Shown: piece after piece, positions 1 to 64,000 of the stretch
How positions within the stretch are numbered: the first letter of the stretch is position 1
How the letters are laid out: each line of letters opens with the position of its first letter
Translations under genes and position numbers: made by a program
Assembly: GCA_903885665.1 (NCBI GenBank)
Contig: CAISJL010000013.1
Span: forward strand, 4,689-68,688
Direction: 5' to 3'
Source of the DNA: an uncultured beta proteobacterium
GTDB lineage: Bacteria > Pseudomonadota > Gammaproteobacteria > Burkholderiales > SG8-41
Length of the DNA stretch: 64,000 nucleotides
The notes under the pieces: model-generated
Told to the model about the DNA's origin: nothing
Databases searched by the model: none
What the model saw: the letters and a program-made list of their open reading frames with translations, nothing else

Positions 1-429
1 CAGCTCCTTTATTGATTTTGCTGCTACCGTCGGATGCGCCATCAATACAAACGGTCCCGATGAAATTAAGCTAATTGGAGAGAAATCTTTAATCGTGTCA
101 TAAGGTACTTGCTGTCTTAAGTGCGGCAAAATAGTTAATGCACCCGGACTGCTAATAAATAAAGTATAGCCATCCGGATTAGCCTTTGCAGCCAACTCTG
201 CACCAATCATACCGCCAGCTCCCGCTCGATTATCAGCGACTAAAGGCTGTCCAAGTTGCTGGGAGATGCCCGGAAATACTAATCTCGCAGTCACATCGGG
301 ACTAGCGCCCGCCGGCACCGACAAAATAACTCGTATCGGCTTAGTTGGCCATGTTTCAGCCAAGACGCCACTCACACCGCTTATGAATGCCGTGATAACT
401 ATTCCAATGATCCAAGGGTATGCATGCAA
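1..429 (-). CDS. Bug/TctC family tripartite tricarboxylate transporter substrate-binding protein (5' part only, runs off the window edge)
   Basis: Not in the ORF track. Manual translation from TTG at 429 (GGAGA RBS upstream) gives a signal peptide then WPTKPIRVILSVPAGASPDVTAR...DNRAGAGGMIGAELAAKANPDGYTL. Confidence 0.9.
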   Translation of the reverse strand, partial: MHAYPWIIGIVITAFISGVSGVLAETWPTKPIRVILSVPAGASPDVTARLVFPGISQQLGQPLVADNRAGAGGMIGAELAAKANPDGYTLFISSPGALTILPHLRQQVPYDTIKDFSPISLISSGPFVLMAHPTVAAKSIKEL

Positions 430-626
430 GTTATATTTCTCCAAGAATTTTACTAAAGCTATCTGTTTATTTGATAATTTGCATGGTATCGCGTTCAAGC
501 CCTTACAGTAAATCGCTTTGTATATGGACTCTGCACCTCAAAAGCGCTGCTGGTAGTAGTGGATGACCTATAGTCAATGCTACTATTGGCATGTTTATTT
601 TATTTCATACCTTTAGGACATTACTC

Positions 627-1376
627 ATGCAAACCCTACAAGAATTATCTGGAAAAGTAGCGCTCGTTACAGGGGCATCACGCAACATCGGTCGTTGTAT
701 TGCGCTGAGTCTAGCTGCCGCAGGCGCTAAAGTCGCAGTAAATGCTCGCCACGCACAATCTGATGCAGATGCAGTTGTTGCGGAAATCAAGGCAACTGGT
801 GGTGATGCTCAGACATTTATTGCTGACATTGCAGACTCGACAGCAGTGCAGAACATGGTAGATGGAGTACTAAAGACATTTGGTCACATTGATATTTTAG
901 TGCTTAATGCTTCAGTTCGAAAAGAAACTGCATTCATTGACATGAGCTATGAGGAATGGCGCAGTCTGCTTGCCATTACTCTAGATGGCTCCTTTCACTG
1001 TACTAAGGCTTGCCTACCATCCATGATTGCCTCTGGCGGCGGCAGTATTGTCACTATTGGCGGCATGAGCTCACTGTCTGGTGCGAAGCGACGAGTTCAC
1101 GGCTCTGTTGGCAAACATGGACTGTGGGGCATGACGCGCGCCCTCGCCAAAGAATTAGGCGAGTATCAAATTCGCGTAAACTGTGTCGCGCCAGGACAAA
1201 TGAATACCACCAGAAGCGCAGATCGCTCAGAACGTCCTGCAGTATCTAATGTACCTTTAGGACGCCGATCTGATCCTGAAGAGATTGCCAGCACCGTACG
1301 CTTTTTATGTGGCCCCGGTGCTACCATGATTAGTGGTCAATTAATTTATGTAGATGGCGGTCAACAACAATTCTAA
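627..1376 (+). CDS. SDR family oxidoreductase, atypical active site (no catalytic Tyr)
   Basis: TGASRNIG Rossmann motif, LNAS, IRVNCVAPG. VHGSVGK replaces YxxxK. Start moved to ATG 627 (AGGA RBS). Confidence 0.88.
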   Translation: MQTLQELSGKVALVTGASRNIGRCIALSLAAAGAKVAVNARHAQSDADAVVAEIKATGGDAQTFIADIADSTAVQNMVDGVLKTFGHIDILVLNASVRKETAFIDMSYEEWRSLLAITLDGSFHCTKACLPSMIASGGGSIVTIGGMSSLSGAKRRVHGSVGKHGLWGMTRALAKELGEYQIRVNCVAPGQMNTTRSADRSERPAVSNVPLGRRSDPEEIASTVRFLCGPGATMISGQLIYVDGGQQQF

Positions 1377-1405
1377 ATATTAAACAAAGTAGTTTAGTCC
1401 ACTGA

Positions 1406-3187
1406 CTATTGGCCAGGTGTTGTCATAAATTGTAGTTGGGCTAAATGTGCATAAAATGGATCGGCACTCATGAGCTCATCGTGCGTGCCGATCGCATGAA
1501 CATTACCGCGGTCCAATACAATAATCCGATCTGCATTTCTGACAGTTGCTAATCGATGTGCAATCACAAGCGTTGTGCGCCCTCTAGCCAAGCGCTCCAA
1601 GGCTATTGCCACTTTGTGCTCACTGGCAGCGTCAAGCGCACTGGTTGCTTCGTCTAGTAACAATACAGGACAGTCTGCGACTAGGGCTCTTGCGATTGCA
1701 ATCCGCTGACGTTGGCCGCCTGAGAGTTGTATCCCACGCTCACCCAGTTGAGTATCAAGACCCTGCGGTAAGCGCTCTATAAATTCAAGCGCATGCGCAG
1801 CTTCACAGGCCGCATACACTTCATCCAGACTGGATTGCGGTCTGCCAAATCGAATGTTTTCAAGAGCACTGGTCGCAAATATCACTGGGTCTTGAGCCAC
1901 TAAGGCCATCGTTTGACGTAACAATAGCGGGTCAAAATACCTTATATCAATGCCATCCAGAGTAATATTGCCTGATTGCGGATCGTAAAATCTAAGTAGC
2001 AATGAAAATAATGTTGTCTTGCCCGCACCAGAGGGACCCACTAAAGCAATTTTTTCCCCTGATCTAATTTCAAAGGATAAGTTTTCGATGGCCGGCATCT
2101 GCAAGCGCGTTGGATAAGAAAAGCGAACCTGATTAAATCGTATAGCGCCAGTGACTGGTGATGGCAATTTAACAACAGGGTTGATTCGTTCTAGGGTTGA
2201 ACGAGTATCTAGCAATGCCATGAGTCGTTCGGTAGCACCAGCTGCACGCTGGATTTCTCCCCAAATCTCAGACAAAGTACCAGCACCAGTCGCTACTAAA
2301 CTGGCATAAAAGACAAACGCAGATAGCTCACCTGCGGATAGTTGTCCAGCCAGCACATCATGACCCCCAATCCACAGAATCATCCCAACTGCAGAAAATG
2401 CAAACAGCATAACGATCGCAATCAGCCATGCTTTGAGTCGAATTCGAGCAACTCCAGCAACATAAGCTTCTTCTGTTGCGTGCGCAAAAATAGTTTGTGT
2501 CTGCGATTCATGGGCATAGGCCTGAATCGTACGTATTTCATGAATTGACTCATCAATGTGGGCAGAAACATCGGCCACACGATCTTGACCATCACGTGAC
2601 AAATGTCGCACTCGGCGCCCAACGATGAGTATTGGTATCAAGGTTACCGGTATACCTAAGACAATCAACAACGCCAACTTAGGACTAGTCAAGAATAGCA
2701 GGATTAATGCACCTAGCATCATCAATGCATGCCGGATAAACATCGACAATCCAAAACTAATAACCTGCCGCAACTGATCGGTATCATTAGTTAAACGAGA
2801 AACAATATCACCCGTACGAACCGCATCATAAAAGTCTGCCGACAATGTCAGCGCATGATCAAAGACTGCACGCCGCAAATCTGCGATAACACGCTCACCT
2901 ACCGTCATCATTAAATAAAATCGAGTAAATGTTGCAGCTGCTAATATGACTGCAATTACAAATACACCAATAAGTGCCCAGTTAAGAAGCATTGGGTTTC
3001 GCGCACCAAAACCCTGATCTATAACCATGCGTAAACCCTGCCCCAGCGCTAGCACACAGGCCGAAGCAATCATTAGAGCAATCAATGCGCAAAGCACACG
3101 CCAACGGTATGGCAGTACAAAACGACTTAGTCGCCGCAACTGTGAGACATTGCCTGTTACTTGCTCAGCACCAGATTGAATCTTCAT
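1406..3187 (-). CDS. ABC exporter, fused permease/ATPase (MsbA-related)
   Basis: N-terminal transmembrane domain, Walker A GPSGAGKT, signature LSGGQRQR, Walker B LLLDEATSALD, AHRL switch. Confidence 0.93.
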   Translation of the reverse strand: MKIQSGAEQVTGNVSQLRRLSRFVLPYRWRVLCALIALMIASACVLALGQGLRMVIDQGFGARNPMLLNWALIGVFVIAVILAAATFTRFYLMMTVGERVIADLRRAVFDHALTLSADFYDAVRTGDIVSRLTNDTDQLRQVISFGLSMFIRHALMMLGALILLFLTSPKLALLIVLGIPVTLIPILIVGRRVRHLSRDGQDRVADVSAHIDESIHEIRTIQAYAHESQTQTIFAHATEEAYVAGVARIRLKAWLIAIVMLFAFSAVGMILWIGGHDVLAGQLSAGELSAFVFYASLVATGAGTLSEIWGEIQRAAGATERLMALLDTRSTLERINPVVKLPSPVTGAIRFNQVRFSYPTRLQMPAIENLSFEIRSGEKIALVGPSGAGKTTLFSLLLRFYDPQSGNITLDGIDIRYFDPLLLRQTMALVAQDPVIFATSALENIRFGRPQSSLDEVYAACEAAHALEFIERLPQGLDTQLGERGIQLSGGQRQRIAIARALVADCPVLLLDEATSALDAASEHKVAIALERLARGRTTLVIAHRLATVRNADRIIVLDRGNVHAIGTHDELMSADPFYAHLAQLQFMTTPGQ

Positions 3188-3221
3188 CTACAGCTTAGTA
3201 CTTGTCTGATGACTAGCATCA

Positions 3222-4010
3222 TTATGAATATTGCTTTAAAAATTTTAAAACAGCTTGATTAAAAAAATATGGTTGCTCTACATTAGACAAGTGAGCAGCT
3301 GAAGGGATAATTATTAATTCAGCGTCTCGCAAAGCAGCTTGCATTTGCTGGGCCATCCATGGCGTAGTAGCGTGATCATGTTCTCCTACCATCACTAGAG
3401 CAGGACACTCTATTTGATTGAGTTGATCTAAAACATCAATACGCGATATCGCATTACAACACCCAGCGAAACCATCTACTGGTGTATTACGTATCATGTT
3501 TCCAATCCGGTCCATCTCTAAGGGTTGCGCATTGCGAAATGGTTCAGTAAACCACCGCGCCAAAGTGGATTCCACTAAAGCCTCCATCCCCTCATTGCGT
3601 GCATTTTTTACCCGCTCAGCCCACATCTCTAATGCGTTCTCTGGACGCCTGCTCGTTGTGTCTGCCAATACTAGTGTTTTTAAAATACCTGGATATGCGA
3701 TTGCAAAAGTCTGGCCAATCATACCCCCCATCGATAAGCCAATGAAATGTGACTTGTGAATATTTAATGCCTGAAACAATCCAGCAAGATCAGTAGCCAA
3801 TTCGCTTAAGGTATATGCACCTACGGGCGCGCTGCTGAGCCCATGACCGCGAGTATCATATCTTAGAACACTAAAGTGCCTAGCCAATTCTTCAGCCAAT
3901 CCGTCCCACATTCCCAAATCACAAGCCAGCGAATGGTATAGCGTCACCCAGGGACCTGAACCTGAAATTTCATAATTACAGGTGATACCATTGATATTTT
4001 TTTTCATCAC
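3222..4010 (-). CDS. 3-oxoadipate enol-lactonase-like alpha/beta hydrolase (PcaD family)
   Basis: YDTRGHG, nucleophile elbow GLSMGG, RWFT, AHLSNVEQP. Confidence 0.85.
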   Translation of the reverse strand: MMKKNINGITCNYEISGSGPWVTLYHSLACDLGMWDGLAEELARHFSVLRYDTRGHGLSSAPVGAYTLSELATDLAGLFQALNIHKSHFIGLSMGGMIGQTFAIAYPGILKTLVLADTTSRRPENALEMWAERVKNARNEGMEALVESTLARWFTEPFRNAQPLEMDRIGNMIRNTPVDGFAGCCNAISRIDVLDQLNQIECPALVMVGEHDHATTPWMAQQMQAALRDAELIIIPSAAHLSNVEQPYFFNQAVLKFLKQYS

Positions 4011-4081
4011 TATACGTTTCTAGTGCAATAGAAGCACTTCGTTTAATTAAGCACTTCATTTAATCCAATATTAATCTAACA

Positions 4082-5071
4082 CTATTGTGCTTTTATGTTT
4101 CCGGCATTGGCAATTGTGGTGAATATCGCGATATCGCTTGCGATCAATTTGTCAAACGCTGCAGGCGTTGTTGGGCTTGGCTCCAAGCCAATCGGTGCCC
4201 ATCGCTTACGCGCCTCAGGATCATTTAAAATTCGCGTCACTTCATGATTTAAACCCATCAAAATTGGCTTGGGGACCCGTTGCGCCGTAAGCAATCCAAA
4301 CCACAATATTGACTCGAATTTAGGTACGCCGGCTTCCGCAATGGTCGGTACATCGGGTAGCAATGGGTCCCGCTTGATAGATGAAACACCTAAACCTAAT
4401 AACTTACCCTCACGCACAAATACTACAGCATTCGCAATCGGTGACATAAAAAAATTTACTCGTCCAGTCAAAGACTCGGTTAACGCCTCTGGAATTCCCT
4501 TGAATGGAATATGCACTGCATCAATCTTTGCCATACTCTTAAATAACTCACCAGCAAAATGACTACCGCTACCTACCCCGGCTGATGAGAAATTAAATTG
4601 TCCAGATTTTTGTTGTGCGGCTTGCATTAGATCTTTTAAATTTTTATAGCCGGATGTTGGCGATGTCACCAATACATATTTAGATACCGCTGTTTGCGAA
4701 ATTCCTGCAAAGTCACGCAATGCATTAAAAGGCAATTGTGAATAAATTGCAGGTGCAACAGCATGTGCAGAGGATACAGCTAGCAATGTATAGCCATCCG
4801 GATTTGCATTAGCTGTAATATTAGCAGCTATCGTGCCCCCTGCACCGGGACGATTATCAACAATCACTTGTTGCTTATATTCCTCTGATAACCGTTGTGA
4901 TATATAGCGTGCGGTAATATCTGGCCCTCCTCCCGGAGTAAACCCGACTAATATTCGTATGGGTTTTATAGGGTAATCAGCTGTGACTGCGCGACTTGCT
5001 GCAGTGTACAAACCGCACCAAAAAAATAAACTCATTACAATTACATAACATACATTCCTTAAACCCATCAC
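4082..5071 (-). CDS. Bug/TctC family substrate-binding protein
   Basis: Signal peptide, YPIKPIRILVGFTPGGGPDITAR, DNRPGAGG, PDGYTL, HIPFKG, LPDVPTIAE. Confidence 0.93.
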   Translation of the reverse strand: MMGLRNVCYVIVMSLFFWCGLYTAASRAVTADYPIKPIRILVGFTPGGGPDITARYISQRLSEEYKQQVIVDNRPGAGGTIAANITANANPDGYTLLAVSSAHAVAPAIYSQLPFNALRDFAGISQTAVSKYVLVTSPTSGYKNLKDLMQAAQQKSGQFNFSSAGVGSGSHFAGELFKSMAKIDAVHIPFKGIPEALTESLTGRVNFFMSPIANAVVFVREGKLLGLGVSSIKRDPLLPDVPTIAEAGVPKFESILWFGLLTAQRVPKPILMGLNHEVTRILNDPEARKRWAPIGLEPSPTTPAAFDKLIASDIAIFTTIANAGNIKAQ

Positions 5072-5283
5072 ATCACTCCAATAACTGTTATAAAAAAATG
5101 CTTTTTTAAAAAGTCTCGTTTATATCAACTCATTGCTTACAGACTGAATGCATCCAGATTGTTTTTAGCGAATTATTTTTAAGTTTTTCATAATATAGTA
5201 TGCACTATAACAGTCCAAAATCATTGATGTCACGATATGGACGGCTCCAGATCAAACATTGCCGGTAATTTTCAATAATTTAG

Positions 5284-5295
5284 GTATGATCATAC
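5284..5295. promoter_or_regulatory. Perfect 12-bp palindrome, candidate operator
   Basis: GTATGATCATAC lies 17 nt upstream of the SDR ATG at 5313, in a divergent Bug/SDR spacer. Confidence 0.35.
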
Positions 5296-5312
5296 TTTTT
5301 GAAAGTCTAAAC

Positions 5313-6092
5313 ATGTCAACTTACCACACTCCTGTATCCATTAATCCTAAACCTCTTATTGGTGAAGTTGCACTCATTACTGGTGCAGCAAAAAATATTG
5401 GTCGGTCTATCGCACTAGAGCTTGCAGCAGCAGGTGCTACTGTTGCTATCAATACTCGTAGCTCATTGTCTGAAGCGAATGCCGTTGCTACAGAGGTTCA
5501 TGCAATGGGTGGTAATGCCGCCGTTTTTGTAGCAGATATTGCAGACCCAGAAGCAGTCAAGCAAATGTGCGCTGCAGTTGTTAGCACACTGGGAACAATT
5601 ACAACCCTTGTATTGAATGCTTCTGTTCGCCAAGAAATTCCATTCACTGAAATGACTTTTAGTCAGTGGCGAGAAGTCATGTCTATCTCACTCGATGGCT
5701 CATTTCATTGCATTAAAAATGTTATGCCTGGAATGCTTGCAAGAGGCTGCGGCAATATCATTACCTTAGCAGGGGACACTGCATTGACAGGTGCGATTGG
5801 CAAGGTGCACAGTTCATCTGCAAAAAGTGGCTTAGCGGGAATGACTCGGGCTTTAGCACGCGAGCTCGGACCCCAAGGGATTCGTGTCAACTGCGTCTCA
5901 CCGGGTAGCTTTAATACCACACGACCATCATCTCGACCCGCACGCCAACCTGCTGCCGGTCGAATTCCTCTAGGTCGATGGGGTGATTCGGCAGAGTGCG
6001 CTGCCACCGTTCGTTTTTTATGTAGCCCTGAATCAGGCTTTATTACTGGCCAAACTATTCACATTAATGGCGGCCAATGGACTTTTGCATAA
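5313..6092 (+). CDS. SDR family oxidoreductase, atypical active site (paralog of 627..1376)
   Basis: TGAAKNIG, LNASVR, VHSSSAK in place of YxxxK, IRVNCVSPG. Start ATG 5313 preferred over TTG 5259. Confidence 0.88.
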   Translation: MSTYHTPVSINPKPLIGEVALITGAAKNIGRSIALELAAAGATVAINTRSSLSEANAVATEVHAMGGNAAVFVADIADPEAVKQMCAAVVSTLGTITTLVLNASVRQEIPFTEMTFSQWREVMSISLDGSFHCIKNVMPGMLARGCGNIITLAGDTALTGAIGKVHSSSAKSGLAGMTRALARELGPQGIRVNCVSPGSFNTTRPSSRPARQPAAGRIPLGRWGDSAECAATVRFLCSPESGFITGQTIHINGGQWTFA

Positions 6093-6195
6093 ACTACATT
6101 TCAGAAGTTGGCTTGATTTAACGTCCTGATTTAGCATCTTAATTCACCTCTTTAATTAAACACAATCGATCCATTTATTTTTAAAAGGAGTTTAC

Positions 6196-6768
6196 ATGTC
6201 CACTCTTACCCCACGCCTTCCCAAAATTCCACCAGAGCAAATGACCGAAGAGCAAAAAAAAGTAGCAGCAGAAATTGTGGCAGGTCCTCGTGGTGAGTTA
6301 CGCGGCCCCTACATTCCGCTTATTCGTAGTCCAGGGCTTGCCAGTCCACTTCAGCAAGTGGGCGAATATCTTCGCTTCGGCTCTCCCCTTGATCGACGTA
6401 TTGCAGAGATGGCCACATTATTAGCTGCACGTCATTGGACACAACATTATGAATGGATTGCGCATCACAAACATGCCATGACTGCCGGATTAAGCCCGGA
6501 AATTGCCCAAGCTATTGCCGAGGGTCGGCGTCCCACGAATATGGCTGCTGATGAAGATGCCGTATATGATCTTGTCATGGAATCGTTAAATAATAAAAGT
6601 GTTTGCGATACCACCTACAATCGTGCGCTAGTATTATTTGGCGAGCAAGGCATTATTGATTTATTGGGTATCTCAGGATACTACGCACTGCTCGCGATGA
6701 TTCTTAATGTTGCGCGCACTCCGTTACCTGTTGGTCGCGATCCAATGATGCCTTGGTTTCCCCACTAA
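6196..6768 (+). CDS. Carboxymuconolactone decarboxylase (CMD/AhpD-like) family protein
   Basis: GPRG..RGP..P..RSP, ExxxLxxAR, YEWxAH; no CxxC; AAGGAG RBS. Confidence 0.85.
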   Translation: MSTLTPRLPKIPPEQMTEEQKKVAAEIVAGPRGELRGPYIPLIRSPGLASPLQQVGEYLRFGSPLDRRIAEMATLLAARHWTQHYEWIAHHKHAMTAGLSPEIAQAIAEGRRPTNMAADEDAVYDLVMESLNNKSVCDTTYNRALVLFGEQGIIDLLGISGYYALLAMILNVARTPLPVGRDPMMPWFPH

Positions 6769-6831
6769 TATTGCTAAAAAATTAATCTGTTCTTACTACT
6801 TACACTTCTTGCCGGACACAGCTTCGCCTCC

Positions 6832-7968
6832 ATGGCGGTGCTGGTCTTGGCGGCGGTCGCCCCAGCCGTTGCCCTAGATTATGGTATTAATAGTTCGCTC
6901 ATTGGTTACCAAATCAGTTTGATTAGTTTTGGGATGATGTTAACCCTCACATTATTAGGTAATACGAGCAAACGATATGGAGCGGCACGCACTAATCAAA
7001 TTGGGCACGCTTTCATCGCAAGCGGTATTTTAATACTACTCATACCTTGGCTACCATTTCTGATCGTGGGATCACTGATTATTGGTTTAGGCTACGGCAT
7101 GATCACCCCTTCCGCCTCTCATTTACTGATGCGTTATACCTTGCCACATCGTCGTAGCACAGTATTTTCTATCCATCAAATCGGAATCCCTGCAGGTGGC
7201 ATACTTGCATCCTCGATCGCACCTGCGATCACTGTGTATGCAAGTTGGCACTGGGCAGTACTTTTTAGTGCAAGTCTGTTAGTTTGTGTTGTATTACTCA
7301 TGCAAGTACGGCGCCATCATTGGGACGATGATCGCGATCAAAGTGCGGCTATCATCACCCCCAATCCATTTGCAGGTACTCAAGCAATTTGGGCTCATCC
7401 CAAGCTAAGACTTGCCACACTGGCCGGCAGTTGCTTTTCGTGGGTACAATTCTGCACAGCGACATTCACGGTTGTTGCTTGTGTATCTGTATTGCAGATG
7501 GACTTGTTAATTGCAGGCACTGTATTGTCTGTAGTACAACTCTCAAGCGCAGCTGGTCGAGTATTAATGGGGTGGATTGTCGATCGTATTAATAACACAA
7601 TCATCGTCCTGGGTTTCAATGCAGCCATCTTAATCATTGCTACTATCGCAACCCTTTTTTTAACCCCAGAATTGCCATTATTTGCAATCTATATTTTATT
7701 TGCGGTTCTTGGTGCAACCTCTGGTAGCTGGCCAGGAGTGCTGTTATCCGAAGTGGGACGACTAGCCCCCTCGGGAAATGTTAGCTTAGCCATCAGCGGT
7801 TCTCTAGTCATTACGAACGTAGGTAAATTTTTAGGACCTATTATTTTCGTCAATATGTATGCTTATTCACAACAATATACCCTAACATTTGCAGCTCTTA
7901 CTGTACCAGCAGTAATTGCTTTATATAGTTTATATGCGGCTCAGCAACAATCAGAACAGACCACATAA
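6832..7968 (+). CDS. MFS transporter (true start may lie upstream, about 6771-6781)
   Basis: About 12 hydrophobic segments and the GRVLMGWIVDR motif. The frame is open upstream to 6778 and encodes the rest of TM1. Confidence 0.85.
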   Translation: MAVLVLAAVAPAVALDYGINSSLIGYQISLISFGMMLTLTLLGNTSKRYGAARTNQIGHAFIASGILILLIPWLPFLIVGSLIIGLGYGMITPSASHLLMRYTLPHRRSTVFSIHQIGIPAGGILASSIAPAITVYASWHWAVLFSASLLVCVVLLMQVRRHHWDDDRDQSAAIITPNPFAGTQAIWAHPKLRLATLAGSCFSWVQFCTATFTVVACVSVLQMDLLIAGTVLSVVQLSSAAGRVLMGWIVDRINNTIIVLGFNAAILIIATIATLFLTPELPLFAIYILFAVLGATSGSWPGVLLSEVGRLAPSGNVSLAISGSLVITNVGKFLGPIIFVNMYAYSQQYTLTFAALTVPAVIALYSLYAAQQQSEQTT

Positions 7969-8049
7969 AATTAACTCACATAATGCGCATATTCATTTTT
8001 AACAGTGCACATTTTTATTTTTCTGTAAATTTATCGAGCTCGCATCTAT

Positions 8050-8826
8050 ATGAACACGATACTAAAGGTATTTTTCATAATCAGCATTTTAATAACATTT
8101 ACTGCACGTTCTCAAACACCCAGCCCGCAAATGCAATACAACGATGCATGCGCCCACTGCCATACACCTGGACTTGGTGGCGCACCTCGCTTAGGTTCAG
8201 CTAAAGACTGGAGTGCACGCATCCGTCCTGGCCTTAATTTACTGTATCAATCAGCACTATATGGTGTACCCAATACAACCATGTCCGCCAAAGGTGGATA
8301 CAAAGAATTAAGTGATATTAATGTACGTGCAATCGTCGATTTCATTCTGAGCGCAAGTCAAATAACACCTTTGCAACTTGCTGCCGCAGTTCGCTATGAT
8401 ACGCTAGGTATTAAAGACCGTGAATTCATTTATTTAGATGCTAATTTTGACGGCGTGTTAAATAAGCAAGAACTTGGTCGCGATTCGATGTTGACTGATA
8501 AGCTATCACGCTTTGACCAAAATTTTGATGGTGTAATTAGCTTTAAAGAATACCAGACTCTAACTATTGAGCTTGAGGGGGATCGGACAAATGCTAATGT
8601 TACTGATTTAACAATCAGCAACGAGATTCACTTGATATTGCAATCTATGCCCCTACTAAAAGGGCAGGCCATAAAAATTGATGTGCAAGCTGGGCGCGTG
8701 ATAATCACTGGCATGGTCAATACAGCACAGGATATTCTTAGCGTGCAACGTGCCCTGCGTTGGGTCTCTGGCATTAAACAAATAGACAATCGTTTAGTAT
8801 CTGGGGCGCTATTAGCTTGGGACTAA
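8050..8826 (+). CDS. Exported cytochrome c5-like / EF-hand pair / BON domain fusion protein
   Basis: Signal peptide; CAHCH heme motif with c5-type GAP..G...DW..R and M..KGG; EF loops DANFDGVLNKQE and DQNFDGVISFKE; BON-like C-terminus (D..I...I...L...IKIDVQAGRVIITGMV...VSGIKQIDNRL). Confidence 0.8.
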   Translation: MNTILKVFFIISILITFTARSQTPSPQMQYNDACAHCHTPGLGGAPRLGSAKDWSARIRPGLNLLYQSALYGVPNTTMSAKGGYKELSDINVRAIVDFILSASQITPLQLAAAVRYDTLGIKDREFIYLDANFDGVLNKQELGRDSMLTDKLSRFDQNFDGVISFKEYQTLTIELEGDRTNANVTDLTISNEIHLILQSMPLLKGQAIKIDVQAGRVIITGMVNTAQDILSVQRALRWVSGIKQIDNRLVSGALLAWD

Positions 8827-8833
8827 TAGCGCC
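8805..8833. terminator. Hairpin overlapping the stop of the cytochrome c fusion gene
   Basis: Perfect 11-bp stem GGCGCTATTAG-N7-CTAATAGCGCC between convergent genes; weak U-tract. Confidence 0.45.
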
Positions 8834-8967
8834 ATTTGATTCAAACTAATCAGTAAGCTTAACGCAGTTGCTACCATTTTATTGCGAGCAGTAATTACTC
8901 ATTTTTACACTACTCAAAATATCATAGTCGTTATTCCACCTTGCAGCTAAATGGTTATTGGTACTAA

Positions 8968-9966
8968 TTATTGATTAGCAACAATACCTGCAGCCTTAAC
9001 CGTTTTTGCCCATTTTACTAGCTCAGTCCGGATATACGCTCCAGCTTCAGCGGGTGAGTTTCCAATGGGCACCGATCCTAATCGTGCAAATCGCTCACGC
9101 ACTTCAGGTAATCCAATAATTCGAACGGATTCTTTATTCAGTTTTTCAATGATTGGCGTTGGAATCTTAGCCGGTCCAATCAAGACGCCCCAAGAGGTCG
9201 ATTCATAGCCAGGCACTGTGTCTGCTATTGCCGGCACATCGGGCAACTCTGTTGAACGCTCTTTTGAAGTCACCCCCAAAGGTCGCAAACGCCCACCTTT
9301 AATATGCGGTAGTGTTGCAATAACCGTATCAAACATGACATCCACTCTGCCACCCATCAAATCTGGATGTGCTGCAGTGCTACCTTTATAGGGCACATGC
9401 AAAAGTTTTACCCCGGTCATCAGCTTAAATAATTCTGCGCTCATATGCGGTGAGCTCCCCGTACCACTGGAAGCAAAACTTAATTTATCAGGGCGCGCCT
9501 TAGCCATCTCAATCACATCTTTGACGGTTTTACCAGAAAACTGATTGTGGGTGACTAATATCAAAGGATTAGCTGCAGTAATTGTAATCATTGAAAAATC
9601 ACGGCTCGAATCATAGGGTAATTTATGAACTGCAGCATTCACTGCAAAGCTCAACGAACCCAAACCCAGCGTATATCCATCAGGGGCCGACTTTGCAACT
9701 AAGTCCGTACCAATAATGCCTGTAGCTCCAGTGCGATTATCAACGACTGCATTAACACCCCAAGTTTGAGAAAATTTTTCCGCGAGCATACGAGCAGTGA
9801 CATCTGAAGCACCGCCAGGTGGGAATGGCACAATAATTCGGATTGGGCGATCGGGATACGCTGCCATGGCCATGGTATTCATTAAAAAAGACGCTACGAT
9901 ACCTAAGTAACTTAATATCTGATTGGCGGCATTTGTGGTGCCCATGGTTTTGGTGTAAATCTTCAT
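8968..9966 (-). CDS. Bug/TctC family substrate-binding protein
   Basis: YPDRPIRIIVPFPPGGASDVTAR, APDGYTL, HVPYKG, KWAKTVKAAGI. Start ATG 9966 (GAGGG RBS) preferred over 10026. Confidence 0.93.
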   Translation of the reverse strand: MKIYTKTMGTTNAANQILSYLGIVASFLMNTMAMAAYPDRPIRIIVPFPPGGASDVTARMLAEKFSQTWGVNAVVDNRTGATGIIGTDLVAKSAPDGYTLGLGSLSFAVNAAVHKLPYDSSRDFSMITITAANPLILVTHNQFSGKTVKDVIEMAKARPDKLSFASSGTGSSPHMSAELFKLMTGVKLLHVPYKGSTAAHPDLMGGRVDVMFDTVIATLPHIKGGRLRPLGVTSKERSTELPDVPAIADTVPGYESTSWGVLIGPAKIPTPIIEKLNKESVRIIGLPEVRERFARLGSVPIGNSPAEAGAYIRTELVKWAKTVKAAGIVANQ

Positions 9967-10309
9967 ATTACCCTCTAGTTTAATTATTAATCGGTATAGT
10001 CTAGCAATTATAACGTTGTGGCACATGAATCCATATTCTCACCGACGTGCACAAGCAAAAAAACGTGCATTTAGCGCTGCACCTAATGCAGACTAAAGGC
10101 AAGGTCGATCCGTCCGTATTTTGAACTAATTGCCTGCCCTATATTACCTACGGACCTTAATTTCATATACTATCGAGGATCAATAAACTGCATCATACAA
10201 AATAATTGCTAGCCTTATTATTTGTTAATATGACTCATCTTTTAATCATATTTAAATCATTTTTTAACTTACTTGCCTTTGCATTAATACCATCTATTTT
10301 GGAGATCAT

Positions 10310-11659
10310 GTGATGAAACTATCAGCCGCAGCACAAGCTCAGCAAGAACTCAAACTCAGCAAACGTAAAGCTGCATTACTTGAAAAATTACCAAAGCGTG
10401 CAGATGAGGACCCTTTTGTTGTTGGTATCGGTGGCTTTTATCGGCGATGGTTTAATTTAATCGATGACATTCAATTATTAATTGATACTGTTAAAAACAT
10501 TAAAAGCACAGAAGATGAAGATTGGGTCCCTGTATGGAGCGCAGTCGCAGAAAAGTATGAGGCAACTGGCGATACATTACTAAAAAAACGGGATCGTATC
10601 GGTGCTCGAAAAGCTTATATTCAAGCTAAAACATTTTTTAGTTTGGCACGCTTTCCATCTCCATATTGGTCTGGCTCGTCTATCTGTCCACCAACAATGA
10701 GTGAAATTAAAACCGCATCCTATAATAATTATTTACGTTGTTTTGATAAATCTGCCGCACTACTCGATGGTCATATTGAAACAATTACCGTTAAGAAAAA
10801 AGGCATGGTCGCTACGGGTTATCTTCGACTCCCCAAGGGAGCATCAGCCAAGAATAAAGTGCCTGCAGTTTTGGTTATGTGTGGTGCAGATATGTATAAA
10901 GAGGATAGAGAAAAATATGCTGAGGGTGCACTGAGCCAAGGTATGGCAGCCTTAGTAGTCGATGCACCAGGAACGGGACAAACCACATTCCCACATGCGC
11001 CTGAGTCAGTGATTGCCTGGAAAGCCGCAATCGATCTACTTTCAGCTCGCCCCGAAATCGACGGTAATCAAATTGGGGCTTTTGGTGTGAGTCGTGGTGG
11101 ATTATGGGTCATTCGCTTAGCTGCACATGACCCTCGTATCAAAGGCCTAATTGCTTGCGCCCCTGGTGGCGTTGGATATTGGGGAACGGATGAGCAACGT
11201 AAACAATGGCGTGACGCAGCCTTAGAGCGTTCACGCACCAACTGGTTTGGCCCCAAAGGTAGCCGTCCACCGCTTAAACCAGTGACAGAGCAGTCACAAC
11301 GAGAAGAATTCTTAAAGTGGTCACTCAAAGACCAGGGCTTGCTCGATAAATTACAAATGCCGATGTTTCTAGTGAATGGGAAGATTGATCACCTCACCCC
11401 CATAGAGAATCTCTATATGTTACTAGAAAGTGGGCCTGCTGATAGCCGCGTTGCACGCGTATATCCTGACGACGGTCATATTGCAGCTAAAAATGAGCGT
11501 GAGTGGGGACCTGCATCTTGGGCATGGTTACGCGGTGTATTGACCCAAGGTAAGAACAGCAAATCTACCAAATCAAGTATTAGCACGAAAAAAACGAGTA
11601 ACGCAAAGCCAGCGATTAAGAAATCAGTATCAAAGAAAAAGTCAGCTACTCAGAAATAA
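10310..11659 (+). CDS. Alpha/beta hydrolase, FrsA / 2,6-dihydroxypseudooxynicotine hydrolase-like, with Lys-rich C-terminal tail
   Basis: ARFP, GADMYKE, VDAPGTG, nucleophile GVSRGG, NGKID, DDGH; 35-aa basic tail. Confidence 0.78.
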   Translation: MMKLSAAAQAQQELKLSKRKAALLEKLPKRADEDPFVVGIGGFYRRWFNLIDDIQLLIDTVKNIKSTEDEDWVPVWSAVAEKYEATGDTLLKKRDRIGARKAYIQAKTFFSLARFPSPYWSGSSICPPTMSEIKTASYNNYLRCFDKSAALLDGHIETITVKKKGMVATGYLRLPKGASAKNKVPAVLVMCGADMYKEDREKYAEGALSQGMAALVVDAPGTGQTTFPHAPESVIAWKAAIDLLSARPEIDGNQIGAFGVSRGGLWVIRLAAHDPRIKGLIACAPGGVGYWGTDEQRKQWRDAALERSRTNWFGPKGSRPPLKPVTEQSQREEFLKWSLKDQGLLDKLQMPMFLVNGKIDHLTPIENLYMLLESGPADSRVARVYPDDGHIAAKNEREWGPASWAWLRGVLTQGKNSKSTKSSISTKKTSNAKPAIKKSVSKKKSATQK

Positions 11660-12431
11660 AACTAGATGGCAATCTTGCCGCTTTGCAAATTTGCGGCAAG
11701 ATTGCGCTAATCGACTCACGCAATACTGCATTCGCAGCGTCGTCAAATGCAGTTAGTTCTGCGTTGAGCACGACTAATTTCGCTCCGCGCTCTATAGCTC
11801 TAGGCACTAATGCTGCAACTGGATACACCCGTAGGGTAGTGCCAACAGTCATTAATAAATCACACTGATCAATTGCGGCAGCTGCAGCGTTAACGATTTC
11901 TGGCACTAATGGTTGACCAAAAGAAATCGTGTCGCTCTTTAATAGCCCACCGCAGTGGACACACGCAGGATCTGGATCGCCTTGGCGTACCCGCTCCAAT
12001 GTCTCTTGCATAGGGCCTCGCCATTGACAGGTTAAACACATTACTTTGTGCAGGCTACCATGCACTTCAATAACACGCTGCGGTGTTAAACCCGCTCGTT
12101 GATGTAATCCGTCTATATTCTGCGTAATCAGTGCTCGTAATCGGCCACTTTGCTCGAGTTCAGCTAGCGCTAAATGTCCAACATTTGGTTCTGCTGTCCA
12201 TGCTGGATGCGCTAATCTAGACTGCCACGCTAAGCAACGCACTTCAGGATCTGAGATGTAATACCGAATATCCGACATTTGCTCAGCTTTCGGATTTAAA
12301 GTCCAAATCCCTTTAGGGCCTCGAAAGTCTGGAATGCCAGAATCAGTAGAAATCCCAGCACCTGTTAACACTACAATATTCTGAGATTGTGCAATCCATT
12401 CCTGTATCACTGATAATGTATATTGAGGCAT
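11646..12431 (-). CDS. cobB: NAD-dependent protein deacylase (sirtuin, CobB-like)
   Basis: GAGISTDSGIPDFRG, TQNIDGLH, HGS, two CxxC pairs, GTTLRVYP. Confidence 0.88.
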   Translation of the reverse strand: MPQYTLSVIQEWIAQSQNIVVLTGAGISTDSGIPDFRGPKGIWTLNPKAEQMSDIRYYISDPEVRCLAWQSRLAHPAWTAEPNVGHLALAELEQSGRLRALITQNIDGLHQRAGLTPQRVIEVHGSLHKVMCLTCQWRGPMQETLERVRQGDPDPACVHCGGLLKSDTISFGQPLVPEIVNAAAAAIDQCDLLMTVGTTLRVYPVAALVPRAIERGAKLVVLNAELTAFDDAANAVLRESISAILPQICKAARLPSSFISE

Positions 12432-12604
12432 TTTTTGATCCTTAGATGCTAAACCTCTACCAAAATTAAATGATATTTAGTTTTCCACAATACAGACCCC
12501 GTCATATAATCGTCGAATATTTTTAGACTTAATACTTAAATATCTAAAACTAATACATCGGTAATCTGTGATCGAAGGGACTCGGGGTTATACTCTTACC
12601 CATC

Positions 12605-13762
12605 ATGCCATTAATGCCACTACATCTGATTATTATACTGACCACCATCAATTTTATTACGCAAAAAGGGTGTCGAATACTGCTGACCTTGTATGCAACG
12701 AATTTAGGTGCAGGTCCACTCGAAACTGGTGTAATGTTTGCATTATATGGTTTATTTCCATTTTTATTAGCTGTTATGGCTGGGCGATTAGCGGATCGAT
12801 TTGATAATCGACTGCTGATGTACTGGGGCCTGAGTACTTATACAATTAGCTTAGCGATCCCATTTTTTCTACCTAACCTGAGCACTCTCTATTGGGTTGC
12901 TCCTATTTGGAGCGTTACCAGTATGCTTTGGGTGGTTGCCACTCAAAATTTAATTGGCATTATCTCTACAAAAGAGACGCGGACCCAAAACTTCAGCTTT
13001 TATAGCTTAGGCGAATCTCTTGCATCAATTGCAGGTCCAATTATCGTTGGCGTATCTATCGATTATTGGTCACACTTGCCAACTTTTTTAGTATTAGCGG
13101 CAATACCTGGACTATGCACTGCGATCATTCTCTTTAACCGTCAACGACTACCTACACCCGAGATCAAACCGTCCGTCGAGAATCATAAACAACAGTTGAT
13201 GGACTTGCTACGTCTGCCTGCGATGCGTAATGCTTTGCTAACAAATGCTGTAGTGATGGCCGGATTAGATCTGTTCAATCTCTATATGCCCATTTATGGT
13301 CATAGCTTGCATTTCTCAGCGACGACTATTGGCTTAGTCATGGGTGCTTTTGGTGCAGCGGCTTTTGTCACGCGAACAGCTCTGCCTACACTCACAAAAT
13401 GCTGGACTGAGAAAACCGTCTTAATGGGGGCCTTAGCTATTTCTGGATGTGTATTTATTGCTATACCGTTCACGGCTAGTGCCCCTTGGTTGGCATTTTC
13501 AGCCTTCTTGCTTGGGTTAGGTCTAGGCTGCGGCCAGCCCTTATCTATGGTACTGGCTTTTAACGCTGGGCCTCCTGGGCGCTCAGCGGAAGCCCTTTCA
13601 GTACGGCTGGCGGTAAGCTATGGCGCACACGTAGTAGTTCCGCCAATGTTTGGTGTCATTGGAAGTCTATTAGGTATGGCGCCAATTTTCTGGACTTGTG
13701 CTGTAGTGATGGGCAGTGGCGCTTATTTAAATTATCAGCCTAAGAACCCACCTATGCAGTGA
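12605..13762 (+). CDS. MFS transporter
   Basis: 12 transmembrane segments, motif A GRLADRFDNR. Confidence 0.88.
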   Translation: MPLMPLHLIIILTTINFITQKGCRILLTLYATNLGAGPLETGVMFALYGLFPFLLAVMAGRLADRFDNRLLMYWGLSTYTISLAIPFFLPNLSTLYWVAPIWSVTSMLWVVATQNLIGIISTKETRTQNFSFYSLGESLASIAGPIIVGVSIDYWSHLPTFLVLAAIPGLCTAIILFNRQRLPTPEIKPSVENHKQQLMDLLRLPAMRNALLTNAVVMAGLDLFNLYMPIYGHSLHFSATTIGLVMGAFGAAAFVTRTALPTLTKCWTEKTVLMGALAISGCVFIAIPFTASAPWLAFSAFLLGLGLGCGQPLSMVLAFNAGPPGRSAEALSVRLAVSYGAHVVVPPMFGVIGSLLGMAPIFWTCAVVMGSGAYLNYQPKNPPMQ

Positions 13763-13832
13763 TTACTTATCTACCAGTCGCGACGTATCCAGCACTCACA
13801 CACTGAGGTCAATAAACGGTTAAACCATTCAT

Positions 13833-14798
13833 TTAAGGGTAAGCATTCTCTGCCCTACCGGTAGTCAGTAAATGATAGTAACTACTGATAAATAAATTCA
13901 TGCGATAGTAGTTTCGAATATGGCTATAGGATTCAAATTTAATATTCCGAATAATTTCATCTTTGCTCATTCCTTTGGCAAATGCAGCTCGCATACCCTG
14001 ATCAAAATCTTGCAGCATTTTAGCCTCATGTAATACATCCGCTTTATTCCCAATATCGCCATGGCCTCCTAAATATATATCCACATCCATCTTTGCAATT
14101 GTTTCTAAAATAGAGACCCATCCTGCAATCGAAGGGGTAAATGATGGGTTTGGCCAACTCTCTTTTGAAAATGGCCCTCCCGCAAAGAATACTCGCTCTT
14201 TTGGAAATCTCACGAAGGTATCACCGGGGTTCTGTCCTGCACCCATATACAAAATCTCTACAATGCGTCCACCTACATTTAATGTCATTGATGAATCAAA
14301 TGTAATATCGGGCAAGACTAATTGCACAGCCTTGCCATCAAATTGCATTTGTTTAAAATAACCCTGACGGCGCTTCATCTCCAATCCAAAATGATGTTGC
14401 ATCATGCCCGCAGTATCTCGATGTGCAATAAATAATGCACCCTCGCGCTTAAATACTGTGTTACCAAAGTAGTGGTCTCCATGTGCATGGGTATTAATAA
14501 CCCAGCGAATTGGTTTGTCTGTAGTTTTACGAATCGCTACCAAAAGTTCTTCAGCGCGTTTGGGATGCTGCCTCGTATCAATAACTAACACACCTTCAGA
14601 TGTCACTAACCAAGCATTATTAGATTCTTGATGATGATATTGAAAATACAGACCGGGGGCGACTTCTGTAACCTTAATGGGGACGTCTTTCTCATCCACC
14701 TCACCGGCACCTGTGGCTTGGGCCCATGAAAATCCACAGAAAATCAACATGAATAACACCGCAATCCATTTTTTGATACTTTCCAAACCTTTTATCAT
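13833..14798 (-). CDS. Exported MBL-fold protein (cyclase-like subgroup) with degenerate metal ligands
   Basis: Signal peptide, VIDT, THAHGDH, GGHG. Start ATG 14798 (GGAGG RBS). Confidence 0.82.
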   Translation of the reverse strand: MIKGLESIKKWIAVLFMLIFCGFSWAQATGAGEVDEKDVPIKVTEVAPGLYFQYHHQESNNAWLVTSEGVLVIDTRQHPKRAEELLVAIRKTTDKPIRWVINTHAHGDHYFGNTVFKREGALFIAHRDTAGMMQHHFGLEMKRRQGYFKQMQFDGKAVQLVLPDITFDSSMTLNVGGRIVEILYMGAGQNPGDTFVRFPKERVFFAGGPFSKESWPNPSFTPSIAGWVSILETIAKMDVDIYLGGHGDIGNKADVLHEAKMLQDFDQGMRAAFAKGMSKDEIIRNIKFESYSHIRNYYRMNLFISSYYHLLTTGRAENAYP

Positions 14799-14999
14799 GA
14801 CGCATCCTCCTGTTCTTCGACTGTATCGCTTATATTCACGCAAGCACTCATCATCGTATAATATTCTAACCAAACCTAAAAGAAGACAAAAAAGTCATTT
14901 AATCTCCATATCGATCTAAACACTATGAAACAGATATTCCTAAGCTGATTCTTATCCTATACGATCTCATAAAATAATACTCATTATTGGAGGCAGGTC

Positions 15000-15971
15000 A
15001 TGAATAAATCTCTACGTTCAATCATCAGCACGCTCACGCTGGGGCTAATAATCACAACCATACAGGCCCAAAATTATCCAAACCGCGCTATACGTATCCT
15101 TATACCCTTTACTGTCGGTAGCGCTGCAGATGTCATAGCGCGTGCTATCGAGCCTGCGTTACGTGACCGACTTGGGCAAGCAATTGTGATTGACAATCGC
15201 GGCGGTGCCGGCGGCAATATTGCTGCTGAGCTTGCTGCTAAAAGCGTGCCTGATGGATATACCTTAATGATGGGCACAATTGGCACGCATGCGATTAATT
15301 TAAGTTTATATTCAAAGCTAAACTATCACCCAATTACCAGCTTTACACCCATTACTAAAGTTGGAGACAGTCCCAATATTTTAGTTGTTAATCCCAGTGT
15401 CCCAGCAAAAACAGTCAAAGAGCTAATCCAAATCGCTAAAAATAAACCAGGTATATTAAATTACGGCACTTCGGGCTCTGGCACTTCTGTGCATTTGTCA
15501 GCTGAGCTATTTAATAACATGGCCAAAGTTAAAACGATCCACGTACCGTTCAAAGGTGCTGCAGAAGCATTAACCGCACTTATTTCTGGGCAAACCGATT
15601 TAATGTTTGCCAGCATGTCTTCTGCAATCCCAATGATTAAAGCAAATCGTCTCCGGCCTCTGGGTGTCACCTCTCCAACTCGCACCGCTGCACTGCCTGA
15701 GATACCCACAATCTCTGAAGCTGGATTGCCTGGTTTTAATGCTGTTGCATGGTATGGCTTAGTGGGACCTGCAGGGCTACCCATTGCAATAGTGAGTGCT
15801 CTGAATAAAGCTATGCTCGATTGCCTAGCACAGCCCGATGTCAAAGCACGCCTAGCCAACTCTGGCGTCGAAACTGTTCCCGGTAATTCAGAGGAGTTTC
15901 GTAAATTAATTGAGTCTGAAATACCTAAATGGGCAGCAGTAGTTAAAGCTTCTGGCGCAAAAGCTGATTAA
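15000..15971 (+). CDS. Bug/TctC family substrate-binding protein
   Basis: YPNRAIRILIPF, DNRGGAGGNI, PDGYTL, HVPFKG, KWAAVVKASGAKAD. Confidence 0.93.
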   Translation: MNKSLRSIISTLTLGLIITTIQAQNYPNRAIRILIPFTVGSAADVIARAIEPALRDRLGQAIVIDNRGGAGGNIAAELAAKSVPDGYTLMMGTIGTHAINLSLYSKLNYHPITSFTPITKVGDSPNILVVNPSVPAKTVKELIQIAKNKPGILNYGTSGSGTSVHLSAELFNNMAKVKTIHVPFKGAAEALTALISGQTDLMFASMSSAIPMIKANRLRPLGVTSPTRTAALPEIPTISEAGLPGFNAVAWYGLVGPAGLPIAIVSALNKAMLDCLAQPDVKARLANSGVETVPGNSEEFRKLIESEIPKWAAVVKASGAKAD

Positions 15972-15983
15972 TTCAGCTTTTGC
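15957..15983. terminator. Bidirectional terminator-like hairpin between convergent genes
   Basis: Perfect inverted repeat GCAAAAGCTGA-TTAAT-TCAGCTTTTGC. Confidence 0.55.
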
Positions 15984-15985
15984 AG

Positions 15986-16957
15986 CTACGCTATCCTAAC
16001 TACAATCTTACCAACCATAGCGCTTGCTTCCATATGCGCCTTAGCGGCGGCTAATTGATCAAAATTAAACACTTTATCAACAATCGGAATCATTCTGCCA
16101 TTTTGCAAGGCAGGTAGCATATCCCTTATAAACCCAGCAGCAGATTCAGCACGCCCACTCACCGGTAAACGAGCATTTGATACGCCAAAAATTTCTAAGC
16201 GGCCAACATGCACTGCATTTAAATCAATCTCTGCGCTAAATTGGTTGTCAACATAACCCACAGTTGCTAGGCGGCCACGGAAAGCCAAGCATCGCACGCA
16301 CTCAGCAAATACCGATCCACCAACACCGTTAACGACTAAATCAACACCATGACCACCCGTTGCAGCTCTAACAGCTTCTGCGAAATCAGGTTGACGTGTT
16401 GCAATGCCTACATCAAGACCAATTGTTTTTAACTGATCCAGTTTTTGCTGTGACCCAGAAGTCCCAATACTCTTTGCACCCAGCTCTTTCGCCATATGAA
16501 TACTGGCCATCCCTGCGCCTGAAGATGCCCCCATCACTAACAATGTCTCACCTGCCTGTAGATGTCCATACATCACTATGGCTTCATAAGCCGTAATATA
16601 ACTCACTGGAACAGCAGCGGCCTGCTCCCATGATAAGCATTTGGGTTTAGGCATGAGTTGATGTATATCCATGACTGCATACTCTGAAAAACCACCACGT
16701 ACTCGGCCAAACACCTCATCACCGATTTGAATCCCTGAGATACCATCACCTACAGCGTGAACAATGCCTGATGCCTCACCTCCACCCTGTTTTTCTGGCC
16801 CTCCATGCACTGCACCGCCTGCAAAAATCTCGCCACGATTCATTGCAGAAGCAAACACTTTAATCACTACTTCCTGTGATTTAGGTTGCGGTACTGGCAT
16901 ATCGCGGAACTCTATAAAAGTTTTATGATCTTTAGTAACAATCCATCCTGATTTCAT
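15986..16957 (-). CDS. MDR superfamily NAD(P)H:quinone oxidoreductase-like protein
   Basis: GGEASG, TAYEA, GASSGAG nucleotide motif, GKIVV; no Zn-binding Cys. Confidence 0.87.
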   Translation of the reverse strand: MKSGWIVTKDHKTFIEFRDMPVPQPKSQEVVIKVFASAMNRGEIFAGGAVHGGPEKQGGGEASGIVHAVGDGISGIQIGDEVFGRVRGGFSEYAVMDIHQLMPKPKCLSWEQAAAVPVSYITAYEAIVMYGHLQAGETLLVMGASSGAGMASIHMAKELGAKSIGTSGSQQKLDQLKTIGLDVGIATRQPDFAEAVRAATGGHGVDLVVNGVGGSVFAECVRCLAFRGRLATVGYVDNQFSAEIDLNAVHVGRLEIFGVSNARLPVSGRAESAAGFIRDMLPALQNGRMIPIVDKVFNFDQLAAAKAHMEASAMVGKIVVRIA

Positions 16958-17023
16958 GATTTTTCCAATGTATAAAAAATTTGATTAAGAAATTAATCAG
17001 CTCTACATAATGTATCAAACTAC

Positions 17024-18025
17024 TTACTCCATCGCCATTTCACTCACGATCGGCCCCCAACGACGTAACTCCTTCTGTACAAATTGCGCGGTACGCTCGG
17101 GAGAGGTGCTGACAACAGGTTCGGCACCTGCCTGCCTTAAAAACTCTTGCATCTGTGATAGCGCCATAATTTTAGCATTGGCTTGACTGAGGGCATCTAC
17201 AACTGCACGCGGCGTATTGGCCGGCAAAAACAATGCATTAAAAGCTTGCACAACCAACTCTGGCATACCAGCTTGTCCCGATGTTGGAACATCAGGCACT
17301 GCATGTAAACGCTCTTCAGCACAAATCACCAACATTCGAATGCGGCCTGCTTTGTGATACTGCAGTGGGGCAGGACTAATCGTTGGCATATAGACAGGAA
17401 TATGTCCTGCGACCAAGTCGCTAAGGCCCGGACCTGCCCCCTTATACGGAATATGAACCATCTTTAAATCACCGCCTAATTTTTTTAACAACTCGCCTGT
17501 CAAATGCGTGATGCTTCCGGTGCCAGCCGAACCATACGATAACTGCCCAGGATTCTTTTTCGCAAAATTCACCAGCTCTTTTAACGCCTTAACTGGCATC
17601 GATGGGTGCACTGCAACTCCAGTAGGCACCATTGTGATAATCCCTAATGGGGTGAAATCTTTAATTGGGTCATAGCCCAAATTTTTATTACCTAATGGAT
17701 TTAGCACATGAGTAGTAGTGTTAGCGATGAGTAACGTATGGCCATCTGGTTTAGCGCGAACAACCTCCATTGCACCTATTGCCCCAGATGCACCCGCGCG
17801 ATTATCAATCACTATAGCCTGCCCTAATACTCGGGTCATCTCCTGAGCCCAACGCCTACCAATGATGTCATTAACACCCCCAGGTGCAAACGGCACCACA
17901 AGACGAATTGGACGATCAGGAAACTTAGTTTGTGCAGCCGATTGGCATACTGCGCCATACATGAATATGAAAATTAAGATCGACCGCTTTAGATTCAAAG
18001 ACTCCAAACGCCAAATCGACGACAT
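17024..18025 (-). CDS. Bug/TctC family substrate-binding protein
   Basis: FPDRPIRLVVPFAPGGVNDI, DNRAGASG, KPDGHTL, HIPYKG. ATG 18025 with AAGGAG RBS. Confidence 0.93.
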   Translation of the reverse strand: MSSIWRLESLNLKRSILIFIFMYGAVCQSAAQTKFPDRPIRLVVPFAPGGVNDIIGRRWAQEMTRVLGQAIVIDNRAGASGAIGAMEVVRAKPDGHTLLIANTTTHVLNPLGNKNLGYDPIKDFTPLGIITMVPTGVAVHPSMPVKALKELVNFAKKNPGQLSYGSAGTGSITHLTGELLKKLGGDLKMVHIPYKGAGPGLSDLVAGHIPVYMPTISPAPLQYHKAGRIRMLVICAEERLHAVPDVPTSGQAGMPELVVQAFNALFLPANTPRAVVDALSQANAKIMALSQMQEFLRQAGAEPVVSTSPERTAQFVQKELRRWGPIVSEMAME

Positions 18026-18270
18026 GCACAACTCTCCTTCAAAGTTACCTTATGAATACAATCACTTAAATTGCATTTTTTACGTTTACAGAAAGAATAG
18101 AGTTAGCATTCTCATGTCTTAGAGCAATCATACAACATGAGCTAATATGCACAAAAAACACACACAATAGCTAAACTTCAATCATAGTCGTGATGCTAAA
18201 TCGTATCTCTCATTTGCGCAACTGACTACAATGCTGGGCGTCCGTTAATTAAACGGGTCCGATTAAGTCA

Positions 18271-21200
18271 TTACACCTGATAATTCCACTCTCGCCACCC
18301 GCCCAGTAATGGAAAATACAATCCCATACAAATATTCTTATGACCCAAGGCGCTCAGGAATTCCGCATAGCGTTCTAATTGTGGGCGATAACGTTCTTGC
18401 TCATTATTTAAGAATTGCTCAATACCAGACCCTGTATGTGCACTTGTCTTATAGTCAATAACCCACCTGACACCTGCAGCATCAATAAATGTGCGGTCTA
18501 TAACGATATTGAGCAATTGCGTACCATTTAATCCTGTTAACTTTAGCTCAGCCTGGGCATCTGGATGCGCAGCTAATAACCATCGACCTCGTTTATCGTT
18601 CAGGGTTTCTTGCAAAGCTTTAATCACTCGCTCTATTGAAGTATTCAGTTCAGACTCTGGAACGCCTAGGCGAGTTAATTCGCGCTGCCAACGCGGTCTT
18701 AGCTCAACAATACGCACCAGGGGCCATTGCTCTAGACCTTGATCGGCGATTGATTGCAGACCTCTATGCACCACAGTACCCACATGCATAGCGCTTGCAG
18801 AAGCCCAATTAAACTCCACTTCACCGAGACGAGTTCCAAGCAATTCTGGCTCTACAGGATTGGAGTTCTGATGAATTGCTAACGGTAATTGCGGTCTCGA
18901 CCAGTCAATAGGTAATCGGTAGTACCTTAGCGCCTCTAGCGAAATAGTATCTGATGAATGAGAATTATGAACTTCTTCTGAATTAGTATTTTGCGATAGA
19001 CTAATATATTGACTGGATATTGCAGGCCACAAACGCGCCAACAAAGAGCGGCTATTGGGAATAATCTCTTTGGCTGTTTGATCACTTGAAGTTGACGCTT
19101 GAGCGTTGTTATTATTAGGATCGAGACTTTTTTGTTTATTTTTAATCTGTCCAATCAAGTGTAAAACTGACCTAGCACGAGTTGCTGCAACATACAATAG
19201 TCGTGCATCCTCGTGCTGCGATTTAAGACTTTCTAAACCATTCATATAACTATAAAGGGAGTCATTACTGTGACTATTACTGTTACTTAAGGGCGCTAAC
19301 AGTAAATAAGGTGAGCTGCCTGGACGTCGGCGCTCATTCCATTGTAGTAATTGATTTTTATTGCTTCTGGGAGCGCGGCCCAAACTGGGAACAATCACAA
19401 CATCAAACTCCAGACCTTTCGCTTTATGGATAGTCATCAACTGCAAACGTGCAGAGCACTGGGTATCTGGCAATGCAAACAGTTGTTGCACTTGCTCCGT
19501 CAAGACTTCAAAATCTAATAAATCACCTGCTGTTTGATGCGCTTCTAGCAAGTTGAAGAATACATGTGCATCAGCAAGATCAACGGCTAGCTCTAAGCAA
19601 GCCGGCCCACCTAGCGCCAACCAAGCGCCTTCAACCCAGCGCGATAAAGACACCCGGCGACGTTGTGTAATAAAAGTCGCCAAAGTATTTCGCAGTTTAA
19701 GGATTCGAACTTGTCCGTCCATTGATAATTGCTGAAAACGCAATTCGTCGTTGATGGCCTCCCAAATTACACGCTGTTGATCATCTGCAAGCAAATGCGT
19801 TAAATCCGCTAATGAAATACCACACCATGGAGCGCGCAACACCGCTAGCCAAGCAATGCTGTCGGCACTGTGCAGTAATGCACGGGTTAGCGCAAATAAA
19901 TCCTGAACTACAGGACGCTCACCAAGTGCTTCAATATCAATCGCCTGAAAACTAATATTTTGTTTTTTGAGTAATGGAATCAAACTCACCAAATGACTAC
20001 GATTACGCACTAGCACTGCAATCGTACTCACATCACTGGCTAAGCTTTCACGTATCAATTTGAATACTAAGTCAGCTTCTTGCTCACGATCCATAGTGGT
20101 CATGGAATGCAGTTTCACTAAGCCACCAATAGTGTCCTGACGAGCGCACGTAGACGCAGAATATGTTACTGCACCATTTAGTAGATCATCCTGTTTAGGC
20201 AACACTTTTTCAAATGTGTGATTAACCCATTCCACTATCCCTGGTTGGGATCGAAAGTTAACACTGAGCATTAATGGACGCAAGGGTATCCCTGCAATTC
20301 CATCTTGCCGAACAGACAAATACAATCCAACATCAGCCTGTCGGAACCGATAAATGGATTGCATTGGATCACCCACCACAAACAAGGTTCTACCATCGCC
20401 CTCTTCCCAACCTTGCACTAATCGCTCAATTAATCTGCGCTGCCCTGCTGCTGTGTCTTGAAACTCATCGATCAAAAGATGATGGATACGATAGTCTAGG
20501 CTAAGGGCTAAATCAGTTGGATTGTCATCAGCGCCTAATGCCTCTAATGCTGCTAAAGCGATGGCTTGAAAATCTGCTTCATGACGCTCACCCATCACAA
20601 TATTCAGTTGTGCCGCTAACACAGGCAATATTTGCAATAGCGCCCCTAGCACTTGCCATTGCTTCTCTGTGTAAGTCGGCAATGGCAACGACCTTACTGT
20701 GAGTAATGCCTTCAGGCACTGCCTATCGACTGTCGCTAGTCGACCCAGCAAGGCGATAGCCTCCGGCTTACGGGGGTCTTTGGGAGGGAATCCATTATTT
20801 TTATTTAAGCTCTTGCGGACTTCATCATCCTTGGTAAACATGAAATGCATTATTCCATGCCATAAAGCCAAATCTACAACTTGATCTCTAATGCATCCAT
20901 CCCAATCAAGGCAAGCTCGTAATGGAGTATCAATACCCATACTTTCTAATTGACTTGCAGCGTGACGAGTTAACTGAATCAGCGACTGTAAATCTTCAAT
21001 TGGTAATTGATGTATAAACCGTAGCGCTTGTGTTAGGCCAGCCTCAATCTCGATTACTAAAGATGCCTCCAAAATCGCTCTTGTTTTAGCGGTATCAGCA
21101 CCATGACCGCACAAATGATCCAGCCATTGATCACGCTTACTTAACATCTCAATAAATAAGTTTGCAACCTTGATCTGGTTGTTGTCTAGATGTAGTAACA

Positions 21201-21723
21201 AAGTTGCAATGGTTGTCTTGTAAATTATTTCCTCATCAAGCAACGCTAACGTTCGGCGCGCTGCCTCAGCGTACAATATTTGAGGTATTGTAGTAATCTT
21301 TGGCTGCCCTCCAAGCCGCGACATCACCGGCATCTGCCTAGCCAATGATTGGCATAAAGCATCAATTGTCTGTATCCGTAATCGATTCGGATTTTGATCT
21401 ATATTCCAACTTTTTTTTGCTGCATGCAATCTAACTGCGCGCGCTAATTTCCATGTTTGTAGCTGATGTGCTGCCTTTGGCGCTTGCTCCTGTTCTGCGC
21501 TATATAGTGCGGCCAATACTCTAGCGCGCATTTCCGCTGCAGCCTTACGGGTAAAAGTAATCGCAATAATTTCTTCAGGCGAATCCACTGTAACCAGAAG
21601 AGCAAGTATCCGTTGAATTAATAATTCAGTTTTACCAGACCCCGCAGGCGCTTGAACAATATAGGAGTGGTAAACATCTAACGCCTGTTCACGCTGTGCG
21701 GCATCTGCGGGTAATGTAAGCAT
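18271..21723 (-). CDS. addA: AddA-type UvrD helicase with C-terminal PD-(D/E)xK nuclease
   Basis: QAPAGSGKT, ITFTRKAA, DEFQDT, VGDPMQSIYRFR, TIHKAKGLEFD, YVAATRA, IDR...IDYKT. Start ATG 21723 just after the addB stop. Confidence 0.9.
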   Translation of the reverse strand: MLTLPADAAQREQALDVYHSYIVQAPAGSGKTELLIQRILALLVTVDSPEEIIAITFTRKAAAEMRARVLAALYSAEQEQAPKAAHQLQTWKLARAVRLHAAKKSWNIDQNPNRLRIQTIDALCQSLARQMPVMSRLGGQPKITTIPQILYAEAARRTLALLDEEIIYKTTIATLLLHLDNNQIKVANLFIEMLSKRDQWLDHLCGHGADTAKTRAILEASLVIEIEAGLTQALRFIHQLPIEDLQSLIQLTRHAASQLESMGIDTPLRACLDWDGCIRDQVVDLALWHGIMHFMFTKDDEVRKSLNKNNGFPPKDPRKPEAIALLGRLATVDRQCLKALLTVRSLPLPTYTEKQWQVLGALLQILPVLAAQLNIVMGERHEADFQAIALAALEALGADDNPTDLALSLDYRIHHLLIDEFQDTAAGQRRLIERLVQGWEEGDGRTLFVVGDPMQSIYRFRQADVGLYLSVRQDGIAGIPLRPLMLSVNFRSQPGIVEWVNHTFEKVLPKQDDLLNGAVTYSASTCARQDTIGGLVKLHSMTTMDREQEADLVFKLIRESLASDVSTIAVLVRNRSHLVSLIPLLKKQNISFQAIDIEALGERPVVQDLFALTRALLHSADSIAWLAVLRAPWCGISLADLTHLLADDQQRVIWEAINDELRFQQLSMDGQVRILKLRNTLATFITQRRRVSLSRWVEGAWLALGGPACLELAVDLADAHVFFNLLEAHQTAGDLLDFEVLTEQVQQLFALPDTQCSARLQLMTIHKAKGLEFDVVIVPSLGRAPRSNKNQLLQWNERRRPGSSPYLLLAPLSNSNSHSNDSLYSYMNGLESLKSQHEDARLLYVAATRARSVLHLIGQIKNKQKSLDPNNNNAQASTSSDQTAKEIIPNSRSLLARLWPAISSQYISLSQNTNSEEVHNSHSSDTISLEALRYYRLPIDWSRPQLPLAIHQNSNPVEPELLGTRLGEVEFNWASASAMHVGTVVHRGLQSIADQGLEQWPLVRIVELRPRWQRELTRLGVPESELNTSIERVIKALQETLNDKRGRWLLAAHPDAQAELKLTGLNGTQLLNIVIDRTFIDAAGVRWVIDYKTSAHTGSGIEQFLNNEQERYRPQLERYAEFLSALGHKNICMGLYFPLLGGWREWNYQV

Positions 21724-21727
21724 CTCG

Positions 21728-24451
21728 CTACACCACACCCAGGGCTTGATTAGAGTCATCTATCAATCCCTCTTCTTCTTCATCCCCATCTGCCATGCCA
21801 TAAATTTCACGGACACGGCACACTGCTTTTAATTCGCAATACTCACAAGTTTGAGGGAACTTTTTAGGATCTACGCTAGCATCGCCAGCTTTAAAATCCT
21901 CGGCTAACCGGGTTAAAACTCTTTTCCAATCAATTAACTGATGTTCCCAATGTTCTATATGCTCTATATTTTTAGACTTAGTGTTATTAGATCTAAATTG
22001 CTCTACCTTTGAACTTAAAAAACCTTGATAATTTATATCGCCATTTTGTAAACCAATATACATAACACCATTATTCGCTTCAGTAGTGAGTGCGTATAAT
22101 GGGAGCTGTGGTTCATCAGGTCGCTCTCCTTGGAGAGCATTCTTCGATATTTTTCCAGTTTTATAATCAATAATTAAATTTCCAGATCGCCAGAGATCTA
22201 TACGGTCAATTTGGCCATCCCACTCAATACCTGCAAATCTCATAACGCGCTTTTCTTCTACCGCCTTCACAGCAAATGGCTCTCTTTGCAACTCTTGTTC
22301 TAATAGGTTTTCACATAATTGCGTGAGTCGCATCACTTCTAGTTTAGCAAACTCTTCTGAAATGACATCCGGATCGCGCTCTAGTAAACGATTTAGTGCG
22401 CTCTTTACGCTTTCATCGATTATCTGATGCTTATCCTCTCGACTTAAGGACTCTAAACTATCTCGAGAAGCAATTTTCTGCATTAAACAGGCCAGTGTTG
22501 CATGCGCTAAAACACCTCGCTCTGCAGCATCTAGGCCGTCATGGCTTCCCTCCAAACCAGTTGCTCCTAGGCGATGGGTGGCATAGGCCCTAAAGGCACA
22601 TGCTGCTTGATTCTTAAACACTTGCGTGCCGCCCCTAACCTTAATCCCTGTAGGCAACGGCAAGCCTTGATTATCTTGTAAATACTCACGCCTCTTAGCG
22701 GTAAAAATGAGTTGCTCAACCGTGCTTTGTAATTCGATTACCACAGGCGCTGTAGGTAAATATTTAATTAATGGGCTGGCTTGTAATTCACGGTCACCAT
22801 CACGTTTTGGGTAGGAGCATTCTAGAGCGGTTGCAGCCCCCAACCATTGGCGATACATTCGCTTGGCAAACTCAAGGTTCCATTCTGCTGTAGCTCCTGG
22901 CACCTGAGCAATACGCTGCCATTTCAGTGGTAAAAAAGGGTTTGGTTGCGGCACGATAGGCCACGCTTCATCAGTGAGCCCGCTCACCATTAAATGATCA
23001 AACTCTAAACCTGCCGCCTCTAGGGCACCCAAAATTTGTATCGATGTATATGTAGTTTCTGCTTGAAATACTACATCCGTTAAATTTTGTGATAACAAAT
23101 TTACAGCTGATGCCAAATTGATTTTTCCAAGGATGACGTCGAATTGCGTTAGATGTGCAAGCTCAGCTCGAAATCGCTCGACCGTTTGATATTCTTCCGA
23201 ACTCAAACTGCGATCGCCTGGCCACCCCCAAGACTTCAACAGTTGCGCAATACTAGCAATCCAAGCCGATGGCAATTGGCGTTGTTTTGCTGTTATTTGC
23301 ACAAGGGTCACCCAATCCCCAATACGTCGGTGTAGCTCTGGCAGATTCGCTTTTTGCCTCTCGATCAATACCTGCAAAGTTGACAACTTAACCACATTAC
23401 GGCGGCGCGAACGCACACTCGCATCTAGTTGCGCACGCGCTTGTTGTTCAACCTCAGCACCAGTAGCGAAAGGGCTACGTAACAAACTACCGAGCTCCGT
23501 CAATGAGAGCTTTTGCTGGGATGCTAATCGCATCACTAGCTGCGCGGTATGAATTAATGGAAAATCAAGCAACGCTCGGCCAACTGAAATATTATATGCG
23601 CGCTGTCTGTCGTTCGCGGGATCGAGTACGCGCTGCGGCTCAAATACGTCGTCAAAAATCCGCTCTACCATATCTCGGCGACTATCCAGATCCAGCACTA
23701 CAACACCAATACGCAATGCAGGATTTTTTGTGCTTAAATCCCGAGTGCGTGTCGCTATCATCCGCAGCTCACATTCGGCATCGACACATTCAAATTGATA
23801 TGCAGATGATTGCCGTACCGGACCGCCAGCCTCAATAATTGCATGGCCTACTATTGCGAAGGCCTCAAATAACGCAATGAGTTGTGGCGAGGGCTGATCA
23901 AATCCATAATAAACAATTGTTTTTATTTGACCTGGCTGTAGACTGCGCTTGCCTAGTGCTGAAATGATGGCATCTGGCAATCTCGCCTGATCGATCCAAT
24001 GCTGTTTATCGCACTGCGCTCTAAAGCGTTGTGACCACACATGATATTCGGTGACATCTTGATTCAACGCACCACGGTAGTGATCGAGGTCTAATCGATA
24101 CCGTACTGCTTGATTCCAAGCCTGTTGGACCAACCGAGCAGTAGCGCCAATATTTCGTAATAATTTTCCATTAGGACTTGCTGCAATAATTTCCTGCCAA
24201 AGGATTAGCTCTTGCGCAGCACTTAACACCAAATACTCTTGATCAGGATCGAGCGCTTGCCATTCACGATCAACAAATGACCCCAGCGGTAAAATATCTG
24301 CTGCGGGCCAAACGAGCAAGTTACGCGCCAATTGCGCTGAGTCGTATTCGCGCCGCAAATCTTGAGCTAAGCGTCGATTAGGCGTGATCACCACCATTTT
24401 GCATGCGTTCTGTTCGGCCAATCGCTCTAACAGTTCGCTGCGACTCGTCAT
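21728..24451 (-). CDS. addB: AddB-like PD-(D/E)xK nuclease subunit with Fe-S staple
   Basis: TPNRRLA, IDRID...IIDYKTG, QLPLY; one Cys (ACAF) plus CEYC-x5-C; co-oriented with addA. Confidence 0.85.
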   Translation of the reverse strand: MTSRSELLERLAEQNACKMVVITPNRRLAQDLRREYDSAQLARNLLVWPAADILPLGSFVDREWQALDPDQEYLVLSAAQELILWQEIIAASPNGKLLRNIGATARLVQQAWNQAVRYRLDLDHYRGALNQDVTEYHVWSQRFRAQCDKQHWIDQARLPDAIISALGKRSLQPGQIKTIVYYGFDQPSPQLIALFEAFAIVGHAIIEAGGPVRQSSAYQFECVDAECELRMIATRTRDLSTKNPALRIGVVVLDLDSRRDMVERIFDDVFEPQRVLDPANDRQRAYNISVGRALLDFPLIHTAQLVMRLASQQKLSLTELGSLLRSPFATGAEVEQQARAQLDASVRSRRRNVVKLSTLQVLIERQKANLPELHRRIGDWVTLVQITAKQRQLPSAWIASIAQLLKSWGWPGDRSLSSEEYQTVERFRAELAHLTQFDVILGKINLASAVNLLSQNLTDVVFQAETTYTSIQILGALEAAGLEFDHLMVSGLTDEAWPIVPQPNPFLPLKWQRIAQVPGATAEWNLEFAKRMYRQWLGAATALECSYPKRDGDRELQASPLIKYLPTAPVVIELQSTVEQLIFTAKRREYLQDNQGLPLPTGIKVRGGTQVFKNQAACAFRAYATHRLGATGLEGSHDGLDAAERGVLAHATLACLMQKIASRDSLESLSREDKHQIIDESVKSALNRLLERDPDVISEEFAKLEVMRLTQLCENLLEQELQREPFAVKAVEEKRVMRFAGIEWDGQIDRIDLWRSGNLIIDYKTGKISKNALQGERPDEPQLPLYALTTEANNGVMYIGLQNGDINYQGFLSSKVEQFRSNNTKSKNIEHIEHWEHQLIDWKRVLTRLAEDFKAGDASVDPKKFPQTCEYCELKAVCRVREIYGMADGDEEEEGLIDDSNQALGVV

Positions 24452-24573
24452 TGCGTCACCCTTGCCATATTATTGCGGACCTGCAGAACAGCTCAGAGAT
24501 GCAAATGACTTATTAACATGACTCTGCATGCATCCAGCTAGCATTCAACACTACGTGCCAAATGCTAGGTGCG

Positions 24574-24897
24574 TTACTTTTCAAGCAACTGTTTTTTAGC
24601 TTTGACTTTAGCCCAATCATCAGCATCACTAGGCGCGTCGATTTTTTCAATAATTACTGGCCAAGTTTTCGCCAACTCGGCATTCAATGCAATGAAATCA
24701 CGCTGATCATCCGGCACATCATCTTCAGCAAAAATCGCTTCAACTGGACACTCTGCAACACATAGCGTGCAATCTATACACTCATCGGGGTCTATCACCA
24801 ACATATTCGGCCCCACGTGAAAACAATCCACTGGGCATACATCTACACAATCAGAGTATTTACACTTTATACAAGATTCAGTAACAACGTAAGTCAT
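24574..24897 (-). CDS. fdxA: 7Fe ferredoxin FdxA
   Basis: [26 protein letters not shown]...[12 protein letters not shown]. Confidence 0.95.
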
Positions 24898-25281
24898 GAT
24901 TTTTTCCGTAAAATTGCCGTAAATAACGGTTTTGATTATTTTACCAGATGTCAGCTAAAGACATAAAACTCAGAAATAATGGGCCAATTTATCAACTAAC
25001 ATCAAAAAACTTGACCTTTTTAACTTTATATGGATTAAATTTTCTCGAAAATTTAGCCAAGCGCTAGCATAACTCTCCTAATTTACGTTATATTAGCATT
25101 CGACATGCGGCTCAAATACAATCCATTCCGTGTTTTCAAGTATTTACTATCCTTGTACTTGTGAAACGTCGAAGGCGCCGCAATCTGATTACTCTGATTT
25201 CATATCTCGAACGATTGAACGGTTTCTTCTCAGCAGTGTATTTTAAACCCCACACCCTCTATCAAATAAGGTAATAGCGCT

Positions 25282-25608
25282 ATGAGCGAACACATCCATC
25301 ATATTACTGATGATTCTTTTGAGTCTGAAGTTATTCAATCATCTACCCCAGTATTAGTTGATTACTGGGCGGAGTGGTGCGGTCCTTGCAAAATGATCGC
25401 TCCTCTACTCGATGATGTAGCACAAAGCTATGCCGGTAAACTTAAAGTGGCCAAGATCAATATTGATGAAAATCCTGCTACCGCTCCTAAATATGGTATT
25501 CGCGGCATCCCCACATTGATGATTTTCAAAAATGGTGCCGTTGAGGCCACTAAAGTTGGCGCTTTGTCCAAGTCGCAATTAACTGCTTTTATTGACAGTC
25601 ATATCTGA
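25282..25608 (+). CDS. trxA: Thioredoxin 1
   Basis: WCGPC, IRGIPTL; lies upstream of rho. Confidence 0.97.
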
Positions 25609-25828
25609 ACCCTATAATCTGCACGCTTATCTGCCCTACTAGTGTCTCTATCTACTCTATTACAAGAGCACGGCAGCGATAAAATTCTAGGCGGTGCAAG
25701 TTAGTCATCAATCGTATTGGCCATAACCTGTGTTTGGTCAGCCTGCTAATTGACTATCCCCGCCTAATCTAATCAGCACCCTACTCCTATTATCTTTAAA
25801 TTTAAATGCTTTAAAATTAGATTACCTT

Positions 25829-25858
25829 ATTGATTTAATTGATTTAATTGATTTAATT
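25829..25858. repeat. 9-bp tandem repeat x3
   Basis: (TGATTTAAT)3 in the trxA-rho spacer. Confidence 0.85.
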
Positions 25859-25973
25859 CCAATCTCGACCTCCAACCTCAATGATTAGCGCTTTCGCTGC
25901 AATTGCTGCACCGGCCTAATCCCTAGAGCGCTTTCTCCTTAACCCTAGTTATTTTGCGACCCACTGAAGTCTA

Positions 25974-27233
25974 ATGAATTTATCTGACCTTAAAAATTTA
26001 CACGTCGGCGCTCTCGTCGATATGGCTGTCAAAAACGACATTGATGGCGCTAATCGCTTACGCAAGCAGGAACTGATTTTTGCTCTCCTGAAGAATCAAG
26101 CTAAAAAAGGCGAATCGATATTCGGTGGCGGCACTCTCGAAGTGCTCCCCGATGGATTTGGCTTCTTACGCTCACCCGACACTTCCTACCTTGCCGGTAC
26201 CGATGATATTTATGTCTCACCCTCACAGATTCGTCGATTTAATTTGCATACAGGCGACACCATCGAAGGTGAGATTCGCACACCAAAAGAAGGGGAGCGC
26301 TATTTCGCGTTAGTCAAAGTTGACCGCGTCAATGACGATACCCCAGAGAGCTCTAAACATAAAATTCTATTTGAGAACTTAACGCCTTACCATCCAACCG
26401 AACATCTCAAGTTAGAGCGCGACATCAAGGCTGAAGAGAATTTCACGGGCCGCATTATCGATATCATTGCACCCATAGGCAAAGGCCAGCGCGGCTTAAT
26501 TGTGTCGCCACCAAAGGCCGGCAAAACGGTCTTGATGCAGCATATTGCACATGCAATTACGGCAAACCACCCCGAAGTGGTATTGATCGTTTTGCTGATT
26601 GATGAGCGACCTGAAGAGGTTACCGAGATGCAACGCTCAGTGAAAGGCGAAGTGCTTTCATCGACTTTTGACGAACCCGCTAGCCGCCATGTCCAAGTCG
26701 CTGAGATGGTCATTGAAAAAGCAAAGCGCTTAATCGAACACAAAAAAGACGTTGTCATTCTGCTCGACTCCATTACTCGTCTAGCACGCGCTTACAATAC
26801 TGTGGTTCCCGCTTCTGGCAAAGTGCTCACCGGCGGTGTAGACGCTAACGCCCTGCAACGTCCTAAACGCTTCTTTGGTGCGGCCCGCAATGTCGAAGAG
26901 GGTGGCAGTCTCACCATTCTTGCCACAGCCTTAATAGACACTGGTTCCCGTATGGACGATGTGATCTACGAGGAGTTCAAAGGCACCGGTAATATGGAAA
27001 TCCACCTAGACCGACGTATGTATGAAAAGCGGATTTTCCCAGCAATCAATGTAAATCGTTCCGGCACTCGTCGTGAGGAGCTATTAATCCCTAAAGATGT
27101 GCTACAGAAAATCTGGGTATTGCGCAAACTGCTATACCCAATGGATGAATTAGAAGCGACAGAGTTTTTGCTCGATAAAGTACGTGCAACAAAGAATAAT
27201 GCTGATTTTTTTGATTCTATGCGACGCGGCTAA
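25974..27233 (+). CDS. rho: Transcription termination factor Rho
   Basis: [45 protein letters not shown]. Confidence 0.98.
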
Positions 27234-27337
27234 TCTCGCCATCAACCTGATTTTCCGCAGCACTTGCTCAAACCTTTTAAATCTACGATAATTATCGGTT
27301 TCCCGAATTGTTCGGGTTTCTTGCCCAGGATATCGCC

Positions 27338-27574
27338 ATGAAAGCAGATGTACATCCAGAATACCTTGAAATATCAGTAGCTTGTAGCTGTGGTGCCAAA
27401 TGGCAAACACGCTCAACTATGGGTAAAGACCTCCACGTTGAGGTTTGCTCGTCCTGTCACCCGTTCTATACCGGCAAACAAAAAGTGCTGGATACAGCCG
27501 GTCGGGTTGAGAAATTTAACCAAAAATACGGCGCGCGCACTCCAACTAGCAAACCTAAATCTGTTGCAGCGTAG
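27338..27574 (+). CDS. rpmE: 50S ribosomal protein L31, zinc-binding type A
   Basis: [13 protein letters not shown]...[14 protein letters not shown]. Confidence 0.96.
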
Positions 27575-27619
27575 TTTTTTGCCTACCTAGTTGCTCATTA
27601 TTTGTTGTAATGCTCTACC

Positions 27620-27649
27620 AGGGCAGCCTATTCGGCTGCCCTTTATTTT
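27620..27649 (+). terminator. Intrinsic terminator after rpmE
   Basis: AGGGCAGCC-TATTC-GGCTGCCCT followed by TTATTTT. Confidence 0.75.
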
Positions 27650-27848
27650 GATACCAGTCTAGCGTTGAGTTGCCGACTTAAATCTATACCCAAATCTGCC
27701 CCCTACGGCACCGCAGATGCGAACTATAAAACTTCAGAACTATCGCAGACTAAAATCGGGCACAATTCAGCATGTGCTTTTGATGAAACGTTGCGACATG
27801 CATTAACACGCTTTCATTACCCCATTCAAACAAAAAAGGATGTTCCCC

Positions 27849-28910
27849 ATGAAATCATTTCGTATTGCAGTGATCCCTGGCGATGGTATTGGCAAAGAAG
27901 TGATGCCTGAAGGGCTGCGCGTGCTAGAGGCGGTAGGTCGACGCTTTGATATTCAGTGGCAATTTGATGAGCTGGATTGGAGTTGTGACTATTACGATAA
28001 GCACGGCGTGATGATGCCTGTCGACGGGCTATCACAGCTGCAAAAACACGATGCCGTATATTTTGGTGCCGTTGGTTGGCCTGAACGCCTACCAGACCAC
28101 ATCACCTTATGGGGACTACTGATTCCGTTCCGCCGTGGCTATGACCAGTATGTCAACCTACGACCAGTGCGACTGATGCCAGGAATGCAGTGCCCACTAG
28201 CTAACCGCGCCCCTGGCGACATTGATTTCTGGGTGGTTCGCGAAAATAGCGAAGGCGAATATTCCTCAGTTGGTGGCCGTATGTTTGCAGACACGCCACG
28301 CGAATTTGTCACACAGCAGGCTATCTTCTCACGACATGGCGTAGATCGCATTCTCAAATTCGCATTTGAACTCGCCATGAAACGTCCTAAAAAACATTTA
28401 ACTTCAGCAACCAAATCCAATGGTATTTCTATCTCTATGCCTTATTGGGATGAGCGCGTTAAAGCAATGACCGGCCAATACCCAGATATCAAAGTTGATC
28501 AATACCATATCGATATCTTATGCGCCCATTTCGTCATGCACCCCGACTGGTTCGATGTCGTTGTAGCGTCTAATTTATTTGGTGACATCCTATCGGACTT
28601 AGGGCCTGCTGCCACCGGCACTATCGGCATTGCCCCTTCTGCTAACATGAATCCAGAGCGACTCTACCCGTCGTTATTTGAACCGGTCCACGGCTCCGCA
28701 CCTGACATCTACGGCAAAAAAATTGCAAATCCGATAGGTCAAATTTGGGCTGGTGCCATGATGCTCGACCATCTCGGATGTCCTGAGGCTGCTGCTGCAG
28801 TAGTTCGTGCGATTGAAACTGTCTTACTAGAAGGGCCTAAGACCCCTGACCTAGGTGGCAGAGCCAACACTACCGATCTTGGCAAAGCAGTTGCTGAGGC
28901 GCTCGCCTAA
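27849..28910 (+). CDS. ttuC: Tartrate dehydrogenase/decarboxylase (D-malate dehydrogenase family)
   Basis: IPGDGIGKEV, DQYVNLRP, SATKSNG, SNLFGDILSDL, FEPVHGSAPDI. Confidence 0.88.
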   Translation: MKSFRIAVIPGDGIGKEVMPEGLRVLEAVGRRFDIQWQFDELDWSCDYYDKHGVMMPVDGLSQLQKHDAVYFGAVGWPERLPDHITLWGLLIPFRRGYDQYVNLRPVRLMPGMQCPLANRAPGDIDFWVVRENSEGEYSSVGGRMFADTPREFVTQQAIFSRHGVDRILKFAFELAMKRPKKHLTSATKSNGISISMPYWDERVKAMTGQYPDIKVDQYHIDILCAHFVMHPDWFDVVVASNLFGDILSDLGPAATGTIGIAPSANMNPERLYPSLFEPVHGSAPDIYGKKIANPIGQIWAGAMMLDHLGCPEAAAAVVRAIETVLLEGPKTPDLGGRANTTDLGKAVAEALA

Positions 28911-30582
28911 ACCACCGTCAACCATAGAGTCAGCCATTCCTACTCTCAGCATAGCGGACCAACCCGCAATCACTCAGCCTATCCGTCGCCGATGGCTAGC
29001 ATTGCTAACCATCGTTTGGTTGGTTGCGGGGTTGGTGGGACATGACCCGTGGAAGTCCGAGGAGGCACTTCACTTTGGAATCATCTTAGAGATGATCGAA
29101 GGCCAGCAATGGTTAATGCCACACATTGCAGGCCAAGCTGTTTTCGATCATCCGCCACTATTCCATTGGCTTGCTGCAACCAGCGCATGGTTGCTCTCGC
29201 CGCTCCTACCCCTACATGACGGCGCTCGTATCATGAGCGGCCTATTCATGCTGGGCACTTTTAGCATTGCCGCTTTAGCCGCGCGCGAGCTCTACGGCAA
29301 AGACCGCGCAGTGAGCGCAATATTGTTATTAATGGCTTGTCTTGGTTTGATATTGCGCACTCATCAAATTATTCCTGACACCCTAGCCTTGTGCGCTACT
29401 GCAATCACCTACTTCGCCTTAGCACTAGCAGTGCGGCAGCCCTTATGGGCTGGTCTATGGTTGGGTATAGCTTGGGGATTGACGCTGATGAGCGTTGGCA
29501 TTTCCGAAACACTCACCTTAGTGTTAATCAGCTTACTACTTCCCATTTTCAGCCGGCATTGGCGCCACCAATCCTATGGCTATACCATTGCGATAGGGCT
29601 ACTCGTATGCTTACCTTGGTTGCTGTGGTGGCCGCTACTGGTCTATCAGGCAAACCCTACTCACCTCTTGGCTTGGCTGAGCTATGAATGGCAATCATTG
29701 GCATTTACCATTCAGCAATGGCCTAGCACGTGGGCTTTTTATCTGCGCACTGTAACCTGGTATGCGTTTCCAGTATGGCCTCTAACTCTGTGGTCATTAT
29801 GGCGACTATATCGGCTACAGCAACTCCAAAATGCAAATATTGTATTGCCGCTGCTAGGTGCTATTGTGACCTTACTCACACTCAGCGTACATACACAATA
29901 CCGAGAGCTCTACGCCTTGCCCTTGCTGTTACCGTTGATGCTACTAGCATTACCAAGCATTGGGAATCTGCGTAGTGGCACTGCCAATGGCTGGTATTGG
30001 TTTAGTGTGATGGGGTTCACATTCTTTATGATTGTTGGCTGGTTTTATTGGTCAGCGCTTGATTTAGGTCTGCCAGCACGTCTACATCGACACTTACACA
30101 CGATACTGCCTGGTTATGACTTTGGCTGGAATATTGGTCGCTCGCTATTAGCTATGTGTCTGAGCGCCTTGTGGATTGGCGTATTGGCAATCGTTGCACG
30201 TCACCCCTTACGCCCACTCCTGATTTGGACTTCAGGCTTAACGCTCACCTGGGCCTTAGCGAACACCTTGTTTATTGGTTGGGTAGAAAATGCACAAAGC
30301 TATCGCAGCATGTATTCGCAAATGCAACGCGCCCTACCAGCACAGTATCGTTGCTTAAATACACTGGACCTCGGGTTGCCGCAACAGGCCATGTTGCACT
30401 ACTTTGCACAAATTCGACCGGTTCGCGTTGCCGATAGCAATACAGCGAACACCTGTGATCTCTTGTTAACACAAGGTAAGCCTTTAGATGAACTCTTGGT
30501 CTTAGCCCCATGGCAGATCATTTGGGAGGGCAATCGCCCAGGTGACAAAAAAGAACGTTATCGTCTCTATCATAGGCCATAA
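28855..30582 (+). CDS. ArnT-like (GT-C/PMT family) membrane glycosyltransferase; start uncertain
   Basis: GHDPWKSEE, HPPLFHWL, many transmembrane segments, W.G.RPGDKKERYRLY end. The called GTG start overlaps ttuC by 56 nt. Confidence 0.78.
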   Translation: MAEPTLPILAKQLLRRSPKPPSTIESAIPTLSIADQPAITQPIRRRWLALLTIVWLVAGLVGHDPWKSEEALHFGIILEMIEGQQWLMPHIAGQAVFDHPPLFHWLAATSAWLLSPLLPLHDGARIMSGLFMLGTFSIAALAARELYGKDRAVSAILLLMACLGLILRTHQIIPDTLALCATAITYFALALAVRQPLWAGLWLGIAWGLTLMSVGISETLTLVLISLLLPIFSRHWRHQSYGYTIAIGLLVCLPWLLWWPLLVYQANPTHLLAWLSYEWQSLAFTIQQWPSTWAFYLRTVTWYAFPVWPLTLWSLWRLYRLQQLQNANIVLPLLGAIVTLLTLSVHTQYRELYALPLLLPLMLLALPSIGNLRSGTANGWYWFSVMGFTFFMIVGWFYWSALDLGLPARLHRHLHTILPGYDFGWNIGRSLLAMCLSALWIGVLAIVARHPLRPLLIWTSGLTLTWALANTLFIGWVENAQSYRSMYSQMQRALPAQYRCLNTLDLGLPQQAMLHYFAQIRPVRVADSNTANTCDLLLTQGKPLDELLVLAPWQIIWEGNRPGDKKERYRLYHRP

Positions 30583-30586
30583 TCAT

Positions 30587-31468
30587 ATGAACGATACTTT
30601 GCAATGCTTCTTGTTTGAGCACGCACCGATTCGCGGCGAACGCGTCCAACTCAATGCGACTTGGCAGGCAGTGACTACACTGCGCACTTATCCGGCGCCT
30701 TTGCGTCAGATACTTGGTGAGTTAATGGCAGCAGGCTCATTACTCGCTGCAACCCTTAAATTTGATGGCACCCTCATTTTGCAATTACACGGTAGCGGTC
30801 CTGTGCAATTGATCGTTGTCGAATGCACCTCTGAACACACGCTCAGAGCTACCGCCAAGTGGTCAGGCGGCATTAGCAATGTCGGACTTCGCCAATTACT
30901 CGGTAACGGGCGCTTTGTAATTAACCTAGTACCGCGCTCAGGCCAGCAAAGTTACCAAGGTGTTGTTGAACTCAATGCGGATAGTGTTGCCGAGATTATT
31001 GAGCACTACATGAAGACCTCAGAACAAATTGACACCAAGATCTGGCTCTCTGCGAATGCGCAACAAGCAGCAGGTTTGCTGTTACAGAAATTACCGGAAG
31101 CTGAAAGTCCTGACGTAGACGCATGGAATCGAGTCGGGCTGTTAGCGTCCACTGTAACTTCATTTGAACTACTCAACCTCCCAACGCAGCAACTCTTAGG
31201 ACGTCTGTTCCACGAAGAAGATGTGCGTTTATTTGAAGCCAATCCGGTGTGTTTTCGTTGTTCATGCACAGTCGCTCGAGTCGCGGACATGTTGCGCATG
31301 CTCGGTCAGGATGACGTCCAGCAACTGATTGTAGAGCGTGGAGAGGTCGAAATTCTGTGTGACTTTTGCAACCATCGCTATGCCTTTGATGCCGTTGATG
31401 CCGCGCAAATTTTCGCACAACCCGCACAAACGCCACCCATTCCAAGCCCAGACCTCACCCGCCACTAA
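30587..31468 (+). CDS. hslO: Hsp33 redox-regulated chaperone
   Basis: YQGVV, SEQIDT, GLLLQKLP, CRCS-like FRCSC and CDFC zinc motifs. Start ATG 30587. Confidence 0.93.
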   Translation: MNDTLQCFLFEHAPIRGERVQLNATWQAVTTLRTYPAPLRQILGELMAAGSLLAATLKFDGTLILQLHGSGPVQLIVVECTSEHTLRATAKWSGGISNVGLRQLLGNGRFVINLVPRSGQQSYQGVVELNADSVAEIIEHYMKTSEQIDTKIWLSANAQQAAGLLLQKLPEAESPDVDAWNRVGLLASTVTSFELLNLPTQQLLGRLFHEEDVRLFEANPVCFRCSCTVARVADMLRMLGQDDVQQLIVERGEVEILCDFCNHRYAFDAVDAAQIFAQPAQTPPIPSPDLTRH

Positions 31469-31499
31469 TGTTGCGCATGCACCTTGACTGCCTCATAAC

Positions 31500-31526
31500 T
31501 GCCCTTTCTGCCCTTTCTGCCCTTTC
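31500..31526. repeat. 9-bp tandem repeat x3
   Basis: (TGCCCTTTC)3. Confidence 0.85.
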
Positions 31527-31674
31527 CGACCATCCTCCCTTCCCCTCCTTTATGACCGGCTGACCCTCGACACAGTCCATCACCTCGCGTAAACTTTTGC
31601 TAGATACTGATTGCAACATTCTACATAGCGAAATACTAAAATATCTTTTAATTCAATATCTTACAGGAAATATT

Positions 31675-32865
31675 ATGAATCCAGATCGCGAAGTCGTCGT
31701 ACTCAGTGGGGTTCGAACTGCAATTGCTGACTATGGTGGCGGATTAAAAGATATCGCACCCACTCAATTAGCCGGACTCGTCGTCAAAGAAGCGGTGAGA
31801 CGCGCACAAATCCAACCTACAAATGTCGGTCAGTTAGTATTTGGCAACGTCATCCATGGTGAAGCAAAAGATATGTATTTCTCACGAGTCGCTTGTATTA
31901 ACGGCGGCTTACCCGAAACGACCACTGCACTAACCGTCAATCGACTCTGCGGTAGCGGCTTACAAGCTATCGTCTCTGCTGCCCAAAGTATTTTACTCAA
32001 AGACTGCGACGCGGCCGTTGCAGGTGGCGCAGAGTCAATGAGTCGCGGCGGCTATTTGCTGCCCAATTTACGCTGGGGACAGCGCATGGGCGATGGCAAT
32101 ACTATAGACATGATGGTAGGCGCACTCACCGACCCGTTTGATGCCGTGCATATGGGCATTACTGCAGAGAATATTGCCACTCAGTGGCAGATTTCGCGGG
32201 CAGCACAAGATCACTTTGCTATCGAGAGTCATCGCCGTGCGCTACATGCCATCGAAAAAGGCTACTTTAAAGATCAAATTCTGCCCATCGAAATCAAAAC
32301 ACGCAAAGGCGTCACGGTATTCGATCAGGACGAGCACCCACGTGCTGGCTTAAGCCTAGCAGACCTAGAAAAACTCAAGCCCGCATTCAAACGAGAAGGG
32401 GGATCTGTCACTGCCGGCAACGCTTCGGGGATCAACGATGGTGCTGCTGCAGTGGTGTTAATGGAACGATCCGCCGCCAAGACAGCGGGCCTACAACCGA
32501 TTGCGCGACTGGTCTCCTATGGTCTGGCCGGTGTAGATCCTAAAATCATGGGCATCGGTCCCGTCAATGCTGTACGTCACGCGCTGCAACGCGCTGGACT
32601 GCAGATTGAGGACATGGATGTCATCGAGTCTAACGAAGCATTTGCGGTGCAAGCACTGGCCGTTGCGTGCGACCTTAAACTGGATGCACAAAAAACCAAC
32701 CCGAACGGTGGGGCAGTAGGTCTAGGCCATCCGATTGGTGCAACAGGCGCCATTCTGACGGTGAAAGCACTCTATGAGCTTCAACGTACTGCCAAACGCT
32801 ATGCACTAGTCACCATGTGCATTGGTGGCGGCCAGGGTATTGCTGCAATTTTTGAAAGACTCTAA
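31675..32865 (+). CDS. bktB: Beta-ketothiolase (acetyl-CoA C-acyltransferase), BktB-like
   Basis: REVVVLSGVRTAI, NRLCGSG, NEAFA, GHPIGATG, CIGGGQG. Start ATG 31675. Confidence 0.87.
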   Translation: MNPDREVVVLSGVRTAIADYGGGLKDIAPTQLAGLVVKEAVRRAQIQPTNVGQLVFGNVIHGEAKDMYFSRVACINGGLPETTTALTVNRLCGSGLQAIVSAAQSILLKDCDAAVAGGAESMSRGGYLLPNLRWGQRMGDGNTIDMMVGALTDPFDAVHMGITAENIATQWQISRAAQDHFAIESHRRALHAIEKGYFKDQILPIEIKTRKGVTVFDQDEHPRAGLSLADLEKLKPAFKREGGSVTAGNASGINDGAAAVVLMERSAAKTAGLQPIARLVSYGLAGVDPKIMGIGPVNAVRHALQRAGLQIEDMDVIESNEAFAVQALAVACDLKLDAQKTNPNGGAVGLGHPIGATGAILTVKALYELQRTAKRYALVTMCIGGGQGIAAIFERL

Positions 32866-32926
32866 ATCAAGCGCATACCGATTTTATGATCGATCTACTA
32901 TGACTGAGTTTTGTTGTTGATTTTAA

Positions 32927-32954
32927 GATTGCCAAGCACACCCGCTTGGCAATC
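32927..32954. terminator. Perfect 11-bp inverted repeat after bktB (hairpin or operator)
   Basis: GATTGCCAAGC-N6-GCTTGGCAATC; no U-tract. Confidence 0.4.
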
Positions 32955-32993
32955 GATGATGCGCTTATTATAAAAAACTGAGGAGATCTCGCT

Positions 32994-33338
32994 ATGCTCA
33001 AAACGCGGCGCATCTTACTGATTTTATTGGCTAATTTAACCTTGATTCCAGTGCCTGCCATGGCCGCAAGGTATCCGGACAAGCCCGTGTGCATTATTGG
33101 ACGCGCCGCAAGCCCAGGGCGTGACATCATCTCCAGAGTGCAGGCTGATCGCCCCTTCAGGACTTCAAACCCACGCGCCGTGGTCGATGCGCAACCTGGT
33201 GCGGCAGGTGAGATTAGTATTCACTTAGCGCTACAAGCAATTACAGTTGATAATGATCACACAACGCTAGGCACCGCCTACCGCGATCACACTCAAAAAA
33301 TTCACGCTGTCATCAAAAATGCAAAGGTTGAATCGTGA
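32994..33338 (+). pseudogene. Internally deleted Bug/TctC remnant (114 aa, still in frame)
   Basis: GAGGAG RBS, signal peptide, YPDKPV.II...G.DIISR...VVDAQPGAAGEI (Bug N-terminus) joined to R....KIHAVIKNAKV (Bug C-terminal helix). Confidence 0.65.
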
Positions 33339-34552
33339 CCACCACAACTAACCCCACTGGATTTAGCACCGCTGTACGCGTACTGCTGAACGTCGGTCAC
33401 GCCGTCGATCATATGTTTTTGTTGATCTTCGCTACCGCAGTATCAACCATGGCTACGGCCTTTGGCTTTAACAATTGGGCAGAACTCATGCCCTATAGCG
33501 TTGGTGCTTTTATTATGTTTGGTGCTGGCGCACTACCAGCAGGCCGCTTAGGTGATTTATGGGGGCGGCGCAAAATGATGATTATCTTTTTTATTGGCAT
33601 GGGCTGTAGTGCCATCTTGGTCGCCATGACCCAAAGTGTATTACAACTGACACTCGCGCTGGCTCTTCTGGGCACGTTCTCCGCCATCTACCATCCCGTC
33701 GGCATTCCGATGTTAGTGCAAAACGTACCCAATCCAGGTGCTGTAATTGGACTCAACGGCCTAGCGGGTAACCTAGGCATTGCCATTGCAGCACTGGTGA
33801 CCGGACTCTTGGTAAAATGGTTGGGTTGGCGTGCCGCTTTTGTAATACCTGGAATCATTGCGATTGCTTGTGGCATTTTATTTGCCTGGCTCTGTCCACA
33901 AGAGACTGAAGCTCCGGCAAAGCGTCACTCTGGCAAAGCACAAGTCGCACTAAGTCCACGGTTATTAGCGCGCGCTTTTGCGGTCATGACTGCTGCTGCA
34001 GCAGTTAGCACCATACTCTTTAACTTCACCACCAATGGCAATGCGCAACTCTTAACCGAACGATTTATTGGCGTCATTGAAGACCCTGCGACCATCGGCC
34101 TACTTTTGGCCAGCATTTACACCGTAGCCTCTATCGCACAACTCGTGGTAGGTCGACTTATTGACCGCATGCCCTTCAAGCCCTTGCAACTGTGGATGTC
34201 TATCATCCAAGTACCGCTTCTGCTTATTGCCGCCTACACCCAAGACTGGGGGCTTTATGTCAGCCTGTTGATCGTCATGATTTTTGTATTTGGTTCAATT
34301 CCATTTACCGATGCCATGATCGTACGCTATGTCGATGATCGAATGCGCTCACGCGTTGCAGGAATGCGGCTCACCGTCGCATTGGGTTTTAGTTCAATCG
34401 CAGTATGGATGCTAGGGCCTATGGTGAAAAGCATTGGGTTTAGTCATGCCTTATTAATCATGGCATTGATTGCCTTGATTAAAACTGCAATTGTCTGGCT
34501 CTTACCTGACGAACCGAAAGCGGAAGTCACATCTAGCGCATCGCCCTCATAG
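33335..34552 (+). CDS. MFS transporter
   Basis: GHAVDH, GRLGDLWGRR, AIYHPVG; GTGA overlap with the upstream ORF. Confidence 0.9.
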   Translation: MTTTTNPTGFSTAVRVLLNVGHAVDHMFLLIFATAVSTMATAFGFNNWAELMPYSVGAFIMFGAGALPAGRLGDLWGRRKMMIIFFIGMGCSAILVAMTQSVLQLTLALALLGTFSAIYHPVGIPMLVQNVPNPGAVIGLNGLAGNLGIAIAALVTGLLVKWLGWRAAFVIPGIIAIACGILFAWLCPQETEAPAKRHSGKAQVALSPRLLARAFAVMTAAAAVSTILFNFTTNGNAQLLTERFIGVIEDPATIGLLLASIYTVASIAQLVVGRLIDRMPFKPLQLWMSIIQVPLLLIAAYTQDWGLYVSLLIVMIFVFGSIPFTDAMIVRYVDDRMRSRVAGMRLTVALGFSSIAVWMLGPMVKSIGFSHALLIMALIALIKTAIVWLLPDEPKAEVTSSASPS

Positions 34553-34687
34553 CAATACATCGGTCGTGAGTTGATCTGTGCACTGCTAGCAGGAGTTACT
34601 AACCCCAACCCCTTGCTCTCTTTGTTATTGATGACTTGCTCTTAGTGAGTGTGCCTTATTCACTGGGGTAGTTCATCATCTCATTAA

Positions 34688-34735
34688 TTGATCATCTAAG
34701 CATTTGATCACCTAAGCACTTCGTCCATTAAGCAC
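34688..34735. repeat. Degenerate 16-bp tandem repeat x3 spanning a stop codon
   Basis: TTGATCATCTAAGCAT / TTGATCACCTAAGCAC / TTCGTCCATTAAGCAC. Confidence 0.7.
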
Positions 34736-36179
34736 TAACGACCAATGCCTTAAAGGCAATCGCTAATTGTGCAGCGGCTTGATCTAATTGCGCCTTGCGC
34801 GCAACAAGCCAAGCGCGTTCGCCAGTCACAGCCTCACGCTCAGCCGCTAGCATTCGTTGCACCTCTTGAGGCTGTGGCCCACCAATACCACGGCGTCCAT
34901 AGACCATGTATTCTGCGCTACTGATATGGCGGAACTCGACTTCTGTTAAAGGCAAGTCTTGGCCTGCTTCAGCTTGGTAGATTCGGATCACTTCACTAAA
35001 GGGTATATCTTGCAATCGCAACTGATGCGAACGACCATAGTCAGTGAGCTGCGAAGCAAAATGATGACCCGTCCGAAATGGTACATCTGCGCGTTGGGCA
35101 AGCGCGTCGGCAATTTCTGTCGTTGTAGAATAATCCGCATCCACCTCCGCACGCGCCCGCTCTTTATTCACCACTAAACCAGTAATCACCTGACCGAGCA
35201 ACTTAAATACCTGTAAAGCACGGCCACAAGGCACGGGGTCATACATACGATAATCAAACATCCCCGTGCGGTTGTTATGAGAAATCAAAAATACAGTCTG
35301 CAACTCACCCAACATAATGCTCGACTGCGCACGCAACTGCTCTAGCGCCGCCGGATTGCGCTTCTGCGGCATGATGCTACTCACGCCTGTAAGCGCGCCA
35401 CTGGTGAGCAATATCCAGGGCACGGGCTCCGCATATTGAGCATGCAGATCTTGCGCAAACTGGCCGATTTGCACCGCCGCAATGGCTAGTACCCCCGCCA
35501 CTTCTAGCGCGCTATCAACTGAGGCTAAGTGATTGGCATCATAGGCGTTCTCTTGCAAACCATCAAAACCCAATAATTGCGTTATGTAGTGACGGTCGAT
35601 CGGAAAACTCGATGTAGCCAAGGCAGCTGACCCTAGTGGATTACGATTGATACGGGCATAGACTTGTTGTAAACGCTCAGTCTGCCGCCCAAGTGCAGCA
35701 GCTAGGGCGTGTAAATAATGAGCCAGTGTTGTCGGTTGCGCTTGCACGCCATGGGTGTAGGCAGGAATTATCGTCTCAATATGCTGCTCGGTTAAGTCAA
35801 TAATGCGCTCACGCACATCGACCAAGGCACTCACCTCTTGAAATAAACCGTCTCGTAAATTCATGCGCGCAATCGCCGAGGCGAGATCCTGACGACTGCG
35901 ACCGCTATGCAATCGCGATGCATCTGCACCAATTAATGCTGTTAATCGCGGCTCGTAATCCAGGTAGTCTGCAGATCGCCGTGGTGCTTCTGTCGCCGCT
36001 TGCGCGATTAATAGAGCGATCCCCTGTGCAATCTGCCCCGCATAAGGTTGCGGCACAATGCCCGCACTAGCCAACATCACGATGGTGGCTTGATTAATTT
36101 GGTCCAAAAACTCAACTGCTCGCCCACCACTACGAAAAACTTCATTAATATCTAAATTACCACCGTGGGCCGCTTGCAT
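34728..36179 (-). CDS. Argininosuccinate lyase-like protein (aspartase/fumarase superfamily), divergent
   Basis: HSGRSRQD, PAYTHGVQAQP, SSIMPQKRNP, VPFRTGH. Confidence 0.85.
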   Translation of the reverse strand: MQAAHGGNLDINEVFRSGGRAVEFLDQINQATIVMLASAGIVPQPYAGQIAQGIALLIAQAATEAPRRSADYLDYEPRLTALIGADASRLHSGRSRQDLASAIARMNLRDGLFQEVSALVDVRERIIDLTEQHIETIIPAYTHGVQAQPTTLAHYLHALAAALGRQTERLQQVYARINRNPLGSAALATSSFPIDRHYITQLLGFDGLQENAYDANHLASVDSALEVAGVLAIAAVQIGQFAQDLHAQYAEPVPWILLTSGALTGVSSIMPQKRNPAALEQLRAQSSIMLGELQTVFLISHNNRTGMFDYRMYDPVPCGRALQVFKLLGQVITGLVVNKERARAEVDADYSTTTEIADALAQRADVPFRTGHHFASQLTDYGRSHQLRLQDIPFSEVIRIYQAEAGQDLPLTEVEFRHISSAEYMVYGRRGIGGPQPQEVQRMLAAEREAVTGERAWLVARKAQLDQAAAQLAIAFKALVVSA

Positions 36180-36518
36180 TGCAGTGTCCTCATAACCATT
36201 GATCGGGTATCTTCAAGAGCGCTATAGCGTATTCAAATTTCAGCCTTATGGATAGCCCAACGCCAGCGCTCAAGCAACAAGCCCCGCGCGCGCCGCGTCT
36301 GTGCGAATGACTCTCCTTGCAAACTAATAATGCAACCAATTGATTTTATTAGTTTTTATTTTAACCGTTGTGTTGGGTGGCGCTGTCAAAGGTGCAGTTT
36401 AGGACAAAATACTGTATGATAATTGACTGAGCTTGGCACTCTCTGGCTCCTAATTTACCCCTCAGGTTACGGCTTTTTTGCTGATACCGCCCCCTACCCC
36501 TCATAAGGAGTTTTAGCC

Positions 36519-36791
36519 ATGCAGGCGATTCTTGATTACCTTAAGAACAGTGGTGAACGCTTAGATTCCGAGATCGCAGCTGCCACCGGCTTATCTGTTG
36601 CCAATGTTCGCCAACGCCTCACCGCACTCCAAGCTCGTGGCTCTGTCATGCTCTGCCACTCCATCCGCTACCACGATGGTAAGGCCGTTGAAGGCATGCT
36701 GTGTCGAGTCTCAGGCTATATACCGCCGGCAGCACCAGGACGCAAATCCAAAGCGCAAATGCCACCCAAAAGCAATAGTTTGATCGACTAG
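36519..36791 (+). CDS. Small winged helix-turn-helix protein
   Basis: ILDYLK..GE.LDSEIAAATGLS...VR..L..L...G pattern; AAGGAG RBS. Confidence 0.8.
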   Translation: MQAILDYLKNSGERLDSEIAAATGLSVANVRQRLTALQARGSVMLCHSIRYHDGKAVEGMLCRVSGYIPPAAPGRKSKAQMPPKSNSLID

Positions 36792-36892
36792 GCTTGATCG
36801 ACTAAGCTTGGCCAACGCAGCCGGCCGACTCATCGTCATCTAGCTCATACCGATCTCGCTTACACTGCCCCAAACTAACTCAGGGTAAATCA

Positions 36893-37501
36893 ATGCTCAG
36901 ACTCTACGGCTCTGCTAACTCACGTGCGCTGCGCGTGGTCTGGATGTTGCATGAACTCAAGCTACCCTTTGATCACAAGGATTGGTTGCCACGGTCTGCG
37001 GAAACTCGCACAGCTGAATATCAATCGATCAACCCCAATGCGCGGGTACCGACTATCGATGATGATGGATTTATTTTGTCTGAATCGATGGCCATCAATC
37101 TATATCTCGCCAAAAAACATCAAAGTACACTCTACCCCAGCGACCCACAGTCTGAGGCCTTAGTCTGGCAATGGTGTTTGTGGGAGACCGATAGACTAGA
37201 CCGCGCTATCGTGAATTATGTGCGCCATACCGTAGCGCTACCCGCTGCCGAACGCAAAGGTACAATCGCGGCAAGCGCATGGGAAGAAGTTCTGCCTGCG
37301 CTACGCATTCTCGATGGCGCACTCCATCACAGTACTTGGCTTGTCGGCAAACAGTTCTCAGTTGCAGATCTAAATGTGGCGGGCGCCCTATATCGAGCCC
37401 TAAGTATAGACACGCAAGAGTGGCCGCATTTGCATCAGTGGTTGCTGCGATGCTGGGATAGGCCCGCCGCGAAAATTGCCCGCGCCCAACGCGAGCAATA
37501 A
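36893..37501 (+). CDS. Glutathione S-transferase family protein
   Basis: SRALRVVWML.EL, INPNARVP, LSESMAINLYL, FSVADL. Confidence 0.92.
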   Translation: MLRLYGSANSRALRVVWMLHELKLPFDHKDWLPRSAETRTAEYQSINPNARVPTIDDDGFILSESMAINLYLAKKHQSTLYPSDPQSEALVWQWCLWETDRLDRAIVNYVRHTVALPAAERKGTIAASAWEEVLPALRILDGALHHSTWLVGKQFSVADLNVAGALYRALSIDTQEWPHLHQWLLRCWDRPAAKIARAQREQ

Positions 37502-37541
37502 CCTTGCCCATTCAATCAATTAAACAAATAAAATCAAATAG

Positions 37542-38504
37542 TTAGCCGGGCTGAGCTCCGGTCGATTTAACCACTCTTCCCCATTTGTCAATTTCGCTGC
37601 GGATGAACACTGCGAATTGCTCTGGATTCATCGGCATCGGCACGAAGTCATTAGCATCCATTTTCTCTCGGGTCGTGCGCTCCTGCACAATCGCGGCCAT
37701 TTCCTTATAAAGCCGGCCCACAATCTCGGCTGGCGTCTTCGCCGGTGCGACCACACCATACCAAACACTTGCGTCATAACCCTTGAGCCCAGACTCAGAA
37801 ATGGTCGGCAAATTAGGCAGCTTAGCAATACGTTGCGCACTCGAAATCGCTAAGGCCTTTAGGCGACCAGACTTCACCAAAGGCATGGCACCAGGGGTCG
37901 ATGCAAAAGAGAGTTGAATCTGACCAGAAACCAAATCAGTATTTGCGAGCACTGCACCTTTATACGGTACAAACACCATATCAATGTCTGCCATACTTCG
38001 AAACAATTCGGTTGCTAAATGCGCTGCGTTACCAGGCACTGCACCAAAATTCAATTGTCCAGGACGCGCCTTTCCTAAGGCAATCAGTTGTTTAATATTT
38101 GATGCGGGTAATGCTGGATGCACAACCACCACAAACGGTGCGGCAGCAGCTAAAAATATCGGGGCAAAATCTCTAACTGGGTCATAACCTAATTTTGGAT
38201 ACATGCTGACATTAATCGACATCGGGCCTGATGTGCCCATGAACAAGGTATAGCCATCAGGTGGTGATTTAGCCACCAACTCAGCGCCGATATTGCCACC
38301 TGCACCAGGACGATTATCCACCAACACTTGTTGGCCTAGGCGCTCGCCTAATGGTGTGCCAATGAGCCGCGCCAACATATCGGTGGGTCCGCCAGCAACC
38401 AAGGGCACGACCACACGTATCGGGCGAGTCGGATAAGTCATTTGCGCACCGACACTCATCGCCCACAATCCCGCCATTACCATTACCACTGTCCATCGTT
38501 TCAT
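37542..38504 (-). CDS. Bug/TctC family substrate-binding protein
   Basis: YPTRPIRVVVP, DNRPGAGGNIG, PPDGYTL, VPYKG, KWGRVVK. Confidence 0.93.
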   Translation of the reverse strand: MKRWTVVMVMAGLWAMSVGAQMTYPTRPIRVVVPLVAGGPTDMLARLIGTPLGERLGQQVLVDNRPGAGGNIGAELVAKSPPDGYTLFMGTSGPMSINVSMYPKLGYDPVRDFAPIFLAAAAPFVVVVHPALPASNIKQLIALGKARPGQLNFGAVPGNAAHLATELFRSMADIDMVFVPYKGAVLANTDLVSGQIQLSFASTPGAMPLVKSGRLKALAISSAQRIAKLPNLPTISESGLKGYDASVWYGVVAPAKTPAEIVGRLYKEMAAIVQERTTREKMDANDFVPMPMNPEQFAVFIRSEIDKWGRVVKSTGAQPG

Positions 38505-38523
38505 GACTGTAGCCCCGATAAAA

Positions 38524-40647
38524 TTAAACCTCGATAAAATTAAACACTACAATCTCATGATCAGTGACCTCTGGTACCGTCACTTGCCATGCGCCTGCCA
38601 CTAGCGCAACCTCTACATGCTCACCACTGGATGCGAGCTGCGCGCTGGCCACACGCTTAGACCCACAACGCAACCGCACAAGCACATCGCGCGCTGCAAC
38701 CAAGTTTTGACCGGGGTGCCGCCAACCGGTATTTAATGGTTTATTCAAGGGCATAATAATCAAATGGACTAAATCGCGCTTCTCTTGCGCCATATGCGTC
38801 ACGTCAACATGATTCGGCGCCACCACTTCGAGTGCTAAATCAGTGGTAGCCGCCCAACGCACTGCGTTGACTAAGACCTGTGCCAAATCTGGAAAGCCAT
38901 AGTGGTAGTACAACGCCTCCATGGTATTGGCAAAATACACCACCCGTCCAGCACCCTGTTCGCCATGCACCGCCACTGGAATGGTAGTGGTCTCGCGTAT
39001 CGCACTATATTCAGGAATGCTAATCGTCGCCCCAGAATGCGCAATCACCGGCGGGATTAAGGTCAACGCCACCTGACGTGTACTGCTAACAGTCACTTCG
39101 CGTAAAGCGCCTTCATTCGGAATTAGATCAGTATCGCCAATATGATCTAATAAGGGATTGGCCGAGTCTTCAATCTTGGCATAAGACGACTTGAGTCCAC
39201 TGCGATGGCCACCATACTGTAGGCCCAAGAGTTTGGCGAATGCAGGCTCGCGGGCAGCACCCGCCACAGTCATAGTGCCTGCTTCATAACTCGCAATCAC
39301 TCCGCCACCGGCCTCGGTATACGCCTCCAGAATTGCCGCCAAATGATCTGCGACACAGGCCAAGTTAGAAACAATCACAACCCGATAACGCGCCAAGCGT
39401 TCAGCCGTAATTAATTTATCCGACATCACATCAAACACAATATGCGCTTCTTGTAGCGCACAATACCAACCACGAATAAAGTCTAAGTAGCGCGATTGCG
39501 GCTCGCCTCGACCATACAAATCCTGGGTATGGCGCGACAAAATCAACAGGACTTGCGCCTGTGACTGCACCCCTTCTAAATAAGTCTGCCAACGCGCAAG
39601 CCGTTGAAATACGGCCTGCATAGGGGCAATCCCACGCCGGTCAAACAACTCTGAGTAGCCGCCATTGATGTGCAGCCACGGACTCACACCATTGGCCACC
39701 TGTTGCGCAATCCATGGTCGATTCTCTGCTTCGGGTGCAGCATAGAGTCGCCACCACGGATAAAAATAACTCACCGTCATCCAACGGGACTTATCAGGAG
39801 CCAAAGTAGCTAAGTATTTGGCTTGTAACCCTGGCCACCACGGCGCGGTATGTCGACGCTGGCACTCAAAGGTTGGAATATCTTGATGCGCTAGCCAATA
39901 ATCAATATCCCAACCACCTGGACGAATCGTCTCTAACGATTCCATCAACTGCACTGCCGCAATAAACACCGCAGCGGGCTTTGCCGCATGCACTGCGCGA
40001 TGCATTAATCCCACCCAATCGGCGATACGTTGATAACGCCACTCGTTATACAAGCGCCATGCGGGATCATCCCAGTCTTCAGACTGCGGAATTGCTTGAC
40101 CTGAATGTTGTTTAAATAGGGTCTGGCAGGTATGGCAATAACAAGTGTCGGTATCCCAGGCCGCAAATTTGCCTTGGTTATTCCAAATACCGTCGGCATC
40201 GTAGCGCAGCAAAATCTCACGCACGACCTCTACTATTCTGACTCGATAATAATCCGCATTCGGGCAAGTGACATAATGCTCGCTGACTTCGCAAAACTCT
40301 CCATTGCGATCACGCGAAAACCATTCCGGATGCGTTAGCGCTAAAGCCTTGGGCGCACAACTCGGATCAATGCGCGCTAAGACTTTAATGCCTTCGCGGT
40401 GCGCAACCGGAATAATCTCGGCCAATAAATCACGTCCCGCTAGACCGTCCGATAAGCGATGTCCATCAATGTCCGTCTGATAGAACGCGACAATACCACC
40501 ACCACTAATACAGAATGCTGTAGCGCAATAGGTTTTAGCGTTGGCCACCAGTGCCTCGGCATCAACCCGTGGCTCGTCACCTTCGCGAAGATTTAACAAT
40601 AAAACACGGTGGGCTTGGGCGGCCCAATGATTAGCTGCTTGACTCAT
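38524..40647 (-). CDS. Glycoside hydrolase-like family 6 (GHL6) protein with beta-galactosidase trimerisation (GATase-like) domain
   Basis: GGIVAFY, GRDLLAE...AH..GIKVLARID, HPEW, CPN..Y, CYCHTC, GWYCALQEAHI.FD, GRVVYF. Confidence 0.75.
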   Translation of the reverse strand: MSQAANHWAAQAHRVLLLNLREGDEPRVDAEALVANAKTYCATAFCISGGGIVAFYQTDIDGHRLSDGLAGRDLLAEIIPVAHREGIKVLARIDPSCAPKALALTHPEWFSRDRNGEFCEVSEHYVTCPNADYYRVRIVEVVREILLRYDADGIWNNQGKFAAWDTDTCYCHTCQTLFKQHSGQAIPQSEDWDDPAWRLYNEWRYQRIADWVGLMHRAVHAAKPAAVFIAAVQLMESLETIRPGGWDIDYWLAHQDIPTFECQRRHTAPWWPGLQAKYLATLAPDKSRWMTVSYFYPWWRLYAAPEAENRPWIAQQVANGVSPWLHINGGYSELFDRRGIAPMQAVFQRLARWQTYLEGVQSQAQVLLILSRHTQDLYGRGEPQSRYLDFIRGWYCALQEAHIVFDVMSDKLITAERLARYRVVIVSNLACVADHLAAILEAYTEAGGGVIASYEAGTMTVAGAAREPAFAKLLGLQYGGHRSGLKSSYAKIEDSANPLLDHIGDTDLIPNEGALREVTVSSTRQVALTLIPPVIAHSGATISIPEYSAIRETTTIPVAVHGEQGAGRVVYFANTMEALYYHYGFPDLAQVLVNAVRWAATTDLALEVVAPNHVDVTHMAQEKRDLVHLIIMPLNKPLNTGWRHPGQNLVAARDVLVRLRCGSKRVASAQLASSGEHVEVALVAGAWQVTVPEVTDHEIVVFNFIEV

Positions 40648-40914
40648 CTTGACTCATCCTGATTCACCTCGATCATGATCGCGAGTGCTGGCAATACCCT
40701 ATCACACCCAATCCGACCCGCTTCTGTATACGATGTTTGATTGAATGTACACATCATACGACAAACTTAGTGGAGTGGATGATGACCACCACATATATAC
40801 TGGACGTTCAGCCTATTCAGTCCTACAATTCCCAAAACTAAAAATAGCGTACTTCGTAAAGCGCTCCCAGTTGCACATCAGACTATTCATACTAGCAATC
40901 GTGGAGACTTCAAC

Positions 40915-41022
40915 ATGCTGACTCGACTCTGTTCATCCGGGCGTTTGATTGCCTTGATAATGCTGATCTCGTTATTGCTGAGCCAGACACCCTCTCGAAA
41001 TCATCATAACTTACTGATTTAA
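40915..41022 (+). pseudogene. Duplicated 5' fragment (RBS plus signal peptide, 35 codons) of the downstream Bug gene
   Basis: TGGAGACTTCAACATGCTGACTCGACTCTGTTCAT versus TGGAGACCTTAACATGCTGACTCGACTCTTTTCAT at 41131. The ORF reads MLTRLCSSGRLIALIMLISLLLSQTPSRNHHNLLI*. Confidence 0.72.
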
Positions 41023-41143
41023 TTAATATTACTGATTGAATTTATTTTATAATTTCACTGATTTTTATACATGTAAGCGCTACCGTCCGAACCCATCATC
41101 AAATCATTAAATAAACAATCTGAGCACTTTTGGAGACCTTAAC

Positions 41144-42136
41144 ATGCTGACTCGACTCTTTTCATGCCGGTGTATGCTGATCTTGGCCATGCTGACCTTA
41201 ACAATGCTCGCCCCACTGACAGCGAACGCTACCGAGGCCAATTATCCTAGCAAACCCATCCGCGTCATTGTGCCCTACCCTCCAGGCGGATCCACTGACC
41301 CCACTGCACGCGCCTACGCCAACTGGCTCACTGAAAAATTCGGTGTGGCCTTGATTATTGATAACCGACCCGGTGCTGGCTCTACCATAGGTCACGGTCT
41401 AGGCGCTCGCGCGACACCCGATGGCTATACCATTCTATTGGGCACCTCTGGCGGTTTAGTCGTGAGTGCTGCTTTTGGGAGCCCGCTGTCCTATAACCCT
41501 ATCAAAGACTTTACGCCAATCGCCATCGGCGTCTATGCGCCCTTCTTGTTAGTTGTGCATCCTGGCGTGCCGGCTAAAAATATGCGCGAATTGATCGATC
41601 TTGCTAAAGCCCAACCCTACAAAATCAACTACGGCTCCCCCGGTACCGGCACCCCTAATCACTTAGGGATGGAATTACTCACTGCGCTAACTGGTGCCAA
41701 GTTTACCCACGTCCCCTACAAAGGCGGTGGTGCTGCTACTGTCGACTTAGTCGCAGGCCGCATCCAAGCCATTTTCGGTAGCATCCCACAATGGCAACCA
41801 CATTTAGGCGTGGGCAAAGTGCGGGCGCTAGCCATTGGCCACCCCAAACGTTCGCACTTGATGCCCGACACACCTGCCATAGCTGAGACCTTCCCCGGCT
41901 TTAATAACACCACCTGGTATGGCTTTCTCGGGCCAGCCGGCATGCCCAATCACGCTGTTCAAAAAATCAACGCCGAGATGAAGCGCGCGACCGAAAATGC
42001 AAATTTCGTCAAAGGCTTAGAGGCAATTGGCCTTGAGCCTGCTTGGACCAGCAGCAAAGATATGGGAGACCTCATCCGCAACGAACTTGCGCGCTGGACC
42101 AAAGTGGTGCGCGATGCGGGGATTAAACCAGAGTAG
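41144..42136 (+). CDS. Bug/TctC family substrate-binding protein
   Basis: YPSKPIRVIVPYPPGGSTD, DNRPGAG, PDGYTIL, HVPYKGG, RWTKVVRDAGI. Confidence 0.93.
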   Translation: MLTRLFSCRCMLILAMLTLTMLAPLTANATEANYPSKPIRVIVPYPPGGSTDPTARAYANWLTEKFGVALIIDNRPGAGSTIGHGLGARATPDGYTILLGTSGGLVVSAAFGSPLSYNPIKDFTPIAIGVYAPFLLVVHPGVPAKNMRELIDLAKAQPYKINYGSPGTGTPNHLGMELLTALTGAKFTHVPYKGGGAATVDLVAGRIQAIFGSIPQWQPHLGVGKVRALAIGHPKRSHLMPDTPAIAETFPGFNNTTWYGFLGPAGMPNHAVQKINAEMKRATENANFVKGLEAIGLEPAWTSSKDMGDLIRNELARWTKVVRDAGIKPE

Positions 42137-42139
42137 CCG

Positions 42140-42188
42140 TATGGGGTTTGCGCAGTTTGCTCGCACCAACGCTTACGCAAGCCCCATA
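42140..42188 (+). terminator. Hairpin immediately after the Bug stop
   Basis: 13-bp stem TATGGGGTTTGCG...CGCAAGCCCCATA with one G-U pair. Confidence 0.4.
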
Positions 42189-42308
42189 TTGCATTCTAAG
42201 GTTATCATCACAGTATAATTTTATTTATTTTGTATCGATGTGTATGTGTTGAACCATGCCCCACACAATTCATCATCAAATACTAAAGCTCGCGCTACAA
42301 TAGGGCTT

Positions 42309-43982
42309 ATGCCACACAACCCTAACCAATCCTCAAGCCATCTCAAGCGCAGCGCTTGGTCTGCACTCGCAGCGCACCGTAGGACGTGGCACAGCCCATT
42401 GCGCGAACTATTCACAGCTAACCCGCAACGCTTTCAACAATTCTCTACACCTGCGTGTGGTCTGCTACTGGACTTTAGTAAAAATCCACTCACCACAGAA
42501 ACCATTGACCTACTCGTCAAGCTCGCCGAAGCCCACGAAATTCCAGGACGGCTTCGCGACCTATTTGATGGTAAAGCTGTCAATGTCAGCGAGAAGCGTC
42601 CAGCTTGGCATACAGCCCTACGCGCTGGCAAGAGCGCGCCGCATCCCGTGCAGCAGAGCCTTGCAGTGATGCATGAAATTACCCAAGTGCTGCGCGCAGG
42701 TGCAATGCTCGGTAGCACCGGCAGCCCCATCACAGATGTGGTGAGCTTGGGGATTGGTGGCTCCGCCCTTGGACCCCAACTGGTTGCTGCGGCCTGCACG
42801 CCACACTCCCATGGAACAGCAACGCCACGAGTGCACTTCGTCAGCAACCCAAGTGAAACATTCACTCAACTACTCAGTCAGTTAGATGCGGCGGGTACGT
42901 TATTCATTGTGCAATCGAAAAGCTTCAACACACAAGAAACCCTACACAACGCCCGTTGCGCCCGCCATTGGTTACAAACTGCACTCCATCGCACACAAGT
43001 GGATGCCCACTTTATTGCGATCACCGCACAAACCGATGCTGCTGTTGCTTTCGGGATTCCACGCTCGCAAGTCCTGCCCCTATGGAATTGGGTTGGCGGT
43101 CGCTACTCCCTTTGGTCTGCCACCGGTTTACCCGCTATGATTGCCATGGGTAACACGCAACACGATCTACTGCTAGCCGGTGCCGCGGCCATGGACGCCC
43201 ATACCCATGACATGCCACTGGCTCAAAATATGCCCGTGCTACTCGCCCTCATCGATATTTGGGAGCATCTATTCTGGGATATACAGTCACGTGCCGTAGT
43301 GCCCTACCCCCATGAGTTATCACTGCTGCCCGCACACCTCCAACAACTCAGCATGGAAAGCCTAGGCAAAGGCGTGCGCTCGAACGGCAAAATACTACGC
43401 ACGCATTCGGGTCCGCTACTCTGGGGTGGACTTGGTAGCGAGAGCCAACACAGTTATTTTCAATGGCTGCACCAAGGCACCCATACTGCAGCAGTTGATT
43501 TTATTGCCTGTTGTGAGCCGACATCGCCGTCAGACCCCACGGCATACCAAGCGCACACCGTCATGCTAGCGAATTGTTTTGCACAATCAGCCCTATTAAT
43601 GAATGGCCTCACTACCAATGAAGTGACTGCGCAATTAATCGCTAAGGGCTTGAGTGCGCGCACGGCAGAGCGCCAAGCGCCTCACCAAACTCACCCAGGC
43701 AATCGTCCCAGCAACACCATATTGCTGCCGCGACTCGACGCCTATAGTGTGGGTGCACTGATCGCACTCTATGAGCACCGCACGTATATTCTCGGCGTGT
43801 TATTAGGCGTGAATGCCTTTGATCAGTGGGGTGTAGAGCACGGCAAACATCTTGCCAAAGCACTAGAAACAGAATTTAATTCACCCAGTCCCGAAAATCA
43901 CTTCGATAGCTCAACACAAGGATTAATTGCCCACGTGCGTGCACTACAAGCGGCATTATCGACACCCACTGAGCATACTTAG
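42309..43982 (+). CDS. pgi: Glucose-6-phosphate isomerase
   Basis: [46 protein letters not shown]. Start uncertain (ATG 42309 or GTG 42240). Confidence 0.92.
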
Positions 43983-44524
43983 ATCTTCATCACATGCGCA
44001 CGGTAATAGCGTAGCTCCATAATCGATTCGTGAATGTCTGCAAGCGCCTCATGCTTACCGTGCTTTACCAATCCGGCAAGGACCTCAGGCTGCCAGCGCC
44101 TAGCCAACTCTTTTAAGGTGCTGACATCAATCAAGCGATAATGAAAATAGGACTCTAATTGCGGTAAGTAACGCACCAAAAAGCGGCGATCTTGATGCAC
44201 AGAATTACCACACAACGGTGATGCACCTGCGGGCACATGCAAGGCCAAAAACTCCAACAACTGCGTCTGTGCCTCAGCTTCGGTCAGCGTGGATGCACGC
44301 ACCCGATCAATCAAACCTGATTTACGATGAGTCGACTGATTCCACTGGTCCATGGCTGCCAATACCATATCGTCTTGATGCACCACCAGAACCGGCGCTT
44401 CAGCCACCACATTTAACTGCGCGTCCGTGATCACCAACGCAATTTCAAGCACGCGCTCAGTCTCGGGATTTAAACCACTCATCTCCATATCTATCCAAAC
44501 CAGCGCGTTGGGGTCCTGTGCCAT
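43979..44524 (-). CDS. orn: Oligoribonuclease
   Basis: [42 protein letters not shown]. Confidence 0.96.
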
Positions 44525-44578
44525 ATTGTTGTGTCCATTTTTGATTAATTATTTAAATACCTACGCCCTAGACCGCAT

Positions 44579-44820
44579 TAAGCCTAGACTAAGTCTAGAA
44601 TAACCCTATAATTATACGGTGCTGTATGGAATATGACGTAATCTCTAATTTAAACGCTGCTATAAACTATATGAAACGATTATCTAGACGATTATTTAAT
44701 TAAATATTAAATTAAATATTTAAATCAATCTTTAAACCAATCTTTTAATCTATCGTTTAATCAATAGTTAAATTTTAACCGCTATTTAAACCACTCTTTA
44801 AAACCACCTCATTAAACACT
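44579..44820. repeat. AT-rich spacer built of degenerate 11-12 bp tandem units
   Basis: TAAGCCTAGAC/TAAGTCTAGAA/TAACCCTATAA; ACGATTATCTAG/ACGATTATTTAA; about 7 units of consensus TTAAACCAATCT at 44720-44811. Confidence 0.7.
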
Positions 44821-44833
44821 TGCGAATGACACT

Positions 44834-46084
44834 ATGCATATCTTTGGCATCATTTTCTTAATTGCTCTGCTGCTGACTACCGCCCTCCGCCTGTGGCTCG
44901 CACAGCGTCAAATCCGCCACATTCAGATTCACCGCGACAGCGTGCCCAGCCAATTCGCCAGCGTCATTAGTCTTAGTGCACATCAACATGCTGCTGACTA
45001 TAACAGCGCAAAGACCCAGACCTCCATGTTCAGCATCGCGCTCGAGGCAGCCCTCATCTTAGCCTTCACTTTTGGCGGTGGCCTGCAATTCCTCGACACT
45101 TGGACCAGCACACAACTACCCGCCGGCATCGGTCGCAGTCTGGCCCTAATTGCCGCGTACACTGCAGTGACGATGCTCATTGATTTACCCCTGAATGTAT
45201 ACCGCACATTTGTCATTGAAGAGCGCTTCGGTTTTAATAAAATGACCGCCCGCCTGTTTATGATCGACACACTGAAAGGCTTGCTGTTGGCTGCTGCACT
45301 CGGTCTACCCTTAATTGCAACCATTCTGTGGTTAATGGATGCCATGGGCGAATATTGGTGGCTCTATGCTTGGCTGACTTGGATTAGCTTTAACACTGTA
45401 TTACTCGCCATCTATCCGACCTGGATCGCACCTCTGTTTAACAAATTCTTACCGCTAGACAACCCATTATTACAAGCGCGTGTTGAACGCTTACTCGATC
45501 GCTGCGGCTTTAAAGTGAAAGGCTTGATGGTGATGGACGGTTCACGCCGCTCCAGTCATGGTAATGCTTACTTTACGGGCTTTGGCAAAACCAAACGCAT
45601 TGTATTCTTTGATACGCTATTAGCGCGGTTAGAACCCACCGAAGTCGAAGCCGTGCTAGCTCATGAGTTAGGCCACTTTAAACACAAACATATCTTACAA
45701 CGCGTGATCTGGATATATACCGTCAGCCTAGGCATGCTCTTTGTGCTGGGTAGCACACTACATCAAGATTGGTTTTATAGCGCGCTCAATGTCAGCACGC
45801 CTTCAACAGCTATGGCCTTGTTGCTGTTCTCCATAGTGGTACCCGTATTCACTACCCTTGCCCAACCATTCAATGCTGCGGTATCCAGACACCATGAATT
45901 TGAAGCCGATCAGTTTGCAGCCCAGCACACTCAAGCCGGCGACCTCGTATCGGCTTTAGTCAAACTCTATACCGACAATGCTGCGACCCTCACACCTGAC
46001 CCCTTACATTCGGCCTTCTACGACTCGCACCCCTCAGCGGCAACTCGCATTGCGCGCCTACAACAAGCAAGCCCTGCGATCTGA
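44834..46084 (+). CDS. M48 family (Ste24-like) membrane metallopeptidase
   Basis: F.IEERFGFN, DGSRRSSHGNAYFTG, HELGH, EFEAD, SHP. Confidence 0.93.
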   Translation: MHIFGIIFLIALLLTTALRLWLAQRQIRHIQIHRDSVPSQFASVISLSAHQHAADYNSAKTQTSMFSIALEAALILAFTFGGGLQFLDTWTSTQLPAGIGRSLALIAAYTAVTMLIDLPLNVYRTFVIEERFGFNKMTARLFMIDTLKGLLLAAALGLPLIATILWLMDAMGEYWWLYAWLTWISFNTVLLAIYPTWIAPLFNKFLPLDNPLLQARVERLLDRCGFKVKGLMVMDGSRRSSHGNAYFTGFGKTKRIVFFDTLLARLEPTEVEAVLAHELGHFKHKHILQRVIWIYTVSLGMLFVLGSTLHQDWFYSALNVSTPSTAMALLLFSIVVPVFTTLAQPFNAAVSRHHEFEADQFAAQHTQAGDLVSALVKLYTDNAATLTPDPLHSAFYDSHPSAATRIARLQQASPAI

Positions 46085-46410
46085 TGAATTTAAGCAATAA
46101 AAAATGTGTGGCCTGTGAAGGTGGTGTCAGTCCGCTGACTGCTGCTGAAGCTCATGGTTTACTGCAGCACCTCAAGGGCTGGCAACTCCATGAGGGTCAT
46201 CTACAACGCACATTTCAATTTAATGATCACTTAGAGACCATGACCTTCGTCAATGCAATTGCTTGGGTCTCTTTCCGCGAGAATCATCACCCTGATCTCA
46301 AAGTCGGATATCAGCAGTGTCAAGTGCGCTATATCACGCACGCCATCAACGGGCTCTCTGAGAACGACTTTATCTGCGCTGCCAAGATCGACACCTTATT
46401 TGTCCTCTGA
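46084..46410 (+). CDS. phhB: Pterin-4-alpha-carbinolamine dehydratase
   Basis: C.ACEGG, ENHHPD, THAINGLSENDFICAAK. Confidence 0.9.
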   Translation: MNLSNKKCVACEGGVSPLTAAEAHGLLQHLKGWQLHEGHLQRTFQFNDHLETMTFVNAIAWVSFRENHHPDLKVGYQQCQVRYITHAINGLSENDFICAAKIDTLFVL

Positions 46411-47293
46411 AGCCCTCAGCACCGGCCTGATCGTTGCGTCCTACGGGCGGCGCTTTTTAGTGGAAGCAGCAGACGGTCGTGTACGCGACTGTGTGACTCG
46501 CGGCAAACGTAATGACTATGCCTGCGGGGACCGAGTGGCTTATCTAGCACAAGACGATACGCAAGGCGTGATCGATCATCATCTGCCACGCAACACTTTG
46601 CTATACCGCTCTGACGTATGGAAACAAAAACTAATCGCCGCCAATGTCACCCAAATGATTATGGTGGTAGCCTCAGAGCCTTCCTTCGATCTCAATGTGG
46701 TGGACTGCTGTCTGGCGGCCGCTAGTCACGCGAATATTCATGTTTTAATCGTGCTCAACAAAGCAGATCTAGCAACAGCCCCTGTCGCACAACAGTCCTT
46801 ACAGTTCTATGCCAACATCGGTTATGCGCACATTCAACTGAGCGCCAAAAACGATATCGACATCTTGCGTCCATATCTACAAGGACACCGCAGCGTGTTA
46901 GTTGGCGAATCGGGCATGGGCAAATCCACCATACTCAACAAGCTATTGCCAGCAGCAGGGGCGCATACCCAAAGTATTTCGCTGGCCTTAGGCACGGGCA
47001 AGCACACCACCTCGAACACGCGACTCCATCATCTCGATGCGGATAGCGAAATCATAGATACCCCTGGGGTTCAAGCCTTTGGTATACACCACTTAGAGGT
47101 GGCAGATCTTGCCGCCGCATTTATTGAGTTTAGGCCCTATCTAGGGCTTTGCCACTTTCGCGACTGCAGGCATTTGAGTGAGCCCAACTGCGCGCTGATT
47201 GTAGCCCACGCTGCAGGGCATATTGAAACACGCCGCCTAGAGTCTTATCGACACCTAGCAACACTCAGGCTGCGCCCAACACTCCGGCGTTAA
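46400..47293 (+). CDS. rsgA: Ribosome small subunit-dependent GTPase A
   Basis: NKAD, GESGMGKST, GKHTT, DTPG, CHFRDCRH.SEPNC. Probable TTG start at about 46400. Confidence 0.93.
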   Translation: MSSEALSTGLIVASYGRRFLVEAADGRVRDCVTRGKRNDYACGDRVAYLAQDDTQGVIDHHLPRNTLLYRSDVWKQKLIAANVTQMIMVVASEPSFDLNVVDCCLAAASHANIHVLIVLNKADLATAPVAQQSLQFYANIGYAHIQLSAKNDIDILRPYLQGHRSVLVGESGMGKSTILNKLLPAAGAHTQSISLALGTGKHTTSNTRLHHLDADSEIIDTPGVQAFGIHHLEVADLAAAFIEFRPYLGLCHFRDCRHLSEPNCALIVAHAAGHIETRRLESYRHLATLRLRPTLRR

Positions 47294-48219
47294 CCAGCGG
47301 CGCGCGCCAACGATACAATCAACAATAGCGCCAACCACAACACCAAACTGCGCCAGACTAAGCCCACAGCCGCACGCTGGTCTTCAACTTCAACATCTGC
47401 ACCCTGGCCTAACTCAGGTCGGTAGTTGAGCATACCGTCCTCACGCAAGGCGCCACCTAAACGCAATCCTAAGGCCCCTGCGCCACTGGCGAGAATAATC
47501 CCTTGCGTGCCTTGCCCCCATTCTGAGGATTGACTGCGCCAACAGAACACGGCATCTTCAAAGTTGCCGGCGATGGCAAAGCACAGCGCGGTGGCTCGAG
47601 CAGGTAACCAATCGATATAAGCAAACGCTTGCGCTGCAAATCGACCAAACTGCACCGCCTCGGGCTCAGGACGTCCACCCCAAACCGTGGCTAAGACATC
47701 AGCTAGCCGATACACCAAAGGCCCCACAGGACCGAGCAACACAAACCAAAACACTGGGGCAAGCACATAACGGTGCGATTGCACCAATCCGAGCTCAATA
47801 GCGACCCGCGCCACCTCTGCGGCTGATAACTCATCGGCAGGTATGCCGCGCCAACGCCCCAAACAATCACGAGCCCCTTGAATATCACCAGCCTTGAGCG
47901 CAGTAGCAATGACATTATAGTCATCGCTAAAACGGCGAAAGCCCATCACCACATACAGCACCGCTACAGCCCATAACAAGGCAAACAAGCTATGCACTTG
48001 AAGTAGCAGAAACTCCACTAGCAAGATCAGCACGACGAGTGGCAACACTGCGACACACCAGGCAATCACACCATGGCGCGCTTGCAAACCATTAAATTGT
48101 TGCTCTAAGTAGTCACTATAACGGCGATAGGACAGATGCAGGACATGACCTGCCCGTAGCGGCCACAATTGCTCTAACCATAATATGCAGACCAAAGCTA
48201 AAAATTTCATTACGCCCAT
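47290..48219 (-). CDS. CobD/CbiB (AmpE-like) family membrane protein
   Basis: FWFVLLGP.G...YR, DWLPARATA, GNFEDA, GAGALG.RLG; usual neighbour of rsgA in Betaproteobacteria. Confidence 0.85.
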   Translation of the reverse strand: MGVMKFLALVCILWLEQLWPLRAGHVLHLSYRRYSDYLEQQFNGLQARHGVIAWCVAVLPLVVLILLVEFLLLQVHSLFALLWAVAVLYVVMGFRRFSDDYNVIATALKAGDIQGARDCLGRWRGIPADELSAAEVARVAIELGLVQSHRYVLAPVFWFVLLGPVGPLVYRLADVLATVWGGRPEPEAVQFGRFAAQAFAYIDWLPARATALCFAIAGNFEDAVFCWRSQSSEWGQGTQGIILASGAGALGLRLGGALREDGMLNYRPELGQGADVEVEDQRAAVGLVWRSLVLWLALLLIVSLARAAG

Positions 48220-48351
48220 CCGAGAATAAAAAATATTAAAAAAATCAGATAGTTACATAAAAACTTACCGACTCACTACTGCATCTATAGCCTAGCGCTA
48301 CGCGACTCTAGCCCCTGTTATACCGGCTCAGCGTATCTCTCGCAAGTGACA

Positions 48352-49518
48352 TTAATCCGATTCCAAACCTAAAAATGCGATTAAATCATCTTTACGCGAT
48401 TGCGTATCGCGGTAACCCAAAGCAATCAGTTCCCGACAATAGGACTGCTCAAATAATAAATAAGACACTAGACTGGAGCCAGAACGTCGTAAGCCCCCGA
48501 CTGTATGTAAAAGGCCACGAATCACTACGGGCAACGACTGCACGTGGCGGGCAGCAATCGTGCTCAAGGGCTCACTGGGGGTGATCACCCGATAGGCTAC
48601 GGGTTTGAGCCGCAACTGATGCTCTGCAGCAGTCGCAGCAGGAATTAAACCTACCGTATGATTAATTCGTTGCAAGCGCTCTAAATCAACTTCTAGACCA
48701 TCTAAAAATATACTATCTAGAGCGTGGCCTGCAACTTGCGCTAGGGTTGGATAAGGTGGCGCACTCGATACCGGTGGCGTAGCACTAAACTGCTGGCCCA
48801 CACCAATCACCAATAAACGATCAGCACCCAAATGCAAGGCTGGACTCAATGGCGCCAACTGCCGCATGGAGCCATCGCCATAATACTGCTCATCAATACA
48901 GACTGGCGGAAAAATAAATGGCAAAGCGCTAGAGGCCATTAGATGTGACACCCCTATGGGCATTGCAACACCCACGCGGCGCGTACGCTGCCAGGGCTTC
49001 AAGTCCGGGCGCCCTTGAAAAAAAGTAACTGACTGTCCGGAATAATAAGCAGAGCAAGTCACCGCAAATGCTTTCAATGCGCCGATCTCGACTTGATGAT
49101 CGATTGCCGAAAAATCAATGGTGCGCTCAAGTAACGCACTGAGCGGTTGATTGTTTAACAGTGCAACATTGCGCCCCCCATGCCCGACTACGGTGGAGGC
49201 AAACCAGCGCGCGCTATTGGCAAGCGCTCCGCGCCAATCAGCGTGATAGATTTGGGCAGAGTTAAATTGCTCCCACACACGACGCAGACGTCGCGCACTG
49301 CGCTGAAAATGATGCGCATCGGCAGCTAAGGCTGCGGCATTAATAGCGCCCGCCGATGTGCCACAAATAATCGGAAACGGATTGCCATAACGAGCAGGTA
49401 GGAAGTCAGCCAGCGCACTTAGCACGCCCACCTGATAGGCCGCACGCGCACCACCTCCGGAAAGAATCAATCCAATCGTAGGGCGCTCTTTAGGAGACAG
49501 CTGCGGCATTGATCTCAC
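48352..49518 (-). CDS. Patatin-like phospholipase
   Basis: SGGGARAAYQVG, GTSAG, ASSALP, GDG. Confidence 0.9.
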   Translation of the reverse strand: MRSMPQLSPKERPTIGLILSGGGARAAYQVGVLSALADFLPARYGNPFPIICGTSAGAINAAALAADAHHFQRSARRLRRVWEQFNSAQIYHADWRGALANSARWFASTVVGHGGRNVALLNNQPLSALLERTIDFSAIDHQVEIGALKAFAVTCSAYYSGQSVTFFQGRPDLKPWQRTRRVGVAMPIGVSHLMASSALPFIFPPVCIDEQYYGDGSMRQLAPLSPALHLGADRLLVIGVGQQFSATPPVSSAPPYPTLAQVAGHALDSIFLDGLEVDLERLQRINHTVGLIPAATAAEHQLRLKPVAYRVITPSEPLSTIAARHVQSLPVVIRGLLHTVGGLRRSGSSLVSYLLFEQSYCRELIALGYRDTQSRKDDLIAFLGLESD

Positions 49519-49538
49519 ACATTATAAGCATTTAAAAA

Positions 49539-50171
49539 TTAAGCATTCAAAACACGGCACATACTATAGAGCATACCTGCTGTGGCACCCCAGATATATC
49601 GTCCCGCATAGGGGATTGCTAAATAGTGACGATGGCGACCACGGAAATGATAATCGCGACGCTGATAATGTGCCGGATTTAAAAAATGCAATAAAGGCGC
49701 TTCAAACACATTGGCTACTTCGGACGGGTTCGGAGTTAAATCAAACGGCGGCTCTAGCCAACCCACTACTGGGGTAACCCGAAATCCTGAAGGAATCTCA
49801 TAGCTTGGTAGCCGTCCCAACACGGTCACATGACGCGCAGACACACCCACTTCTTCTTCCATTTCACGCAAGGCTGTAGTTTCTCGATCAGGATCAGTCG
49901 GCTCGACGCGGCCACCAGGAAAACTCACCTGACCAGCGTGATCTCGCAAATGTCCGCTGCGTTGAGTTAACAGTATTTGCACGCCATGATCGCGATTCAC
50001 CAAAGGCACTAACACTGCCGCATGACGAATCACCGCAGTTGGGGGCAATACTGCAACATGACGGTCGCCATCTACATCGGGCAGTGGCTGGTGCTGCAAG
50101 CTGATACGAATCGCCTCAGGTGTGAGCGGTAACTGTAGCGGTAAATTTTTGGGTAAATGCGGTGCGGACAT
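49539..50171 (-). CDS. CoA pyrophosphatase (Nudix, NudL-like)
   Basis: LLTQRS..LR.HAGQVSFPGG, ALREMEEEVG, IWGATA. Confidence 0.92.
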   Translation of the reverse strand: MSAPHLPKNLPLQLPLTPEAIRISLQHQPLPDVDGDRHVAVLPPTAVIRHAAVLVPLVNRDHGVQILLTQRSGHLRDHAGQVSFPGGRVEPTDPDRETTALREMEEEVGVSARHVTVLGRLPSYEIPSGFRVTPVVGWLEPPFDLTPNPSEVANVFEAPLLHFLNPAHYQRRDYHFRGRHRHYLAIPYAGRYIWGATAGMLYSMCRVLNA

Positions 50172-50218
50172 GCATGGGTCTCGATACTGAGATTGACAAA
50201 GCCAGTCACGGCACGATT

Positions 50219-50737
50219 CTAAATCAATTGCGGCGTTGGTAAGGCATAGGCCACGACATCTCCGAGCGCGATCTCTCCACCGACAACTACTCGCGCCACA
50301 ATACCACCATGACCGACCATGGCATTATAACCACCCGCACCCAGTGCAGCCTCCATGCGTGCGCAAGGCTCACATAGCCCCGTGCCTTCAAACAATACCG
50401 AACCAATGGTGAAGCGGGCTTGCGCCAAGGCCAACAGATTAATACCGCTGACCATCAAATTACGGCGCATCAGTGTTGGCGATAACGCTGTGTGCGCCAT
50501 CAAGGCACTGACTATCGGCCAATGCTCAAACTGAAACAAACTAACTTGGCGCAGACTACCAGAGCGCTGCGCGGCGTGATCACCCACCAAGCCTCGCCCA
50601 GTCTCCACCCGCACCTGTGACACACTAGAAACTGCTGCTCTACGCTCAGAACGCAGACCAATCCAACGCAACTGTCCCGCCCGCGGAAACACCTGTTGCA
50701 ATTGCTGTATAGATTGAGCGATCACGGGCGCAGTCAT
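50219..50737 (-). CDS. MOSC domain-containing protein
   Basis: GLVGDH, RQVSL, RRNL.VSGINL, CEPCARM, GHGGI.A.V. Confidence 0.88.
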   Translation of the reverse strand: MTAPVIAQSIQQLQQVFPRAGQLRWIGLRSERRAAVSSVSQVRVETGRGLVGDHAAQRSGSLRQVSLFQFEHWPIVSALMAHTALSPTLMRRNLMVSGINLLALAQARFTIGSVLFEGTGLCEPCARMEAALGAGGYNAMVGHGGIVARVVVGGEIALGDVVAYALPTPQLI

Positions 50738-50746
50738 CGCATACGA

Positions 50747-52174
50747 CTATTTACGCCGGATAGTGCGGGCTGGCTTAATCTTAATGCCTACCATATCCTC
50801 TGGCCGCACCCATAGTTCAAACTGCTGATCAGTCACAAAGCCTAAGGCAATCGCAGAGGCCTTCAAGGTCAAGCCTTTCTTATGTGCATTCTTAGCAATT
50901 TGTGCAGCTTTGGCATAGCCAATATGCGGGTTCAAGGCAGTCACCAGCATTAAGGAGTCATTGGTGAGTTGAGCGATCCGTTCACGATTAGGCTCAATAC
51001 CTTGGGCACAGTGCTCATCAAAATTCTCACAGGCGTGCGCCAGTAAATGTACGCTATGCAAGAAGTTACGAATCACCATCGGCCGAAATACATTGAGCTC
51101 AAAGTTACCCATAGATCCACCCAAATTAATGGCCACATCATTACCCATCACTTGGCAACACGCCATAGTCATCGACTCTGATTGGGTTGGATTCACCTTG
51201 CCAGGCATAATAGAGGAGCCAGGCTCATTCTCAGGAATGCTCAACTCACCAATACCACAGCGTGGGCCACTCGATAGCCAACGCACATCGTTGGCCATCT
51301 TCATCAAAGCCGCAGCAAGCGTTTTCAAGGAGCCATGGGCATGTACAACAGCATCGCAAGCGGCGAGCGCTTCAAACTTATTGGGCGCTGTTACGAATGG
51401 CAAACCAGTTAATTTTTTAAGTTGTGCAGCCACGTCTTTGGCAAATTTAGGGTGTGCATTCAAACCGGTACCTACCGCAGTGCCGCCCAGGGCTAGTTCT
51501 GATAAATGCGGCAAGGCATTATTAATATGGGTCAAGCTATGATCGAGCTGTGCAACATAGCCGGAAAATTCTTGGCCCAAGGTCAAAGGCGTTGCATCTT
51601 GCAAATGGGTGCGGCCAATTTTTACGATCGACATAAACGCCCGCGATTTTTTATCAAGGGTGCGACGTAATTTTTTGAGTGCCGGTTTTAATTGTTGCTC
51701 AAGCGCAATGACCGCGGCAACGTGCATCGCAGTTGGGAATGTGTCATTAGAAGACTGGCCCTTGTTCACATCATCGTTCTCATGCACCAAGCGCTGCGCA
51801 CCGCGCCGCCCACCCAAAATCTCGGAAGCACGATTGGCCAACACTTCGTTCACATTCATATTAGTCTGCGTACCCGAACCCGTCTGCCAGACTACCAAGG
51901 GGAAATGCTGATCCCACTGTCCAGTGAGCGCCTCATCAGCAGCGGCAACAATTGCTTTGCCTTTCTTTTTGTCTAACATGCCTAAGGCCATATTAGTCAG
52001 TGCAGCTGCTTTCTTCACCATCACCTGAGCGTGCACTACCGGCATCGGCATGGTCTCGCCAGGAAAATGGAAGTGATGCAAGCTACGCTGTGTCTGTGCA
52101 CCCCACAACATATTGCTCGGAACTTCAATGTCACCCATGGTGTCTTGCTCAATGCGAAAGTTTTTCATAGTCAT
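50747..52174 (-). CDS. fumC: Class II fumarate hydratase
   Basis: [39 protein letters not shown]. Confidence 0.97.
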
Positions 52175-52200
52175 ATCGTATTATTGAAAATTACAGTGGA

Positions 52201-52225
52201 TTAAATTAAATTAAATTAAATTAAA
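52201..52225. repeat. (TTAAA)5 microsatellite upstream of fumC
   Basis: TTAAATTAAATTAAATTAAATTAAA. Confidence 0.85.
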
Positions 52226-52311
52226 AAATATACAACATTAAAAAGATCTCTACATCATCACTACTCAACAATGCCACAGCTCAACCATTAGCGTTAGTAT
52301 TTTTACCATGA

Positions 52312-52371
52312 TTAAGCTTACCATCCTTAAGCTCACTACACTGTAGCACGCCACACTTAAGCATTAACCCC
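52312..52371. repeat. Degenerate 15-bp tandem repeat x4 spanning the maeB stop
   Basis: TTAAGCTTACCATCC / TTAAGCTCACTACAC / TGTAGCACGCCACAC / TTAAGCATTAACCCC. Confidence 0.6.
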
Positions 52372-54666
52372 AAACAAAGGGCGCTGCTCACCGCGCAATG
52401 CATTCGCATCTGCCACTGTCAGCGCCGTCAAATTCACCACACGTCGGACAGTCGCACTAATCGTTAATATATGCACTGGCTTTGCAGCACCCAGCAATAT
52501 CGGCCCTACGGTAATGCCATCACCTGCGGCAGTTTTAAGTAAGTTAAATGAAATGTTTGCCGCATCTAAGTTTGGCATCACTAACAAATTAGCCTGTCCG
52601 CGCAGCGTCGAATTAGGAAACACTTTAGCCCGAATCTCGGCAGACAATGCGGCATCGCCATGCATCTCGCCGTCAATTTCCAAATGCGGCGCACGTGCAG
52701 CAATCAAAGCGCGGGCATTGCGCATCTTATCGACAGAAGCGCCCTCACCAGAACCAAAATTAGAATGCGACAACAAGGCAACCTTAGGCACAATACCAAA
52801 GCGACTGATCTCCTCTGCAGCCAATAGGGTTGACTCCGCAATCTGCTCGGCATCGGGATCAGGATTAACATAGGTGTCACAAATAAAGACGGTACGCCCT
52901 GGTAGCATCAGCATATTCATCGCAGCAAAATGTCGCACACCAGCACGCTTACCAATCACCAAATCAATATAGTGCAAATGGCTGCTATAGCCGCCCAACA
53001 AGCCGCACAACATCCCATCAGCAGCGCCCATTCGCACTAACATTCCGCCAATCAGCGTTGGGCGCAAATGCATATCGGATTTAGCAATCTCTGGGGTGAC
53101 GCCACGCCGCTCGCCTAGACGCTGATACTCGGTCCAATACTCTTTGTAGCGCGGATCATCGCTCGGATCAACTAACTCATAATGCTCACCGCGCTTTAAG
53201 CGTAAGCCTAAACGCTCAACCCGCATCTCAATGACTTCAGGTCGACCAATCAGAATCGGCCGCACAATGCCCTCATCCACCGCGACTTTCACAGCGCGCA
53301 ATACGACCTCCTGCTCGCCCTCAGCGTAGACTACGCGCTTCGGTGACTTTTTAGCCACAGCCATCACTGGCTTCATCATCAACCCGGAATGGTAGACCAC
53401 AGCGTTAAGACGCTGTGTATACGCATCAAAATCAACAATCGGTCGGGTCGCAACACCGCTTTGCATGGCAGCGCGGGCCACAGCGGGCGCTACCATGCTA
53501 ATCAGGCGGGGGTCAAAGGGTCGGGGTATTAAATAATCGGGGCCAAATTTTAAATCTTCCTCACCATATGCGGCGGTAACGACCTCAGATTGCTCGGACT
53601 GGGCCAAGGCGGCAATCGCGTTGACTGCAGCGATTTCCATATCGCGATTAATGGTGGTCGCTCCCACATCCAAAGCGCCGCGAAATATGAATGGAAAGCA
53701 CAGCACATTATTGACTTGATTGGGGTAGTCCGAACGCCCAGTTGCAATGACCGCATCAGGCCGCACAGCTTTGACTAACTCTGGCAATATTTCTGGCTCA
53801 GGATTAGCCAAGGCCAAAATCAATGGTCGAGGCGCCATTTGCAACAACATCTCTTGCTTCAACACTTTGCCCGCTGACAATCCCAAAAACGCATCTGCAC
53901 CCGCCATCACCTCGCTTAAATGTCGAGCCGGGGTATCAATTGCATAACGCGCTTTTTCAGTGTCCATCTCCTCGGTGCGCCCTTGATAGACAACACCGAT
54001 AATATCGGTGACGGTGATATGCTCTTTCTTGAGACCCAAAGATACTAACAAATCCAGACAAGCAAGCGCTGCGGCACCAGCGCCCGACACTACTAATTTA
54101 ATATCTTCGATCTTCTTACCAACCACTTTTAAACCGTTGGTAAATGCAGCACTGACAATAATCGCGGTACCATGCTGATCATCATGAAACACGGGAATCT
54201 TGCAGCGCTTACGTAACTCGCGCTCTACAATAAAGCACTCGGGCGCTTTAATATCTTCTAAGTTGATACCGCCAAATGTCGGCTCAAGCGCGGCAATAAT
54301 ATCAACTAATTTATGGGGATCACGTTCGTTGATTTCGATATCAAACACATCAATACCAGCGAACTTCTTAAATAAAACCGCTTTACCTTCCATCACTGGC
54401 TTGGCGGCAAGCGGCCCAATGCTACCCAAACCCAATACCGCTGTACCGTTAGTGATGACCGCCACCAAATTGCCGCGCGCGGTGTAATCACTAGCGGAAC
54501 TAGGGTTGGCTACAATCTCCTCACAGACTTTAGCAACTCCAGGGGTATAGGCCAGGGCCAAATCCCGTTGATTGACTAGCCCTTTGGTAGGGGTCACCGA
54601 GATCTTACCCGGCGAAGGAAACTGGTGATATTCAAGCGCTGCCTTGCGCAACTGATCTTCTTGCAT
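52357..54666 (-). CDS. maeB: NADP-dependent malic enzyme with phosphotransacetylase-like domain
   Basis: [34 protein letters not shown]; C-terminal PTA-like domain ([10 protein letters not shown]). Confidence 0.96.
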
Positions 54667-55066
54667 GATGCGGATTACTTTCTAAAAAACGCTGATCATC
54701 ATCGATCAACTGAAATTGCTCGTCATACGGACTGTCATTATAGCGTAGCTAGCCCCCTCCAAATTTCAACATCGGGGTATTCAGCCCAACATTTGACTGC
54801 CTGCGATATGTTAAAGTCTAAGGAAGTAAACAGAGCACCAGCACCCCCATCAACCGAATGTCGCAATTTAACATAACTACTTAAACTGTATATAGAAGCC
54901 CCCTAACCAACTCCTTCACTTACTTTTTCATCTCTTTTTAACTCCAGTGACAATCTGTGACCAGCCTTATATACACAGATATACACAGATCCTCAGATTT
55001 CCATTGGACTTAATCATTTCATACGCAACGACTTTCCCAACACTAATCTATCTAGCGTAACTCACG

Positions 55067-56023
55067 ATGACCACGCATACACTCTACCCTGAAATCTCTG
55101 CTTATCAGTCAGGCATGCTGGCTCTAGACCACGGCCATACCTTGTATTACGAAGAAAGCGGTAACCCCAATGGCGCGCCAGTGCTATTTCTGCATGGCGG
55201 TCCCGGTGCAGGTGCAACCACTGGACATCGGCGCTTTTTTGATCCCCAACACTATCGCATTATCATTTTCGATCAGCGCGGCGCGGGTCGCTCCACGCCC
55301 TTAGGCGGCCTCGAGGCCAATACCACACCGATTCTTATTGCTGATATCGAATTATTACGCCAGCACTTGGGGGTTTCACGCTGGTTAGTATTTGGCGGCT
55401 CTTGGGGCAGCACCTTAGCCTTGGCTTACGCCGAGGCTCATCCCCACCGCTGTCACGGCTTAATACTGCGCGGCATCTTTTTATGCCGCGATTCTGAGAT
55501 TCAGTGGTTTTTATACGGTCTACGCCATTTATTTCCAGAGGCTTGGGATACATTTGTCGCGCCGATTCCTGAAGCCGAGCGCCACGACTTACTCAACGCC
55601 TACCACCGGCGGCTGACCGACCCTGACCCCGCCATTCATCTTCCAGCCGCTCGCACTTGGAGCGCTTACGAAGGCGCTTGCTCAACGCTACTGCCCGACC
55701 CCGAAACGGTTGGTCATTTTGCCAGCGATGGCGTGGCACTGGGCCTGGCCCGAATCGAGGCCCACTACTTCCGCAATCAAATCTTTCTACCAGAAAACGC
55801 GCTACTCGATAACATCCAGCGCATCCGTCATCTACCAGCCATTATTGTTCAAGGCCGCTACGATGCTGTGTGCCCGATTGTCTCAGCAGACGACTTACGC
55901 AAAGCTTGGCCCGAGGCCGAATATGTCATCATTCCGGACGCTGGACATTCTGCCTGGGAGCCAGGGATTACCGCCGCTTTAGTACGCGCCACCGAATACT
56001 TTAAAACTATCACTCAACGCTAA
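55067..56023 (+). CDS. pip: Prolyl aminopeptidase
   Basis: LHGGPG, FDQRG.GRS.P, FGGSWGSTL, QGRYD, AGHS. Confidence 0.95.
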   Translation: MTTHTLYPEISAYQSGMLALDHGHTLYYEESGNPNGAPVLFLHGGPGAGATTGHRRFFDPQHYRIIIFDQRGAGRSTPLGGLEANTTPILIADIELLRQHLGVSRWLVFGGSWGSTLALAYAEAHPHRCHGLILRGIFLCRDSEIQWFLYGLRHLFPEAWDTFVAPIPEAERHDLLNAYHRRLTDPDPAIHLPAARTWSAYEGACSTLLPDPETVGHFASDGVALGLARIEAHYFRNQIFLPENALLDNIQRIRHLPAIIVQGRYDAVCPIVSADDLRKAWPEAEYVIIPDAGHSAWEPGITAALVRATEYFKTITQR

Positions 56024-56128
56024 CGCCTAATGACGAGTCACTGATGCTAATGACTTCTTGCTAAACGATTAACCCCTACACTATTTTTAACACCTAAACT
56101 GTTTAACCCTAGAACTCAGGAGACCACT

Positions 56129-57043
56129 TTGAAACTCGTCACTTACTGCCCCACCAAACGTAGCCCATCCGCCATTGGCGTCATTGCCGCCGACGGCAGT
56201 ATTATTGATTTAGCAACAGCCGCTAAAAAATCTCGTACCAAATTGAGCTTTGATGCACACGATATGTTGAGCCTGATTAGCGCCGGACGCAGCGGCCTCA
56301 CATTGGTCAAAGCCGCAACTGCCCGCTGTACCACCGGCCACTACGATGCGGCTAAGGTCACCTTACTCGCACCAATTCCACGGCCACGCAAAAATGTATT
56401 CTGCGTGGGTTGGAATTACCTAGAGCACTTCAACGAAGGGGCTAAAGCCCGCCCCCATGTCCAAGAAATGCCCCTGCATCCGGCATTTTTTAGTAAAGCG
56501 CCAACCACGGTTAACGCACCATATGGCGCAGTGCCCTTGCATGCTGCAGTGACCGAAAAACTAGACTGGGAAGTCGAGCTCGGTGTGGTCATCGGCAAAG
56601 GTGGACGCAATATCACTGAAGCGGCAGCAATGAAACATATCTACGGCTATATGACAGTGAATGATGTCTCGGCACGGGAAGTTCAGCGACAACACGGCCA
56701 GCAATGGTTCAAAGGTAAAAGTCTAGATGGCCACTGCCCAATGGGGCCTTGGCTGACCACTGCTGATGCGGTGAAAACGCCACAAAATCTACGTATCACC
56801 TGTAAGGTCAATGGTGTGGTCAAACAGGATTCGAATACCAGCTTTATGTATTTCAAAATCCCCCGCATTATTGCCGAACTGTCTGCTGGCCTGAGCTTAG
56901 AGCCAGGAGATATCATCCTTACTGGTACGCCTGCCGGTGTTGGTCATGCCCGCAACCCACCCGAATTCATGCATGCCGGCGACCTGCTAGAGACTGAAGT
57001 CGAAGGTTTGGGTGTATTACGTAATCGAATTGCCAAGCAATAA
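56129..57043 (+). CDS. Fumarylacetoacetate hydrolase family protein
   Basis: VGWNY..H, F.K, LDWEVEL, NDVSAR, GKSLD, GDIILTGTP.G; TTG start with AGGAG RBS. Confidence 0.92.
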   Translation: MKLVTYCPTKRSPSAIGVIAADGSIIDLATAAKKSRTKLSFDAHDMLSLISAGRSGLTLVKAATARCTTGHYDAAKVTLLAPIPRPRKNVFCVGWNYLEHFNEGAKARPHVQEMPLHPAFFSKAPTTVNAPYGAVPLHAAVTEKLDWEVELGVVIGKGGRNITEAAAMKHIYGYMTVNDVSAREVQRQHGQQWFKGKSLDGHCPMGPWLTTADAVKTPQNLRITCKVNGVVKQDSNTSFMYFKIPRIIAELSAGLSLEPGDIILTGTPAGVGHARNPPEFMHAGDLLETEVEGLGVLRNRIAKQ

Positions 57044-57214
57044 GCAGGGTCTTGTTCTCGAGAGATTGCTCTGGGGTAATTGCTGGGGGTTGCATCGACA
57101 GACTCCCAGCAACCTGTATGTCGAGCGCCCACTTCCCCACGCTCAAATTCAAACGCTGGCATTAAAAGCCAGCATTAAAAATAAATGTCTGATTTAAAAA
57201 GAATTTTTAATGCG

Positions 57215-57469
57215 TTAGGTCGGTTTTTTGTTACCTGCCTGCAAGGCCTCTAGTCCAGCACGTTGGACCTCTAGCGTCTTTAAGGTCATCTGCACCATAC
57301 TCGTACTCATCAATAACCAAGCCTCTACCGCCTTTAATTCGGTAATTTTCTTCTCTATGGCCGCCAAATCAACCGTGGGGGGAACCATCCCAGGAGCGGT
57401 AAAGCCCATGGGATTCCACATATTTTGCATAAATTCGAAGAAATCCGCCGATCCCTTTTGCTCGCTCAT
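57215..57469 (-). CDS. phaM: PhaM family PHA-granule protein, N-terminal domain only
   Basis: FEFMQNMW...P..D...IEKKITELKAVEAWL.......LEVQRA.L..L matches the PhaM core. Confidence 0.75.
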   Translation of the reverse strand: MSEQKGSADFFEFMQNMWNPMGFTAPGMVPPTVDLAAIEKKITELKAVEAWLLMSTSMVQMTLKTLEVQRAGLEALQAGNKKPT

Positions 57470-57499
57470 GGGAAACCCTTACGCTAGTAAAACCTCATA

Positions 57500-58243
57500 C
57501 TACAAGGCTTGACCATCTTGCGCTAGCACCGTGGATTGATGTGCTGTGGTTGCACGGAGTTGGGGTTGAGCTTGATGGAGTGCAGATTCTAAGCGCTGCT
57601 TCTCGCTCATGACTTTCTGAGTATAGGCATCAGACTGATCGGCCACTGCGCCTGCGTAGGATTGCAGCGCGCTGGTCATGTCGCCAGTACGCAGCAAATA
57701 ACTCTTCAAAATCCGAATACCCACATGAATATTGGGTTCTGGGTCATAAATCGCCTGCTCGCCACCAAACTTCGAAAATTTAGCCAAATGAAATTGCGGA
57801 ATAATTTGCATCAAACCCTTGGCGCCCATCGGACTCTCTGCCAAAGGGTTAAAACGCGATTCAACCGCAATCATCGCCACCACCAATAACGGGTCTAGAC
57901 CAAATTGGCGAGCCTGAACATGGGCAATGCGCACCACATCCAAGGTGTCGCTCACGACTAAATTAAAACGCTTGGCCAAGGACTGGGCGAGCACGGCATA
58001 GCGCGTCTCTTCGGCGCTGGGCTTAACTACCACATCGGCAGCACCCGGAGCTTCAAGCGCCGCAGTAGTCAGCGCAGAATAAGCGCCTACCAACCAATCT
58101 ACCCGAATGGCGCTATGGCCAATAGACCGCGGGGCCAACAAGACGAACAAAGTTGCAGCAACTAAAGTTACTGTTAATACTGCTCGGCCCAACATTGAAA
58201 TCACGACTACTGAAGAATCTTCCGACATCGATTTTGCCAACAT
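57500..58243 (-). CDS. Lytic transglycosylase SLT domain protein
   Basis: LDPLLVVAMIAVESRFNP.AES..GAKGLMQ, DPEPNI..G, AL..Y; N-terminal transmembrane segment. ATG 58243 with AAGGAGG RBS. Confidence 0.9.
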   Translation of the reverse strand: MLAKSMSEDSSVVVISMLGRAVLTVTLVAATLFVLLAPRSIGHSAIRVDWLVGAYSALTTAALEAPGAADVVVKPSAEETRYAVLAQSLAKRFNLVVSDTLDVVRIAHVQARQFGLDPLLVVAMIAVESRFNPLAESPMGAKGLMQIIPQFHLAKFSKFGGEQAIYDPEPNIHVGIRILKSYLLRTGDMTSALQSYAGAVADQSDAYTQKVMSEKQRLESALHQAQPQLRATTAHQSTVLAQDGQAL

Positions 58244-58480
58244 ACGCAAAACCTCCTTAGGAATTTGCCGATCAAAGAACAAACCACCACAGCGGCTTGT
58301 TGATCGTGCCCGTGTTGCAGTGCGTGAGTGGTGCACGCAGCACTAAACACATCCACCCCATCACCAAAATGTCACGGAACATGTGATCAAGAATTTGAAT
58401 GCACAGTCATCCGGACTCGTCGACTACCACCTTACATTCACAATAGTACGCTACAGGTAGTAGTCGTCAAACAGTTAAAC
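58244..58480 (-). ncRNA. Candidate structured 5' leader RNA of the SLT gene
   Basis: Four hairpins between the predicted promoter and the ATG. Wobble pairs form only on the minus strand, and the last hairpin contains the RBS. Confidence 0.45.
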
Positions 58481-58487
58481 GCCGCGA

Positions 58488-58516
58488 ATTGTAGTCGTTA
58501 ATCCACGCTGCCGCAA
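58488..58516 (-). promoter_or_regulatory. Putative sigma70 promoter of the SLT gene
   Basis: TTGCGG-N17-TACAAT on the minus strand. Confidence 0.5.
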
Positions 58517-58767
58517 CCCTCGTCGTCACGCATACGCGCATATCGGTTGCCGCTCAATAACGATTGGGCCCTACTTCACAACCACCAGCCATCCGAATAT
58601 GACGCACTGAAAAAAATTAATTTATTCATATAATCAACTATTTATATAAAAATATACAGTTATGGCGCGTATAGCTCTGAGCGCTTTGAGCGACCGCTGG
58701 CTGAACATTGCAAGGGATGATGATGTGCACAACTAAATGGCCACAGCTGTGATAAATTCACACCCCT

Positions 58768-59370
58768 ATGGATGACATCGTACTCAAAGGTATGGCCAAA
58801 TGGCCAAACGTCCCCGCAGTATTTGGGTGGCTAGCACTCGACCGACGCGGCCAGTGGCGACTCAAAGGTGAGCGCATTACCAACCCAGCGATCTGCGCTT
58901 TTTTTGGCCGTAACTACGCGCACGATAGCGAAGGTTGTTGGTATTTACAAAACGGACCGCAACGCGTCTACGTCGAACTCGGTCTCACGCCTTATATCTG
59001 GCGGATCACTCCTGGGGAGTCGGCGCCGAGCATTCACGCGCATAGCGGCCTGACTTGCACTCAAATACACGACGCCTTTATTGATGATGCGGGCGACCTA
59101 CTATTAAATAGTGTGCACGGTATTGGCTTAGTACACGACGCCGATCTGCATGAACTCATGCCCTACTTCTCCGACGACCAAGGTCATCGCGGCGAGGCTG
59201 CCTTAAGCGCCCACCTAGACACCCTGACGGCGGGTGACCGCGCACCGCTGTGGCTAACACTCGCAGGCACGCCGGTAATGGTTGAGCCAATCCGTAGCGC
59301 GACATTGGCCCAACAATTTGGCTTCAACCCCAAACCGCGCCAATCTGACGGTGAGCCAGAATGCCAATAG
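58768..59370 (+). CDS. DUF2946 family protein
   Basis: MDDIV...MAKWPNVPA.FGWL.LDRRG.WRL...RNY..D..G.W..QNGPQRVYVEL..TP. Confidence 0.8.
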   Translation: MDDIVLKGMAKWPNVPAVFGWLALDRRGQWRLKGERITNPAICAFFGRNYAHDSEGCWYLQNGPQRVYVELGLTPYIWRITPGESAPSIHAHSGLTCTQIHDAFIDDAGDLLLNSVHGIGLVHDADLHELMPYFSDDQGHRGEAALSAHLDTLTAGDRAPLWLTLAGTPVMVEPIRSATLAQQFGFNPKPRQSDGEPECQ

Positions 59371-59405
59371 TCAATTAAATTATTGAAAATAAAGGATAAA
59401 TTAAT

Positions 59406-60482
59406 ATGTCATTTGTGCCAGAGCCACATCCTAAGCTCACCATTTCTGGCGATTTTCGCACTGACACCGTCACGCAGCCCACGCCGGCAATGCTCGCCGC
59501 GATGCAACAAGCATCACTCGGCGACGACTCACGTGACGGCGACCCTACAGTCATTGCACTCGAAGCGCTTGCTGCAGCGCGCACCGGTAAAGAGGCAGGC
59601 CTCTTTATGCCTAGTGGCACTATGACCAACTTAGTTGCAGTCCTCACCCATACGGCACGCGCAGGCGAAGTCTTGCTCGAACAAGGTGCGCATATTCTCA
59701 ATACAGAACTAGGCGGTCTGTCCGCCGTTGCCGGTGTATTTTATAAAGGTATCCCAGGAGCGCGTGGCGCCATGGATCTGGAGAGACTTCACCACAGCAT
59801 CCGCCCCATGACGCGCAATAATTTCGCCACCGCGCTAATTTGTATGGAAACCTCGCACAATGGCGCTGGCGGGAGTGTTCTGCCACTCAGTCACATGCAA
59901 GCCGTCTACAGCCTAGCTCAAAATCATGGTGTGCCTGTGCACACCGATGGCGCGCGACTATTTAATGCCGCCATCCACCTCGGACTCCCAGCATCCGCGC
60001 TGACTCAATATACCGACTCTGTCTCATTCTGCATTTCCAAAGGCTTGTCTGCGCCGGTTGGATCAGTGTTATGTGGCTCGGCCGCCTTTATCGCCAGGGC
60101 CCGCCCGTTTCGGCGTATGGTGGGCGGAAATCTTCGCCAAGCTGGGCTAATCGCCGCCGCAGGTATTGTGGCCTTGGAGCAGATGGTCGAGCGCCTAGTC
60201 GAGGATCATCACCACGCCCAACAACTCGCCCAAGGTCTACACCGCCTCGATCCGCAATGGCTAGACCCAACTACGGTTGATACGAATATTGTGAGGCTCA
60301 ACGTGAGTGGCACTACTCGCAACGCCCAACAGTGGTCTGATGCCTTGCTCGGCCATGGCATCCAAGTCAGCCCTGCAGATAACGGACATCTACGCTTTGT
60401 TACCCACCGCCATATCACACCAGCGACCATCGCTCAGGTGCTGGCCGCCTGCGAGCACATCCGTGGCACGCCAGTCATATAA
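59406..60482 (+). CDS. ltaE: Low-specificity L-threonine aldolase (PLP-dependent)
   Basis: DFRTDTVT, GDD...DPTV..LE, PSGTM.N, HTDGARLFNA, SKGL.APVGS. Confidence 0.88.
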   Translation: MSFVPEPHPKLTISGDFRTDTVTQPTPAMLAAMQQASLGDDSRDGDPTVIALEALAAARTGKEAGLFMPSGTMTNLVAVLTHTARAGEVLLEQGAHILNTELGGLSAVAGVFYKGIPGARGAMDLERLHHSIRPMTRNNFATALICMETSHNGAGGSVLPLSHMQAVYSLAQNHGVPVHTDGARLFNAAIHLGLPASALTQYTDSVSFCISKGLSAPVGSVLCGSAAFIARARPFRRMVGGNLRQAGLIAAAGIVALEQMVERLVEDHHHAQQLAQGLHRLDPQWLDPTTVDTNIVRLNVSGTTRNAQQWSDALLGHGIQVSPADNGHLRFVTHRHITPATIAQVLAACEHIRGTPVI

Positions 60483-60779
60483 ACTCCAGCACAACTAGCC
60501 GAATGGCAACTGTGAGCAAATACTCACTTTTTAGGTCTAAATCACCCGACAAATCCACCATTAGAATATAAATAATTGATTATTAACGGTTATTTAATTT
60601 TTAATTTAAATACCTTCCAGATTACTTGATCGATCCAAGCAGATTCGGTATCTTAAGCAACCTGTGCTGCAAGATTTCAAAAGGCAGTTGGGGTAATACC
60701 TTCAATCCATTACACCAGCTGTTTGCCCCGATATAGCGCCATGTTCACCACTGTTCATGACACCATATTAGGATGTTAA

Positions 60780-60968
60780 ATCAACCGAGCGACTGACAAA
60801 CTGGATGCTAGAAACATTGGCGTCGTGGGCTGTTTGACTACCGCTCGTAGCGGCTCAGCTGTGTTATTTAATATTGTGATGACAATATTTTCTAATGCAG
60901 AGTTTTGTGGTGTATTACTTTTTTCTTGATTGCTTTTTTTTAGCCGGCTCTAGGGCCGGCTTTTTTTT
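60780..60968 (+). ncRNA. Candidate small RNA (5' end uncertain)
   Basis: ORF-free 540-bp spacer with small hairpins and a plus-strand-only terminator far from any plus-strand stop codon. Confidence 0.3.
60942..60968 (+). terminator. Strong intrinsic terminator (plus strand)
   Basis: AGCCGGCTC-TAG-GGCCGGCT stem running into T8. Confidence 0.8.
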
Positions 60969-61026
60969 GGCAACATGCGCATCGTCATCCCGAGACGACC
61001 AAGCCCCCACCCACAATTCACGCTCA

Positions 61027-61332
61027 CTAATGTAATAAACCATCCATAGCAATCGCTAAGTGGCGATACAAGGCGTTCGGGTCAACCCGAATGCCACCAC
61101 GCCAAGTCAACGCATGGGAAAAAGGATCTAGTGCAATCTCACGGAACACTGAGCCATCAGAGAGCTGATCAAGAATCGACTGCTCGACACAGTCGCCTAA
61201 ATAAACATAGCCCTCTAGCCCATCATCGAAACTCAGCCACAGGGTGCAATTGTCCTCAGTGCGCCAAGCCGTGACTCGTCGCATTGGGTTACGCGCACTA
61301 CGATACCGCCGGACTTTTAAACTCAGTGCCAT
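61027..61332 (-). CDS. DUF2442 domain protein (antitoxin-like), no cognate partner nearby
   Basis: V......TLWLSFDDG.EG.V.L...L.D..VF..I.LD....LTW.GG..VDP.ALY pattern. Confidence 0.7.
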   Translation of the reverse strand: MALSLKVRRYRSARNPMRRVTAWRTEDNCTLWLSFDDGLEGYVYLGDCVEQSILDQLSDGSVFREIALDPFSHALTWRGGIRVDPNALYRHLAIAMDGLLH

Positions 61333-61453
61333 CTCTGCAATCCTAAATCTAGACCTGCAAACCCTGCGCAGATTGATTCAACTAGTTTGCCATCCGCCTG
61401 CTTCGTGACCACCCAACCTCAGCAGTCGCGACATCTGACCAACCGAGAGACAC

Positions 61454-62551
61454 TTAATCCCAAGACAAAGCGCCACCGGTTTGGTATTCAATCACCCGAG
61501 TTTCAAAGAAATTACGTTCTTTCTTCAGGTCAATCATCTCGGACATCCAAGGGAAGGGGTTAGTTGCACCCTCAAACAAGACTTCAAGACCAATTTGCTG
61601 GGCACGGCGATTGGCAATAAAACGCAAATACTCCTTAAACATGGCCGCGTTCAATCCTAATACCCCTCTAGGCATAGTGTCCTCTGCATAGCGATACTCC
61701 AGCTCCACGCCTTGACGGAATAACACGTTTAACTCTTCGCGAAACTCGGCTGTCCACAAATGCGGGTTCTCTAATTTAATCTGGTTTATTAAGTCAATCC
61801 CGAAGTTGCAATGCATAGACTCGTCACGCAAAATATATTGATACTGCTCAGCAGCACCGGTCATCTTATTCTGGCGACCTAACGCGAGAATCTGGGCAAA
61901 GCCGACATAGAAGAACAACCCCTCCATCAGACACGCGAACACAATTAGGCTCTTTAAGAGTTTTTGATCATTCTCTGGGGTGCCGGTCTTAAACAGCGGA
62001 TTCGTCAATACATCAATAAACGGAATCAAAAATTCATCTTTAGCGCGAATCGAGGGCACTTCGTGGTACGCATTAAAAATCTCACCCTCGTTCAAACCCA
62101 AACTCTCAACAATATATTGATATGCATGGGTATGGATGGCCTCTTCAAACGCTTGGCGCAACAAATACTGACGACACTCTGGCGCAGTAATGTGGCGATA
62201 GGTCCCCAACACAATATTGTTAGCAGCGAGGGAGTCAGCAGTCACAAAAAATCCGAGATTACGTCGCACGATCAAGCGCTCATCCTCAGTCAAACCATTG
62301 GGATCTTTCCACAATGCAATGTCGCGACTCATTTGAATCTCTTGAGGCATCCAATGATTGGCGCAAGCCGACAAATATTTATCCCAAGCCCAACGATACT
62401 TAAACGGTACTAACTGATTAACATCGGTGCTGCCATTGATCACTCGCTTATCAGCAACATTCACACGGCGCAACACGGCCTCTTCAGCGACCGGACCTGC
62501 ATTTAATTGCACACGCGGGCTTGGCAACGCAGACTCTTCAAATTGCAACAT
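61454..62551 (-). CDS. nrdB: Class Ia ribonucleotide reductase beta subunit
   Basis: [15 protein letters not shown] (radical Tyr present), EGLFFY.GF, RDESMH, NFFETRV.EY. ATG 62551 with GGAG RBS. Confidence 0.96.
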
Positions 62552-62580
62552 ACTTTTATTCTCCACTATTCATCAACACC

Positions 62581-62650
62581 GCATGATCCACATCGTTGAG
62601 ATGCGGATCATGCATCATTTTTATGATGCTAGACTTCATAGACTAGCATC
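62581..62650 (-). other. Two intercistronic hairpins between nrdA and nrdB
   Basis: GCATGATCCACATC-N5-GATGCGGATCATGC (the mismatch is a G-U pair on the minus strand) and GATGCTAG-N10-CTAGCATC. Confidence 0.55.
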
Positions 62651-62660
62651 GCAACAAGCA

Positions 62661-64000
62661 TTACTGGCAGGCTTCACATTCCGGATCAAGAATTGAACAG
62701 ACGGAAGGTTGTGGCTCAACCACACCGCCATCAGACGGCACGGCATTGAGCTGACCCGCCTTAGACGTCGACTTCTCGGTAGAGGTTGCACCCAGAGTGC
62801 GTAGGTAGTACGTAGTCTTCAAACCACGCAGCCACGCCAATTTATAAGTGTCATCGAGTTTTTTACCAGAAGCACCTGCCATGTAAATATTCAATGATTG
62901 CGACTGATCTATCCACTTCTGACGTCGCGCGGCACATTCAACCAACCAGCTCGCATCGATCTCAAAGGCGGTGGCATAAAGGTTGCGAATTTCTGCAGGC
63001 ACACGGTCGATCTTAGACAGAGTGCCGTCAAAGTATTTCAAATCCGAAATCATAACCTCGTCCCACAACTTCAATTTCTTTAAGTCGCGCACCAAAAATT
63101 CATTAACCACCGTAAACTCACCCGACAGATTAGATTTAACATATAAATTCTGATAGGTTGGTTCAATACACTGTGACAAGCCAGTAATATTGGCGATCGT
63201 CGCGGTTGGTGCAATCGCTAAACAGTTCGAATTTCGGATGCCTACCTTCTGAATTCGTTGCCGCAAGCTATCCCAATCTAGCGTCGAGGACAAGTCGCAC
63301 TCCACATAACCACCACGCTCATCGGCGAGTAACTTCACTGAATCAAGAGGTAATATGCCACGATCCCACAATGAACCCTTAAAAGTCGAGTATGGTCCGC
63401 GCTCTTCTGCCAAGTCTGAAGATGCTGAATAAGCTGTAAATGCAATTTGCTCCATTGAACGGTCAGCGAATTCCACAGCCTGATTAGAACCATAAGGAAA
63501 ACGCAACATATGCAAGCAATCCTGAAAGCCCATCATACCCAGACCAACGGGCCGATGCTTAAGGTTAGAGTTTCGCGCTTTTTCTACGGAATAAAAATTC
63601 AAATCAATCACGTTATCCAGCATACGCATTGCGGTACGTACCGTGCGTTGCAACTTTTGCATATCTAAACTGCCAGTAGCTAAATCCAGATGCGCAGGCA
63701 TATTCACCGATGCTAAGTTACACACTGCAATTTCGTCATCACCCGTATTTAAGGTAATTTCGGTGCATAAGTTAGAACTATGCACTACACCAATGTGTTG
63801 TTGTGGTGACCGTAAGTTACAAGGATCTTTGAACGTAATCCACGGGTGTCCAGTCTCAAATAACATGGTGAGCATTTTGCGCCATAGCTGATTGGCTGAA
63901 ACCGTTTTAAAGAGCTTGATCTCACCACGCGCACAGCGTGCCTCATATTCCAGATATGCGGTTTCAAATGCCTTACCAAATTTCTCGTGCAAGTCCGGCA
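62661..64000 (-). CDS. nrdA: Class Ia ribonucleotide reductase alpha subunit (3' part; 5' part outside the window)
   Basis: ETGHPW, SSNLCTEI, AVCNLAS, AIAPTATI, IDQSQS, GLKTTYY, C-terminal CEACQ. Confidence 0.96.
   Translation of the reverse strand, partial: PDLHEKFGKAFETAYLEYEARCARGEIKLFKTVSANQLWRKMLTMLFETGHPWITFKDPCNLRSPQQHIGVVHSSNLCTEITLNTGDDEIAVCNLASVNMPAHLDLATGSLDMQKLQRTVRTAMRMLDNVIDLNFYSVEKARNSNLKHRPVGLGMMGFQDCLHMLRFPYGSNQAVEFADRSMEQIAFTAYSASSDLAEERGPYSTFKGSLWDRGILPLDSVKLLADERGGYVECDLSSTLDWDSLRQRIQKVGIRNSNCLAIAPTATIANITGLSQCIEPTYQNLYVKSNLSGEFTVVNEFLVRDLKKLKLWDEVMISDLKYFDGTLSKIDRVPAEIRNLYATAFEIDASWLVECAARRQKWIDQSQSLNIYMAGASGKKLDDTYKLAWLRGLKTTYYLRTLGATSTEKSTSKAGQLNAVPSDGGVVEPQPSVCSILDPECEACQ

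What the first reader, a model, noticed from the sequence alone, without database searches (positions are those of the whole stretch)
8050..8826. Exported cytochrome c5 / tandem EF-hand / BON three-domain fusion
Seen: one 258-aa ORF with a signal peptide, a c5-type heme domain (CAHCH at residues 34-38, distal Met in TTMSAKGG), two canonical 12-residue EF-hand loops (DANFDGVLNKQE, DQNFDGVISFKE) and a BON-like domain. Known: c5 cytochromes carry periplasmic electrons, EF-hands bind Ca2+ (lanthanides in lanmodulin), and BON domains bind phospholipids or the envelope. I know of no characterised protein combining all three. Inference: a metal-ion-gated, envelope-tethered electron carrier or redox/Ca sensor. 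It follows the SDR-CMD-MFS genes on the same strand (81-nt gap).
Basis: partly seen in the sequence, partly recalled or inferred. Interest (0 to 1): 0.7.

Follow-up and report, generated by a model that had tools for sequence, protein, structure and literature searches.

The report
Exported cytochrome c5–EF-hand–BON fusion protein
This gene encodes a real, conserved but unstudied secreted protein of freshwater-type Burkholderiales that joins a heme electron-carrier domain to a calcium-binding pair and an envelope-binding BON domain, most likely a cytochrome held at the cell envelope.

Summary
Window 8050-8826 (+) encodes a 258-aa protein. Its cytochrome c, EF-hand and BON parts all pass Pfam's curated cut-offs.

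It is not a chance fusion. Two searches found 36 and about 110 full-length relatives of 227-288 aa. In 111 aligned members the heme motif C-x-x-C-H, the axial Met, the first Asp of each EF loop, the last Glu of loop 2 and the C-terminal Asp are invariant.

AlphaFold gives a confident, apparently compact three-domain model (pLDDT 92.3, pTM 0.81). The domains match c-556/c-554/c5 cytochromes (Z 10-14) and OsmY/DolP/BonA BON domains (Z 7-10).

The EF-hand+BON half also occurs alone as an exported protein in other Burkholderiales. Rare natural variants lack the EF pair or the heme domain.

The link to the upstream SDR/CMD-like/MFS genes is weak. Two same-genus genomes keep that block without this gene.

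Seven literature searches found no study of this architecture. My best reading is a Ca2+-stabilised periplasmic electron carrier localised at the envelope. Ca2+ gating is untested. I rate it a new variant of known kinds, of moderate interest.

The parts
8050..8826 (+). Whole gene: 258-aa exported cytochrome c5-like / EF-hand pair / BON protein (stop codon 8824-8826)
   Evidence: full-length relatives
8050..8112 (+). Putative Sec signal peptide (residues 1-21; proposed cleavage after A-R-S)
   Evidence: Read by eye. Relatives carry a hydrophobic N-terminus ending A-x-A. It forms a helix at residues 2-18 in the models. No predictor was run.
8122..8364 (+). Class I monoheme cytochrome domain of the c5/c-555 group (residues 25-105)
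   Evidence: Pfam PF13442 and PF00034 both above cut-off. PDB profile hits: c-555 at 8.7e-20, c551 at 2.2e-13, c5 at 8.3e-13. VIA-align: Z 13.9 c-556, 12.8 c-554, 12.6 c551, 10.8 and 10.1 c5.
8149..8163 (+). Heme attachment motif C34-A-H-C37-H38
   Evidence: Read. C34, C37 and H38 are present in 111 of 111 aligned members.
8281..8283 (+). Met78, predicted sixth (axial) heme ligand
   Evidence: Present in 111 of 111 members. It aligns with the Met of the MPAKGG segment of cytochrome c-555 4j20 (alignment).
8368..8424 (+). Conserved linker helix (residues 107-125; family consensus L-x-A-A-x-R-Y-D-x-L-G-I-x-D-R)
   Evidence: Counts (of 42): L110 39, A113 41, Y116 40, I121 40, R124 40, F126 42. 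Helix at 107-119 with pLDDT about 93-95.
8437..8472 (+). EF-hand loop 1, DANFDGVLNKQE (residues 130-141)
   Evidence: Pfam EF-hand_5. Of 111 members: D1 111, position 3 is N, S or D in 110, D5 110, G6 111, E12 110. The relaxed canonical pattern fits 109 of 111.
8515..8550 (+). EF-hand loop 2, DQNFDGVISFKE (residues 156-167)
   Evidence: Of 111 members: D1 111, position 3 is N or D in 111, D5 107, G6 106, E12 111. The relaxed canonical pattern fits 102 of 111. Short beta bridges at 136-137 and 162-163 pair the two loops in the models.
8605..8802 (+). BON domain (residues 186-251; helix, two strands, helix, strand)
   Evidence: Pfam BON 32.1 bits against cut-off 27. PDB profile hits: OsmY at 7.6e-13, YraP/DolP at 8.2e-11. 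VIA-align: Z 10.4 OsmY, 9.7 BonA, 9.3 and 9.2 DolP. Secondary structure.
8803..8823 (+). Family-specific C-terminal tail GALLAWD (residues 252-258), ending in an invariant [W/F]-D carboxy-terminus
   Evidence: Of 111 members: W257 104 and F257 7; D258 111. The tail is absent from the six stand-alone EF-BON proteins.
8805..8833 (+). Terminator-like hairpin (11-bp stem, 6 G-C pairs) that spans the stop codon
   Evidence: a consensus scan only; the total number of terminator-like sites is no higher than in shuffles
5259..7968 (+). Upstream same-strand genes: SDR (5259-6092), CMD-like 190-aa ORF (6196-6768) and MFS transporter (6832-7968). They may be co-transcribed with the target but are not obligatory partners.
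   Evidence: Pfam. Synteny in L004, L007, L008 and L010. The same block occurs without the target in G195 and G152.

Best explanation
The gene encodes an exported, heme-c-containing, Ca2+-binding protein of about 237 mature residues.

Proposed steps, each marked as shown or inferred:
1. A Sec signal peptide takes it to the periplasm (inferred).
2. The genome's System II machinery (ResB/CcsB type) attaches heme to C34/C37. His38 and Met78 are the axial ligands, giving a canonical class I cytochrome of the c5/c-555 group (motifs shown; chemistry inferred).
3. A conserved helix joins this domain rigidly to a canonical EF-hand pair, which continues through one long helix into a single BON domain and a short invariant [W/F]-D tail (a confident model; the rigidity is inferred from pTM alone).
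4. The EF-hand+BON half is a pre-existing exported module of Burkholderiales. By analogy with DolP, OsmY and BonA, I propose that it places the protein on a membrane or envelope surface.

The whole protein would then be an envelope-localised electron carrier. It would pass single electrons between periplasm-facing redox enzymes, such as bc1 and the aa3 oxidase or a di-heme peroxidase. Ca2+ would act mainly as a structural cofactor of the connector rather than as a switch.
For: The three domains pass Pfam cut-offs.

The family is conserved. There are 36 full-length relatives among the 40 hits. Most of the 118 hits are three-domain proteins. Six clusters at the 50% level are full length in the exhaustive search.

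In 111 aligned members, C34, C37, H38, M78, D130, G135, D156, E167 and D258 are invariant. Both EF loops fit the relaxed canonical pattern in 100 of 111 members.

The linker is highly conserved.

AlphaFold on 111 sequences gives mean pLDDT 92.3 and pTM 0.81, and all five models fall between 90.5 and 92.3.

The cytochrome domain matches known electron donors: c-556 (Z 13.9), c-554 (12.8), the c551 chain of a nitrite-reductase electron-transfer complex (12.6) and c5 (10.8, 10.1).

The BON domain matches OsmY, BonA and DolP with Z 9.2-10.4. The DolP entry title names phospholipid binding as the mechanism of localisation.

Stand-alone signal peptide + EF pair + BON proteins were found in 6 of 6 loci checked.

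The genome has ResB, one heme-copper oxidase beside a cytochrome-c-domain frame, a cytochrome c1 match and one CCP/MauG-type protein. Maturation machinery and possible partners therefore exist.

Near-identical fragments of the gene occur in freshwater and lake metatranscriptome contigs of three studies. One 244-nt contig spans the MFS end, the gap and the target start. This is only a weak hint, because RNA libraries can contain DNA.
Against: - No redox partner is encoded next to the gene in any context seen.
- Envelope binding by this BON domain is argued by analogy only. OsmY and Kbp show that BON domains can do other things.
- No coordinates or PAE were available, so 'rigid' rests on pTM and linker conservation.
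- Natural variants that lack the heme domain exist (L011), so the EF-BON half can persist alone.
- The gene is patchy. Full-length copies were found in 3 of 401 sampled genomes of the order, all in one genus, and in 3 of the 6 sampled genomes of that genus, counting the window's own. It is therefore accessory, not core respiration.
- The window's copy sits on a long branch with unusual composition.
Confidence: 0.45

Rival explanations
1. Ca2+-gated carrier or Ca2+/redox sensor. Ca2+ occupancy of the EF pair would change either the heme potential or accessibility, or the BON-mediated docking. Electron flow or localisation would then respond to periplasmic Ca2+.
For: The canonical Ca2+ ligands are strongly conserved. 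The conserved linker and the high pTM suggest that the EF pair is mechanically coupled to the heme domain. A functional link between a periplasmic cytochrome c and an EF-hand-like Ca2+ site has a precedent in TfcP/PilY1 (PMC8833165; abstract and passages read).
Against: EF-less members of the same family keep the heme domain, the BON domain and the tail: P0065, P0294 and P0296, i.e. 3 of the 118 hits. A second Atlas cluster has a 208-aa representative, 96 members, and lists cytochrome and BON families but no EF-hand. No signalling output domain or conserved regulator gene lies nearby in clade 1. Conservation of the ligands fits a permanently occupied structural site equally well.
Confidence: 0.17
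2. Non-redox envelope protein. The heme domain would be a structural or 'inert' module, as proposed for TfcP. The protein would act as a Ca2+-dependent envelope stabiliser, holdase or Ca2+ buffer, like OsmY-type BON proteins and the stand-alone EF-BON proteins.
For: The EF-BON module exists alone in many Burkholderiales. A heme-domain deletion variant exists (L011). TfcP shows that a periplasmic cytochrome c can serve Ca2+ binding rather than electron transfer. Clade-2 copies lie beside an exopolysaccharide-like cluster (GT2, HEAT, YaiO, response regulator, deacetylase) in 2 loci.
Against: Unlike TfcP, which has His/Cys ligation and a potential near -312 mV, this family keeps the canonical His/Met ligands in 111 of 111 members. 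It also keeps the c5-type surface motifs. This pattern is expected if electron transfer is under selection.
Confidence: 0.15
3. Dedicated periplasmic partner of the upstream SDR / CMD-like / MFS operon. The cytochrome would oxidise or reduce a small molecule moved by the MFS transporter.
For: The order SDR, CMD-like, MFS, target recurs on the same strand in L004 and L008. L007 has SDR, MFS, target and L010 has MFS, target. The MFS-target gap is only 9 nt in L004, L007 and L008. I found no terminator-like site between the MFS gene and the target in the window. A 244-nt contig from an RNA library bridges the junction.
Against: Same-genus genomes G195 and G152 carry SDR, CMD-like and MFS followed directly by the CBS gene, with no target. 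Same-genus G388 has the target elsewhere. Clade-2 members have unrelated neighbours. The neighbours are 67-77% identical between genomes whereas the target is 48%, so the synteny may simply be inherited.
Confidence: 0.1
4. Artefact: a chance ORF, a misassembly or an annotation-level fusion of separate genes.
For: The window comes from a 187-contig draft genome. Some relatives in metagenomes are visibly frameshifted or truncated (P0048 and P0055; the G278 copy is split across two contig ends).
Against: More than 100 independent full-length relatives show the same domain order and an uninterrupted frame. Their boundaries are conserved, and the single-chain model is confident.
Confidence: 0.01

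Closest known systems
Cytochromes c5 / c-555 / c-554 / c551 (class I monoheme; e.g. PDB 4j20, 8hn3, 2zon chain G, 1cc5, 5b6q, ScyA 1kx2)
   Same: CXXCH plus a distal Met in a GG-containing loop, about 80 residues, and the same fold (Z 9.6-13.9, rmsd 1.5-1.9 Å over 76-80 residues). The profile E-value reaches 8.7e-20. Relatives are named 'cytochrome c5' by one source.
   Different: Those proteins are stand-alone or joined only to a membrane anchor. None of the solved chains carries an EF-hand or a BON domain. The disulfide I recall from Azotobacter c5 cannot form here, because 110 of 111 members have only the two heme cysteines.
Membrane-anchored soluble-type cytochromes (e.g. Chlorobaculum c-556, whose soluble domain is 8hn3; cytochrome cy of bc1-cbb3 supercomplexes)
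   Same: A class I cytochrome domain is kept near the membrane by an added module. This is what I propose the EF-BON half does. c-556 is the best structural match (Z 13.9). PMC10172866 and bioRxiv 10.1101/2020.06.27.175620 were seen only in the search listing with abstracts.
   Different: Those use a transmembrane helix or a lipid anchor at the N-terminus. Here the N-terminus looks like a cleavable signal, and the proposed anchor is a C-terminal BON domain with a Ca2+-binding connector.
BON-domain envelope proteins DolP/YraP, OsmY, BonA and Kbp
   Same: A single BON fold with the order helix, two strands, helix, strand. Pfam score is above cut-off. Z is 9.2-10.4. Profile E-values are 7.6e-13 for OsmY and 8.2e-11 for DolP.
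   Different: DolP and OsmY have two BON domains, and DolP and BonA are lipoproteins (recalled). Here there is one BON domain, no lipobox cysteine, an extra [W/F]-D tail and two unrelated N-terminal domains. Lipid binding was not tested.
Stand-alone exported EF-hand-pair + BON proteins of Burkholderiales (uncharacterised; L029-L034)
   Same: They align from the first EF loop to the end of BON at 21-24% identity, with the same EF ligands and BON glycines. Pfam BON scores are 64-72 bits, and EF-hand families are also matched.
   Different: They are 164-221 aa long, with no cytochrome domain, no conserved R-Y-D linker and no [W/F]-D tail. I found no study of them.
TfcP, the noncanonical cytochrome c that stimulates Ca2+ binding by PilY1 (Myxococcus xanthus; PMC8833165)
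   Same: A periplasmic c-type cytochrome is functionally tied to an EF-hand-like Ca2+ site (abstract and passages read).
   Different: TfcP acts in trans on a beta-propeller adhesin. It has His/Cys ligation and a potential of about -312 mV, and the authors consider it not to be an electron carrier. The protein here has invariant His/Met ligands and its own canonical EF pair in cis.
Calmodulin-type EF-hand pairs and lanmodulin
   Same: Two 12-residue loops with D at position 1, D/N/S at 3, D/N at 5, G at 6, a hydrophobic residue at 8 and E at 12, paired by a short beta bridge. Profile hits are 9.5e-5 to calmodulin and 6.3e-4 to lanmodulin.
   Different: There is only one pair, embedded between two other domains. 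The LanM equivalog model scores 15.3 bits against a cut-off of 135. No member has Pro at loop position 2 (0 of 111); I recall that Pro as the lanmodulin hallmark.

Membership tests
Class I c-type cytochrome, c5/c-555 group | CXXCH heme-attachment motif | tested here: met
   C34-A-H-C37-H38. C, C and H are invariant in 111 of 111 members.
Class I c-type cytochrome, c5/c-555 group | Distal Met axial ligand in the C-terminal half | tested here: met
   M78 is invariant in 111 of 111 members. It aligns with the Met of c-555 in the profile alignment.
Class I c-type cytochrome, c5/c-555 group | Family HMM above the curated cut-off, and the fold | tested here: met
   PF13442 scores 37.1 bits against 27, and PF00034 scores 24.9 against 21.3. 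Z is 10.1-13.9 to c-556, c-554, c551 and c5.
Class I c-type cytochrome, c5/c-555 group | Export and a cytochrome c maturation system in the host | tested here: met
   A signal-like N-terminus (by eye). ResB (System II) scores 443 bits in the genome. CcmE was not found in a genome that is 99.97% complete.
Class I c-type cytochrome, c5/c-555 group | Covalently bound heme and a positive midpoint potential | not testable with these tools
   This needs heme staining, spectra and potentiometry.
Azotobacter-type cytochrome c5 in the strict sense | Intramolecular disulfide near the C-terminus (recalled feature) | tested here: not met
   The mature part has only the two heme cysteines in 110 of 111 members. 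I therefore file it as 'c5/c-555-like', not as a strict c5.
EF-hand pair (Ca2+-binding) | 12-residue loops with oxygen ligands at positions 1, 3, 5 and 12 and Gly at position 6 | tested here: met
   The window's loops are DANFDGVLNKQE and DQNFDGVISFKE. The relaxed pattern fits 109 of 111 (loop 1), 102 of 111 (loop 2) and 100 of 111 (both). The strict pattern fits both loops in 79 of 111.
EF-hand pair (Ca2+-binding) | Family HMM above cut-off, and paired helix-loop-helix geometry | tested here: met
   EF-hand_5 scores 34.2 bits against 25.9, with two stretches. Other EF-hand models fall below their cut-offs. Helices flank both loops, with beta bridges at 136-137 and 162-163.
EF-hand pair (Ca2+-binding) | Measured Ca2+ binding | not testable with these tools
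   This needs ITC, 45Ca overlay or a mobility shift.
Lanmodulin (LanM) | Equivalog HMM score, and Pro at loop position 2 (the Pro is recalled) | tested here: not met
   NF053806 scores 15.3 bits against a cut-off of 135. Pro at position 2 occurs in 0 of 111 members in either loop.
BON domain | Family HMM above cut-off, the alpha-beta-beta-alpha-beta fold and conserved glycines | tested here: met
   BON scores 32.1 bits against 27. Model elements: helix 186-198, strand 208-213, strand 216-223, helix 226-236, strand 244-251. G215 and G221 are nearly invariant (90% or more) and G241 is invariant. Z is 10.4 to OsmY and 9.2-9.3 to DolP.
BON domain | Binding of phospholipid or envelope | not testable with these tools
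   This needs liposome co-sedimentation or fractionation.
DolP/OsmY-type dual-BON proteins | Two tandem BON domains (plus a lipobox in DolP; recalled) | tested here: not met
   There is one BON stretch only, and no Cys in the signal region of the window's protein. The genome has a separate dual-BON gene on contig C91.
TfcP-type noncanonical cytochrome c | His/Cys heme ligation | tested here: not met
   The distal ligand position is Met in 111 of 111 members, and there is no spare Cys. The feature is taken from PMC8833165.

The most novel reading that the evidence does not exclude
The EF-hand+BON unit is a Ca2+-dependent envelope-docking module of Burkholderiales. In this family it has captured a c5-type cytochrome. 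The result would be the first bacterial respiratory electron carrier whose position at the membrane, or whose heme potential, is switched by periplasmic Ca2+. The invariant C-terminal [W/F]-D tail would be the element that links the BON domain back to the heme domain.
Probability: 0.15. Interest if true: 0.7.

Novelty: new variant of a known kind. Interest (0 to 1): 0.5.

Why it matters
Each domain is a textbook one. The combination, however, is a conserved and unstudied family with more than 100 sequence clusters, found in Burkholderiales MAGs, with fragments in freshwater and lake metatranscriptomes.

If the BON half localises the cytochrome, this would be a third way of tethering a periplasmic electron carrier, beside transmembrane helices and lipid anchors.

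If Ca2+ changes its potential or docking, it would link environmental Ca2+ to respiration in bacteria. It would also be a small, natural Ca2+-responsive heme protein of interest for biosensor work.

The stand-alone EF-BON proteins found on the way form an uncharacterised exported Ca2+-binding family that deserves the same tests.

Tried and rejected
1. Complex prediction, to test docking of the cytochrome half (residues 22-106, with heme and 2 Ca) against the EF-BON half (107-258). The queue was full and the tool was then declared unavailable. Nothing was folded, so inter-domain contacts remain untested.

3. Lanthanide/lanmodulin reading: rejected.

4. A full-length structural precedent. Foldseek against the PDB, VIA-align against 48,161 representative chains, and a second look at 990 Foldseek hits gave only single-domain matches. 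No listed chain covered two of the three domains. The EF region was barely sampled in those lists, so this says nothing about the EF fold itself.

5. Literature. 'BON domain' + 'cytochrome c' + 'EF-hand' returned 0 papers. 'BON domain' + 'EF-hand' returned 5. 'BON domain' + 'cytochrome c' returned 9. 'EF-hand' + 'periplasmic' + 'BON' returned 3. By title and abstract, none concerns such a fusion. Only open-access PMC and bioRxiv were searched, so subscription journals are not covered.

6. Neighbourhood as a guide to function. I found no redox enzyme or Ca2+ transporter conserved next to the gene.

7. Promoter scan of 5000-9100. Eight promoter-like sites were found against 9.6 expected from shuffles, and none lay in the 81-nt gap. 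This is uninformative.

8. RNA evidence. Only short contigs from four metatranscriptome runs were found, with small shares of 0.05-0.16. Parts of the gene without cover mean nothing, and expression is not shown.

9. The first AlphaFold run, on 20 sequences, was uneven (82.9 for the best model, 65.6-73.1 for the others). It was superseded by the 111-sequence run.

Full report
**1. The observation**

The ORF at window 8050-8826 (+) is listed mechanically. It translates into 258 residues without a stop.

- CAHCH at residues 34-38.
- Met78 in TTMSAKGG.
- The two 12-residue loops DANFDGVLNKQE (130-141) and DQNFDGVISFKE (156-167).
- An 81-nt gap after the MFS gene, which ends at 7968.

Pfam supports all three domains above their curated cut-offs:
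- Cytochrome_CBB3 scores 37.1 bits against a cut-off of 27, over residues 25-99.
- Cytochrom_C scores 24.9 against 21.3.
- EF-hand_5 scores 34.2 against 25.9, in two stretches.
- BON scores 32.1 against 27, over residues 186-250.

Other EF-hand models (EF-hand_7, _6, _1) fall below their cut-offs. NCBIfam has no model that fits, and the lanmodulin equivalog scores 15.3 bits against 135.

The N-terminus (MNTILK, a hydrophobic run, then A-R-S) looks like a Sec signal. That is my reading by eye, because no predictor was available.

**2. It is a family, not a chance fusion**

A word-indexed search of 5.8 billion proteins gave 40 hits. Thirty-six of them, plus the window's own protein, are 230-274 aa long and 36-50% identical. 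All of those carry precomputed cytochrome and BON families, and 32 of the 37 also carry EF-hand_5.

The exhaustive HMMER search of 1.84 billion cluster representatives found 2,833 hits at E<=0.001. Nearly all match only residues 25-105, that is, other cytochromes. About six clusters at the 50% level are full length: the window's own, P0042, P0046, P0047, P0050 and P0051.

A second indexed search, seeded with a clade-2 member, added 118 hits at E<=1e-20. Most are 245-265 aa long with the same three families. Sources name them 'cytochrome c5', 'c-type cytochrome' or 'hypothetical protein'.

The ESM Atlas holds a 111-member cluster with a 256-aa representative, listing cytochrome and BON families. 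A second cluster has a 208-aa representative and 96 members, and lists cytochrome and BON families but no EF-hand.

All twelve loci recovered from species-representative genomes come from MAGs. Eleven are labelled Betaproteobacteria, Burkholderiales or Bordetella. The twelfth (L015, labelled Pseudomonadota) matched the BON part only.

In a sample of 401 genomes of the window's order, full-length copies occur only in G000, G388 and G278. The G278 copy is broken across two contig ends. All three are in the window's genus, where 3 of the 6 sampled genomes carry the gene, counting the window's own. The gene is therefore accessory and patchy.

**3. What is conserved**

I aligned 111 full-length members as A3. 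A3 holds the 20 sequences of A1, four representatives, and 87 of the 118 hits. I left out EF-less and truncated forms, lengths outside 244-274 aa, and 17 clade-1 hits that are close to ones I kept. Those 17 are covered by the separate 42-sequence count.

Invariant residues:
- C34, C37, H38 and M78.
- D130 and G135 of loop 1.
- D156 and E167 of loop 2.
- The carboxy-terminal D258.

EF-loop patterns:
- The relaxed pattern D-x-[DNS]-x-[DNS]-G-x-[ILV]-x3-[DE] fits loop 1 in 109 of 111 members, loop 2 in 102 of 111, and both in 100 of 111.
- The strict pattern fits both loops in 79 of 111.
- No member has Pro at loop position 2 (0 of 111). I recall that Pro as the lanmodulin hallmark.

The mature part holds only the two heme cysteines in 110 of 111 members. 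The disulfide I recall from Azotobacter c5 therefore cannot form.

The segment between the heme domain and the first EF helix is unusually conserved for a linker. The counts out of 42 are L110 39, A113 41, Y116 40, I121 40, R124 40 and F126 42.

The last seven residues end in [W/F]-D in every member: W in 104, F in 7, and D258 in 111 of 111.

**4. Structure**

AlphaFold on 20 sequences gave pLDDT 82.9 and pTM 0.70, with uneven models. On 111 sequences it gave pLDDT 92.3 and pTM 0.81, and all five models scored 90.5-92.3.

The elements of the model are:
- Signal helix 2-18.
- A helical cytochrome domain, 26-102.
- Linker helix 107-119.
- Two helix-loop-helix units whose loops are paired by short bridges at 136-137 and 162-163.
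- A long exit helix, 165-181.
- A BON unit: helix 186-198, strands 208-213 and 216-223, helix 226-236, strand 244-251.
- A tail helix, 252-257.

A pTM of 0.81 for three small domains suggests a fixed mutual arrangement. This is an inference, because I had no PAE or coordinates.

Structure searches and the PDB sequence profile gave:
- The cytochrome domain matches c-556 (Z 13.9), c-554 (12.8), the c551 chain (2zon_G) of a nitrite-reductase electron-transfer complex (12.6) and two cytochromes c5 (10.8, 10.1).
- The BON domain matches OsmY (Z 10.4), BonA (9.7), the BON-like domain of CdsD (9.5) and DolP (9.3, 9.2).
- The PDB sequence profile agrees: c-555 at 8.7e-20, OsmY at 7.6e-13, c5 at 8.3e-13, DolP at 8.2e-11, calmodulin at 9.5e-5 and lanmodulin at 6.3e-4.
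- No listed solved chain covers two of the three domains.

**5. Modularity**

The order-wide scan showed many genomes that match only the C-terminal half, roughly profile positions 80-248. Twelve such genomes are listed.

I fetched six of these loci. All six encode 164-221-aa proteins with a hydrophobic N-terminus, an EF pair and a strong BON domain of 64-72 bits. They align with the window's protein from the first EF loop to the end of BON at 21-24% identity. They lack both the R-Y-D linker and the [W/F]-D tail. EF-BON is therefore an older exported module to which a c5-type domain was added.

Two kinds of natural deletion exist within the cytochrome-bearing family:
- P0065 (203 aa) goes from the linker straight into the pre-BON helix, so it has no EF pair. 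It nests inside clade 2. P0294 (202 aa) and P0296 (198 aa) list cytochrome and BON families but no EF-hand.
- The L011 copy keeps Y-x-x-x-C-A-V-C and then jumps to the linker, so it has lost the heme domain.

The window's own genome has no stand-alone EF-BON gene. Its only other BON match is one dual-BON gene.

**6. Genomic context**

In the window the gene follows an SDR, a 190-aa ORF and an MFS transporter on the same strand. The 190-aa ORF is only weakly CMD-like (20.6 bits against 23; Pfam for the others).

A terminator-like hairpin lies over the target's stop codon (8805-8833). No terminator-like site lies between the MFS gene and the target.

The same order recurs in L004 and L008. L007 has SDR, MFS, target and L010 has MFS, target. 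The MFS-target gap is 9 nt in L004, L007 and L008, and a CBS-pair gene lies on the other strand downstream in L004, L005, L007 and L008.

Between these genomes the neighbouring genes are 67-77% identical, while the target is only 48% identical.

Three observations argue against an obligatory link:
- Two same-genus genomes (G195, G152) have SDR, CMD-like and MFS followed directly by the CBS gene, with no target.
- In same-genus G388 the target is a clade-2 type. It lies next to a cluster of GT2, HEAT-repeat, YaiO, response-regulator and polysaccharide-deacetylase genes (L028); L009 shows the YaiO and response-regulator genes of such a cluster.
- Other clade-2 loci have unrelated neighbours.

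A maximum-likelihood tree of 50 rows separates a tight clade 1 (33 rows) from a more diverse clade 2 (15 rows). One exact duplicate, P0021 = L005, was dropped. The window's protein sits on a long branch (1.05) with atypical composition, nearest to clade 1, so its exact placement is unsure.

**7. Host capacity**

The genome is 3.03 Mb in 187 contigs and 99.97% complete. Searches of it gave:
- ResB of System II at 443 bits.
- No CcmE.
- One heme-copper oxidase catalytic subunit, with a cytochrome-c-domain frame just upstream of it.
- Twelve cytochrome-c-domain matches in all.
- A partial cytochrome c1 match about 3 kb beyond the window's end.
- One CCP/MauG-type protein.

Heme attachment and plausible redox partners are therefore available. 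None of the partners is adjacent to the gene.

**8. Expression**

Four freshwater or lake metatranscriptome runs hold small shares of the region. Contigs at 99% identity or better cover 8675-8825 (X1) and 8682-8832 (X3). A 244-nt contig (X4, two mismatches) spans 7918-8161, that is, the MFS end, the gap and the target start.

RNA libraries can contain DNA, and contigs cannot show transcript ends. This is only a weak hint of transcription and co-transcription.

**9. Mechanism**

Shown:
- The motifs, their conservation and the folds.
- The modular history of the family.
- The presence of a heme-maturation system in the host.

Inferred:
- Export to the periplasm.
- His/Met heme c with a positive potential.
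- Ca2+ occupancy of both loops.
- A rigid cytochrome-EF-BON body.
- Envelope localisation through BON, by analogy with DolP, whose PDB title names phospholipid binding as a localisation mechanism.

My best reading (0.45) is an envelope-localised single-electron carrier with structural Ca2+. The rivals are:
- Ca2+ gating or sensing (0.17).
- A non-redox envelope or Ca2+ role (0.15). TfcP gives a precedent: it is a periplasmic cytochrome c that stimulates Ca2+ binding by the EF-hand-like site of PilY1. It has His/Cys ligation and a potential of about -312 mV (PMC8833165; abstract and passages read).
- A dedicated partner of the SDR/CMD-like/MFS operon (0.10).
- An artefact (0.01).

The invariant His/Met pair argues for electron transfer. 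The EF-less natural variants argue that the EF pair modulates or stiffens the protein rather than being essential. The invariant [W/F]-D tail occurs only when a cytochrome domain is, or recently was, present. It is unexplained. It may close the BON domain back onto the heme domain, or it may act as an interfacial anchor.

**10. Novelty**

Seven full-text searches found no paper on this architecture or on EF-BON proteins (with the listing in 52 used only for anchored cytochromes). Subscription journals are not covered.

The family is catalogued automatically but is uncharacterised. I rate it a new variant of known kinds: a tethered class I cytochrome and a BON envelope protein. The interest is moderate (0.5).

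Noticed in passing
L011:7704-8459 (+): This is a member of the family in which the heme domain is missing. The sequence runs Y-M-R-D-C-A-V-C and then directly into the conserved linker (Q-P-Q-V-L-A-A-A-R-R-Y-D), followed by an intact EF pair, BON domain and G-W-D tail. Pfam finds no cytochrome domain. It could be a natural deletion or a MAG assembly error.
   Followed up: partly
P0065 (203 aa), P0294 (202 aa), P0296 (198 aa); Atlas cluster with a 208-aa representative and 96 members: These are EF-less members: cytochrome domain, linker, then directly the pre-BON helix, BON and the tail. P0065 nests inside clade 2 of the tree, so the EF pair was lost secondarily at least once.
   Followed up: partly
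L029:4989-5549(-), L034:4989-5537(-), L031:4992-5486(-), L030:4950-5513(+), L033:4824-5396(+), L032:4722-5387(+): Stand-alone exported EF-hand-pair + BON proteins (164-221 aa) occur in several Burkholderiales genera, with BON scores of 64-72 bits. I found no study of them. Their neighbours differ: PurL and a membrane protein in two loci, and DUF2490 and a lipocalin in two others.
   Followed up: partly
Its orthologs in L004 and L008 score 19.4 and 22.0 bits. It is a divergent CMD/AhpD-like protein at best.
   Followed up: partly
window 8805-8833 (+): An 11-bp hairpin (6 G-C pairs) is formed by the codons of the conserved tail (ALLAWD), the stop codon and the bases just after it. It is terminator-like but has a weak T run.
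   Followed up: no
L028:8842-14620 and L009:780-2245: Clade-2 copies lie beside a gene set that looks like an exopolysaccharide cluster. In L028 it comprises GT2, a HEAT-repeat protein, a YaiO beta-barrel, a receiver-only response regulator and a polysaccharide deacetylase. In L009, YaiO and the response regulator are present.
   Followed up: partly
L036 (G195) and L037 (G152): In two same-genus genomes the SDR, CMD-like and MFS block is followed directly by the CBS-pair gene. The cytochrome gene is therefore a presence/absence polymorphism at the MFS|CBS junction.
   Followed up: yes
window 1-498(-), 4082-5071(-), 8968-10026(-), 15000-15971(+), 17024-18031(-): There are five TctC/Bug-type periplasmic binding-protein genes within 18 kb. 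Only 8968-10026 was confirmed by Pfam. 4082-5071 is 74% identical to the Pfam-confirmed TctC of L004. The other three are read by eye.
   Followed up: partly
G000:C13:71595-71756 (about 3 kb beyond the window's end): This is the genome's only match to cytochrome c1. It covers positions 165-218 of the 219-position model and scores 37.4 bits. The bc1 complex may therefore lie on the same contig, about 58 kb downstream of the gene.
   Followed up: no
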